Assembly: GCF_020745735.1 (NCBI RefSeq)
Contig: NC_083435.1
Location: 12,555,201 to 12,619,200 of the forward strand
Source of the DNA: Hemiscyllium ocellatum
Taxonomy: Eukaryota
DNA: 64,000 bases
Direction of reading: 5' to 3'
Shown: positions 1-64,000 of the stretch, piece by piece
How positions within the stretch are numbered: the first letter of the stretch is position 1
Layout of the letters: each line of letters opens with the position of its first letter
Translations under genes and position numbers: made by a program
The notes under the pieces: model-generated
Seen by the model: the letters and a program-made list of their open reading frames with translations, nothing else
Databases searched by the model: none
What the model was told of the DNA's origin: nothing

Positions 1-512
1 TTACTCCCGATGCAGACTCCTGTATATTGGGGAGACAGGACACCTACTCGCAGAGTGCTTCATAGAACATCTCTGGGACACCCACACCAAACCAACCCCA
101 CCGCTTCGAGGCTGAACACTTCAACTCCCCCTCCCACCCTCCCGGTGCCTGGAGGAAGAATACCTCATTTTCCACCTTGGGACCCTCTAACCCCATGACA
201 TCAATGTGGATTTCACCAGTTTCTTCTTTTCTCCTCCCCCCCTCCCCCACATTACCCCAATTCCAACCTTCCAGCTCAGCACCATCCTTATGACCTGTCC
301 CATCTGTCCACCTTCCTTCCCCCCTATCTGCACGACCCTCACCTCCGACCAATCTTTCAGTTACCTTACCCCCAGCCTCATCCCCTCCCATTTATCTGTC
401 CATCCCCTAGCCTCCCAGCCTCATTCCTGATGAAGGGCTTTTGTCCAAAACGTTGATTTTCCTACTCAGATGCTGCCTGACTTGCTATGCTTTTTCAGCA
501 CCACACACGTGA
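1..512 (+). mobile_element. Penelope-like element 3' fragment (family 1) with degenerate hammerhead
   Basis: GIY-YIG C-terminal remnant (LEEE.LIF.LGTL), C/T-rich UTR, and CTGATGAAGGGCTTTTGTCCAAAACGT about 427-453. Confidence 0.75.
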
Positions 513-599
513 CTATGGCGTCAGAGGGGGAGCACTTTGGGGCTTTTCCATATTAGTTATGGAAAAAGTATAGACGAGATCTAAAAGTTAAAGTTCTAA

Positions 600-1170
600 A
601 TTAGAGTTCGACCCATTTTGACAGTTTTAGGCAAGAATTTTCAAAAGTTGATTGAGAGAGGCTAGTCACAGGTCAAGGGACCGTTGGAAAGTGGGAGGCC
701 TTCAAAAATGAGACAACAAGAGTCCAGAGGCTACATGTTCCTGTTAGTGTGAAGGGAAAGGATAGTAAGTGTAGGGAATGCTGCATGACTGGAGATATTG
801 AGGAATCAGGCAAAAAAAAGGAGGCATATTGGCAAATACAGATTGCTGGGAAGGGGTGAATCTCTGGATGAGTATAAAGGCAATAGAATTATACTTGAGG
901 GGAATCAGGAGGGCAAAAAGAGGACAAGAGATAGCTTTGGAGGGTTTGAGGCTGTATGAAGGAGCTGACTAAACTGGGCCTATTTTTCCCTGGCAGGTTG
1001 AACACTGAGAGGTAACCGTATGGTGGTTTACAAAATCATGAGTGGCCTGGATAGAGTGAATAGCCATGGTCTGCTCACGAGGTAGAGAAGTCCAAAATCA
1101 GAGGGCATAAGTTTAAAGTGAGATGGAAAAGATTTAAAAGGGGTGAAAGGAGTAACTTTCTTACACAAGG
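600..1170 (+). mobile_element. CR1/HER1-like LINE fragments
   Basis: Similar to the ORF2 linker (KEAY..,..RGHEIAL) and 3' ORF2 segments of the longer copy at 41.5-44.5 kb. Confidence 0.7.
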
Positions 1171-1603
1171 TTCCATTGTACTCTTAGTGGAATCCTAGTA
1201 GACCAGATGGTACCAGCTAAACCAGATGACAGCATGTTTCCCTAGTAGGATGAGAGACACCAGCCCCATGTCCCAGTTGCTTGCCCTGACCTGAATCCCA
1301 CGGAACCAGTAGATGATACTTTGACCACCCTGGACGCAAGAAAGCCATGCTCCACTCGTGGGGTTTTCAGGAGTCGGCATAGCTCGAAGATTAACTGAAA
1401 CATTTGATCACACATTCCAATGAGGTGAATGAGGCTGACCAAGACTCTCCATGGCCCCAATTCCTCCTATTCGCAGCAACATTTCGTTTTGTCTTCCCGA
1501 CTTAATTAGCACAGCCTCCACAGTGTGAGGTAGCAGCTGCCAAGCCCTTTTAACCTCCCCATTCATACAGAGTGAAAGGAGGACCATAGATTGGCGCAAT
1601 AGC

Positions 1604-1838
1604 TCAGTGATTAGCACTGCCACCTCTCAGTAACAGGTAGCTGGGTTCGATTCTAGCCTCTGGCAACTGACAGTGTGGAGCCTGCACATTGCCCCCGTGT
1701 CTGATGGGTTTTCTCCCAGTCCGAAGATGTGCATCTAACAGTACGGGCATTAGGCAGGAGAATGGGTTACTCTTCAGAGGGTCAGTGTGAAAGTGTTGGC
1801 AGCAGGGCCTGTTTCCATACTGTAGGGAACCTAATCTA
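1604..1838 (+). mobile_element. HE1-like V-SINE, internally deleted
   Basis: tRNA-like head, V-domain, and gggcctgtttcca...ctaatcta tail. Confidence 0.75.
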
Positions 1839-1862
1839 AAAACAGAGTCCCAAATGTTTTTT

Positions 1863-2175
1863 GGGGGCGGCACAGTGGCACAGTAGTTAGCACTGCTGCC
1901 TCACAGCGCTCGAGACCCAGGTTCAATTCCCGCCTCAGGCGACTGACTGTGTGGAGTTTGCACGTTCTCCCAGTGTCTGCGTGGGTTTCCGCCGGGTGCT
2001 CCGGTTTCCTCCCACAGTCCAAAGATGTGGAGGTCAGGTGAATTGGCCATGCTAAGTTGCCCGTAGTGTTAGGGTTAAGAGGTAATGTAGGGGTATGGGT
2101 GGGTTGCGCTTCGGCGGGTCGGTGTGGACTTGTTGGGCCGAAGGGCCTGTTTCCACACTATAATCAATCTAATCA
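1863..2175 (+). mobile_element. HE1-like tRNA-derived V-SINE, full length
   Basis: A/B boxes (TGGCACAGTAG, GGTTCAATTCC), V-domain GTGTGGAGTTTGCACGTTCTCCC..GGTTTCCTCCCACAGTCCAAAGA, and CR1-type tail. Confidence 0.9.
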
Positions 2176-2580
2176 AAGTTGGCCCTAACTGTACATGCTT
2201 CTGTATGAGAGGCACCACAGACCAAATACAGATGCATGGCCACAAGCACGCTCCCAGCTCCAAACTCAGACCAGTATTTTTGCTTGACATAAATGAGACG
2301 TGAAAAGAGGAAAATGGAAAAAAAATCTTTCGAGGAAAATTCAGCAAGACAACAGCAAGGCAGCACTGAAATATGGCTAATAGAGATCTCCACCAGTGGG
2401 GGAGGGCAAGGGGAATATGTTTAAAACCATACAGAGATGTTATCTAAGAATAAAAACAGATGCCACCGAGATTTCCCTTCAGGATAAACTATCAGCTTAG
2501 AAGACATTTTGAAGACCTAGCTCATGGAATGCATTGCCAGCATCAATTCACGAATGACACTGAATAATCAAGAATTTTTT

Positions 2581-2897
2581 TTAGATTAGATTTCCTAGAG
2601 TGTGGAAATAGGCCCTTTGATCCAACAAGTCCATACTGACCCTCTGAAGAGTAACCCAATTCCCCCCCCCACCCCCGACTAATGCTCCTAACAACTATGA
2701 ACAATTTAGCATGGCTAATTCACCTGGCCTGCACATCTTTGGTATGTGGGGGAAAACCACAGTACCCAGAGGAAACCCATGCAGACGTGGGGAGAATGTG
2801 CAAACTCCACACAGACAGTCCCCAAGGCTGGATTGAACCTGGGACGCTGGTGCTGTGAGGCAACAGTGCTAACCACTGAGACACCGCACCGTCCCAC
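2581..2897 (-). mobile_element. HE1-like V-SINE
   Basis: Reverse complement of the 1863 element. Confidence 0.85.
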
Positions 2898-4437
2898 ACC
2901 TGGGTTCCATGTGTTTCACCCCAACAGACATAGGCAAATTAAAATTCATCCAGTGGAAGAACGAACTACTTCAGAGACTATGTGGGGAGATAATGTTCAA
3001 CCAATGCTTTCCACACATAGAATAAAGAATCCATTGAACACAGATGTAAATATTCACTTTGTATTTTGATACTTGAAAACTGGTACAAACCTGTTTTTAT
3101 TTTTGATTTTACAATGTTTGAGATTTGTATTGCATTCCAGATAAGGTTTAAGACATTTTTTGTCTTGACTCCTGTTATATTTAAGTTCTCTGTGTACGAA
3201 TTTAAAGTTAAGAAGCAATTTTTTTAAACAGTACTTAATTAAGAATGTTTTTATCACGTAAGGGTTAGGGATTTTGTTCTGATTGTCTGAGACTCAGATA
3301 CTAGGCTGTGAAGGGATATTGACTTGCATTGCATTATCCTATTCGCTGAGGCTCATAGGATCAAGAAGAGGGATTGTGGCCAGTGGCCAACAGCCTAAAT
3401 AACTCTGCCCAACACAAAATTGGCTAAATACTTTCTGCAAGTCAGGCTTGATGGAATGCAAAGATGCCAAGTTTTCTACTATTCAACAGCAAACAAGGAC
3501 AATCCCAGATTTGTCTTGCACATTGAACTGGAGTGTTGGAAACTCATTAAAAAATACTTAGTTCTTTGTTTGGCTCACATAGTAATAGCACTTGGATGAA
3601 CATGTTTTATGAATAATAAACTGGTCTAAGTGTTTGTGTAGAATATTTCATAGGCAACAGTATTTAAAGTCATAAAACACCACAGAAGAATTGCGAAACA
3701 AAACAGAATGCTGAACTATATAGGGTCAAAATACATATGTATACATATATTAGTTGGAGTACATGGTAATTCTATTTCAGAAGGTACACTTTCCAATTAA
3801 GCATCTATCCTAATACAAAACTATAAAGAATATTCTGGTCAACCCCCAAATACACTCACAACATGAACACAAACAAATATATCTCACTTATCTGCTTGCA
3901 GTGGTTGTGTTTATATTGGGAAGTAGTGCCAGAATTACTGAGCACTGCTTGGTGTGTTTATGTACAAATATGAGGTCCAGGTTGGCTTGCTGCTGAGACA
4001 CAGTTTCAGAATAACAGTTGGGGTGCAGAAATGGATCTTAGAATTTGCACAAAAACTAGAGAAAGTATGAGGAGGAAGTTACACACCGTAACTTATTATC
4101 AAGAAGGAAAGGTGAGGGCAATTATTTCAACTTTCAAATGAGTTGTGAATGAAAACTTCAAGGTTAACACTATTTGCGAACCAGAGGAGAAGAGTGAGAG
4201 AATGGGACTGCAAATTATCTTTTCAAAGTGCTGGGCAGTCAAATGGGCTGAATGGCCTCCTTCTGTGTTATTTTGTGCTATGATTCCACAGAGATTGTCA
4301 TCTCAAATCAGGAGGGCCTTCTCAAGTTTCTACACAAGGTGATGATGGATGTAGAGCCTGTTCCAAACAAATATTCTTCTTGAATAAGTGCTTGTATGCC
4401 TGGAGTCGATAATCATGGAGAGTGCTTTTGTAAGTGT

Positions 4438-4829
4438 TGTAGGGAGAAATATCAAAGAGTAATCTTAAGGTCTATGTTTCTTAGCACAAGCTATCTTTAT
4501 TCAGAGCTCTATTGCCACATATGTGGGAGAGGCCAGAGACCACCCTGAATCTGGCTTTCACGTGGAGCTCAGATGCCCTCTGAATTACAGTTCAGATCGG
4601 AAGTCAATTATGCTTTGCATTCTCCAGTGAAATACAACATTTTTATACCTTCCCATTACAATAATTACATGCAACATTGACATCATTGTTCGCCACATCC
4701 CCCTAATATATACATCCAATCCACTGCATACATGATCAATGATTGGCAACTCCATGGACAGCCCTAGGTCCTCCCATAATCTCATGATGTTAACCAGATA
4801 CTTCCATCATCTGTCTTTGGGATCTTACA
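4438..4829 (-). mobile_element. Possible solo LTR
   Basis: TGTA...TACA ends; on the minus strand CCAAT (4742-4746), TATAAAA (4641-4647) and AATAAA (4496-4501) occur in LTR order. No clean TSD. Confidence 0.35.
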
Positions 4830-6262
4830 ATGTTTCTGATAGCTTTACGTCTTCCCAAACATTTTTCAGCTGTACCGCATTATTTACCCATTAGCTAAAT
4901 AGTTCCTTTTCACTAAGAACTCTTCCAAATTCTATGCTAATTTTAATGTCACAAATCTCTACCAATTATTATAATGTCTTTAAAAACAAATCTAATATGA
5001 ACTTACTGTGTCATCGCTGACAAATTGAGACAACCTCTCTCTAACTTCAGCCTGAGAGATTAAACAAATAACTTGCAATTTATGACCCCAGCTATTTGCA
5101 TGCTATAAGTGATTTTTAAATTAAAGTTTCACTTTAAAATAAATCCTTTTTATTTCTACTCGAAACACTTTCCATTGCTAATTATATTTTCTTAATAAAA
5201 GTAATTTATTTGAATTCCACTGATGATAGTGAACTTCAATTACTTATGACTTTATCAATCTATTAAGCAAAACTTGTTTAGATTCAACAACCAATTAGAG
5301 AACATAACTACATCTTCATTCTATATTTTGTAATCTATCTCTATCACCCTTCCTTTGATCTTTGGATGCAAGAAGTTGTTGAATTATTTACCCCAGTTGT
5401 GATCTATCTTTTTAAAATCATTCTCTGCCCTCCTCCTGTGCCAATGGTGTTTTTTGGAGCTCTTGTTCAGAGTATTTATCACTTTATCTTCCCAAATAAC
5501 ACAATAACTCTCTTTACTGCCATTGAATCATTTGCTAAAGGAATGCAACTAACCTTTTCACATTAGTTTGGTGTCTGCCTTTCTAATTCTACAATCACCT
5601 AAAAAATTCAGAATACAGTAGGATCATAATTTTTTTTCTACTTCTTACTATACAACATGCTTGGGAGTGTGGGTAAACAAGACCTTTCAAAAATGCTCCT
5701 TATTAAAATGTTTGTATGTTTAGGACTGTCTGTTGACAGAAACCTGATTAACTTCCCTTATGTTTCTTTCAATGGAGAATTTCACCTTATCCAGTATATC
5801 TATATGGAGACTACCGACCTAGCTGTGAACATCTGCTGTATGGAACTGTCGAACCCTTTTGACGATCTTGTGTTAGCTAAAAAAAGCCCCATGCGGCCAT
5901 TTTGTCTGCCGTAGATCATGGGCTGCTACAACAGTAAGGATGTAGAGCATTGAGTAAAGACAAAATGAAACAAACTTTGTTTTTGATTTATGTCTAAAGT
6001 CTGATGGCGAACCTAATTGCATTGTTTAAAATGATATGCAGCTTCTATTGTCTAGCACTCGCAACAGTGACGTGCACTGAAACATCCAACCATGGAGTAA
6101 CATTACAGGCAGGAAGGTCCCCGGGTTCCGGCAGCTCACATTGTACCCAGTAAGTCCCTCTCTACAATTGAGCTTCTATTTGTTTCTTCTCCCCTCCTAC
6201 TTCTCTCCCCCAGCCCTACACAGCTCCTTGCTGATCTTTCAGTTCCTAGTTCCAATACAGAG

Positions 6263-6268
6263 TTTATT
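6263..6268 (-). terminator. Candidate poly(A) signal of TRIM-A
   Basis: AATAAA on the minus strand about 110 nt after the stop codon. Confidence 0.45.
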
Positions 6269-6377
6269 CCCGGAATGTTAACCTGGCTTCTCTCTCCACC
6301 TGTCACTGAGACCCGCACCCATCAGGTTACAGCTGGCAGGAGGCAAGAGGATGGGGTCAGATTATCAGGTGGATCTG

Positions 6378-9300
6378 TCAGTGCCCTTTAATTCCACAGA
6401 TTGTCAGCGGGGCGGAGTTTTTCCTGTCATCATTTGATCCCAAATGAAAGAAGGGAAAGAGCCTCTCAGTGAAAGTGTGGGTGAAAGTGTGGAGATGGGT
6501 CATGGTGTCCGCATTGTAAAATGACACCTGTCCACCCTCATAGTCCAGGAAAACCCCGATCTTCCAGGGATTCACGCTTGTGCTCAGGCGGATCCATGAG
6601 GGGCAAGTGCCGGCTAAATAACCACTCCCAGGAATCAGCCACACAACCCAATATCCTGTCTCCGGTCTTGGGTCAATACCCCCCTTCCTCTCCACAGACT
6701 CTCGGGCCACCCCCAAGCCCCACTCAGTCTTCTCCCCCACCTCCACCTCCCAGTAATGTCTCCCTGATGTGAATCCCTCCAATCCAAGGACACAAGTACA
6801 CTGATCAAACTGTGTCACTTTTCTCGGACGTTCAGTTGGCTCGTCTCCGAGTTGCGCACTGGTTCGGTCCTGGGACAGGACTAGGCAGGGATTTGCAGTG
6901 TTTGGATCCAGAGTCAGAGAGGCTGGAACTGTGGGAAAGTTAAATTAACAAAATTAGTCATTAAGGGAAAGAAGGGAAAAGGTACAAGGTGGGTGGGTAA
7001 AATTCAGTTAGATGGAGGGATGGCTGGAAAAGGGAGGGAGGAGACAACAGAAGCTTGAAGTATAGAAGAGGGACTGCAGAATGAAAGAAATGAAAAAGAA
7101 AAGATGGGGGTGGATGAGGGTTGTCATGGTGCATAGGAGGTGGGAAAAGAGAAAGAGGTAGAGGGGAAAGGGCACATGATGAGGAACAGGGAAGAGGAGA
7201 GGAAAAAAATGAATGAAAGGGAGGGAGAGAAAGCAAATCCTGTCAGAGAGTCAGAATGTGGAAATTATAGAAAGGGAAGTGGTGGGATTAATTCAAATTC
7301 ACACTTCAGTGTGAGCTTTATTTCAATTAATTACACACCTTCATACTCACATCTACTGATTAATAGCTTCCCATGTTTATATTAACAATTCATCCCAATC
7401 AACCCTTTGTTAATATATTCATCATTTGGTTCCTCATTCCGTTCAGCCTCAGGTATCCCTTCAGAACTTGTTAGATGATAACAGATACCCTTTCTTTAGA
7501 AATAAGTCAACACGTAACAATAAAAAGACATAAAATGAAATAAACAAAATCCTCTTTTCTCTTTCTTTCTTTAAAGTTCCAAGGATATTCTTCAGTTTCT
7601 GAGAACTTCTCCCATTCTTTGATTCCTGAACGCTGCTATCCCCCCCCTCCCATTTCAATGTAGACATTTCTCCATCAACTAGCATTTGTTTTTAAACTGC
7701 AGTTTTGATCCTCAGTCTTTTCTCACTCATACATTTTGTTAAGTGTACATTATCTCATAGAATCTTATTATCTATGGTAGGACTCAATGGGCATTGCTGT
7801 TGTGTCATCTTTTGGAATTTGTTTGCAATAATTTTACTTAGAAAACTTCCATTATACCACTTCACCAAGAACAGTTTCTGCCACTAAGGTACTTTTACTA
7901 CTCCACTGACCTTTTAAGCTTCTCATCCTAAAGGGCAACATTTACCTCCATTCCCAACAAGCAAAATTATAAACTGTCCTGAACTTGAGAACTCAAAGAG
8001 ATTTGCATTAGAAGTTCCACTGAAATCAAATATTTCTATTTCCTAACATCTCCTTATGATGTAGAATTCAAAATACATGTTTCATACAGTTGATATTGTA
8101 TGGGTGACTATGGGCCTGTGGCTAATAGAGTTGAAGCCTACAATGCATGATGGGAAATTATATTAACCTTACATAAAACACCAGAAAGGAAGAATTAAAA
8201 TCAGACGACTAACCACTGAGGCAAATGGCTGATGCTAAAGGTTATTCAACTGCTGCAAAATGGATAAAATAAGATTTTTAAGAAAAACCATGGAAACACA
8301 TGTCTCCTGTTTGCACAGCTGTTGGAGAAATTAGCTCAGAACTCTGAGGGTCTTGGGCAAGGGTGCAGGACATTGAATAGGCTAGAAAACTGGGAAAAAA
8401 GTGTTATGAAAGAAGAAGTATCGAAGACATCAGCAGCGACAACTTGAGACCAACCATCGCCAAGAGAGGGCACTAAGTTTAGAACTCAGAGAATAGACGT
8501 ATCAGAACAAAGCTGGCCAGATTCTCATGAACTGGTAATATCTAGATTCTTGTAAAACAGATAATTTATTGATAGTGTGTTAATAAGAACTAAAGAGTTG
8601 CTAATAAAGAGGAAATTGCATTATATTCTAATTTGGCTATCTGTCCTTCATCATGAAATTTGAGATTCTAGTGAATAAATGATCAGCACAATGGAGAGGT
8701 TATATTCCATCTGCAAATGTGTTGCTGGTCAAAGCACAGCAGGTTAGGCAGCATCTCAGGAATAGAGAATTCGACGTTTCGAGCATAAGCCCTTCACTTA
8801 TGCTCGAAACGTCGAATTCTCTATTCCTGAGATGCTGCCTAACCTGCTGTGCTTTGACCAGCAACACATTTGCAGCTGTGATCTCCAGCATCTGCAGACC
8901 TCATTTTTTACTCGAAGGTTATATTCCATGAAAGGAATTCAATAATATTCTGTTGAAGAGTCATCTAAACTCACAATGTTGCTCTCTTTTCTCTGAGCTG
9001 GGGGAGTCCAAAACTAGAGGATATAGGTTTAGGATAAGAAGGGGAAAATTTATAACGGTCCTAAGGTGCAACTTTTTCATGCAGAGGGTGGTGCAAGTAT
9101 GGAATGAGCTGTTAGAGGAAGTGGTGGAGACTGCTAAAATTGCAACATTTAAAAGACATTTGGATGGGTATAGGAGTCGGAAGGGTTTAGAGGGATATGG
9201 GCCAAGTGCTAGCAAATAGGACTAGATTAATGTAGAATATCTGTTCAGCATGGGCGAGTGGGACCACTGGGTCTGTTACCATGCTCTACATCTCTATGAC

Positions 9301-12300
9301 TCTATAACTCTCCATGAATGCTGCCTGACCCACTGTGATCTCCAGCACTTCTTGTTTTCATTGCAGATTCCAGCATCTGCAGTAATTGGCTACTGCAATA
9401 GTGTCCATACTACGTAAGTTGCAAATTCACAAATTATCCAAATGCAACAATTTTATTGTTCACTATATTGTGTCATCAGTGCTTTCTTCATCATTGATAT
9501 CAATTGATTTCAATGACACTGCATTTATGCTAATAAATCAATTGATTTCACAAATTTTAAAATGAGTGACCCCTGTTTTAGAAAGATTTTAATACTATTT
9601 TGCACAATTTCATCTGTCAAGACAACCTCATTGGGTCATAGAGTTGAACAGCAAGGAAACAGACCCTTCATTACAACTTGTCCATGCCAACCAGATATCC
9701 TAAATTAATCTAGTAATATTTGCCAGCATTTGGCCCATATCCCTCTAAACCCTTCCTTTTCATGTACCCATCCAGATGCCCTTTTAATGTTGTAATTGTA
9801 CCAGCTTCCACCACTTCCTCTGGCAGCTCATTCCATACATGCACCACCCTCAGTGTAAAAACATTGTCCCTTAGATCTCTTTTGTATCTTTTTCCTCTCA
9901 CATAAACCTATGACCTCTAATTTTGAATGCCTTTACAGAGGCGGATGTTGCAATTTTAATTCAATAAAAATCTGGGATTAAGAGTTTAATGATGATTGTG
10001 AATCCATTGTCAATTATCGGAAAAACCCATCTAGTTCATTAATACCGTTTAGGGAAGGAAATCTGTCATCCTTATCTGGTCTGTCCTACATGTGATTTCA
10101 GACTCACAGCAATGTGGTTGACTCTCAACTGCTTTCTGGGCAGTTAGAGTGGGCAATAAATGATGGGCTCACCAGCTATTCCCTCATCTCATAAATAAAC
10201 AAAAAAGTTGAAATCCCCGACCATTACTACCCTTTCATTCTTGAGATATATGAGATCTCCTTATAAAAGTGCTTCTCAATTTTCTGCTCACTATTGAGGG
10301 GACTGTAGCACAATCTCAATAAAGAGATCATCCTTTTTCTTAATTCTCAGTTCCATCCAATAACTTCACTGGATGTACTTTCAGGAGTATCCTCCTTAAG
10401 TTAAATTTTCCAGAGTTGTTAGGTGCATTAGTCAGAGTGGAGTGGGTTACTCTTCAGAGGGTCGGTGTGGACTTGTTGGGCTGAAGGACCTGTTTCCACA
10501 ATGAGGGAACTGAATCTAATCTAAGTACTGCTGCAGTGTCATCACTAACCAAAAAAGTAACTTCCTCTCCTGTCTTGTTCCATTTTCTATCCTTCCCATA
10601 GTATCTATATCCTTAAGCTAGTCCTATCATTCTCTGAGCCACATTTCTGCAATAGTTATGATATCCCAGTTCTATGTTCCCAACATTCCCTGAGTTCATC
10701 TGTCTTAGCTGTCAGACTACTTGCATTGAAATATTTGCACTTCCTAATTTATCAGTCTTCCCTTGTCTTCTGTCTTGCGCTTGCCTACCTTTACTACTTG
10801 ACATGTTCCTCCTTTCAGCTGTACAAGCCTCAGACTTATTTCTTTCTTATGACCTCTTTGGACTCCAACCCAACCTAAACCTTCCACCCTACCGACCTTC
10901 ACATAAACTGCATCATCCGTCGACATTTCAGCCACCTCCAAATGGACCCCACCACCAGGGATCTATTTCCCTCCCCACACCTTTCCGCTTTCCGCAAAGA
11001 CCATTCCCTCCGTGACTACCTGGTCAGGTTCACGCCCCCAACAACCCACCTTCCCATCCTGGCACCTTCCCCTGCCACTGCAGGAATTGCAAAACCTGTG
11101 CCCACACCTCCGTCCTCACCTCCATCCAAGGCCCCAAAGGAGCCTTCTACATCCATCAAAGTTTCACCTGCACATCCACCAATGTCATTTATTGTATCCG
11201 TTGCTCACGATGCGGTCTCCTCTACATTGGGAAAACTGGATGCCATCACACAGAGCACTTTAGGGAACATCTCAGGGACATCTGCACCAATCAACCCCAC
11301 CATCCCGTGGCCCATAATTTCAACTCCCCCTCACACTCTGCCAAGGACATGCAGGTCCTGGGTCTCCTCCACTGCCACTCCCTCACCATCTGACACCTAG
11401 GGGAAGAAAGCCTCATCTTCCGCCTTGGAACACTTCAACCCCAGGGCATCAAAGTGAACTTCACTAGTTTCCTCATTTCCCCTCCCCTCTCTTTACCCAG
11501 TTCCAACCTTCCAGCTCAGCACCATCCTCATGACCTGTCCTACTTGCCAATTGTCCTTCCCACCTATTCGCTCCACCCTTCTCTCTGACCTATCAGCTTC
11601 ATCCCCACCCCCATCCACCAACTATACTCATTTCTACCTTCTCCCCAGCCCCACTCCCCTCCCATTTATCTCTCCACCCTGGAGGCTCCCTGCCTCTATT
11701 CCTGATGAAGGGCTTTTGCCCAAAATGTCGATTTTCCTGCACCTCGGATGCTGCCTGCTGTGCTTTTCCAGCACCACTCTAATCTAGACTGATTTCCAGC
11801 ATCTGCAGTATTCAATTTTGCCATATAGTCATCTGCTCTATCCTCCTATTCCTACTCTCACTAGCACGTAGTACTGGGCAAAATTCTTGTATTACTACCC
11901 TCAAGGGCCTGCTTTTTGACCTCCTGCTTCATTTCCTTCAGTCTCCCTTCAGAACCTTATCTCTTTCTCATCCTATGTTGTTTGTACAGATGTTTCTACA
12001 ACAATCCTCATGCTAGTCAGTCTCCGCTTTGAGAATATTCTGCATCTTCTCCAAGATATCTTTGACCCTGACACCAGGGTGGGAACTATTACTCCTGATG
12101 TCTCCCTATCAGCTGCAGAAAAATTTATCTGTGCCTGACTAGAGAGTCCCTATGACAATCAATCGCATGAAACCTGACATACTACTCATTATGGCAGAAC
12201 CAGTTTCAATACCAGAAACCTGGCTGCTAGTACTACATTCCTATGACAGTTCATCACCCCTTATCGTTTCCAAAGCAAAATACTTGTTAGAGAACAGATA

Positions 12301-15300
12301 GCCACAGGAGAGTTCTGCACTACTTAACTATCCCTCCAACCTTTCCTCTCCAATGTCTACACACCTTCCTGAGAATGTGTCAATAATATCCTCTAAAGAA
12401 TTTGAAATGGAACACTCTAGTTTCCCTTGCAAATTTAGTGTTGGATATTAGAATTCATGCTCTATTCCTCTCATTACACAGATCCCTTAATTTGCCAACT
12501 TTCAGTTGTTAAATGTTTACAGCCTTTGTTTTTGTTTATGGTCCAGTGAATTTTGGTGCAAAATGCCAGATAACTTCAGACACTGATCCAAAGGAAACCA
12601 CAGAAAAGAGAAACATGAGAAATAAAAATGTTTAGAGGTTTAACAGCCAGTCATGCAAATAAATTTTCTGAGGCATAGAGGCCACTGTAGCATCTTCACA
12701 ACTCAATTCATTATCTGGAAAATTAATTTTAAGAGTTTTACCAGGGCTAATGATGTCCATCATTTCTCTCCACACTGTATACTGTAAAGGACCATTGAAT
12801 TTTCCGGTAGACAGGGTGGTATTTCTTAATGAGAGTGGTTGGTACGCCTCCTTAGTACTGCAAAAATAAATAGTGTTATTAATAACTAGTGAAATTCATT
12901 TTCATTAGGATATTTAAAGAAATTATATGAATGGTCAAGCTATTCCAACTTTCTCAGACTTGGGTTCATTTCATGTCAGGGAAGTTAATCTTGTTTCTTT
13001 AACTGAGCAAATGAAATCTTACGAAGACAAGGACAAAGAAAGTAAAAGCCCAAATCAATAGAAAAGTCCAATAGATTAATTAAACTAATGGATTCGTTGG
13101 CAGGACATCACATCTGACAAACAAACAGTGGCTCAGTAGTTAGCACTGCTGCCTCACAGTACCAGAGCCCCAGGTTCCATTCCAGCCTTGGATGACTGTC
13201 TGTGTGGAGTTTGCACATTCTCCCTGTGTCTGCATGGGTTTCCTCCGGGTGCTGTGGTTTCCTCCCGCAGTCCAAAAATGTGCAGGTTAGGTGAACTAGC
13301 CATGCTAAATTGCCCGTAGTGCTAGGGACACTAGTCAGAGGAAAATGGCACTGGGTGGGTTACTCTTCGGAGGGTCATTGGGCTGAAGGGCCTGTTTCCA
13401 CATTGTAGGGAATCTAATCTTTTCTAAAAAGAAAGGCATTCAGCTCAAAAACTTGCTGCCCCATAAACAAGACTAAAGGCTGTAAATACTTGAACAACTG
13501 AAAATTGGGTACGTGCTGACTATCCAATTATGCAATATGTGAGGCACATAGCACTCCAAAAACTCTGCTCTCCTCTACTCCTGAATTCTTCAACATCTGA
13601 CCTGGAGCAGTGGCAGCAGCCCAGTGCAGGAGTGGGGGCAATGGCCTGGTGTGGGAGTGAGAGAAAGCAACCCAATGAAGTGCATGATGGCAGCCTGCAC
13701 TCAGGCCATGAGGAAGCCCCCTGAACTGGTCTGCTGGGGAGAGCTCTTGGAGCTAGATTGTGACATTTGTCTTTTTAACGTTGATTCTTGTTTTTCTGAC
13801 ATATAGTTATAATGTGTATAGCTGTCATGTAACTTGTTTTTCTCCATTTCTCTATTCTGTAACTGAGGATTATACCCAGGTACCATTGCATGCAAGATGG
13901 CACCATAAGTAACTTTTCACTGTACTTATTTGAGGGCATGCAACAATAATTCTATTATATTCTATTCATCTCTAATTTTAGTTGCTCCACCATTGGTTGC
14001 AGGACTTTCAGCTGCCCAGTCCTTAACCTCTAGAAAGAACACCTTAAAACTCTTCATCTTCAATTCCCTTTTGTCCTTTAATGCATTTACTATCAACCTA
14101 CTCCGCTGAGTGTTAACATCTCCTAGAGGACTCAATGTCACATTTTGGTCTCAAACACCACTGTGCAGCACTTCAGATGGCATAATATATTAAACACATT
14201 AGAAAATGAAAATTGCTGCTCATGACAAAACAATAATGCATTATCACGTAAACATTCAAAAGAACTCTCCATTAAGACCTGACTTTCTGAGATTGATCAG
14301 ATGTCCTGCAGTTGCTTGAATGGCCTAAGACTTGAAAATCTAGGCAAGGAAGTGTTGCTCGCTCAGTGTCAATTTACCTCACTAGCAGACTGGAGCTTAA
14401 AATGGCCACTGTGAACTTTTGGAAAATGGTCTATTATTGATATACCATATTTCAAAACCATTATTAATAACATGGTTAAATTATACTATTTTTAAAAAAT
14501 AAATTAAGTTATTGTTATCCAATTAATAATTCTTTTAAGATAATTATGGCATTGTCTGAAGAAACGAAATCCACTAACAACCCTGGCAACAAACTCAGCC
14601 ATTTTTCAGTGAAGAACATGCCCTTACCTTCTCTTCTGACAAGCCTCCTCCTAGAATAAATAAAACAACAATTATTGAGCATGATAGTAAAAATTTCAGG
14701 AGAAGATAGGATAATGAAACAAACAGACACTGAGCAGAATGAGATTTCATGCAGAAGGGAAAAATGAAGTATTTTGCAGGAACAATGAGGAGAGACAATA
14801 TAAATTAAATGCTGCAGTTTAAATGGGAGAATAATAATACAAATCTTCAAGGTAATTGGATAAAAAGTAAGAGGTTTTCATTTACCAATGATTGTTAATG
14901 ATTTGCACCAACATGATGGAGAAAGCACATTTAGTTGAAATTTTTGGGAGAGAATTATGTGAAAAGGAGATATTTGCTCATTACATCAGGAAAAGGCAGG
15001 GGCAGTGAAATTAATTGGATAACTCTTCCATTAAACAGGAAGGATGGACTGAATTATACAAAGCTTAGTGAGACCATATTTGGAGTAGTAAGTGCAGCTT
15101 TAGTCTTCTTAACTGAGGAAAGGTGTTCGGGATTTATAGACAGTGCGACAAAGGTTACCAAACTGATTTAAGACATGTCAGGATTGATATATGAAGACAG
15201 ACTGGGCTATATTCACTGGGATTTAGAAGAATGCGGAGGGTTCTCATTGAAATTTACACTGGCCACAATAAGTGCAGGAAGGATATTCCTGATGACTAGG

Positions 15301-17064
15301 AAGTTCAGAACCAGGGGCCACTGTCAACAGATACCAGCTTGGCCACCTAGGACTGAGGTGAGAAGAAGTTTCTTCATCCAGAGAATAGTGAGCCTGTTGA
15401 ATTCTTTGCCACAGAAATTGGTTGAGGCCAAAACATTGTATGCTTTCAAAAAGATTTTTTTTTACGTATATAGTTATTAGGGCTAAAGGGATCAAAGGGT
15501 ATGTGGAGGAAATTGCAACAAGTGAAGTATTTTGCAGGAAAAATGAGGAGAGACAATATAAACTAAATGCTGCAGTTTAAATGGGGGAATAAACACACAA
15601 ATTTTCAAGGTAATTGGATAAAAAGTAAGAGGTTTTCATCTGTTGGATGATCAGCCACAATAACATTGAATGACAGAGCAGGCTTAAATGGCTGAATGGC
15701 CTTCTCATGCTCTCATTTACTATGTTTCTTTCTGTGTTGCAGAATTAATGATTTAATTAAGATGGTCTATATGTCGGATACTATATCTCAATATCAGCTA
15801 CACTCAGAGACACAATATCTCACAGTCACCTTATGAGACAAACCCCTGTGAAATGGCAACTGAATTACAATGTGAACATCAGAAGAAAATTACACTTATG
15901 AACAGGGAAACAATTCCACACATAAGTTTCTAGATCATGACAATTCATTCACGAAAGATTTATTGTATTCCTGAGAATCTGCAGACAGTGTGGGAGCAGT
16001 TAATACAGTGACAACAGCAGAACTATCCAGGAATTAGCACAAATTTAGGTTAATTGTGCTTCTATTAAAAAAAAGAGTAGTTTATTAAATTCAAAGTTAT
16101 CACCTTTTTTTGTGATTAATACACTGGCCGGTATTATAATCCTACCTTCAGAAACATCAGCTCGTCCCTTTCCTCCATCTGTTTCTGTAACTTTGAGAGC
16201 TTCACTTCAATGGAACTTAATTTCAGGCGGATGTCTTGAAGGTTTTTCTCCATTGGTTCTACAATCCTCTCCTCTTCTTCCCTGAGATCTCTGAGTAAAC
16301 GCTGCTCTTTCTCAGTGAGAATCTGGTGCATTTTAGTGAACTCGGATGTGATGTGGGTCTGCAGACTGCTCGCCTGTTCCTACCAAATGAAATGTGAAAC
16401 CTCATTAATGTCCCGCGGTAAAGGGAACAAAACTAACCGAGATCCCAGAAAATCAGCACAGGGAGACCTCACCCTCACTTCGGAAATCTTCCCTTTCTGG
16501 GTCAGTTCTGTTTCGAGAACTGCCGATTTCTTCTCTGTGAGAGAATCAATGGAAGATTTCAGCCGATTCTAATATCCGAGAGAAATATAGAGAATTAGAC
16601 CATGCCATTGTGAACAGATAGTAAGTTTATATTTTTTTCTCTCTCTCATTTACCTTATAGACTTCAACTGCTTCTTTAATCGGTAGGAATTTGTGGAGTG
16701 CGTGTTCACGCGAATCACGACAAATTAAACAGCTCAATTTTTTTTCAGTTACACAGAACAGCTTCAAATCTTCCTGATGATGCTCACATTGAAGGTTACG
16801 TTCCTCCCTGTTCGGTTCCAAATTTAATGCTCGAGCTTTCTCGGCCAGACTCGTTAAGGCCCAGTTCACTCTTAGGCTAATTTCGGGAAATTCACTTCTA
16901 CATTCCGGGCAGGAATGTCCCTGCCCATTTTCCCAACTCTGGGTGATGCAGGAGCGACAGAAGTTGTGTCCACACTCCAGTGATACCGGGTCCCTGAAGA
17001 AATCCAGACAAATGGGACAAATGACCTCCTCGGTCAAGCTGCGGAGCTGCTGCCTGGAAGCCAT
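6378..17064 (-). CDS. TRIM-A: RING/B-box2/coiled-coil/PRY-SPRY (B30.2) E3 ligase, TRIM39/A33/nuclear factor 7-like, 476 aa, 6 coding exons
   Basis: Exons 17064-16654 (411 nt; C3HC4 RING CPIC..CGHNFCRSC..CPEC, B-box CEHH..C..C..C..H..H), 16568-16473 (96), 16379-16146 (234), 14650-14628 (23), 12857-12742 (116), 6928-6378 (551; LTLDPNTA..GRHYWEVEV..KIGVFLDYE, TGA). All introns GT-AG, phases give one open frame, and exon sizes match the other two paralogs. Confidence 0.93.
8711..8915. mobile_element. Palindromic PLE-derived insertion (perfect 79-bp arms, 14-bp TSD)
   Basis: Arms 8711-8789 and 8797-8875 are exact reverse complements; TSD AGGTTATATTCCAT at 8697-8710 and 8916-8929. Confidence 0.92.
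8985..9310 (+). mobile_element. CR1-like LINE 3' end
   Basis: ORF2 C-terminus (FF.QRVV..WNEL..EVV) and ctctatgact tail. Confidence 0.85.
9636..9925 (-). mobile_element. CR1-like LINE 3' end
   Basis: Same motif on the minus strand (ORF 9710-9901). Confidence 0.85.
9950..10206 (+). mobile_element. Deu-domain SINE (SacSINE1-like)
   Basis: AAAACCCATCT.GTTCA.TAAT..C.TTTAGGGAAGGAAATCTG..CAGCAATGTGGTTGACTCT core, GGGCAATAAATG tail and terminal A-run. Confidence 0.7.
10210..10780 (-). mobile_element. CR1 endonuclease-region fragment interrupted by an HE1 tail
   Basis: Matches 43900-44360; HE1 tail at about 10420-10523. Confidence 0.7.
10855..11822 (+). mobile_element. Penelope-like element 3' part (family 1), GIY-YIG region and pLTR
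   Basis: FPCHCRNCKTC, VIYCIRCSRCGLLYIGK, LIFRLGTLQPQGI motifs; degenerate hammerhead at about 11698-11733. Confidence 0.85.
11830..12350 (-). mobile_element. CR1 ORF1 (esterase-like) fragment
   Basis: GDSLVR-like motif near 12150, similar to 37710-37900. Confidence 0.55.
13127..13420 (+). mobile_element. HE1-like V-SINE
   Basis: Head, V-domain and tail as at 1863. Confidence 0.88.
14765..15639 (+). repeat. 117-bp direct repeat (14765-14881 and 15523-15639); second copy lies inside a CR1 3' end (about 15065-15730)
   Basis: TGAAGTATTTTGCAGGAA...AAGTAAGAGGTTTTCAT occurs twice with few mismatches. Confidence 0.85.
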
Positions 17065-18204
17065 TTTCACACCCTGATTTTGGTCAAACCAGTTTTCCTT
17101 TCATGAACACTTCAATGCTGAATACCTTGAGTTCAGCGATTTCCAGATGATTTCCCCGGAATGCTTACAGCATTGTTAATTTTGAACAAAGTTTCTGTCC
17201 AATCCACTTTTTTCTTCCCCTAAAGGAAAGATTAGAGCACTTCGATGCAGGAACAAAGTCGGGAACAAACAAACTTCCTGAATGCAGATCACGAGGGTGA
17301 TGATCAGTGGGAGAATCTGGCAGTGGGGGAGGGTGAGAAGAGTGGGACAGAGGAGATGGGCGTGGAGGGAGCCATTTCATTCCTGGACTCACTACAGGTT
17401 GCAAACCCAAGGCATGAGATCCAGAATTTGAGACAGAATACTGTCTGTGGCTGCAGACGACCACCCTTAAACATAGAGGTTGAAAAATCTCCAAGGTATA
17501 CCCTGATAGACACATACAGAAAACATATTTTCCCCGGGATTAGACCCGTGAGGCTCGGTTTAATTTTCTGGAAACTCCTGCACTTATGTGCCATTCACAA
17601 CTACAAAAACATTAAATGCATGTGTTCCCTAAATGTGCACTCTCTGGATGGTGCGTGTCCGGTATGAACTGCCACAGGAAGTGGTGGAACCAGGTACAGT
17701 TGCAACTAAAAGGGCATCTGGATGGGTATATAAATAGGAATGGTTTAGATGGATTTGGGCAAATGGGACTAGACTAATTGAGGATATCTGGTCGGCAGAG
17801 ACAAGTTGGACCGAAAGGTCTGATCCCTTGTTGTACATCGCTGTGAGTCTATGACGACGACTCCTTGATGTCACACTCAATAAAACGGATCATTGACAGC
17901 AAGTCCAGCCACTTGGCGTCCAAGGTCCAGTTCCACATGGGAGCCCTGCCACGCTGAAACGCTGTTTGCCCTTGAACTCGGTTTTCTCTCCGCGTGCATA
18001 ACTGGATGGGATTCATGTGAGTGTGTAATAATTCCGTGATGAATGCTGTGACTGGTTTCTGTGTTTATTCGGAAGTGATGTGGTAGCATTGCGGAGGGTG
18101 CAGAGGAGATTTACCTTGAAGTTGCCTGGGCTAGCGAGTTTTAATAATAAGAGAGAATGGGCTGACTGGGTTTATTTTCCTTAAAGCACAGAACATAATC
18201 GAGA

Positions 18205-18720
18205 TAGAATCATAGAGATGTACAACACGGAAACGGACTCTTCGGTCCAACTCGTCCATGCCGACCTGAAGTACTAAATTAATCACATCCCATTTGCCAG
18301 CATTTGGCCCATATCCCTCTAAACCCTTCCTATTCATGTACCCATCCAGATGCTTTTTAAATGTTGCAATTGTACTAGCCTCCACCACTTCCTCTGGCAG
18401 TCCATTCCATACACGCACAACTCTCTGCGTGAAAAAGTTGCCCCTTATGTCCCTTTTAAATTTTCCCCGCTCACCCTGAACCTTTGTCCTCTACTTCTGG
18501 AGTCTCCCACCCCAGGGAAAAGACCTTGTCTATTTACCCTTTCTATGTGCCTCGTGATTTTATAAACCTCTATAAAGTCACCCCTCAGCCTCCGACGCTC
18601 CAGGTAAAACATGTCCAGTCTATTCAGCCTCTTCCTATAGCTCAAACTCTCCAAACCTGGCAACATGCTTGTAAATTTTTTCTGAACCAGTTCAAGTTTC
18701 ACAACGTCCTTCCATAGGGA
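18205..18720 (-). mobile_element. CR1-like LINE 3' part
   Basis: ORFs 18131-18418 and 18445-18759 (KDVVKLE..LERRRLRGD..). Confidence 0.88.
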
Positions 18721-18793
18721 TAACCAGGAAGAAACTTCTCCCCTTGATGGAGGGATCAATAACCAGTGAGCATAAATTTAAAGTAATGGTTTA

Positions 18794-19309
18794 AAATCTG
18801 ATTGAAGATTTGTAGCTCGGGTATCCGTTGTTGTGGTTCTGCTCGCCGAGCTGGAAGTTTTTTGCTGCAAACGTTTCGTTCCCTGGCTAGGGAACATCAT
18901 CAGTGCTGTTGGAGCCTCCTGTGAAGCGCTGCTTTGATGTTTCTTCCGGTATTTATATTGGTTTGTTCTTGCCGCTTCCGGGTGTCAGTTTCAGCTGCAG
19001 TGATTTGTATGTGGGGTCCAGGTCGATGTGTCTGTTGATGGATGTTCTTGCCGTTTCCGGGTGTCAGTTTCAGCTGTAGTGGTTTGTATATGGTGTCCAG
19101 GTCAATGTGTCTGTTGATGGAGTTTGGGGATGAATACCATGCTTCTAGGAATTCTCTGGCTGTTCTCTGTCTGGCTTGTCCTATGATAGTGGTGTTTTCC
19201 CAGTCAAATTCATGTTGCTGGTTGTCTGAGTGTATGGCTACTAGGGATAGCTGGTCGTGTCGTTTTGTGGCTAGCTGATGTTCATGGATGCGGATTGTTA
19301 GCTGTCTTC
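18794..19309 (-). mobile_element. Penelope-like element (family 2) 3' end with 13-bp TSD
   Basis: Minus frame RIHEHQLATKRHDQLSLVAIH..HEFDWENTTIIGQA..REFLEAWYS (GIY-YIG C-terminus); TSD AAGTAATGGTTTA at 18781-18793 and 19310-19322. Confidence 0.88.
18867..18906 (-). ncRNA. Minimal type I hammerhead ribozyme motif (PLE family 2)
   Basis: GCA-CUGAUGA-U-GUUCCCU-AGCC-AGGGAAC-GAAACGUU-UGC. Confidence 0.75.
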
Positions 19310-19755
19310 AAGTAATGGTTTAGAGAAGATGCGAGGAAGAACCTTTTCATCCAGAGGGGAGTAGAAATCTGAATATGTGAGGGTGGTAGAGACAGAAACA
19401 GTCCGAACAATTAGGAAGTTAGAAATTAAATGGGCCAAAGCACACAGGCTAGGCCCAAGCGCTGGAAAATGGAATTGGGTTTAGTTAGGTGGACGTCTTT
19501 GACCAGCACAGACTGGATGAGCCGAAGGGCCTTTTCTGTGTTATAGAAATCTATGATCCAGCTGCAATATTGCATCCGAGTCTAGGCACTGCGCTTCAGG
19601 AATTATTGGAAAACAATAGATTCATGGGAATGGTTCCGGGGGTGAGGAAGTTTGGTCATGAAGATATATTAGAAAAGCTAGAACTGTTTACTTGGACTTC
19701 ACCTGAGGAATGAGCAGCGCTTTGAAAGCTTGCGATTACAAGTAAACCTGTAACT

Positions 19756-20135
19756 TGTGACATGCAGGTCCTGGGCCTCCTCCGTCGCCAAACCCTTACC
19801 ACCCGACGTCTGGAGGAAGAACGCCTCATCTTCCGCCTTGGGACCCTCCAACCACACGGAATCAAAGTGGAATTCACCAGTTTCCTCATTTCCCCTCCCC
19901 CCACCTTATCTCCGATCCAACCTTCCAACTGGGCAACGTCTTCTTGACCTGCCCTATCTATCCATCTTCCATCCTACCCATCCGCTCCGACCTAACACTT
20001 CCACCTCCACCTTCACCTTCCCATTGCAGTCTCAGCGACCTTTCCCCGAAACGTCGATCCTCCGGCTCCTCGGATGCTGCCTGACCCGCACTGATCAACT
20101 CTGATCTCCAGCATCTGCAGTCCTCACTTTCTCCT
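19756..20135 (+). mobile_element. Penelope-like element 3' fragment (family 1)
   Basis: MQVLGLL..RRLEEERLIFRLGTLQPHGIKVEF followed by pLTR tail. Confidence 0.85.
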
Positions 20136-20601
20136 AACGTCTGACTTTGTCCACCGCAGTCAAACCCCCGACACCTCCACCATGCTTTCTTTAGAGAAGC
20201 CAAGGCTGAGCGGGGAAGCGATTGAAGGATTTTAGAACAAGACAGGAATGCTACTCGTGAAAGGATTGGTTTTCAGCCAGCGGGTGGCGAATATCTGACA
20301 TCCCTATCCCGAGGATGTGGTGCGGGTCGGTTCAATCGAATCCTTCAAGGTTGATTTTGACTTTTATTTGAAAACTAACGATGCGCAGAATGAAGGAGAG
20401 AAAGCAGGGGAACGGCTCTGGAGATGTGGCGGTCATTGGAAGAGCCAGTGCAGTACCAAAGGGCCGGACGGTCTCATTCCGCACTGTAACAATTCCGTGA
20501 CCTTCAGCAGGAAGTCACAAAACTGGATGTTCCCGGCAGCACAGCACCAGCAACATTGAAACAGATAAACGGTTTCAAACAGAAGTGTCGAGTGTGTAAA
20601 C

Positions 20602-23600
20602 ATGGCTTCCAGACAGCAGGCCGAGAGTAGGACTGAAAAACACATTTGTCCCATTTGTCTGGATTTCTTTCCCAATCTCGTTCCACTGGAGTGTGGACAC
20701 TACTCCTGCCGCACCTGTATCACCCAGAGTTGGGAAAACTCCTGCCCGGAATGTCGAGAGGTAGGAAACCTCGGGGTAAACCGCACCTTGACGAATCCGG
20801 CCCGGGACGGTCGAAAGTTAAAGCTGGATCCGAAAAAGAGGGCAAATAGACTTCACTGTGAGGAACATCAGGAAGAGCTGAAACTGTTTTGTGAAACTGA
20901 CAAGAAATTGATCTGTCTGATTTGTCGGGATTCGCGGGAACACAAATCTCACAACTTCATGCCGGTCAATGAAGCTGTTGAAATCTACCAGGTAATGGGA
21001 ATGACTTGACATCTGATTTTCCTCAATTACATTTTTCATGGTTTAAAATTTCATTTCTGTCGTTTTACTGTCCCAACCCCAGGATCAGTTGAAATCTTCC
21101 CTAAGTTCTCTCACAGAGAAGAAATCGGCAGTTCGAGAAAAGGAACTGACCCAGAAACGGAAGATTTCCGAAGTGAGGGTGAGCTCTCCCTGTGCTGATT
21201 TTCTGGGATCTCGGTTAGTTTTGTTCACTTTACCGCGGGACATTAATGAGGTTTCACATTTCATTTGGTAGGAACAGGCGAGCAGACTGCAGACCCACAT
21301 CACATCCGAGTTCACGAAAATGCACCAGATTCTCACTGAGAAAGAGCAGCGTTTACTCAGAGATCTCAGGGAAGAAGTGGACAGGATTCTGGAACCAATG
21401 GAGAGAAACCGTCAAGAGATTCAGGACCATTTAAGTTCTATTGAGAAGGACATTTCAAAACTGCAGAAAGAAATAAGGCAAAAAGACGAGGTGGCATTTC
21501 TGATGGTGAGGTGCTTGAGAAAGTGCTGGAGAAACTCAGCAGGTCTGGCAGCATCTGTGAAAAGAAAACGGTGTTAGCGTTTGCAGTCCAATGTGTTTGC
21601 TCACTGAAACATCAGACAGTTACAAAACAACTGACTTGTAACATTGAAATAAATGCAGCACTTAATTAAACAAAGAAAAGCAGGTTTTAACCCATTGACT
21701 TATCATTTCCGGAGTGGTTCTGCTGTTGATTTAATTGATTCTCACACTGTCTACCTGCAACACCTCAGGATTGCATTGTGGTGATCTTAACCCTTAACTT
21801 TAGTGTTGCACAAGTTTAATATTGTTTAGGAGTTCACAATAATTTTATATCTTTTTCCTTTTTAAGTCTACACCCAATTCTACTTTGGAAAGTGCTGTGG
21901 GCATGTTTCTCCCCTCGTGTCAGGCAGTACATTCCGATTACCAGCTCTAAAGAATAGGCCCATGACCTGAAACATTCATTTGGTTAAACTTTGCACACTT
22001 GTTGCCAGTCCTGCTGAGTAATTACAGTATTATCTGTTTTGATTCATTGTTATTGTTAAAAAACGAATCTTAACAGTCCGATTTTGCCAAGTTCCCGCAG
22101 TTCCCCATGTTCCTATTTAAAACACACATTTCCTTATTTGGTCATGGGATGTGGATGCTTTTGCCAGCATTAATTTCTGATCCCTAAGTGCTCCGGAGAA
22201 GCTGATGAGAGCTGCCTTGTTGAGCCATTGCCGTTATTGGAGTGAAGGGCCACCTATATTATTCTTAGGAAGGAAATTCCAGGACAAGACCCAGTGACAC
22301 AAAAAGCAACGGCAATATATTTTGAAGCCAGGGTGATGTGTGGCTTAGAGGGGAATTCACCGATGGTGTTGTTTCTACGCATCTCCTGTCATTCTCCTTT
22401 TACGTGGCAGATATCGTGGATTTGGAAGGTGGTACTGGAGGAAGCTTGGTGAGTTGTTTCAGTGTATCTTGTCGATGGTGCACACTGTTGCCTTGGGAAG
22501 AAATGACTGTTGGAGCTGGGTTGTCAATTAAGTTGCACATGTGTTGCTGGTCAAAGCACAGCAGGCCAGGCAGCATCTCAGGAATAGAGAATTCGACGTT
22601 TCGAGCATAAGCCCTTCATCAGGAATAAGAGAGAGAGCCAAGCAGGCTAAGATAAAAGGTAGGGAGGAGGGACTAGGGGGAGGGGCGATGGAGGTGGGAT
22701 AGGTGGAAGGAGGTCAAGGTGAGGGTGATAGGCCGGAGTGGGGTGGGGGCGGAGAGGTCAGGAAGAGTCTGTGCAGAGGAGATGACCTGGGGGGTGCAAT
22801 GAGAGAGAGACTCACTGAAATCCTTGTAGAGGGAGGAAGAGAGCTGATTTGTTCTGGATAATGTCAAGCTTGTTGAATGTTTTCGGAGCTGCTCTCATTC
22901 ATCACATCTCGGACCTGTGCCTTGCATAGATGGTGGGGAGAAAGGAGACAAGTTATTCACCAGTCAAGTTTTAGCCTCTGAACTGTTTTAAAGCATTATT
23001 GTTTATGTCTGATCCAGTTCAGTTTCTAGTCAATGGTAACACACAGGATGTAGAAAGTGGGGTATTAAGCGATGATTGTAATGCCATACAATGTCAAGGG
23101 CAATGGTTAGAATCTCTCTTGTTAAAGATGATCATTGTCCGGCATTTGTATGTCTCAAATGTTACTTGCCACTTTTTAGCCTAAGCTTGAACCTCCTAAG
23201 CACCAGGTCTTGCTGCTTATGGATATAGACTGCTTTTGGAATCTGAGCAGTGATGAATGGTGCAGAACATTGTGAACGACTGCACTCCTGACCTTAGGAT
23301 GGAGGGCAGATCATTGACAAAACAGTTAAAGATGGTTGAGTCTAGGACACTACTTTAAGAAATTCAGGGCTCTTGTGCCACAGTGATAGAGACACTGCCT
23401 CTGACCCAGAGTGTATAAGCCCTTCATCAGGAATGCCAGGAGGCCAGTGTTCAAGACCCACATGCCTCAGAGGTGTGTAATAACAACTCTAAACAAGTTG
23501 ATTCAGAAAATATCTACCCTGAAGAACTTCTGGTGTCCTGGGCCCAGATGATTAAATCCACAACCACAATGTAGTTCCTTTGTCCTAGATGTGACTCCAA

Positions 23601-26600
23601 AATGTTCTTTGCTTCCCACTGACTAGCATTTCTAGGCATTCTTGAAGATATACACAGACAAATGCTGCCTTGATGTGAAGTGCAATCACTTTCAGCTCAC
23701 CTTTTCAATATTAAAAAAAAAACTGATCCTTGTCAGCTCATTTCACCAGCCAATGTCTTTCATGAGTCTGTTACTATCTTCCTCACTGTTGGTGATTTAT
23801 TTTTTTCAGGAGGAAGCTAACCAGAAGATAAGGTAGGACATGCTTTTCTCTCCCTGAAACTCTGAACATTTTTGAAGAGTCAAATGGAAAGTGTTAAATA
23901 ACAGAGTGGACACTTAGCAATTTGAGTACAAAGAATAAGTGACTCAACTACTACAAGTACTCAAAGGCTCTCCCAATTACAAATAGTCAGGACTTTTACA
24001 CTTAAAATACAATTACATACCCTATTTTGAATGGACAGCTCACCTCCATTGCAAATGAATGCTGCAAATTGAATAGTACTGAGGCAGAAAGGACTACATA
24101 AGGAACATTTACACTGAGAAATACTAAAATCCTATAAATATATTCAGAGAAGATGGAGTGAAACTTGAGTTTCACAACTTTGAAAACCCAAATGCCTATC
24201 ATTTTCTCACTTATATTTGACTGGATGTTGGCATCACTGGAAAGGCCACTATTTGTCACCCAGCTCACCTCTCCCTTGCCTTTGTAAATGTCATATATTC
24301 TAACTGTTAATTCTATGTTTAAACCTAGTTGTCCAGCCTCTGAATAGTCTTAAAAAAAACTACAGCCTTACTACAGTAAACAAAATAAACTTATACAAAG
24401 CTAGCTATACGTTCACTGGATGTCATAAAAGGTTAACTATTTTCCCATTGCATTCTATTGTAATCTATATGCTTAACAGACTAGCTACCTGATGAAGGAA
24501 CAGCGCCCTGAAAGCTAGTAGAGTTATTGAGAACACAGAAACAGACTCTTTTGTCCAACTCCTCCATGCTGACTAGATATCCTAACCTCATCTAGCCCAA
24601 TTTGCCAGCACTTGGCCCATATCCCTCTCAACCCTGCTTACTCATATAGCCATCCAGATGACTTCTAAATGTTGTAATTGTACGAACAATAATTCACAGG
24701 TCAATAAATAATTCACAGCAAGAGAAGCTCTTCTCTTAGTCAATAATGTGTTTTTTTTAATTGAATCTCAATAACTATATAAAAGTTATTTTAATTCCTA
24801 AGCAGGGTCCCTGGTTCTCTACTTGAGGCTCTGTGACTCGGCAGAGCGCACTGTAGTTTGAACATTTACTCTTTCATAACCATTAATTTGCTCAATAAAG
24901 TAACATAATTCAGGGATCATTGACTAATGAAATATGAAAACACAGGGGTCGGAGTGCTCTGTTAATGATTGAACAGGCTGTGGGAAGTTTTGCACTTTGC
25001 ATGGAAGATTGTGAAGGAGCAAAACAAACTGGAATCACAATTTCCCTTCCAGGCACAATGACTGGCTCTGAAAATGTGTTGCTGGAAAAGCGCAGCAGGT
25101 CAGGCAGCATCCAAGGAGCAGAAGAATCAACGCTTAAGGCATGAGCGGAAACGTCGATTCTCCTGCTCCTTGGATGCTGCCTGCTGCGCTTTTCCAGCAA
25201 CACATTTTCAGCTCTGATCTCCAGCATCTGTAGTCCTCACTTTTTCCACAATGACTCGCTCCCCAACACACACAGTACCAGACACACCCGCACAATCACA
25301 AAACGTCAGATTGTAATTAGAGCACAATGGAGGTTTGTGGAGAAAATTAAGTTTGAGGAATGTGGAACAACTCAAATGACATAGGCAAGGTTATAGCAAC
25401 TAACTGCCTGCAGGTTTATAGTCTCTCTACAGCATAGGAGCAAATCATTCGCCCCTCCGAGGGGCATCTCATCCCTGACTCTTATGCTTCCTAGGGGTAA
25501 TCCACCAGGCCTACATGCCTTTGGGTACTTCAAAATAACCCTGTTGGGCTATAACCTGGTGTTGTTTGATTTTTAACTTTGACCACTCCAGTCCAACACC
25601 GGCACCTCCTCATCAAGTCTAATTAGCTAGATCTAAATGGCATGTAATGTCCTCACTGATCAGAAGGTGCTAACCCAACCACTGACTTCAGGATGTTTGA
25701 CTGAGATTTATCCTAGTTATGTATGCTGGATCACCATTGAAGGTATGTTAACTGTACCAACCGGTTTTCAAGGTCATCGTGAAATTATGTGCAAGGCTCA
25801 TGTTACCGTTGAGTGCTGAAAGCATACAGGCATGCAGACTCTGCTCCTGCTCTCCGCATAAGTAGTAAACACATTATCTGAGGAAAACTCTCCTCAACAC
25901 TTTCTCACCTGGGAGAGGAGGAAATGGTGGCTCTTTGTCCACTGTGATTGTGTTTGCATGCTGTCCCTTTCAGTGATTTTCAAAAAATCTATTTGAAGTC
26001 CTTATGTCCTTGTTAGCCCTTATAATGCTAAGACTATTCGTGACTTTTATTTTATTGTATCCTTCAAGTCATGCAAAATATAAGTAATGTAAGTACTTAT
26101 GGACAATTTACAATGTTACCATTTTACTATTTGCAGGCTTGATGAAGAACAACGAATAATGAAAATAGAGGATGGCATATTGTTGACAGGACAGTTCAAA
26201 GGGCCTGTGCAGTACATAGCGTGGAGAGAAATGATAAACGTCATCAATCCAGGTAAAATTCATTTTAAATTACCTGAGTTAATAAGCTATCTGAGAGAAG
26301 GATATTCAGGTTCCATGCCCTTGGATTAACTAGTCATTGAAGCCAGGTAGAATTAAATGCAGTATTCTCTGTTTGTCCCATCACATACGTGCACTCAGCC
26401 CTTCTCTCCTACAACCCAATGATAGATCGGGAATTGAACAGCACTCAGTTAGATATTTAATTTCTACTGAATGAAATGGGACACAGTGGGGCAGTGGGAT
26501 TACAATCAAGGACCCAGGAAAAGGATAGCAGGAAAAGCCATTAAAAGCCTATCTTCTGAACCACCTATCCTTGTCTTTCCCTCTCCAAATACCCCACTTT

Positions 26601-29600
26601 CCCAGACACCCAATGGTGTCCCATTTATACATTTCCTGTGCCTGGATTACCAGCAGTGGCTACTACTCTCGGTGGTGCTCTCAGCAGCACTCCAGCAAAG
26701 GGCAACAGTGCAGTACAGTGTAATGGTAATGTCACTGGATTAACAATCTAGACATGCAGATTGCAATGAAAGGAGTACAGCTGCAGATTTCCCAAATGAT
26801 ATAAGTTCAATTTATTAAAGAAGAGCATGTGGGGAAAGAACTGGAGGGAGACAGGTTATGGAAAGAGAGAAGGAGGATAAGAAGTACTTGCTCAGCACTT
26901 TGCGGGGATAGGGGTGGTTTGTTCTCTGCTGTTGATTTCATGGGGCACCTGACATTGCCAGGTAAGTGCTTCAGGAAATTTAAACCATATCCAGCTTCCA
27001 TTGCCAATGAAATATGAAGTTCACGTTTCTCACCAGTTCAAAGACACCTATATTTGTTCCAAAAACAGAAATTGCTGGAAAAGCTCAGCAGGTCTGGCAG
27101 CACCCGTGGAGGAAAAAAACGAGTAAATGTTTCGGGTCCACTGAGCTTCCTCAGAACTGATGGCAGCTAAGAAAAAGACTGTCTTTCTGCAGCAGATAGG
27201 GTAAAGTGAGGGAGTAAGGAGTAAATGGGAGAATCAGATAAATCCCAAGGGGAAGGAATAACAGTTGGACAGACAACGGAGTGGATGATGGATTAGTGGT
27301 GCTGGAAGTGCACAGCAGTTCAGGCAGCATCCGAGGAGCAGTAAAATCGACATTTCATCAGGAATAAAAACAGAGAGCCTGAAGCGTGGAGAGATAAGCT
27401 AAAGGAGGGTGGGGAGAAAGTAGCATAGAGTACAATAGGTGAGTGGGGTAGGGGATGAAGGTGATAGGTCGGGGGCGGGGGGAGGATGGAGTGGATAGGT
27501 GGAAAAGAAGATAGGCAGGGAGGACAAGTCATGGGGACAGTGCTGAGCTGCAAGTTTGGAACTGGGGTGAGGTGGGGGAAGGGGAAATGAGGAAACTGTT
27601 GAAGTCCACATTGATGCCCTGGGGTTGAAGTGTTCCGAGGCGGAAGATGAGGCGTTTTTCCTCTAGGCATCTGGTGGTGAGGGAGCGGTGGTGAAGGAGG
27701 CCCAGGACCTCCATGTCCTTGGCAGAGTGGGAGGGCGAGTTGGGCCACAGGGCAGTGTGGTTGATTGGTGCGGGTGTCCAGGAGATGTTCCCTAAAGTAG
27801 AAGGCGTCCAGTCTTCCCAATGTAAAGGAGACCACATCGGGAGCAACGGATACAATAAGTGATATTAGTGGATGTGCAGGTAAAACTTTCCAGCATCTGC
27901 AGTCATTGTTTTCACCTAAGGGAGTGGATGACAATTACCTTGGAGAATGTTTCCAGAAGGCTGTAGAGTTCCCAAACAGAAAATGAGGTGCTGCTCTTCC
28001 AGCTTGCGCTGACCTTCACTGGAGCATTGCAGCAAGGCTCAGGCAGACATGTTGGCCAGGGAGCAAAGTAATATGTTGAAGTAGCAGGAAACTGGAAGCT
28101 GAGAGTCTTCTTTGCAGATAGAACGTAGATGTTCTCCAAAGAGTTCACCCAGTCTATACTTTGTTTCCCTATGTTGAAGAGACCATAACTCATGGTTAAA
28201 CATTAACAGTCCTCATTAGTAGTTATTCATTCTCCTAGGTTAATTGTTATCCACTCCTTTGTCTGTCCAACTGTCCTTCTTTTTCCTTGGGCTCTATGTC
28301 CACCTGTTGTTTACTCCTTACCCTCTTTCCCACCCTGTCTTCAGCATATAAACCACCTTTATCTGAGCTACCATCCATTCTGAGGAGGGTCATTGGACCT
28401 GAAACGTTAACTCTGATTTCTCTCCACAAATGCTGTCACTTCTGCTGTGTTTTACAGCAATTTCTGTTTTTGTTTCAGATTTCCAATACCCACATTTCCA
28501 TTTTTATCCATATTTGCTTTCCTACTCACACCTCAATTTCTGGACTCCCTCTCCTCTTCCCTTCCCGCGCTATAGTCCCCATTACTGTTCCTTCATTCGG
28601 TCTTTCACGTCTTCTCGCTCCTTGTCTGCACAAGCTCACCTCTCCCTCCTCCCCCATTCTCTCCACACCATGCTCTCAAATTCTTGCCCCCACAAACAAA
28701 TTTCTCTCCCCTTTCCAACGGTCAGTCTTCACTCAATCACCAATATTGTACCAGCACTTGTCACCTCCCTCTCTATTTACCTGTCTCTCACCAGCCCTCT
28801 TCCTCCATGCCCTTTTCATCACTTACCGCTCCCCTCACTCTTCCATTTCTCACTGTTTCTTTCTCTCTCTCTTTCTCCTCACCCTATTCCTCCCTCCGTT
28901 CTTCAGCACTTCCTCTCCTTTTGGCCATGATTTGGAGATGCCGGTGTTGGGCTGGGGTGTACAAAATTAAAAATCACACAACACCAGATTATAGTCCAAC
29001 AGGTTTAATTGGAAACACACTAGCTTTCGGAGCAACGCTCCTTCATCAGGTGATGTCTCCTTTTGGCAACCGTGTTGCCTTCCTCCACTTATTCTCCAGT
29101 CTCCCCTTTCCCAGCGATCGTACCTCCATATTCTGTGCTTCTGTATACTTTATTCCCTCTCCCCATGCAGTCTCAACCATGCAGTGCCTCTCCCTCACTA
29201 ACTGCATTGTTTCAACTTCCCCCAGCTCCAGCCTCTCTGACTCTGGATCCGAACACAGCGCATCCCCAGCTCATCCTGTCTGAGGACCGGACCAGTGTGA
29301 AACATGGAGACAAATGGCAGCTGCTGCCTGACTCCTCGGAGAGATTTGATCCTTGCCCCTTTGTACTGGGATCAGAGGGATTCAAATCAGGGAGACATTA
29401 CTGGGAGGTGGAGGTCGCGAACAAGACCGAGTGGAGAGTGGGAGTCGCCCGAGAGTCTGTGGACAGGAAAGGGGACATAGACCCAAAACCTGACACCGGA
29501 TACTGGATTTTGAGGCTGGTTGCTGGAAGTGTTTATTTTGCAGCCACATCTCCTTCACGGACCCCCGTCTCCCTAAATGAGAATCCCCGGAAGATCGGGG

Positions 29601-29776
29601 TTTTCCTGGACTATGAGGATGGACAGGTATCATTTTACAATGCGGACACCATGTCCCACCTCTACACTTTCACTCACACTTTCACTGAGAGGCTCTTTCC
29701 CTTCTTCCACCCAGGAGGGAATGACGATGGGGAAAACTCCGCCCCGCTGACAATCTCCGGGATTAAAGGGCATTGA
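20602..29776 (+). CDS. TRIM-B: RING/B-box2/coiled-coil/PRY-SPRY protein, TRIM39/A33-like, 469 aa, 6 coding exons, shortened RING region
   Basis: Exons 20602-20991 (390), 21083-21178 (96), 21272-21505 (234), 23810-23832 (23), 26137-26252 (116), 29226-29776 (551). GT-AG introns, continuous frame, PRY/SPRY motifs LTLDPNTAH, RFD, GRHYWEVEV, KIGVFLDYE. Confidence 0.93.
22130..23700 (-). mobile_element. Old CR1-like LINE with nested PLE (about 22535-22845) and tRNA-SINE (about 23368-23515)
   Basis: 3' tail complementary to the Deu-SINE tail, degraded RT-like sequence, nested insertions. Confidence 0.6.
22591..22626 (-). ncRNA. Minimal type I hammerhead ribozyme motif (PLE family 1), intact
   Basis: AUUC-CUGAUGA-A-GGGC-UUAU-GCUC-GAAACGUC-GAAU. 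Confidence 0.8.
24485..24521 (+). ncRNA. Minimal hammerhead motif (PLE family 4), sense in TRIM-B intron 4
   Basis: CUAC-CUGAUGA-AGG-AACAGCGC-CCU-GAAAGCUA-GUAG. Confidence 0.65.
25068..25246. mobile_element. Palindromic PLE-derived insertion with TSD
   Basis: Inverted arms CTGAAAATGTGTTGCTGG.. / ..CCAGCAACACATTTTCAG; TSD CACAATGACT(G/C)GCT at 25054 and 25247. Confidence 0.85.
27060..28485. mobile_element. Composite PLE: family-3 element with inverted pLTRs, interrupted by a family-1 PLE (27289-27920)
   Basis: 27060-27290 is the inverse of 28240-28485; the nested insert is flanked by GGAGTGGATGA at 27278-27288 and 27921-27931. Confidence 0.75.
28377..28411 (+). ncRNA. Minimal hammerhead motif (PLE family 3), weak stem I
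   Basis: AUU-CUGAGGA-GGGUC-AUUG-GACCU-GAAACGUU-AAC. Confidence 0.6.
28926..29055 (-). mobile_element. 130-bp PLE pLTR-derived insertion (family 4) with 12-bp TSD
   Basis: TSD TCTCCTTTTGGC at 28914-28925 and 29056-29067; related copies at about 25530-25612 and 34491-34670. Confidence 0.85.
29018..29052 (-). ncRNA. Minimal type I hammerhead ribozyme motif (PLE family 4), intact
   Basis: CAC-CUGAUGA-A-GGAGC-GUU-GCUCC-GAAAGCUA-GUG. Confidence 0.82.
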
Positions 29777-30389
29777 CAGATCCATCCCATCCCCCTGCCT
29801 CCTGCCAGCTGTAAACTGATGGGGGTCGGTCTCTGGTGGAGAGAGAGAAACCAGGTCAACATTTTGGGAAGAAACCCTGCATCAAAACTGGGAACCGAAA
29901 GATCAGCAAAAAGCTCTGTAGGGTCGGGGAAAGAAGGAGGGAGAGAGAAGAAACAGATAGAAGATCAGTCGTACAGAGAGAATTAGGAGTCAGAAGTCAC
30001 TGTGAGCTCCGGGGACCTTCCTGCGTGTAATATTGTTCCAGACGGTGGCGCTACACGATGGTGTTTGAGATGAATCGGTCAGTGGTTCTCAGGGTTGGGC
30101 TCAGCGGTTTTAAGGAGGCACCAACTAATTTCATTACACTGTTAGTCGAGACTTTGCGGGTCAGATGGTGTTTCCATGAATGTTTTTCCTGGTTGGTGAC
30201 AGAAGGAGAGACGCTCAAGGCCTGGAGCGGGGAGGAACAAGTGTTTCACCTTGTTTAAAAAAAAGCCTCACCTGCTGCGCTTTTCCAGCACCACACTCTA
30301 GACTCTAATCTCCAGCAACTGCAGTCTCACATTCGCCGAGATTAGCTGTAATGCTCAATTGTGAGCAAGGCTGGCCTGGAATTTAGAAT

Positions 30390-30765
30390 GCCTACAGTGT
30401 GGGAACAGGCCCTTCAGCCCAGCAACCCTCCACCGACCCTCCGAGGAGTAACCCACCCAGTCCCATGCCCTTATTTCTCTACATTTCCCCTGAACGACGC
30501 ACCTAATACCAATTCACCTAACATGCACATCTTTGTGATTGGGGGAGGAAACTGGAGCACCTGGAGGAAACCCGTGCAGACAGGGGGACAATGTGCAAAC
30601 TCCACACAGACAGTTGCCCGTGGCTGGAACTGAACCTGGGTTTCTGATGCTAACCACTGAGCCACTGTATCGCCCCTGTAGATTAGATTAGATTCCCTAC
30701 AGTGTGGAAACAAGCCCTTCCGCCCACCAAGTCAACACCGACCCTCCGAAGAGCAACCAACCCAT
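30390..30765 (-). mobile_element. HE1-like V-SINE plus a second HE1 tail
   Basis: Reverse complement of the V-domain and tail. Confidence 0.8.
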
Positions 30766-32547
30766 CATTTTATGACAATCACTAGTAGAGCACAGAACAA
30801 AAGAGTGTATTTTTTCCAGTTGTGTCTGAGCTGTCCCTCTAAAATCTACGGTGCTACACTTTATAAAATATTTTATGGAAGTGCACGTAAACCACACCAA
30901 TAGCTTTATCTCAATCACTGCGTTGTTAACTCATGTCAAAAACTGAAAGAACATGATTTTCCCTTAAGAAAGCTGTGATAACTTTCCTTAATTATCCCCC
31001 ATTTCATAGAATCTACAGTGCAGAAACAGGTCCTTCGGCCCAACAAGTCCACACTGACCCTCCAAAGGGTATCCCACCAAATCCATTCCCCATTACTTTC
31101 CATTTACCCCTGACTTAATGCATATCCCTGAAACGTATGGGCAATTTAGCATGGCAAAACCACTGAATATGTCCCAACTTTTGTTCCTAACAGTTTCCCC
31201 ATCTCTGAAAATAAACTGACTGGATTATAGTATCGCCACACCCTCTTGTTTGGAGGTGTGTTAAATGTGCAGATTTCCAGTCCTCTTTCATTAGTCCTGA
31301 ATCCAAATGTAATTTGAAAATTATGCCAGCCTCTCCACAGTTTTGACTAACTTTACTCCATATCCTTGAAAGCATCTCATCTGTTTCACTTTAGTTATAG
31401 GTAATCTATCTCTGACTTCTTCCTCATCAATTTTTTTCAAAAAAACCCTTGCAAGTGTATAAACTGCTCCTCTTTCATCGTAACCTGTGTTATCCCTTCT
31501 TCCTTCATCAGGATAGATACAAATTATTTCTTATTGCTTCAGCCAGTCTTGCCATTTCCATGCATAAACCTGCTTTTTGTTCTGTCCTTGGCCCATTTCT
31601 CCTCTTACTTTTCCTTTTACTCTTTATAAATAGTTTGAAGATTCAGATTGCTTACATATGTCAGCTGCCTACTCCTTTTCATACTGTTTCTCTCTTTTAC
31701 TCAAACACCTTTTTTAGTTCCTCTCTAAATCTTTTATATTCAGCTTGGTTCTCAGTTCCATGACCTGATTGTTAGTTTCCATCAACTTTTTTTTTCCTTT
31801 TTTAACTCAAGCTCTATGTCATTCATCATCAAGGAGCTCTCCATTCGTTTGACTTGTTTTGTCATTTCAGTGAAATATATGTGACAGTACCTGAAATCAA
31901 AATTCTTTTTATAAGGGCAGCTTATTGTTCAGCTACAGTTTTGCCTGTCAGTCTTTGAATACAATTGATCTGGACCAGATATGTTCTTCAACCATTAATT
32001 ATGGTTTTCCCCCACTTAAATACTCTTGCTCTCGATTATTTTTGCCGTTTTCCATAGCCAACCTAAACATTAGGAAATGATTATTGATGATTATTCACAC
32101 ACAATCCATTTAGGCTGACTCATTCCCCCGAACAAGGCCCGGCAGTGTCTCATTATTCAATTCACTGGAAATGTACTGCTGCAGATAATTCTACTGAACA
32201 CATTCTAAAAATGCTTAGTTGTCTGTTCTTTACACACGACTAACTTGGTCAACTTTTAGTAATTAGAGTCCTCCATTCAATGGATTATTTTATTTGTGCA
32301 CTGCAATTCACTGACAAACATGTTTAACTACCTTTTATTGGCCCATGGACCACGATGAGTAAAGCAATTGCACCCTTTTTGTATTTTAGCTTGGGCAAAA
32401 CAAGTCCCCTAACTGGTGGCCATGGATTTGAATTTACATAACTGGATTGTTATGTTAGCCTCTGGATTATTAAAGCAGAAATATAATTACATTGTGCTGA
32501 AAATGCCAGAATCAGGTCCACGCAAATCATTCTCTAATAAGAGTGAT

Positions 32548-32900
32548 TGAGTCATAGAGATGTACAGCATGGAAACAGACCCTTCGGTCCAACCTGTCCA
32601 TGCCTACCAAACATCCCAACTCAATCTAGTCCTACCTACCAGCACCCAACCCATATCCCTCCAAAACCTTCCTATACCTATACCCATCCAAATGCCTCTT
32701 AAACGTTGCAATTGTACCAGCCTCCACCACTTCCTCTGGCAGCTCATTCCATACACGTACCACCCTCTGTGTGAAAAAGCTGCCCCGTAGTTCCCTTTTA
32801 TATCTTTCCCTCTCACCCTAAACCTAACCTCTCTAGTTCTGGATTCCCTCAACCGGGGAAAAGACTTTGTCTATTTATCGTATTCATGCCCCTCATAAAC
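32548..32900 (-). mobile_element. CR1-like LINE 3' end
   Basis: gagtcatagag tail and ORF2 C-terminus. Confidence 0.85.
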
Positions 32901-33836
32901 CACCTGGATGAGGGCATAGAAGGGTGGGTTAGTAAATTTGCAGATGACACTAAGGTCGGTGGAGTTGTGGATAGTGACGAAGGATGTTGTAGGTTACAGA
33001 GAGATATAGACAAGCTGCAGAGCTGAACTGAGAGGTGGCAAATGGAGTTTAATGCGGACAAGTGTGAGGTGATTCACTTTGATCGGAGTAACCGGAATGC
33101 AAAGTACTGGGCTAATAGTAAGATTCGTGGTAGTGGAGATGAGCAAAGAGATTTCGGTGTCCAGGTACACAGATCCTTGAAAGTTGCCACCCAGGCTGAC
33201 AGGGTTGTTAAGAAGGTATACAGTGTTTTAGCTTTTATTAATAGAGGGATTGAGTTCCGGAACCATGAGGTCATGCTGCAGCTGTACAAAACTCTGGTGA
33301 GGCTGCACTTGGAGTATTGTGTACAGTTCTGGTCACCGCATAATAAGAAGGATGTGGAAGCTTAGGAAAGGGTGCAGAGGAGATTTACTAGGATGTTGCC
33401 TGGTATGGAGGGAAGGTCTTACGAGGAAACGCTGAGAGACTTGAGGCTGTTTTCGTTAGAGAGAAGAAGTTTGAGAGGTGACTTAATAGAGACATATAAG
33501 ATAATCAGAGGGTTAGATAGGGTGGACAGGGAGAGCCTTTTTCCAAATATGGTGACGGTGAGCACGAGGGGGCATAGCTTTAAATTGAGGGGTGATAGAT
33601 ATAGGACAGATATCAGAGGTAGTTTCTTTACTCAGAGAGTAGTAAGGGTATGGAATGCTTTGCCTGCAACGGTAGTAGATTCGTCAAATTTAAGTACATT
33701 TAAGTCGTCATTGGACAAGCATATGGACGTACATGGAATAGTGTAGGTTAGATGGGCTTCAGGTTGGTATGACAGGTCGGCGCAACATCGAGGGCTGAAG
33801 GGCCTGTACTGCGCTGTAATATTCTATGTTCTATGT
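32901..33836 (+). mobile_element. Young CR1-like LINE 3' part (different subfamily)
   Basis: SKFADDTK RT motif, MEFNADKCEVIHF, LERRSLRGDLIETYK, (TTCTATG)n tail. Confidence 0.9.
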
Positions 33837-33960
33837 TAATCAATTAATAATTTTCATGGAGCCAACAAAAAAAAATCAGGACAAGCAATGAAATACTTGT
33901 TAATAGATCTTTTGACTGAAGTAACTGAAAAAACAGTAACCAATGTTAGAGTGAAAAAAA

Positions 33961-34167
33961 AGCTGAAAAATGTGTTGCTGGAAAAGCGCAGCAGGTCAGG
34001 CAGCCTCAAAGGAGCAGGAGAATCGACGTTTCGGGCATTAGCCCTTCTTCAGGCCTATACCTGAAATGTCGATTCTCCTGCTCCTTTGATGCTGCCTGAC
34101 CTGCTGCGCTTTTCCAGCAACACATTTTTCAGCTCTGATCTCCAGCATTTGCAGTCCTCACTTTATC
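33961..34167. mobile_element. Palindromic PLE-derived insertion with 15-bp TSD
   Basis: Inverted arms 33961-34134; TSD TTAGAGTGAAAAAAA at 33946 and 34168; hammerhead core on minus at 34025-34052. Confidence 0.88.
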
Positions 34168-34490
34168 TTAGAGTGAAAAAAAATCAAGATTATACAATGG
34201 GGCAGATTTGGAGGAATTCAAAACTTTTGGCAAGTTATGGTATAGGTTAAGGTTACAAAAATGATGAGAGGTTCTGTCATGAGGCTATTTCAACCAGCAG
34301 CAGAGAATCTTTCACCTCTGAAGTCAGCTAATACCTCATGTAACTGCCTCCTAACAGAAGTAGTGTTACTTTAAATACTAAATGGAAAGAAATAGAAAAA
34401 TCAGTCACTTTAGCATCAGAGATAGATAAGGGAGAGGAGGAGCTATGGTTTTATGAGAGTACTCTGCTCGACAAGCTTTCCACAGATTCA

Positions 34491-34670
34491 GGAGGTACTG
34501 GTGTTGGACTGGGGTGAACAACGTCAAAAATCACACAACACTGGGTTATAGTCCAACAGGCTTATTTGAACCCACAAACATTTGGAGCCCTGCTCCTTCT
34601 TCACTAGCTATCTAGCGGTTTGACATAAACCTGTTGCACTATAAACCAGTACCATGTGATTTTGACTTTG
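34491..34670. mobile_element. Palindromic family-4 PLE insertion with 12-bp TSD
   Basis: TSD TCCACAGATTCA at 34479-34490 and 34671-34682; imperfect inverted arms. Confidence 0.8.
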
Positions 34671-35439
34671 TCCACAGATTCAAGCTCCACCCTAGATTTC
34701 ATAGCTCATGAATGAGAATTAATGGCAGTGTTCATTAGATTGATAATCATAACAACATTTCTACCTTTAAAGTCCAAGGCGGGTGGTGGAGGGTGGGGGG
34801 AACGCATATGAAGATATCAAAACAAATGCAGTGAGAAGTGATACCTGTCTGCTGTAACAGCAACACAGAAATAATGAAATTAAATGCTTAAATTTGTCTC
34901 TGACTTTTCTGAAACTTATAATCGAAAAAAAATTCTGACACATTTTATACGCTTTTGCGAAGGAAGCAAATATTGAGCTGCTTTAAAAAGAAATATTTTG
35001 CCTTGCCGACATTCACGAAGTTTCGCCTGGCTGGCCGCTTCAAGCTCCGCCATTCATGCATTGTGATGAATGAACAACATATTGCTACCTTGACCTTTTC
35101 CAGTTGGATCCCAAAGATAGTAATAACTACCTAACGCTATTAAACGCCACAAGGCAACATTGCACTACCAGTAGAAAAATACTGGAAGGAAATGAATGAG
35201 ACCGTGAATCTGAGATTAGTACTACAAGCAGAAAAAACGTAACTAAATTCATGAAATAAAAGTTAAAATCGAACTAAATGCAATGCTTATTAATGTAACC
35301 TATATAGTAATTTTTCGTAAGACCAATCACTGAGTGAATGGACAATAACTTTTTTGATTACCATTACATTTTAAATATTTTAATATTGATTGACCAATGA
35401 ACTTTTTATTTCCGCCACTCTCAATCAATGGTGGAACAA

Positions 35440-35890
35440 TATACACAGAATATTGCGCGATAATACACGCTGATCGCGAAGTACGCATGTGCAGCGAATC
35501 ACCGCCTCTTTGAGGCTCGATGGTTAGTGGAGCATGCGCAGTGCAGCTCCCAGGAGCTGAACAACGACGAGTGCAGTTGAGTGTTGTTTGCACCTCTGCA
35601 GTTCAGAACTAGAGCCGCTGGGCCCACTGGACAACAGGCGAGGGCTCCCGAAAGTGAGTAGAGACACTACTAAAGCGATGGTGCAGCGCCTCTGCACTCG
35701 TGCCGCCGTGTGCTGTTTCTTCTGTCGTTTCCGCCGAGTCCAACTCGGAACAAAGGAGCCGCCAGCGGCTGGCCCTGACGGACATGCGCAGTGTGGGCTC
35801 ATGGGGAAATGACCGCGTTGGATCGAGCGGTTTCTCAGATTCGGAGACGTCTGGGAAATACAGCCGCCATTACTCACCTTTGTAGGTAGG
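35440..35890. promoter_or_regulatory. CpG-island promoter with NRF1-like motifs, probable first exon of the ZNF gene
   Basis: CpG-rich patch in a CpG-poor background. GCATGCGCA about 35532, ACATGCGCA about 35783, CGCATGTGC about 35484. Plus-strand donor-like GTGAGT about 35653 and GTAGGT at 35886. Confidence 0.6.
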
Positions 35891-36087
35891 TATTTTAATG
35901 GATACTGATCGAAGGATATCGACCTCGAACTTTAACTCTGCTTCTCTCCAACGGATGCTGCTTAATCTGCTCAGTATTCCCGACGATTTCTGTTTCGTTT
36001 CAGATTTCCAGCATTCTCTGCAGTTTATTGCCTTTACATGCCCTCATTTTGGTATAAGTACTGCTTACATAAGAGATGCCTACTTAA

Positions 36088-36790
36088 GAAATAGGAGCAG
36101 AAGAATGCCATCTGAATCTGCTCTGCCATTCTATAAGATCGTGGCTGATCGTCTTGTGGTCTCAGGTCCACTAACCTGCCCACTCATCATACCCCTTAAT
36201 TCCTTTACTGTTCAAAAATATATCTATCTTTGTCTTAAAAACATTCAAGGAGGTACTTCAATTGTTTCAGGGGGCTGGGAATTCCACAGATTCACAACCC
36301 TTTAAGTGAAGAAGTTCCTCAATTCAGTCCTAAGTCTGTTCTTCTTTATTTTTGAGGCTATATCCCCAGTTCTAGTTTCACCTGCCAGTGGAAACAACCT
36401 CCCTGCTTCTATTTTATGTATACTCTACATAGTTTTATATTTGCTAAACAATTGCCCCTCACTCTTCTAAATTCTAATGAGTACAGTTCCAATCTACTCA
36501 ATCTCTCCCCATAAGCCAACCTCCCTCAATTCTGGAATCAACCAAGTGAACCTCCTCTGCACCTCCTTCAGTGCCAGTGTATCCTTTCTTAAGTAAGGAG
36601 ACCAAAATGGGACACATTACTCCAGGTATGGCCTCACAGTTGCAACATAACCTCCCTGTTTTTAAATTCCATCTCTCTCGCAATGAAAATCAGTATTCCG
36701 TTAGCTTACTTAATTACCTATTGTTTCTGAAAACCAACTTCTTGTGATTCATGCACAAGGACACCCAGGTGCCTTCTGCATAACAAAGTC
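36088..36790 (-). mobile_element. CR1-like LINE 3' part (older family)
   Basis: Degraded ORF2 C-terminus and aagaaataggagcag-type tail. Confidence 0.7.
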
Positions 36791-36804
36791 ATGAAATATA
36801 GACA

Positions 36805-37068
36805 GAGTCATAGAGATGTACAGCACGGAAACAGGTCCTTTTGGTCCAATCCGGTCCATGCCAACCAGATAACCCAACCCAATCTAGTACTACCTGTCAG
36901 CACCTAGTCCATATCACTCTAAACCCTTACTATTCATATACCCATCTAAATGCCTTTTAAACGGTGCAATTTACCAACTTCCAGTGTTTGTTAATTTTTC
37001 CAGGCGCATTCCAATGTCCAGCGATACATGAATTCAAACAGTAAAGGCAATAACTGTGTAGGTTCACT
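36805..37068 (-). mobile_element. Mini CR1 derivative: 5'UTR piece joined to 3' tail
   Basis: 36985-37066 matches 38450-38530 (5'UTR of the next element); 36805-36984 is a CR1 3' end. Confidence 0.65.
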
Positions 37069-37070
37069 TC

Positions 37071-38720
37071 GAGTCATAGAGATGTATAGAATGGAAACAG
37101 ACCCTTTGGTCCAATCCGTCCATGCCAACCAGATATCCCAACCAACTCTAGTCCCACCTACCAGCACCCGGACCATATCTCTCCAAACCCTTCCTATTCA
37201 TATACCCATCCCAATGCCTCTTAAATATTGCAATTGTACCAGCATCCACCACTTCCTCTGGCAGCTCATTCAATACATGTACCACCCTTTGCATGAAAAA
37301 GCTGCCCCTTAGGTCTCTTTTATATCTTTCCCCTCCCACCCTAAACCTATGCTTTTAGTTCTGACTCCCTGACCCCAGGGAAAAGACTTTGTCTATTTAC
37401 CCTCTCTATGCCCCTCATAATTTTGTAAACCTCTATAAGGTCACCCTTAGCTTCAGATGCTCCAGGGAAAACAGCCGCAGCCTGTTCACCCTCTCCCCGT
37501 AACTCAAATCGTCCAACCCTGGCAACATCCTTGTAAATCTTTTCTGAACCCTTTCAAGTTTCGCAACATCTTTCCGATAAGAAGGAGACCAGAATTGCAC
37601 GCAATATTTCAGCAGTGGTCTAACCAATGTCCTGTACAGCTGCAACATGACCTCCCAACTCCTGTACTCAATACACTGACCAAAAAAGGAAAGCATACCA
37701 AACGCCACAGAAACGTCTATCTGTACCTCGGACTACAGAATCCCCTAACACAGTTTATCTCTTGGAAGCCGACTTACCCCCTCGTTGCATTAGAACCAGT
37801 CTCAATACCAGAAACTTGTGCTACGTTCCCCTGAGAATCCATCACCCCCTACATTTTCCAAAACAGCATACCTGCTTGAAATGGGTATATCCACAAATGA
37901 CTCCTGCATGAGGTGCCTACCTCTCTTGCCTTTCCTGGAGTTAACCCATCTATGTGATTGTATCTGAGACTTTCCCACCTTCCTATAACTGCCATCTATC
38001 ACATACTGTTGCTGTTGCAAATTCCTCATCGCTTCTAACTGTCTCTCTAACCGATCCATTCGATCTGACAAGATTCGCATCCAACAGCATTTATGGCAGA
38101 TATAATCCGCAGTAACCCTTAAACTCTCTTTAAACTTCCACATTGGAGAAGAAGTACATATCACTGTACTAAAGGCCATTTTTGCTCCTTCACAATTTAC
38201 AGACCCAGAAGATAACACCGCCTAATTCCTCTACAAAACACTGCCCCAAATTAAATTTATAGTTATGGCTTATATTTTAAATTTAATCAAGAGACATATC
38301 TCCAAAAACATATAATCAAGAAAGAACCCACTCTACTCACTACTGCAGCCTTTCCACTGGACACACTTAAAACAACGATGAACTTATCTGATTTTGTGTT
38401 GTGAACTTCACCCAAACAGGTTCCTCCAAGATTAGTTGTGAAATTCACTGTTTGTTAATTTTCCCAGATGCACTCCGATGTCCAGCGATACATGAATTCG
38501 AAACAGCAAAGGCAGTAACTGTGCAGGTTCGTTTGCTCACTCGCTCTCTCTCTCTCGCTCTCTTGTGCTCTCTCTCTCGTCCTGTAATTCGAGGAAATCA
38601 CCTCAGCACCTAAATACATCAAAAAAGGAGCAGATGTTACAGCCAGAAATTTTTCCTGTCCTCCATCTTGGATTACCCTTGGTGTCAGTTTCTTTCTCGC
38701 TTTCTCTCTCTCTCCTGCAC
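37071..38720 (-). mobile_element. Internally deleted CR1: 5'UTR and ORF1 N-terminus fused to ORF2 C-terminus
   Basis: ORF1 zinc-finger/zipper (YICHKC..LSDRMDRLERQL) and GDSVVRGTDRRFCG join AFGMLSF of ORF2 at about 37705. Confidence 0.8.
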
Positions 38721-39302
38721 TGACCTCACCATGTGCTTCCTTTGTATGTACCTCTCCCTTTTGAAAACTGCTGTTGTTTTGACTTTTTTTTCCAAACTTC
38801 CAAAACAATGCAACAGTATATGAAACAGAATTTGCTGCTCCTGGAATTCTAAGGAAACCCATCCAACACCTAATAAACCTCTGAAAAGGAGATGTTTAAC
38901 CATTCTGTCTCTTGACCTCTCTCTCCTTCCTTTCGGTATTGCTTAAAGCCTATAGGACGCAGTTTGATAACACATGTATAAAATATCTTTGGGTGACTTT
39001 GTTAATGAAAATTCAAGTTTTATTCTAAAGTCTTAACAGTCAGTTACATAAATATTAGACTGAAGGGGCCTTGCGGTAACTCAATGAAACATTGTGGACA
39101 CTGCCTGCAAATTATTGAAACAAGTGGCAGGAAAATCACAGCAACTGCATTAATGATTTTTCAAGAACCACCAGGATCAAAAGTGTTTGGAAAGGTTTGC
39201 CTCACCTTTAGTGTTTTGGTAAAATCATAATATATTTAATTTAAATATTAACAACATAATGTTGATACACACAAGGGACCCAAGGAAGTCTGACCATCTC
39301 CC

Positions 39303-39541
39303 CTCATGCAGAGGGTGATATGTGTATGGAATGAGCTGCCAGAGGAGGTGGTGGAGGCTAGTACAATTACAGTATTTAAAAGGCATCTGGATGGGTACAT
39401 GGTAAGGAAGGGTTTAGGGGGATATGGTCCACGTGCTGGCAAGTGGAACTAGATTATGTTGTGATATCTGGTCAGCATGGATGATTTGGACTGAAGGGTC
39501 TGTTTCCATGCTGTACATCTCTCTTGACTCTATGACTCTAT
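39303..39541 (+). mobile_element. CR1-like LINE 3' end
   Basis: WNELPEEVV motif and (GACTCTAT)n tail. Confidence 0.85.
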
Positions 39542-41515
39542 TTTGGTGAAGTTGCTGGATCCTTTTGAGCCCAATTCAGCACATCAATTTCCACTGTGGG
39601 ACCAGAGAGAAATATAAATTCTTTGAGGGAATTAAGTTGCTCAACCGATCAGCTATGTAAAACTTCCCTTTATCAGTTGAGCAAACCAGATTATAAAAGT
39701 ATGTTGGAGTTGTGCAGAACTTTCATTCAATTACAACTGGGGCACTGTGTGCGGGTTTACCCTCCACACTTGAGGAACAATATGATTGCACTGCAGGGAT
39801 GCAAAGGAATGAAGCAGTTTAGCTATCAAGAGGTTCCAGATAAGCTCAGATTGTTTTCTTTGGAACTGATTTGAGACGGTACCTGACAGTGGTTTATCAG
39901 ATTATGAGGAGTATGGACAGGTGGAATAGAAAGCTGCCATTACCCTAAGTTGAAGGGTCATGAACTAGGGGACATAATTTTAGATAAAACACACAAGGTT
40001 TTGAAGGATTTGAATCAAACTAATTTCACTCAGATGATGGGAGGGTTTCAAATGCACTTCCCAATCTTTCAAAATACTTGTCTGAGCACTTTAAATGTGC
40101 TATGGACTTAGTGCTGAAAAGTAGGATTCATCTAGATTTAGTGTAGCTTTGGTGGTACAGACCCAGTAGGCCAAAGGGCCTTTTCTGTACTGTATGAATG
40201 TAAAATATAAGATTGGAGAAAAAGTTGGAAACAATGGTTTCCCATGTACTTATTTTCCCCTTTCTTTTCAGTAGTTAATAGTTTTGTTTTTAGAGGTTCT
40301 GTGAAAAGTTTTGCACAAGCTGCAGATGCATAAAACTTTTCTCCACGCCCTGGCACCCCTGTGGCTCTCATTCCAAACAATCCACATTTTGTAGTCCCTG
40401 TTTGACTGACACATTCCCTCCCTGAAGGCGATGAGTGAGGCAATTGTGTTCTTACAATAAGTAACAGCTTTGAAGTTAATATTTTCCCTACTGCTGGTCC
40501 CACAAATGAATTCAGTGAAGTTTCGCAACCTGCCTTTGTGATTTAAAAACAAAAGAACTGTGAATGCTGAAAATCAGAAGCAAAAACAGAAATTGCTGGA
40601 AAAGCTCCGGTCTGGCAGCATCTGTGGACTAAAATCAGAGTTAACATTTTGGGTCCAGTGACATTCCTCAGAAGTGATGATAATGAGGAAAATGTTAGTT
40701 TATATGCAGAAGTTAGCTTGGGGAGAGAGGGTAAGGAGTAAACGACATAGAGCCCAAAGAGATAGAATAGTTGGACAGACAAAGAATTGAGTAATGATCA
40801 AGATGGAGAGTGAATAGTTATACATGGGAACTGTTACTGGCTAACGTTGGATTGTGTGTATTAGCAAATAATGTGATATCAAGGCCTGCTATGTGGGCTA
40901 GAGATGAGACATGGGACAGCTCAAGTCCTAAAGTTGTTGAACTCAATATTGAGTCCAGAAAGCAGTTATTCTTTACCCTCTCTTTTCCCCCACCCAATGT
41001 CAACATAAAAACTGACATTTTCCGACAAAATTAGAAATGCTGGAAAAACTCAGCAGTTCTGGCAGCATTTGCAGAGGGAAATCTGAGCTAACATTTCAAC
41101 TCCTGTGACCCTTTCTCAGAACTGATGATAGCTAGGAAAATGTCAGTATCTAGAGAAAAGAATTTTATTTAGTATTTAATTCACTGCCAGATTTTCTCTA
41201 CGCATGGCCACCTTGAAGAAGTTCTGCACCTCCTTCCAACAGGATTTCCGTTCCAATTTTTTTTTTGTCCACCATCATTAATTTCACTGCCATTCCTAGG
41301 TTTCGCCAGATCATACATTCATGGAGTCAGAGAGATGTAAAACACAGAAACAAACCCTTGGGTCCAACTTGTCCATACTGACCAGATATTCGAAATAAAT
41401 CCAGTCCTGTTGGCCAGCATATAACCAACATCCCAATAAACCCATCCAGATGTCTTTTAAATGTTGCAATTCTACCAACATCCACCACTTCCTCTGGCAT
41501 CTCATTCCTTACAAA

Positions 41516-44500
41516 GAGTCATAGAGATGTACAGCATTGAAACAGACCCTTCAGTCCAACCCGTCCATGCTGACCAGATATCCCAACCCAATCTAGCCCC
41601 ACTTGCCAGCACCCAGCGCACAACCCTCCAAACCGTTCCTATTTATACCCATCCAAATGCATTTTAAATGTTTCAATTGTACCAGCCTCTACCACATCCT
41701 CTGGCAGCTCATTCCATACACGTACCACCCTCTGTGAAAAGGTTGTCCCTTGGGTCTCTTTTTTTATTGTTCCCCTCTCACCCTAAACCTGTGCCCTCTA
41801 GTTCTGGACTCCCCCACCCCAAGGAAAAGTCTGTGTCTATTTATCCTATCCATGCCCCTCATAATTTTGTGAACCTCCATAAGGTCATCCCTCAGCCTCC
41901 GATGCTCCAGGGAAAACAGCCCCAGCTGTTCAGCCTCTCCCTATAGCTCAAATTCCCCAACCCAGGCAACATCCTTGTAAATCTTTTCTGAACCCTTTCT
42001 AGTTTCACAACATCTTTCCGATAGGAAGGAGACCAGAATTGCACGCAATATTCCAACAGTGGCCTTACCGATGTCCTATACAGCCGCAACATGACGTCCC
42101 AACTCTTGTGCTCGGTACTCTGACCAATAAAAGAAAGCATACCAAATGCTTTCTTCACTATCCTATCTACCTGCAACTCCACTTTCAAGGAGCTATGAAC
42201 CTGCACTCCAAGGTCTGTTTGTTCAGCAACACTCCTCGGACCTTACCATTAAGTGGATAAGTCCTGCTAAGATTTGCTTTCCCAAAATGCAGCACCTCGC
42301 ACTTATCTAAATTAAACTACAGCTGCCACTTCTCAGCCCATCTGGTCAAGATCCTGTTGTAATCTGAGGTAACCCTCTTTGCTGTCCACTACACCTCCAA
42401 TTTTGGTGTCATCTACAAACTTACTAACTGTACCTGTTATGCTTGCATCCAAATCATTTACGTAAATGACAAAAGTTGGAGGAGCCAGCACCAATCCTGT
42501 GGCACTCCACTAGTCACAAGCCTCTGGTCTGAAAAGCAACCGTCCACCACTACTCTCTGTCTTCTACCTTTGAGCCAGTTCGGTATCCAAATGGCTAGTT
42601 CTCCCTGTATTCCGTGAGATTTAAACTTGCTAACCAGTCTCCCATGGGGAACCTTGTTGAACGCCTTACTGAAGTCCATATAGATCACATCTACCACTCT
42701 GCCCTCATCAATCCTCTTTGTTACTTCTTCAAAAAACTCAATCAAATTTGTGAGACATGATTTCCCATGCACAAAGTCATGTTGACTATCCCTAATCAGT
42801 CCTTGCCTTTCCAATAAATATGAACATCCTGTCCCTCAGGATTCCCTCCAACAACTTTCCCACCACTGACATTAGGCTCACTGGTCTATAGTTCCCTGGC
42901 TTGTCCTTCTTAAACAGTGGCACCACGTTAGCCAACCCAGTCTTCCGGCATCTCACCTTTGGACTATTGATGATACAGATATCTCAGCAAGAGGCTCAGC
43001 AATCACTTCTCTAGCTTCCCACAGAGTTATTGGGTACACCTGATCATGTCCTGGAGATTTATCCACCTTTATGCATTTCAGGCCGTCCGGCGCTTGCTCC
43101 TCTGTAATTTGGACATTTTGCAAGATGTCACCATCTATTTCCCTACAGTCTATATCTTCCATATCCTTTTCCACAGTAAATACTGATGCAAAATATTAAT
43201 TTCGTATCTCCCCCATTTTCTGTGTTTCCACACAAAGGCCGCCTCGCTGATCTTTGAGGGGCCCTATTGTCTCCCTAGTTACCCATTTGTTGTGAATGTA
43301 TATGTAAAAACCCTTTGGATTCTCCTCAATTCTATTTGCCAAAGCTATCTCATGTCCCCTTTTTGCCCTCCTGATTTCCCTCTTAAGTATACTCCTACTG
43401 CCTTTATCCCCTTCTAAGAATTCACTCGATCTATCCTGTCTATTCCTTACATACTTCCTCCTTTTTCTTAACCAAACCCTCAAATTCTTTAGTCATCCAG
43501 CATTCCATATACCTACCAGCCTTTCTTTTCACCCTGACAAGAATATACTTTCTCTGGATTCTTATTGTCTAATTTCTGAAGGCTTCCTATTTTCCAGCCA
43601 TCCCTTTAGCTGCGGACATCAGCCCCCAATCAGCTTTTGAGAGTTGGCCTTTCTCCAATTTAGAATTTCAACTTTTAGATATGGTCTACCCTTTTCCATC
43701 ACTATTTTAAATCTAATAGAATTATGGTTGCTGACCCCAAAGTGCTCCCCCACTGACCCCTGTCACCTGCCCAGCTTTATTTCCAAAGAGAAAAGCAAAT
43801 TTTGCACCTTCTCTAGTAGTTACGTCCACATACTAATCAGAAAATTTTCATGTACACACTTTACAAATTCCTCTCCATCTAAACCCTTAACACTATGGCA
43901 GTCCCAATCTATGTTCGGAAAGTTAAAATCCCCTACCATAACCATCCTATTATTCTTACAGATAGCTGAGACCACCTTACAAGTTTGTTTCTTAGTTTCC
44001 CTCTGACAATTAGGAGGTCTATAATACAATCCCAATAAGGTGATCATCCCTTTCTTATTTCTCAGTTCCACTCAAATAACTTCCCTGGATGTATTTCCAG
44101 GATTATCTTCCCTCAGCACTGCTGTAATGCTATCTCTTATCAAAAATGCCACTCCCCTCCTCTTTTGCCTCCCTTTCTATCCTTCCTGTAGCATTTGTAA
44201 CCTGGAACATTAAGCTGCCAGTCCTGCCCATCCCTGAGCCATGTTTCTGTAATTACTATGATATCCCAGTCCCATGTTCCTAACCATGCCCTGAGTTCAT
44301 CTGCCTTCCCTGTTAGGCTCCTTGCATTGAAATAAATGCAGTTTAATTTATTAATCCTACCTTGTCCCTGCCTGCCCTGACTGTTTGACTCCCTTCTGTT
44401 CTCAACTGTACCAGTCTCAGATTGATCTCTTTCCACACTATCTCCCTAGGTCCCACCTTCCCCCGCCCCCACCACCTTACTAGTTTAAATCCTCCCAAGC

Positions 44501-44546
44501 AGCTCTAGCAAATCTCCCTGCCAGTATGTTAGTCCCTTTCCAATTT
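41516..44546 (-). mobile_element. Near-complete CR1/HER1-like ORF2 (APE endonuclease and reverse transcriptase), frameshifted
   Basis: YFNARSL..ITETWL, YYRPPN..GDFN, KSPGHD, SCLTNL..YMDFSKAF..GVPQ, and 3' tail. Confidence 0.93.
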
Positions 44547-44549
44547 ACC

Positions 44550-45725
44550 AACCTCTATGAAAAAGGTAACCCTTAGGATCCTTTGAAATCTTTCTCCTCT
44601 CACTTTAAATCTATGCCCTCTAGTTTTGGACTCCCCAGTCCTGGGAAAACTCCCTGTCTATTTAGCTTATCCATGCCCCTTATGATTTATAAACCTATTT
44701 AAGGTCACCTGTCAGCTTCCGATGCTCCAGGGAAAGCAGCCCCAGTCCATTCAGCACCTTCCTATCGCTCAAATCCTCCAACCTGGGCAACATCTTTGGA
44801 CATGTATATTTTTTCTCAGCTCTTTCAAGTTTAACAATATCCTTCCAATAACAGGGGCACCAGACTTGCATGCAGTATTCCAAACGTGACCTAAACAATG
44901 TCCTGTACGGATGCAACAGATGCTCCGAACTTCTGTACTCAATGCACTGACTAATTAAGGCAAGCATATCAAATACCTTCACTATCCTATCTACTGGCGA
45001 CTTCACTTTCGAGGAACTATGAATTTGCACTCCAAGGTCTCTATGTTGAGTACCACTCCACAGGATCTTAGCATGAAGTGTATGAGTCCTGCCCTGATTT
45101 GCCTTTTGAAAATGCAGCACTTCACATTTATCTAAATTAAACTCCCATCTACCACTCTTGGGACCATTGGCCCACCTGATCAAGATCCTTTTGTACTCTG
45201 AGGTAGCCTTCTTTGCAGACTACTAAGTCTCCTATTTTGGTGTCATCTGCAAACTTACTGACCATACCTCCTATATTCACATCCAAATCATTCATAAAAA
45301 TGACAAATAGCACTGGACCCAGCACTGATCCTTGTGGTACAACACAGGTCACAGGCCACCAGTCTGAAAATCAAGTCTGTCTTTTTGAGCCAGTTCTGTA
45401 TTCGAATGGGTAGTTATCTCTGTATTCCATGTGAACTAACCTTGTTAACCAGTCTACCATGCAGAACCTTGTTAAAAGCCTTACCAAAGTCCATACAGAC
45501 CTTGTCCACCGTTCTGCCCTCATCAATCCTCTTCATTACTACTTCAAATAATTCTATTAAAGTAGTGAGACACAATTTCTCTCACACACACACACAGCCA
45601 TGTTGACCATGCCTAAACAGTCCTTGCTTTTCTAAATACATGGGAATGCTATCCCTCAGGATTCCCTCCAAAATGTGCTCACCACTGGTCTATCATTCCT
45701 TGGCTTTTCCTGACCACCTTTTTTA
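44550..45725 (-). mobile_element. CR1-like LINE RT/3' part
   Basis: VPQGSVLGPVLF..SKFADDTK and KCEVLHF. Confidence 0.88.
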
Positions 45726-45729
45726 AAAT

Positions 45730-47170
45730 TGTGGTATTTGCTAAGACTTATTTCCACAGTCACATCACATTCCTCAGTGACTGCTTCCTGGCCAGACTCA
45801 CCCTGTGTGGATTCCAACTCAAGTTTCATCTTTCATGCTTTGAATCTACCCAGGACATAGGTATCCCCAGTATATCTGGTACGTCGGTGATATCATCGTG
45901 CTACTTCACCTCTCTTTCGGAATTGGAAATGTTTATTGATTTGGCTTCCAATTTCAACCCTGCCCTCACTTTCACCTGGTCAATCTGGATTACCCTGGTC
46001 CACCTTACTTCACTCCTAACGTCGCTCTCCCCTCCCCTCCCTCCCCCCAATCTCCACAGCCCCATGGTACCTTCCCCTGTATATGCAAAAGGTATAACAC
46101 CTGTGTGTTTACCTCATCCTGCCTGAGTATCAAGGGCCCAAACCCACCGTCCAGCTGAAGCAGCACTTTACCTATACTTCATATAATCTACTGCATTCAC
46201 TGCACATTATATGGTCTCCCTTACGTTGGGCATTCTCCCTATGTATGTGTGGGTTTCCTCCATGTGCTCCGGTTTCCTCCCACAATCCAAAGCTGTGCAG
46301 AATAGGTGAATTGGCCATGCTAAATTGCCCATAGTATTCAGAGATCTGTAGGTTAGGTGCATTAGTCGGGGTAAATATAGGATAACAGGATTGAGTCTGC
46401 TTGGGTCACTCTTTGGAGGATTGGTGTGGACTTGTTGAACCAAAGGGTGTGTTTCCACACTGTACAGATTCTATGATTGGGGAAACAAAGCTTAAACTGG
46501 GTGACCATTTCATAGAATACTTAATTCTGGCTGCAATAAGATCTCGAGCTTTCAGGTATCTGCCACTTCAACACACCACCCTGTTCCCTGGCCAATATCT
46601 CCATCTTGGGTTTGTTTCAGTACTCCAGCGAAACTCAGTGCAAGCTGGAAGAACCCTGCAGCCTTCTGGACTCAATATCGAGTTCAACACCTTTACACTT
46701 GAGCTCACCCATGTCCTTATCCCAACTCCTACACACCAGGCTTGTTATCACAGTAGTTCTGAGGAATGGTCACCTGACCTGAAACGTTAACTCTGATTTC
46801 TGTCCGCAGATGTTGCCAGGCCTGCTGAGCTTTTCCAGCAATTTCTGTGTGTATTATCAGATAATCTGCTATTGCACAAACTGCATTGTTAGCTGCTAAC
46901 AGTTTCCCTTAATAGCTATTCAGCCTCCAGCCAGATCATTATCCACTCCTTTGCCTGTCCAACTGTTCTTCTCTCTCACTGAACTCTATCACCACCTATC
47001 ATTTACTCCTTACTCCCTCTCCCACCCTACCTTCTCTATGTATACCAACGTTTTCCGAGTTACCATCAGTTTTGAGGAAGAGTCACTGAACCCAAAATAT
47101 TAAGTCTGATTTTCTTCCACAGATGCTGCCAAACCTGCTGAGCTCTTCCTGCAATTTCTGTTTTTGTGCC
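45730..47170 (+). mobile_element. Penelope-like element pieces with tandem pLTRs (family 3); HE1 SINE nested at about 46225-46478
   Basis: FI..ASNF.PAL.FTWSI RT motif, IGETK..LGDHF GIY-YIG motif, repeated pLTR at 46755 and 47068. Confidence 0.72.
46755..46792 (+). ncRNA. Minimal hammerhead motif (PLE family 3)
   Basis: AGUU-CUGAGGA-AU-GGUC-ACCU-GACC-U-GAAACGUU-AACU. Confidence 0.65.
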
Positions 47171-47304
47171 TTTGTGTTTTTGTGTATATTCTGTCATTTC
47201 CCTATTCCTTTTTAAATTTGTTTTACAGGACATTACAAGAGGGGAATTGTCAGACCATAAGAAAACTTGATAGATAACCAGTTCAGCAACATTGGTCTTC
47301 AAAC

Positions 47305-47488
47305 ATGGAAACAAAAAGCACCATGCTCAGCAGGGAGCAGCTGTCCACGTATTTTGTTGATGGTTGAGGGCTAACCTGTTAATACACAGCTACAATCACA
47401 TCAGTGAGAAACTGTGTAAATGGCGGGTGGGTGTGTGATAAATCAGTTCATTACCTGATTGCGCTGGGAGTTCATTCATAGTGGTGAG
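47305..47488 (+). pseudogene. Decayed ancestral N-terminus of the ZNF gene (about two degenerate fingers), now uORFs
   Basis: aacATGG opens METKSTMLSREQLSTYFVDG* (47305-47367), resembling a linker plus finger start. Another frame reads HSYNHISEKLCKW, then IHSGE leads into finger 1. Confidence 0.6.
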
Positions 47489-48799
47489 ATGATGTTCACT
47501 TGCCCTGTTTGTGGAAAGGAATTCACTGATTCGTCCCACCTACTGAGACACCAGCGAGTGCACACTGGGGAAAGACCATTCACCTGCTCCGTTTGTTGGA
47601 AGGGATTCACTCAGTCATCCCATCTCCTGAGACACCAGCATGTTCACACTGACAAAAGACCTTTTAACTGTCCTGATTGTGAGAAGCCATTTAAAAGTAA
47701 ACAGGATCTGCTGAGACATCAACATACTCATACTGGTGAGAGGCCATTCACCTGCTTAAACTGTGGGAAGGGATTCACTAATTCATCCAACCTGCTGAAG
47801 CACCAACGAGTTCACACTGATGAACGACCTTTTAAATGCTCAGACTGTGGGAAGTGTTATAAAAGCTCAGAGGAACTGACATGCCATCAACGTGTTCATA
47901 CTGATAAAAGACCATTCAGATGCTCTGACTGTGGGGCTGGGTTCACCCGATCATCTCAACTTACTATACATCAACGCCGTCACACTGGAGAGAGACCATA
48001 TATGTGCTCCATATGCGGGAAGGGATTCACTTGCTCATCCCATCTTACGACACACCAACGTATTCACACCAATAAGAGACCTTTCAAATGTTCTGACTGT
48101 GAAGAGAGGTTTAAAAGCAGAAATGAGCTGCTGACACACCAGCATAATCACACCGGTGAGAGACCATTCACCTGTTCTGATTGCGGCAAGGGATTCTGTC
48201 GATCATCTCATCTCCTGATACACCAGCGAGTTCACAATGGGGAGAGACCATTCATCTGCCCTGTGTGTGGCAAGAGATTCACACAATCATCCATCCTCCT
48301 GACACACCAGCGAATTCACACTGGGGAGAGACCTTTCATTTGCCCCATGTGTGGGAAGAGATTCACCCAGTCATCCCACCTATTGACACACCAGCTTGTT
48401 CACAATGACAAGAGACCTTTTACATGCTCTGACTGTGAGAGGAAATTTAAAACGAAAAGAGACCTGCTGATGCACCAGCGAGGTCACACTGGGGAGAGGC
48501 CATTCACCTGCTCCACATGTGGAAAGGGATTCACCCATTCATCTCACCTGCTGACACACCAACGCACTCACACTGGGGAGAGGCCATTCACGTGTTCTGT
48601 GTGTGACAAGGGATTCACTTGTACGTCCCACTTACTGAGACATCAAAGGGTTCACACCGGGGAGAGGCCATTCACCTGCTCTCTGTGTAAGAAAGGATTT
48701 ACTCAATCATCCCACCTAATAACACACCAGAGAGTTCATATGCAACAGCAGGGATTGGATTCTGCTGATAATGCTGTGATTAATATCAATCAGGACTGA
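47489..48799 (+). CDS. C2H2 (Kruppel-type) zinc-finger protein, 15 tandem fingers, about 436 aa, no KRAB/SCAN/BTB domain visible
   Basis: 15 CxxC-x12-HxxxH units with TGERP-type linkers. First ATG of this open frame is at 47489 (the ORF track starts at TTG 47459). Splice acceptor tttgttttacag ends at 47229; AATAAA at 48891. Confidence 0.88.
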
Positions 48800-48890
48800 A
48801 TCATGTTCATTCTGAAATTTTGCATTTATTTCTGAGGATGTTAGTAACCCCTCTAACACCAGTTGGAGTTAATATACTTTATAAATGTGA

Positions 48891-48896
48891 AATAAA
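48891..48896 (+). terminator. Poly(A) signal of the ZNF gene
   Basis: AATAAA about 90 nt after the stop codon. Confidence 0.6.
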
Positions 48897-51800
48897 TCAC
48901 CAGAGTTAAAAAAATTCTTGTAGATTGTTATCCATCCATCCAAGTATTTGGCATCAGCTGGTTGGAACTCTGAATGGTCATCCTGGAAGAAAGTCATAAC
49001 ATCTAAATAGAAAACCAACCGTGGACACTATCCAGCAAATTAATTACCATCCACAGCTTGTCCCTGTTAGATAAATTCAAGGATTGCATTCATCCTATAT
49101 TTACCTGATCTTTACATTTTGTGCAGTTCACACTGATCTCAAAATTACATTTATTGGGATTCTTTCCGAAGAACAATTTTAAAAGTTTTCTGCAATTATA
49201 TGTGGGACCTTCCCAATTAACTTCCCAATGCCTTTCATAACTTATTGCTCTGTGACAAATAAAGGAATGTAATGGGTGGGTGGTTATTTCTGAAAATGTT
49301 GAGCTGGACCTGTAGCAGAGAGGTCATTAACGTTTGTTGGGTGTTCTGGAGGAATTAGTCATGAGTCTGATGAATGGAAATGGTAGAGTGGAACCTTAGT
49401 GGAATGCACAATCTGCATTTGCTATGACTCATCATGAGATTAATGAGTTGTGACCAGGAATACAACAAATGGTTGTTTGTAAACCAGGCTAGACAGGAAC
49501 AGTAATGTTATTCTTCTTTGGTTATTGACCATTCTTTTACTGGTGTTCTCATGCACTACATCTTCCTTTGGTTTTAATCTCACTTTTTCAATAACTTTAG
49601 CCACAGTGTCACTTGGAATATTTTCTTTTTTTCAGCTCCTCTACTGTCCCTCCTATTTAATGCTGATATGCTATTCTTTGCTGACATCACACAAATATAA
49701 TTTATACATGTACAGTGATGACACCCAGCCTCAATTTACCGCAAATTGGCTTCATCCTCCGCTGTTTCTCAGTTATCAAATTGCTCGGTGGTGAGTGAAA
49801 TTTATTTGCGTTAAGGACGGAGAAGATTGAAGCCATTGCTTATGGTACATGCTCCAAACTTCACTTCCTAGCTCCTCTCTCATTTTAGCATGGATAAAGG
49901 ACTGGCTAGCTAACTGGAAGCATAGTTTCGTATAAGTAGGTAACTTGAGGATTGGTAGGCTGTAAATAGTGCAGTACGCCACAAGGATCAGTACTGGACC
50001 TCAACTATATACAGTCGGTGACTGAATGAAATGGGGTAAACTGATTCCCATCCTTTTTCCACTCCTTCATTGATCACAATAAAGTTAGAATAACTCAGTA
50101 TCAGAATTGAGACAACACAGGACCCTCTGTTAAAAAAAACATATTTCTTGTCAACAAATCTTCAAGTAGGTGAATATTAACAAAATGTTTACACTGCAAA
50201 TACATGTACTTAATGAAACTTCTTCAAAGGAAAAAAATATGCACACAAACAACATTCCAGTGTTGGGGGGAAAAGTTTAACAGTGCCACAGAATGTTATC
50301 TTAAACATGCTTTGATCAAGTAACATGTAATTTCAGAAAAGAGTGATTGTCCCAAATGTTACCCTGCAAATGAAGTCATTTTTGCACACAAACTGTTGGC
50401 CTTGAGTGTCTCTACCTGGATGTTATGGCTCACCAATTTCACTTCTTTGGTAATAGATTACAGATTTTCTATTTGAATCAATATTGTGATGAGTCTCTCC
50501 AGTGAAGAGACAATAAAGGCTACTTCTCCAGGGAAGTTCTGTCATATTTACAGCATCTGCACTACTTTTGTTTTTTTTTAAGTTAGCTTTCGAGGTTCCT
50601 GCATCCAGATCCAATAGCATTATTATGCTCACAATTTGGGTCATATGACCTCTCTGAAAGTAATGTAGATTATTTTACTTCCCTCAACAAGGTTTTGTCC
50701 TTTGCAGATGCAACAGTTTTCCCTGCTGCAGCTGGTATCCTTTGCAAAATACCTGTTCGAACAGTGCTAAATATAACTGTAGATCCAATAATGATACTCC
50801 AAATTGATATTTCAGATAATGTATCTTCTGATTTGGATGACGGCATCAAAGAGATGTTATCTAAATTTGTGCTGGCACAAACTTAGGAAATATGTTCTCA
50901 ACGAGACAGCAAGTGTCACCAAAAGGACACTTACTGAGTAAGAAACATGTTGACAGATTGTAATGTCAGAAAAATATGAAAGTGTCAATTTTAGCAGTAC
51001 AAATAAAAAAGCTGCAGATTACTTAAATGGTACTTATAGTGCAGAACTCTATGCTACAGAAGATTCTGTGTGTAATGCGACATGAATTACAATAATATGT
51101 AGGAACAGCTAGTGATTAGGGAAGCAAATGGAAATTGATGTTTGCACAGGGTCCTGATTATGAGCAGTGTACACTTTGGTCTCTTTTGTAGGAAAGGGTA
51201 CAATTGCACTTAAAGCAGTTCAGTTCAAGTTCATTAGGTTATTTCAGAGGCAAATAAGTTAGTTTATAAGGAAACGTTGAGCAGACTGGGCTAGAACCCA
51301 GTGGAACTGAGACAAATTAGAGGTGACCTGACTGAAACATACAAAGTCCCGAGTGGGCTCATTCTAAAGAAGGGTCACTAGACTCAAACCATTTACTCTG
51401 ATTTTTATCCACTGATGTTGCCAGACCCCGCTGAGTTTCTCCAGGAATGTCTGCCTTTGTTTCAGATCCTGAGGGGATGTAATAGGATGGAGGCTGCAGC
51501 ACGTTTTGTACTCAGTGGGTACTGCAGAACTCGTAGCAAAGTTTTAAAATGAGGGGGTCTCCCGTTTATGTCTGAAGTGGGGAAAACATTTTGTTCTGTC
51601 AGAGGGTCAAATGTTTGTGACATTATCTGCACCAGAAAGCAGCCGAGGACAGTTTGTTGAACATATTCAAGAGTGAATTAGTTCATTTTTTGAACCATCA
51701 GGAAGTTGACTGTTGAAGTGGCATAGAAATGAAAATGAGAACTGAGGCCACATTCAAATCAGTGACTTTATCAAATAGCTAAGCAAAACAGACTGGCCGA

Positions 51801-52205
51801 AGTCTGCTCTTATTGTATTTTTCAGTTCATCTCATCCAAATAGCAATTGTCTAATACTAAATCAGATTCTTCTCAATTTTAGTGTTCTAATTTTTAACAA
51901 GATGTGTTATGACATTTGGGCATTCATGTTTTAAGCACTCTGACCTTGATAAAATAGCCTATTGTTGCTTGGTCCCAAAATTCTCAATCACCTTCATACA
52001 CATTTCTACTCTGTATATTTTTACTCCCTTTAAGCCACATGTTAAAATGCCCATCACTGAGTTTTTGGCCAGCTTATCTAAAACCTCATCAGATGTCCTG
52101 TTGTGTTTAATAATGTTCCTATGAAGTCAAATCACATTAAAACTTTGCATAAATGTAAGTTATTATTGAAATCTGAATTAGATTCATAAAAATATCATAT
52201 GGCTT

Positions 52206-53066
52206 AGAGTCATAGAGATGTACAGCATGGAAACAGACCCTTCAGTCCAACCTGTCCATGCTGACCAGATATCCCAACCCAATCTAGTCCCACCTGCCAG
52301 CACCTGGCCCAGATCCCTCCAAACCCTTCCTATTCATTTACCCATCCAAATGCCTCTTAAATATTGCAATTGTACCTGCCTCCACCACTTCATCTGGCAG
52401 CTCATTCCGTACACATACCACCCTCTGTGTGAAAATGTTGCCCCTTAGGTCTCTTTTATATCTTTCCCCTCTCACCCTAAACCTATGCCCTCTAGTTCTG
52501 GAATCACCAACCCCAGGGAAAAGACTTTGCCTATTTACCCTATCTATGTCCCTTATAATTTTGTAAACCTGTATAATGCCTCAGCCTCCGACGTTCCAGG
52601 GAAACAGCCCCAGCCTGTTCAGCCTCTCCCTACAGCTCAAATTGTCCAACCCTAGCAACATCCTTGTAAATCTTTTCTGAACCCTTTCAAGTTTCACAGC
52701 ATCTTTCCAATAGGAAGGAGACCAGAATTGCATGCAATATTCCAACAGTGGCCTAACCAATGTCCTGTATATCCGTAACATGACCTCCCAACTCCTGTAC
52801 TCAATACTCTACCAATAAAAGAAAGCATACTAAATGCTTTCTTCACTAACCTATCTACCTGCGACTCCACTTTCAGGGAGCTATGAAGCTACACTCCGAG
52901 GTCTCTTTGTTCAGCAGCACTCCCTAGGACCTTACCATTAAGTGTATAAGTCCTGCTAAGACTTGATTTCCCAAAATGCAGTACCTCGAATTTATCTGAA
53001 TTAAACTCCATCTGCCACTTCTCAGCCCATTGGCCCATCTGGTCAACATCCTGCTGTAATCTGAGG
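52206..53066 (-). mobile_element. CR1-like LINE 3' part
   Basis: Near-identical to 41516-42370. Confidence 0.9.
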
Positions 53067-54967
53067 CTTGATGACTATCTTATATTGACCAACTCGAGTT
53101 TTTCTCTCACACAAAAAGGAAACAGTGACTCATCATAAACACAATCAAAACCTTTCATAATCCTACCCAAGTCTTCAAGTTTCATGAGAAAAGAGAGTCA
53201 GCCTTTTTATCTTTTCCTCATGGTGTTAACCTTGCCCTTTCTGAGTTTGGTTAGATAACTGAATATTCTTCATATAATTTTAATGCTGTTACATCATTTT
53301 AATCTCATCTTCATATCAACCTGATTTAATTTCCTGTGAAATACTAAAGCAATTATTAAGTAGTTCTGCAATTTTGTTCTTGTCTGTGATTGAATCCTGT
53401 CCATATCTAGTGACTCTGTTCCCAGCCCGAGTTATATTTTGTTGTTGTGCCTGTATAAGATTTTACTCACTTCAAATTCCTCTTCTCCTCATTTTTTTTT
53501 AATTGATTACTCTCCTAAACATTCTCCCCTTGTCATTCTCTCTTCTACCATCTGTGTCTTGACTCTGTCCTCACATCAGTTTATTTTATCTGTAGTATTC
53601 ATTATTGTTTTATTTATTTTGTTTGTATGTGAATATAGCTTTCCTTGACCCTATTGAACAACCTTTAAATTATTTCAAAGTTCTTCTACTTCATTGTTCG
53701 CCAGTCATTAAGTTTATTTTCCAAACATCTGTTGACCTCCTGCATATTGATGTTTATATAATCTATTAAACATTCTCATGCCTTTCCCCCAACTCAGTAA
53801 TAACTTCGTGTATATTATGTTCCCTAATATTTTTTTCCATTACCTACTATGTTTTATTGAAGTCAAGATTCATTATTAGATCTAATAATGGGAAACAAAG
53901 AACTGCAGATGCTGGAAATCTGAAACAGAAAAAATACATTGATGGAGAAATTCAGCACATCTCACAGCAAGTGTAGAGAAAACAGTTAATGTTTCAAGTC
54001 CAATAGCCCTTCTTCAGAATCAAATGTAGTGCCACTGGCCTGGAAACACATGCTCTGTTTTCTCTCTGCACGTTATTAGACAGACTGAGTTTCTCCAGTA
54101 GTTTCTGGTTTTGTTTATTGTGAATCGTCTCTTGTTGGGCTTCTTACATTCTGCATTAGGAGAAAATCATGTGCCTATTATAGGAACTCCCTTCACTTAT
54201 CATCTCTCCCACTTCTCCAATTAATATTAGGATAACTGAATTACACCTCCCAACCCCCATTAATGTTTTCTTATTTAATTTCCTAATTTTCATGTAAACT
54301 CTTATTCCACTCACATTCTGCTCTTAATTAGGCTGTGAACAACAACTCTTTGTGTGATTAATCCTTTGTCACCTTCTGTTGCTATCCAAATCTGTGCACC
54401 TTATTGTACTGCTATTTAATAAATACAACTGCTTGACTTTTTTTTAACCTCAGCAAAACACTCAAACAAATAGCTTCATTAATTACCAAGCATGGCCATA
54501 CAACAGTAGTGCTTTCTTTAAACTGCAACCTACTGCTCAATTGAATAAATATATCCTGATTTTTCTGTAGTCACAACAGAATTGCTACTCCATCTCACTC
54601 CTTGTAATTTGTCATTACCTCCAGTTGCCCTAAAACACTGATCCTAGATGAATTCCATTCACTTTAAAGCAAGCCCTCAATCAACTTTCCCTATCACTGA
54701 GTAAATGCAATGTTTACAAGAACACCTTTGAATTTTGCATTACTGATTAAAGGGTTATTAATATCAACTAAACAAAAGCTCAAGTGTGAGACTAATCGTG
54801 GTCCAGTCCTGAGTATGATCAACTACAATGATAAGAGCTGAATCTAATACTTGGAGTAATTTGTGAACTCACCAATGTCTCTCAGGATTGACAAAAAAGT
54901 TCATCGTATGATAAACATGGAACAAGCCTTTCCTATGCACACACTCATCTGTCAACAAAACCTGAAA

Positions 54968-55202
54968 GCACTGCAGATGCTGTAAATCAGAAACAAAAAA
55001 ACAGAAGTTGCTGGAAAAGCTCAGCATCTGTGAAGAAAATCAGAGTTACCATGTCGGGTCCAGTGACACTTCCTCAGACCAAATGGAAGAATCGGATCAA
55101 TTCTGAGGATGGGTTATGAGACCTGAGATGTTAACTCTGATTTCTCTGCACAGATGATGCCGGACCTGCTGAGCTTTTTCAACAACTTCTGTTTTTGTTT
55201 CT
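54968..55202. mobile_element. Palindromic family-3 PLE insertion with two degenerate hammerheads back to back
   Basis: Inverted arms AGAAACAAAAA.CAGAAGTTG.. / ..CAACTTCTGTTTTTGTTTCT; similar older copies at about 53900-54115 and 58280-58410. Confidence 0.7.
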
Positions 55203-55849
55203 AATCTAAAATACATTGGATGACCAAATAATAAATCCCTTTCACACACTCAGCAGATGAATGGCCTTGGTCCATTTTGGAAGGAATGATGGTCAGCAGC
55301 TTAGCTGTATTTAAAGCTCTTTTAACATAAATATTTTAAAGCTACCGTAGCTGAGTGAACATGTTAGTGACCAATGATGGTGGATAAATTAGTGAACTCC
55401 TTTCCATAGGGCACACAGAGCAGGTGAATTGCATCTCCCCAATGTGAATGGGTCAATGCATTTCCAATTTACATGGCAGTTGAATACATTCTCACATGCT
55501 CATCAATTCCTGGTTCCTCCATGTTTTAGGTGTCCTTGTAACTCTACAGTTTGATCAATCCATTGAAGCCTCGGCCATTCCCGGAATATTTATAATTTTT
55601 TTCTTGAAATAAATTATGTGACCTTTTGTTTGTCCAGCTGAATATATAGTTAAGGCTCGTTTTACAGTCAGCGCATCAAAACACTGAATCCTGTGTGTCT
55701 CAGTTTTTTTGTCCTCCTTAAGACTGACACTTAAAATCTTTCCCATTCGCAGAACAGACCATCACTTCTCCCTTTCCTTTCAAAGAGTGATGATATTCAG
55801 ATCCTGATTAAGTGAGTGACTCTGTTAGACCTTGATGCGATCTTTGGTT

Positions 55850-56620
55850 CGAGTTTCCTGTCTGCAAATCTCCCTGCAATACCCTGTTTACAAAAATCGA
55901 CGTACTCAGTGCAAGGTAGAAACTTGGACAATTCTAGTTCCTACAGACACATTTTTCCCTCAGACATGTAAATCCCCAATCCGCAACTTTTTCCCCGTGT
56001 TGAAATCCAAACCTTGTCGCACCATTTCACTTTTCCTCGGACTCACGTTTCTCTCCATACCTGCCTTGCGCTCATGTATGTAGCGCATGCGTCCTGCATC
56101 ACTTTGGCCCTGTCCAGTGTCCCTCGGGATGTAGGATGACCAATCAACGTCTCTTACGGACACTACCGTCTTTGGGAACAGAGACGTGAGGCGTCGCCCA
56201 TTCACCTTCTGCGCAAAATCAAAGCTCCCCTTTCCTTTCCCAAGATAGCAGTCCCCAATACGGCCCTTCGGGACCATCAGTCTGAGCCATAAATTGCTTG
56301 GCAAGAAAGTAATTACTCGGGAATTACAGCGACTATAAATCGTTTACGGAGTTTCCCATCAAAATCCCCGACTGTTTCCCATCGCCATTCCTCTCTTTGC
56401 GCATGGTCTGATCACTTCCAACGCTGCACATGCTCGTACTGTGGTTTTGATGGAAGACTCTCGGGAGCGCGATCCATACTGGGGTAAAATCGCCTCCATT
56501 GAAAGATGTAATCCTATTGTCGCGGTTTTGCTTGCTGAGGGGATGGAGACAAGGGAACCCATAGCTAACCCACTCCATCAGGAAACAAATTCATCTGCAG
56601 GCGGGCCCATTACGAACATG
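55850..56620. promoter_or_regulatory. Second CpG-island promoter-like region (NRF1 palindrome, IRF-E-like site)
   Basis: CpG-rich unique sequence; GCGCATGCG at 56083-56091; TTTCACTTTTC at 56025-56035; 3 kb upstream of TRIM-C. Confidence 0.5.
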
Positions 56621-56794
56621 AACGAAAATAAATTGGAATTTATGGAGTCAAGAATCCGCAAAGCAAGAAGAATAACAACATCTAACTTACTTTGACATGT
56701 GAACTCACGAGGGTGAATAAATAAATCTATTCCCAAACACATTTCGGCAGCATTTTTTCAACCAGGATGCATCGCTCGTGACCAGAAGCATTGA

Positions 56795-58272
56795 GAGTCA
56801 TAGAATCCTACCGCACGGAGACAAGCCCTTTGGCCCAAATTAGTCCATGCCCACCAAAACGTCACTCCACGACTAACCTCATTTCCCTGCACTTGGCCCA
56901 TATCTTTCTAATCCTTTCCGATCCATTTATTGTCCAAATGCCTCTTAAATATTGTTAATGTCCCACGAAAACCATTTCCACTGGCACTTCATTCCACATG
57001 CATACCAAGCTCTATATAAAAAAAAGTTTCCCTCAGTCTTTCACCTCTAACCCCAAACTGATGCTCTCTAGTCCAGGATTCCCCAATCCTAAGAAAAAGA
57101 CTGAATGCATTCACCTTGTCCATGCCCCTCATGACCTTATGCACCTGGATAAGATCCCCACCACCCCCCCCCCCCGTCAGTTCCTACGCCCTCATGAAAA
57201 AGTCCTAGCTTGTCCAACCTCTCTCTACAACTCAGACAATTGAGACTAGACAACATCCTTGCAAATTTCTTCTGCATAACATCCTTCCTATGACAAGGTG
57301 AGCAAAGCTGAACACAATACTCCAAGTGCAGCCTTACCAACATCTTGTGTTACTGCAACATAACTTCCCAATGACTAGATTCAAAGACCTGACTGATGAC
57401 GTCTGGTGTGCCAAAAGCCTTCTTCATTGCCCTATCTACCTGTGACTCGACTTTTAGAGAATTGTGAACCTGACTACCTATATCCTTCCGTTTCACTACA
57501 CTTCTAGCCCTACCATTCATCATGAAATCCCTACCTTGATTCGACTTTTCGAAATGCAAGACCTCATTTATTAATTTTGTCTGTATTAAACTCCATTTGT
57601 CACTTCTCAGCCCACTTGCCAAAGTGATTCAGGTCCTGCTATAATTTCTGATAATCTTCCTCACTGTCCACAATACCACCTATTTTGGAGGCATCAGCAA
57701 ACTTACTAATCGTGCCCTGTACAATCTCATCCAAATAATTGATATAGATAACAAACAGTAATGGGCCCAGCACCAATCACTAAGGCACTCCACTAGTCAC
57801 AGACCTCCAGTCTGACAAGCATCTTTCCACTATTACCACCTGCTTCCTACCAGCAAGCCAATTTTATATCCAATTTTCCAGCTTGCCCTGGATTCCATGC
57901 AATCTAACCTTCCAGAGCAGCTGACCATGTGGAACCTTACAAAAGGGTCCTACTGAAATCCATATACGTCTACCACCATGCCCTCATCAACCTTCCTGGT
58001 CACTTCAGCAAAGAACTCTAACAAGTTTGTGAGGCATGATCTCCCACTTGCAAAGTCATGCTGACTACTCCTAATCAAATCCTGTATTTCCAAATGCATC
58101 TATACGTTATCCCTCAAAATCTTCTCAAGTAACTTACCCACCACAGATATTAAGCTTATTGCTCTGTAGTTCCCAGGTTTTTCTTTGCAGCCTTTCTTTA
58201 ATAATGACACAACATTTGCTACCCTCTGTTCTTCTAGGACCTCACCCATGGCTAACGATGATGCAAAAATAT
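56795..58272 (-). mobile_element. CR1-like LINE RT/3' part, degraded
   Basis: EVLHF..NQGR, LVRLHLEYCVQ, and 3' tail. Confidence 0.85.
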
Positions 58273-59690
58273 CATACGAAGAGAAATCAGAGTTAATACT
58301 TCGGGTCCAGTGACTCTTCCTCGTGACTTCTATTCACAGATACTGTCAGATCTGCTGAGATTTTCCAGCAACTTCTGTTTTTGTTTATGATTTACAGCAT
58401 CTGCAGGTTTTTGGCTTTTTGTTTAGAAACTCAATTGCATCATCCTCCCAGCTTCCACAGCAAACCAACCTTCCAGAAACAGGCCATTACCTGTTTCTCT
58501 GTCAGGGCTGATGTCATCTGTGAGTTAGAGTGGTGGTCTCTCCTGAGAGTCTAACTTGGATACTTGAGCACAGTCCTCAGGCTTGGAGGGCGGTTGTTAT
58601 TCTCACCTTAGTTGATGCGTCTTTAGAGAATCATAACGTCACAGACTACAATCAGTCGGCATTCAAGCTACTGTACTTTATGGGCTTTGGGGCACTATCG
58701 AATGACCCAGGTTGGGGTAATGTGCTTTACCTACACCTTCAAGGGAATATAACAGTACATCATAAGTCCAGTCCTTCTACTGTCATCTCCGTGCCTGTCA
58801 TCTGAAATCGCTGCTTGATACTTATGCTGGTTTCTGCTATTGACTGAACGATGGACTCACTAGCTTCAAGTTCAGTTTCTGGATCCGGGTCTTTTCACCA
58901 GAGGGATTGTATTCAGCAGAGCGTACAGTCCTCAAAAAGACAACGGAATCTCAACAGCCACCCAATCCACCAGCTTTCCTTCCAAACACTCGCTCTGTCT
59001 CCACTCCCTCCAATTTGCCATTTTTTCTGACCACCCAACAAGTCCGTTGATATCTGCCTACCGCCTGCATGTATCCCCATTGCCGTCAGTCACACGGTAG
59101 ACCAGCACGAGGCTGGAAGAACACAGGCAGCATCAGGAGGTGGAGAATTCAGCGGTTCGGGTGTAACCCTTCAGTTAATTTGGTGTGCAAACGTCTTGAT
59201 CATGCCTGCCTACGTTTACGTTCAAATTTTTACTGTCCAGCACACACAAAAAAAAACAGTTATCCAGTCCCAACCTTGCAAATCCCCCGCCAGTCACAAA
59301 AGAAAACACAGAACAACGGTTGCCAATTGTTTTCTAATGAGCTGATGTATTGTCCAAATTGCTACAGGACCAACTGTGCCTATTATCCAAAATAACTGTC
59401 TGACATTTCAGGATTTTGTGCTCGGGACTAGCGCAGCAAGGGCAATTTTCGCTTTTTCATCAAAAGCGTACTAGACTACAGAGAGTTCAAACCGGAGGAA
59501 AATGCGACATCATCTCGATCGCCGCGCCTCTCCACTTCGTCCTCCTCCTCTCTTTCCCTCTCTAGTTTACAATAATTGTTCAGAAACGGTTGCGGTGGAA
59601 TTTGGGAGGAACCGGGGAACGGAATGTATACAGCGGCACTGCAACAGCCACAGTCAAACTTGGTTGAATCAGGAAGTGCTGAGAGTGATC

Positions 59691-62600
59691 ATGGCTTCCA
59701 AACAGCAGCTCCAGAGTTGGACCGAGGAGGCAATTTGTCCCATTTGTCTGGGTTTCTTCACCGATCCGGTTACACTGGATTGTGGACACAACTTCTGCCG
59801 CTCCTGTATCACCCAGAGTTGGGAAAAGAAGGAGATAAACTCCTGCCCGCAATGTAGAGAGGAGTTTCCGGAAAGAAACCTCAGGGTAAATCGGGCCTTA
59901 GCGAATCTGGCCGAGGAGGCTCGAAAATTAAAGCTGGATCCGAAAGAGAAGGAAAGTAAACCTCACTGTGAGGTACATCAGGAAGATCTGAAGCTGTTTT
60001 GTGAGACTGACAAGAAATTAATCTGTGTGATTTGTCGAGATTCGCGGGAACACAGAGAGCACCGCTTCATCCCGGTTAAAGAGGCTGTTGAAGTCTACAA
60101 GGTAAAAGGAGAAAAATTTTATGAATATTTTGTTTTATTAAGCTGTTAAGAGATGGTATCACACACCTCTGGTGCAGGTGGGATTTGAACCCCGGTCTCG
60201 TGCTTAAAGCTCTATGGAAATAATTTATCAAGTTAGAGTTTTATTGTGTTTTTGTGGTCTAAAGCTTTAATTCTGTGTTTTAATCTCCCAATTTCAGGAT
60301 CAACTGAAACTTTCCTTAGATGCTCTCACGAAGAAGAAATCGGCGGTTTTAGAAATGGAACGGAAACAGAAACAGAAGATTTCTGAAACTAAAGTAATCT
60401 CTCCTTGTACAGGTTTTCCGGAATCTCGTTTTGTTCCCTTTATCGCGACACATTTATGATGTTTCGCATTTCATTTTGGTAGGAACTGGCGAGCAGTCTG
60501 CAGACCCACATCACATCCGAGTTCACTAAAATGCACCAGATTCTCACTGAGAAAGAGCAGCGTTTACTCGGAGATCTCAGGGAAGAAGAGGAGAGGATTG
60601 TAGAACCAATGGAGAAAAACCTTCGAGAGATTCAGGAGAATTTAAATTCCATTGAGGAGAATCTCTCAAAGTTGCAGAAACAGATGGAGCAAGCAGATGA
60701 GCTGGTAATTACGAAGGTAAGCGAATATATATTGTTCAGTGAATCTTTACCCGGTTGCAAAATGCCTGTTAAATTAATACTGCATTTAATCAAGCTGAAT
60801 TTGTACCTGTTTTTCGACGGTTCTCCTGCTGTCACTGAACTAACCTCTCCAACACTATCTCGGGAACACCTTGCTATTAGACCTTGTGATCTAATTACTT
60901 GTGGTGAATCATTTTCTTGTTGGGTAAGTGTGATTTCCCCCTTGAATCCACACTGTCATTCTGGCACACGCACATGCAGGAAACTACGTGGGCGTGTCAC
61001 GCACGTTGATTCTGACAATTGCTGTTGGATTTTTCTTAACCTCCAGCGTGTCAGTCAGCACATCACGATTTGTTGTTAAAAGAACATTGACTACGTTTGA
61101 TTCCAGTTATGTTGACGGTTTGTTACTTTACATTACAGATCGCCAGTACTTGGCTCCTTTAGAATTGAGGCATTTGGTTTACTTTGACATTCCGCGGTGT
61201 TAGCTCCAAATCCACCACTTTACCCTTCCGTGTCAAATCATACCTGCCCGGTGTCTGCACATTTCAGCTGTCTATCTCCTCTTCAAATCTGTTGCTGTCA
61301 TCCTCATTATTTGTAATTTATTTATTTTAGGGGAAAGCGTGCCTGGAGAAAAGGTAGGACAGGGATTTTACTGAAGTCTTGCAAGGTTTGTTTAAAAAAA
61401 ATCTTAGGATTGTGTTGTTATGATTATTAACGATTTCATTCCTGTGCACAGACACAAAATTATATTTTAAAATGATTATTAATTAGCAGATAATGTCTCC
61501 ACTTATCTTACTGCAATAGTACGTTTTAATATAGTGACTCATAACTGCGCTCTATTTTTAAATTAAATTACAAGACGACATAGATTCAGACACCAGAGAA
61601 GAGACCTTTCAGCCCATCGAGTCTGCATCAACCTAGCTACACTAGTCCCACTTTCCAGCCTTGAAGCTATGATATTGCAAATACTCATCCAAGCACTTTA
61701 TAAAAGATGCAAAGGCTCTTACCTTAACAACACCACGGCAGTGCATTCCAGGTTCTTCCACCCTCTAAGTAAAAAACATCCTCAAACCCTGCCCTTCACT
61801 TTTACAAAGTGCCTACTCGTTATTTGACATTCAAATAAGGGAAACAGCTGCTCCTATCAACCCAGTCCCTGACGCTCTTCATTTTATGCGCCCCTATCAG
61901 CGTCAGTGTCACCAGCCGCTCCGCCCCCACCTCCACCCCCACCCCCACCCCACAATACACACACACACACACACACACACAGCCTGATGTGTAAATAATA
62001 CTCTGATCTTCCAATGTCTTGTGTGGCTATGGCTTTGAGATTGACCCTGAGGGAGCCACACGGCTCATCTTTGCAAAGTTTGAACTTATACGACACCTAA
62101 TGACCGTGAGAAAGCCCCATGTCCCGAAGCAGAACGGAGTTCTGTGTTTAACCTAGTTTGCTCTGTCCAAAAAACTGCAACCATTCATATAGCGCCCTCA
62201 ATGCATTTAAACATACAAATGCTCTGCAATCGAACATTAGAACTCAGAAAACAAAAATTGCGACCAAGCCACAAAAGAAGATACTAACACATATGACGAG
62301 ATCAGGTTTGTGGACAATCTTGAAGGTGGAACGAGAGGTAGAGAAGCTCAGGATTTAACGAGAGATTTTCAGAGTTTAAGGACTCGACAATTTCAGGCAC
62401 ATTCGCCAGTAGCGAAGAGGCTGCAATCAGAGGTGTGCAAGAGACCAAAAGTAGAGCAGGTCAAGATACCCAGAGAGTTGTGTGCCTGTCTATTGCACAA
62501 TTCGATGGTAAGTAAATATCCAATGTTTAGATGTTTACGCACTTCATATTTTCAGTCTTCTTCTTTGAATTTCAAGTTTTGCGTATAAAATACTGTCTCA

Positions 62601-62986
62601 AGCGTATAGGCTTATATGCTTATCTTCTCTTGGGGTGTCATAGCAACAGCCTATGAAACATTTTCTTGACCTAGGAGTTCTAATTCCCTGCCCTTGCATT
62701 GCCAGGTTATCTTTCACTCAGTTATAGAAAGACTAACATTTCATTTTCTGTCATATTCACTCTAACGCAACAAATGCTGCAAGTTGGGAGTATTTGTACA
62801 ATTTAGAGAATTCCTTGAATTTTCTAACCTTAACGTATTTATCACATCAACTGTTTACTATTTACAGGGTTAGCGAGGATATCCAATTACTCTCAATTGC
62901 TGATGCAACTGCCTTGTCTATTGAAAAGTTCAAAGGGCCTTTACAGTATACAGTGTGGAGAGATATGATTGCCTCTATTGACCCCG
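59691..62986 (+). CDS. TRIM-C (partial): RING/B-box2/coiled-coil exons 1-5; PRY-SPRY exon expected beyond the window end
   Basis: Exons 59691-60101 (411), 60298-60393 (96), 60483-60716 (234), 61331-61353 (23), 62868-62986 (119). GT-AG introns, open frame, paralogous to TRIM-A and TRIM-B. Confidence 0.9.
61957..61981. repeat. (AC)n microsatellite after a C-rich run
   Basis: About 12 AC units. Confidence 0.9.
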
Positions 62987-64000
62987 GTAAAATTCCTTTA
63001 ATTTTTTTTTCTGATTATAAATATATTTGTAAAGTCATCAAATGGTCTCTAAAACCCCAGATTAAATACACCAGGAATCCCAGGAATATCTTTATTTGCA
63101 TAATTTTCTTTAGGTGGGAACGACTGGATAAGTGGCAGAAACCATTATCACAGTAGTGAAGGGATCTGGATGACTAGAGCAATAAAGCACAGCTGTCAGG
63201 ACATGATAACAAATTTATGCAGACTAGTCTGACATAACCTTAAATCCTGGGGGATATTCTGTCGTTATGAGAATTCCATTTAGGCAATGGAAATATTGTC
63301 TTCACAGGCAATCAATCAGACTCTTTAGACAACAGGTGTGGCTTCAGATACTATGGCTCTATCCCTGAATCGTGGAGAGATGTAGTGAATAATTGAAACG
63401 TTCACATTTCGCAATAGAATCAAAGATTGGACATTCTAATATTTATTACTTTAACGTGTCTAGGAGAAAACAGACGCGAAGTCAAACAAAGAAACTTTGG
63501 AGGTGTTGGGAGACGAATGAAGGTGGTGAAACGGGGGGGGAAACACCTTAGATTGAGGGAGGTTGATTTTCTGCTTGACCTATGAATTCAGTCAAAGGAT
63601 CGAATCTTTCTGAAGGAATTGTCAGTCAGTCTTCCACCACTTTGCTGCTTGGGACCATGCTCTGTGGTAATGAATGGTGGTTGAATTTAGGAAATCATTC
63701 ACTGCTCAGCAGGACTGGGGAGTGAGCAGATGGAGGTGGCTTGGGAGAGATTCTGGTAGTCCCATCAATACTGAGTAGACGTGAGGTAGAATGGTGAGAA
63801 GTGCTTGGGAAAAGCAAAAACAAGTCAAGCAGTAGTTGGAAAAAATATAGTCTCTTGACCACAGAATTGTGAAAACAGAGAAGATGCCTTCATTGCTAAA
63901 TAATGCTCTTGGTGCCTATAATGTGACACTGTGGGCTTCAAAGTCAATGGTTCTTTGAGATCGAGTCACTGATCTAATTCAGGAAATGAGACAATCAATT

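Follow-up and report, generated by a model that had tools for sequence, protein, structure and literature searches.

Probable recurrent gene conversion of a coiled-coil segment among TRIM paralogs of the epaulette shark

The window analysed here, a 64-kb stretch of contig NC_083435.1 of Hemiscyllium ocellatum (epaulette shark), carries three TRIM genes, termed TRIM-A, TRIM-B and TRIM-C, which share a nearly identical coiled-coil segment at the start of exon 3 while the remainder of the genes is divergent. Sequence comparison indicates that this block is probably a tract of recurrent interlocus gene conversion (partial concerted evolution) on which purifying selection is superimposed. TRIM-A and TRIM-B are arranged head-to-head, and TRIM-A and TRIM-C are likewise inverted relative to each other. 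The exon numbering of the original prediction is correct: RING and B-box are encoded by exon 1, and exons 1 to 3 measure 411, 96 and 234 nt, respectively, all in phase 0 with AG/GT borders. The features are as follows (window positions):

16654-17064, minus strand: TRIM-A exon 1 (RING and B-box2), a divergent control region with Pfam RING and B-box matches
16473-16568, minus strand: TRIM-A coiled-coil exon 2 (96 nt), of which nt 58-96 at the 3' side lie in the A/B tract
16380-16472, minus strand: TRIM-A intron 2 (93 nt), which lies within the A/B tract
16239-16379, minus strand: TRIM-A exon 3 nt 1-141, the putatively homogenised block (codons 1-47 of the exon, protein residues ~170-216)
16146-16238, minus strand: TRIM-A exon 3 nt 142-234, A-specific and outside the tract
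6381-6929, minus strand: TRIM-A PRY/SPRY exon, with Pfam PRY and SPRY matches
21140-21271, plus strand: TRIM-B exon 2 nt 58-96 and intron 2, the 5' part of the A/B tract
21272-21377, plus strand: TRIM-B exon 3 nt 1-106, the putatively homogenised block, with the tract end near nt 106
21378-21505, plus strand: TRIM-B remainder of exon 3, divergent
29213-29776, plus strand: TRIM-B PRY/SPRY exon
59691-60101, plus strand: TRIM-C exon 1 (RING and B-box2)
60394-60482, plus strand: TRIM-C intron 2, 83% identical to those of A and B, with a 5-nt deletion
60483-60623, plus strand: TRIM-C exon 3 nt 1-141, the putatively homogenised block
60624-60716, plus strand: TRIM-C exon 3 nt 142-234, a 3' half typical of most family members

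TRIM-A displays the RING, B-box2, coiled-coil and PRY/SPRY elements of a class-IV TRIM. Exon 1 matches the Pfam RING model zf-C3HC4_4 (E 2.6e-16) together with other RING models, as well as zf-B_box (E 3.7e-7; 30.6 bits against a cut-off of 24.1 bits), and the last exon matches PRY (E 6.7e-18) and SPRY (E 5.1e-22). The RING of TRIM-B is eroded and carries deletions; its last exon is homologous to the TRIM-A PRY/SPRY exon, with 68% amino-acid identity. The last exon of TRIM-C lies beyond the window end, and the PRY/SPRY comparison covers A and B. The genes belong to a large, tandem class-IV TRIM family annotated as "zinc-binding protein A33-like / nuclear factor 7-like".

Exon 3 nt 1-141 of TRIM-A and TRIM-C differ at 2 of 141 positions, a Gln-to-Leu change at nt 5 (A/T) and an Arg-to-Gly change at nt 88 (A/G); the two are non-synonymous, and no silent difference was found over ~27.7 synonymous sites. 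Over nt 1-106, TRIM-A and TRIM-B differ at 2 positions and TRIM-B and TRIM-C at 4. Recounting thus reproduced the original prediction for both pairs: two replacements and no silent change between 16379-16239 and 60483-60623, and two differences in the first ~106 nt of TRIM-B from 21272. The sudden loss of identity proposed beyond the block was also evident, as identity falls to 60-84% outside it: in exon 3 nt 142-234 it is 75% (A/C), 64.5% (A/B) and 72% (B/C), in exon 1, which includes the RING, 74-84% (pS 0.21-0.42; 0.37 for A/C and 0.42 for A/B) and in exon 5 60-70%. The longest A/C stretch with at most two mismatches spans 142 coding nt, a length matched in none of 5000 permutations, and the 48 consecutive identical third-codon positions of this pair were matched in none of 20000. 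These run-length permutations on pairwise and third-position mismatches were used in place of a Sawyer/GENECONV-style test on polymorphic sites, which was significant for A/B (p 1e-4) but is blind to A/C and B/C because a block identical in all three genes would offer no polymorphic sites.

The identity extends into non-coding DNA. Between TRIM-A and TRIM-B it continues through intron 2, where 2 of 93 positions differ, into the 3' part of exon 2 (nt 58-96), while introns 1 and 3 are only ~40-50% identical. In TRIM-C, identity with A begins in the last ~7 nt of intron 2, and the 5' edge of identity in C, as in paralog D, practically coincides with the splice acceptor, a position that would also be expected from exon-limited constraint. 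On its 3' side the tract stops at nt 106 (B), nt 117 (D) or nt 141 (A), and its ends vary among A, B, C, D and E. High identity is thus confined by sharp ends within otherwise divergent genes, and it covers silent as well as non-coding sites.

The comparison was extended to the A, B and E copies of Chiloscyllium punctatum, to a further paralog, D, and to two whale-shark genes, Rty1 and Rty4; C. punctatum P0208 is a candidate ortholog of TRIM-C at the protein level only. In trees of the flanks, the A genes of Hemiscyllium and C. punctatum form one pair and their B genes another, each with 100/100 support; TRIM-C joins Rty1 with 98/96 and paralog E joins Rty4 with 100/98, and lineages A, B, C and E are therefore older than the split between hemiscylliids and the whale shark. 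The block conflicts with this genealogy: its tree is an unresolved star in which the four lineages collapse, although AU tests on the 237-column block, with few informative sites and low power, reject no grouping. Hemiscylliid paralogs diverge in the block by a mean of 2.3%, compared with a mean of 9.5% (7-12%) for orthologs across families, and the order is reversed in exon 1, where paralogs differ by 19% and cross-family orthologs by 13%. Intron 2 and exon 3 nt 1-106 together hold 12 differences between orthologs and 8 between paralogs, against 13/412 and ~100/391, respectively, in exon 1 (Fisher p 2e-6), a contrast that is illustrative only, since the pooled tests reuse lineages and the pairs are not independent. 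In intron 2 alone, orthologs differ at 4-5 of 93 positions, more than the A/B paralogs, and TRIM-A exon 3 nt 1-105 is identical to the B gene of C. punctatum.

Derived variants private to one species are common to its paralogs, at three sites in hemiscylliids and three in the whale shark. Intron 2 position 58 T>C occurs only in A and B of Hemiscyllium; in C. punctatum the A, B and E copies carry T>C at intron 2 position 26, and A and E the silent change C>T at exon 3 nt 138; the whale-shark variants are at nt 64, 65 and 109. The 3' part of exon 2 (nt 58-96) is A-like in Hemiscyllium B and not in C. punctatum B: the Hemiscyllium B copy differs from C. punctatum B at 7 of 39 positions and from C. 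punctatum A at 2 of 39. By these comparisons, TRIM-B exon 2 nt 58-96 and intron 2 were evidently converted after the Hemiscyllium/Chiloscyllium split. The recurrent gene conversion originally proposed is thus supported by the inclusion of an intron, by tract ends particular to each pair, by species-private variants that paralogs have in common in three species and, within the block, by smaller distances between paralogs than between orthologs. The data demonstrate the tract itself and where it ends, its presence in several species and the participation of silent and intronic sites.

Mechanistically, heteroduplex repair between paralogs would repeatedly and non-reciprocally overwrite a block of 100-280 bp that starts in the 3' end of exon 2, crosses the 93-nt intron 2 and reaches 106-141 nt into exon 3. 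Tracts probably halt where the paralogs are no longer homologous or lineage-specific sequence is retained by selection, and such halting points would give the stable 3' ends of B, D and A. Repair is presumably of the non-crossover type, and the donors and direction of transfer are likewise presumptive. Purifying selection on this best-conserved coiled-coil segment acts in addition to the conversion.

Exon 3 is the best-conserved part of the shark A33-like TRIM family at the protein level, and the sequences suggest that purifying selection and conversion act on it together. Within it, exon 3a, the conserved first part, averages a pairwise amino-acid identity of 0.85 in a set of 65 shark proteins and of 0.98 in 10 Hemiscyllium paralogs, more than any other region, and among the best 120 of the 475 proteins matching exon 3 (78 residues) identity is 86-99%, in sharks separated for far longer. 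The 47-residue module is present in at least 14 other Hemiscyllium paralogs. The shared block on which the original prediction was built stands, while its restriction to A, B and C does not, the module being family-wide in shark A33-like TRIMs. Constraint thus contributes, and part of the block identity could reflect slow evolution. That constraint is the whole explanation, such that the first ~47 codons of exon 3 never diverged under purifying selection on the protein and perhaps on splicing enhancers or RNA structure, is very improbable. The protein conservation described above, the 91-94% nucleotide identity of whale-shark Rty1 and the onset of identity at the splice acceptor in C and D are consistent with it, but protein-level selection cannot yield the absence of silent differences between A and C or the near-identity of the A/B introns, nor does it account for block paralogs that are closer than orthologs or for derived variants common to the paralogs of a single species. 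Seven hemiscylliid copies display 0-2 silent differences of ~21 over nt 1-105, compared with 17-41 of ~81 in exon 1. In addition, silent sites of the block do vary: orthologs differ at 1-2 of 28, approximately the intronic rate, and the Rty4 block presents 5-6 silent differences of 20, approximately the exon 1 rate. Silent sites are therefore unconstrained. Private substitutions in the block comprise seven replacement and two silent changes (dN/dS ~0.9). Explanations at the RNA level were rejected, as an Rfam search found no family in the block, with a chance snoRNA match outside it only, and the predicted fold of the block is unremarkable (z-score +1.1). Near-identity in other sharks, which had been named as evidence for constraint rather than conversion, was found in part, C. 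punctatum being near-identical and Rty1 less so; conversion is left standing because silent changes do occur, both from ortholog to ortholog and in a single copy that escaped.

A single ancient exchange, by exon swapping or conversion, that gave A and B a family-consensus segment before the Hemiscyllium/Chiloscyllium split and was followed by slow shark mutation is improbable. Both species share the 3' boundaries of B (nt 106) and A (nt 141), which are thus older than the split: the B-specific sites of TRIM-B nt 107-141 are common to the C. punctatum B ortholog, and TRIM-A keeps its nt 141/142 boundary in Hemiscyllium and C. punctatum, with exon 3 nt 142-234 at 64-75% identity to B and C and only 3 of 93 differences from the C. 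punctatum A ortholog. The two species also show low divergence between orthologs (3-7%). Against one event stand the varying tract ends among the five paralogs, the A-like 3' part of exon 2 in Hemiscyllium B, the private variants that paralogs have in common in three species, and paralog distances in the block that are no greater than those between orthologs. A collapsed or chimeric assembly that placed one read consensus at three loci, named beforehand as a possible refutation, has a negligible probability: the near-identity itself is all that points to it, while each copy has private substitutions and unique flanks, and the window contains no N. The same block with the same boundaries occurs in syntenic C. 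punctatum DNA, which is 92-95% identical over 25 kb, and in a whale-shark RefSeq chromosome record, and the pattern recurs in these independent assemblies of two further species. The artefact was rejected on this cross-species evidence. Recurrent conversion with superimposed constraint remains the preferred reading, and the case is a clean but ordinary example of partial concerted evolution.

The AlphaFold model of the TRIM-A ortholog presents a single helix extending from residues 129 to 248, with pLDDT above 90 for residues 150-230. In this monomer model the helix midpoint, 188.5, falls inside exon 3a (residues 170-216), and the extended block of A, B and E (residues 157-216) is centred at 186.5. 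The block would thus lie at the centre of the long coiled-coil helix H1, the position of the dyad being assumed from other TRIM structures. The nearest solved structure for the coiled coil and linker region is the TRIM69 coiled coil (PDB code 4NQJ; E 7.8e-18), while the match to Pfam TRIM_CC is under its cut-off. The long single helix H1 is similar to that of TRIM69, a likeness that is a structural analogy only.

This location bears on a further proposal, that conversion is selectively maintained because a common coiled-coil centre lets paralogs with different PRY/SPRY heads heterodimerise, which is considered unlikely. The predicted helix midpoint in exon 3a and the TRIM69 homology are in its favour, as is the antiparallel dimerisation of TRIM coiled coils, with hetero-oligomers reported mostly among close relatives (PMC13591260, whose cited sources for the antiparallel dimer include Sanchez 2014 and Goldstone 2014). 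However, antiparallel packing would set the divergent 5' part of exon 2 against the likewise divergent exon 3b of the other chain and could favour homodimers, confinement of conversion to the most conserved and most homologous segment is also the neutral expectation, and heterodimerisation has been suggested to be a relic of shared ancestry (PMC13591260). A heterodimeric or combinatorial-sensor function is speculative, the model lending it geometric plausibility only. It is distinctly unlikely that selected conversion of the coiled-coil centre extends array-wide, such that dozens of shark A33-like paralogs might co-assemble into a combinatorial intracellular sensor lattice. If this were true, the choice of partner would be tuned or limited by the lineage-specific helix ends, such as those that A and B carry in the 5' part of exon 2 and in exon 3b. 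The coincidence of the putatively homogenised block with the predicted coiled-coil centre offers a testable hypothesis, namely that paralogs with a common centre are able to heterodimerise.

As a mechanism, interlocus gene conversion is well known from tandem immune genes. In the zebrafish NLR-B30.2 genes, conversion acting on one part of the gene was read from synonymous divergence (Howe et al. 2016, PMC4852459), and the authors speculate that homogeneity of an oligomerising domain matters for multimer formation. Both are large tandem innate-immune families of fishes with conversion limited to part of the gene; the zebrafish case involves NACHT and B30.2, whereas the shark tract is a sub-exon TRIM coiled-coil block plus a small intron, traced through the orthologs of three species. 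Primate TRIM paralogs are likewise clustered class-IV genes with occasional conversion between neighbours, including a tail-to-tail pair with 100% identity in human (Han et al. 2011, PMC3228819; for TRIM5/TRIM22, Sawyer et al. 2007, PMC2151084). In contrast to that whole-gene or "not extensive" conversion, the shark tract is short, recurrent and boundary-stable, and lies at the coiled-coil centre of genes that are otherwise 20-30% divergent. The teleost finTRIM/btr genes have the same exon plan as the shark family, with a RING/B-box exon followed by coiled-coil exons of 96 and 234 bp and, last, an exon for B30.2, and the same tandem expansion (van der Aa et al. 2009, PMC2657112), but finTRIMs are teleost-specific and not orthologous. 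Recombination tests in that paper were applied to B30.2 only, and it describes no coiled-coil-restricted conversion. As a natural example from a vertebrate innate-immune family, the shark genes show concerted evolution below the exon scale in good resolution, and the stable ends of the tract can be followed through orthologs in three sharks. Unless the block is masked, exon 3 and trees from whole-gene alignments will mislead work on the orthology and dating of TRIM expansions in sharks.

Three class-IV TRIM genes from the large tandem set of shark "A33-like" TRIM genes lie in the window, and RING, B-box, PRY and SPRY domains were matched in them using Pfam. Exon 1 comprises 411 nt (390 nt in TRIM-B), exon 2 comprises 96 nt and exon 3 comprises 234 nt, with phase 0 throughout; the same coiled-coil exon plan of 96 + 234 bp is found in zebrafish finTRIM genes (PMC2657112). 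Protein searches placed many paralogs on a single 49.3-Mb Hemiscyllium ocellatum chromosome and revealed others in further sharks.

TRIM genes of the window
TRIM-A, minus strand: exon 1 16654-17064; exon 2 16473-16568; intron 2 16380-16472; exon 3 16146-16379; PRY/SPRY exon ending at 6381
TRIM-B, plus strand: exon 1 20602-20991; exon 2 21083-21178; intron 2 21179-21271; exon 3 21272-21505; PRY/SPRY exon up to 29776
TRIM-C, plus strand: exon 1 59691-60101; exon 2 60298-60393; intron 2 60394-60482; exon 3 60483-60716; 3' end outside the window

Compared with A and C, the RING exon of TRIM-B (20602-20991) is missing 12 nt and another 9 nt, and several of its RING residues are altered. The 9-nt deletion is not present in the Chiloscyllium punctatum ortholog, indicating that RING erosion went on after the genera split; exons 1-3 and the PRY/SPRY exon of TRIM-B are still open. 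Intron 1 of TRIM-C displays in the alignment a ~110-nt insertion (60150-60260), not found in A or B, which is probably a SINE fragment because it carries a reverse-oriented motif resembling a tRNA T-arm.

The original prediction of two differences, both non-synonymous, between A and C in the first 141 nt of exon 3 was recounted and holds (2/141, with 0/~27.7 silent differences). TRIM-B shares this near-identical coiled-coil block over nt 1-106, differing from A at 2/106 nt, as also predicted, and from C at 4/106. The abrupt drop expected beyond the block is observed: identity among A, B and C falls to 64-75% past nt 141 (nt 106 for B), with 74-84% in exon 1, the RING exon (pS 0.21-0.42), and 60-70% in exon 5. 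When mismatch positions were permuted, the 142-nt A/C stretch was reached in 0/5000 shufflings, and 48 identical third-codon positions in a row in 0/20000.

High identity between A and B starts at about nt 58 of exon 2, spans all 93 nt of intron 2 (two differences) and stops at exon 3 nt 106, while introns 1 and 3 are hardly alignable. Identity between A and C starts only ~7 nt 5' of exon 3, and tract ends thus vary by pair. In the C. punctatum paralog D (chiPu_0012158; L002:10697-10813) the onset lies exactly at the splice acceptor; its exon 2 and intron 2 are very divergent and almost unalignable with other copies, and exon 3 nt 1-117 shows three differences from the consensus, all A>G replacements. 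This pattern is compatible with homology-limited tracts or with selection filtering the tracts that survive.

A C. punctatum locus (L001), 92-95% identical to window 11458-37130 and collinear with it, contains the A and B orthologs; the other copies compared were paralogs D (L002) and E (L004) from C. punctatum, together with the whale-shark genes Rty1-3 (L003) and Rty4 (L005). For A and B of the window and C. punctatum, exon 1 differs at 13/412 and 13/391 positions between orthologs and at ~100/391 between paralogs, whereas the corresponding counts are 5/93 and 4/93 against 2/93 and 3/93 in intron 2, and 1 and 2 against 2 and 1 in exon 3 nt 1-106. Comparing these ortholog and paralog differences between block and exon 1 gives a Fisher p of 2e-6, illustrative only since the pooled pairs reuse lineages. 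In exon 2 nt 58-96, window B differs from its own C. punctatum ortholog at 7/39 positions but from C. punctatum A at 2/39, which indicates, from sequence comparison, that conversion into this 3' part of exon 2 postdates the Hemiscyllium/Chiloscyllium split. In C. punctatum, the gene model deposited as chiPu_0019339 (400 aa; L001:10001-19219) splices mid-exon 3 directly to the PRY/SPRY exon, probably an annotation error given that the genomic exon 3 is intact with a GT donor. In whale shark, the TRIM copies next to Rty1 have decayed: exon 3 of Rty2 (L003:20965-21198) is interrupted by an in-frame stop and the gene shows a GC splice donor, and Rty3 (L003:18815-19067, minus strand) carries indels together with several stop codons.

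When a tree was built from the flanks (exon 1 together with nt 142-234 of exon 3), ortholog pairs were recovered with support values of 98-100 and 96-100: window A with C. punctatum A (100/100), window B with C. punctatum B (100/100), TRIM-C with Rty1 (98/96) and paralog E with Rty4 (100/98). All four lineages, A, B, C and E, therefore predate the hemiscylliid/whale-shark split. The block tree (from nt 58 of exon 2 through nt 105 of exon 3), with few informative sites, is an unresolved star from which the long stems of A and B are gone. Concerted evolution leaves paralogs nearer each other than orthologs. Mean nucleotide divergence in the block is 2.3% among hemiscylliid paralogs and 9.5% between orthologs across families, as against 19% and 13% in exon 1, pooled values that reuse lineages and are illustrative only. 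Species-private variants are common to paralogs: T>C at intron 2 position 26 is confined to A, B and E of C. punctatum, T>C at position 58 to window A and B, and a silent C>T at exon 3 nt 138 to A and E of C. punctatum; G at nt 64, A at nt 65 and A at nt 109 are common to the whale-shark copies as a mosaic. Among the compared copies, no site in exon 3 nt 1-106 backs the orthologous groupings. Intron involvement, pair-specific tract ends, the proximity of block paralogs and these private variants support the recurrent gene conversion originally proposed.

Constraint alone fails to account for preservation of the block. Its silent sites vary, orthologs differing at 1-2 of ~28, roughly the intronic rate of 4-7%, and private block changes comprise seven replacements and two silent (dN/dS ~0.9); searches for an Rfam match or unusual RNA folding in the block found neither. 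Rty4 differs from hemiscylliid copies at 5-6/20 block silent sites, matching its exon 1 silent divergence, and thus looks like a copy escaped from homogenisation. Judged from the protein comparisons, constraint does contribute, as the 47 codons of the block (exon 3a) are the best-conserved part of the family: across 65 shark proteins its mean pairwise amino-acid identity is 0.85, against 0.75 in exon 1 and 0.70 in PRY/SPRY, and within a set of ten Hemiscyllium paralogs it is 0.98, against 0.84 in both exon 1 and PRY/SPRY. Exon 3 gave 475 protein matches at E ≤ 1e-12, the best 120 of which are 86-99% identical.

At the protein level, the 47-residue module recurs in at least 14 other Hemiscyllium paralogs (43-47/47 residues matching). 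Most of these also have in common a second half of exon 3 that A and B lack, suggesting that A and B are divergent members receiving or exchanging only the 5' part. In protein data, the A orthologs of two Chiloscyllium species differ at three module residues, which suggests that mosaic exchange may still continue. Since A/B and A/C are inverted, crossing-over would flip the DNA in between; short non-crossover conversion tracts of ~150-280 bp would fit better. Gene conversion is known among primate TRIM paralogs (PMC3228819), and domain-specific conversion likewise occurs in the tandem zebrafish NLR-B30.2 family, where the authors speculate on keeping a multimerising domain homogeneous (PMC4852459). 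The mechanism is thus already known; as far as our literature searches showed, such a tract had no precedent in sharks or in the TRIM coiled coil, and the block is a well-resolved further case of domain-specific conversion in tandem immune families.

TRIM coiled coils are antiparallel dimers, with hetero-oligomers mostly between close relatives (PMC13591260). For the A ortholog of C. plagiosum, AlphaFold, with the family alignment as input, models one helix (residues 129-248; pLDDT >90 for 150-230) whose midpoint, 188.5, falls inside exon 3a, which covers residues 170-216; the centre of the extended A/B/E block (157-216) is at 186.5. Among solved structures, the nearest relative is the TRIM69 coiled coil (4NQJ). 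If the dyad lies close to the middle of the helix, most packing of the block would be against itself, making its proposed role as a heterodimerisation module in A, B and C geometrically plausible. The same geometry, however, would set the divergent 5' part of exon 2 against the partner's divergent remainder of exon 3, so that homodimers could still be favoured, and conversion limited to the most conserved segment is also what neutrality predicts.

Between TRIM-B and TRIM-C, a 446-residue ORF of tandem C2H2 zinc fingers (47459-48799) was observed; zebrafish NLR clusters similarly have zinc-finger genes interspersed with immune multigene arrays (PMC4852459). ORFs at 33372-33746 and 44695-45183 give reverse-transcriptase-like translations, and the many dispersed repeats matched by blastn show that the sequence between the genes of the cluster derives largely from retroelements. 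A ~525-bp non-coding stretch (36082-36595) is 77% identical across the window, whale shark (L003:597-1121, upstream of Rty1) and the scaffold of C. punctatum, with one match per locus; it may be either an old repeat or a conserved non-coding element.
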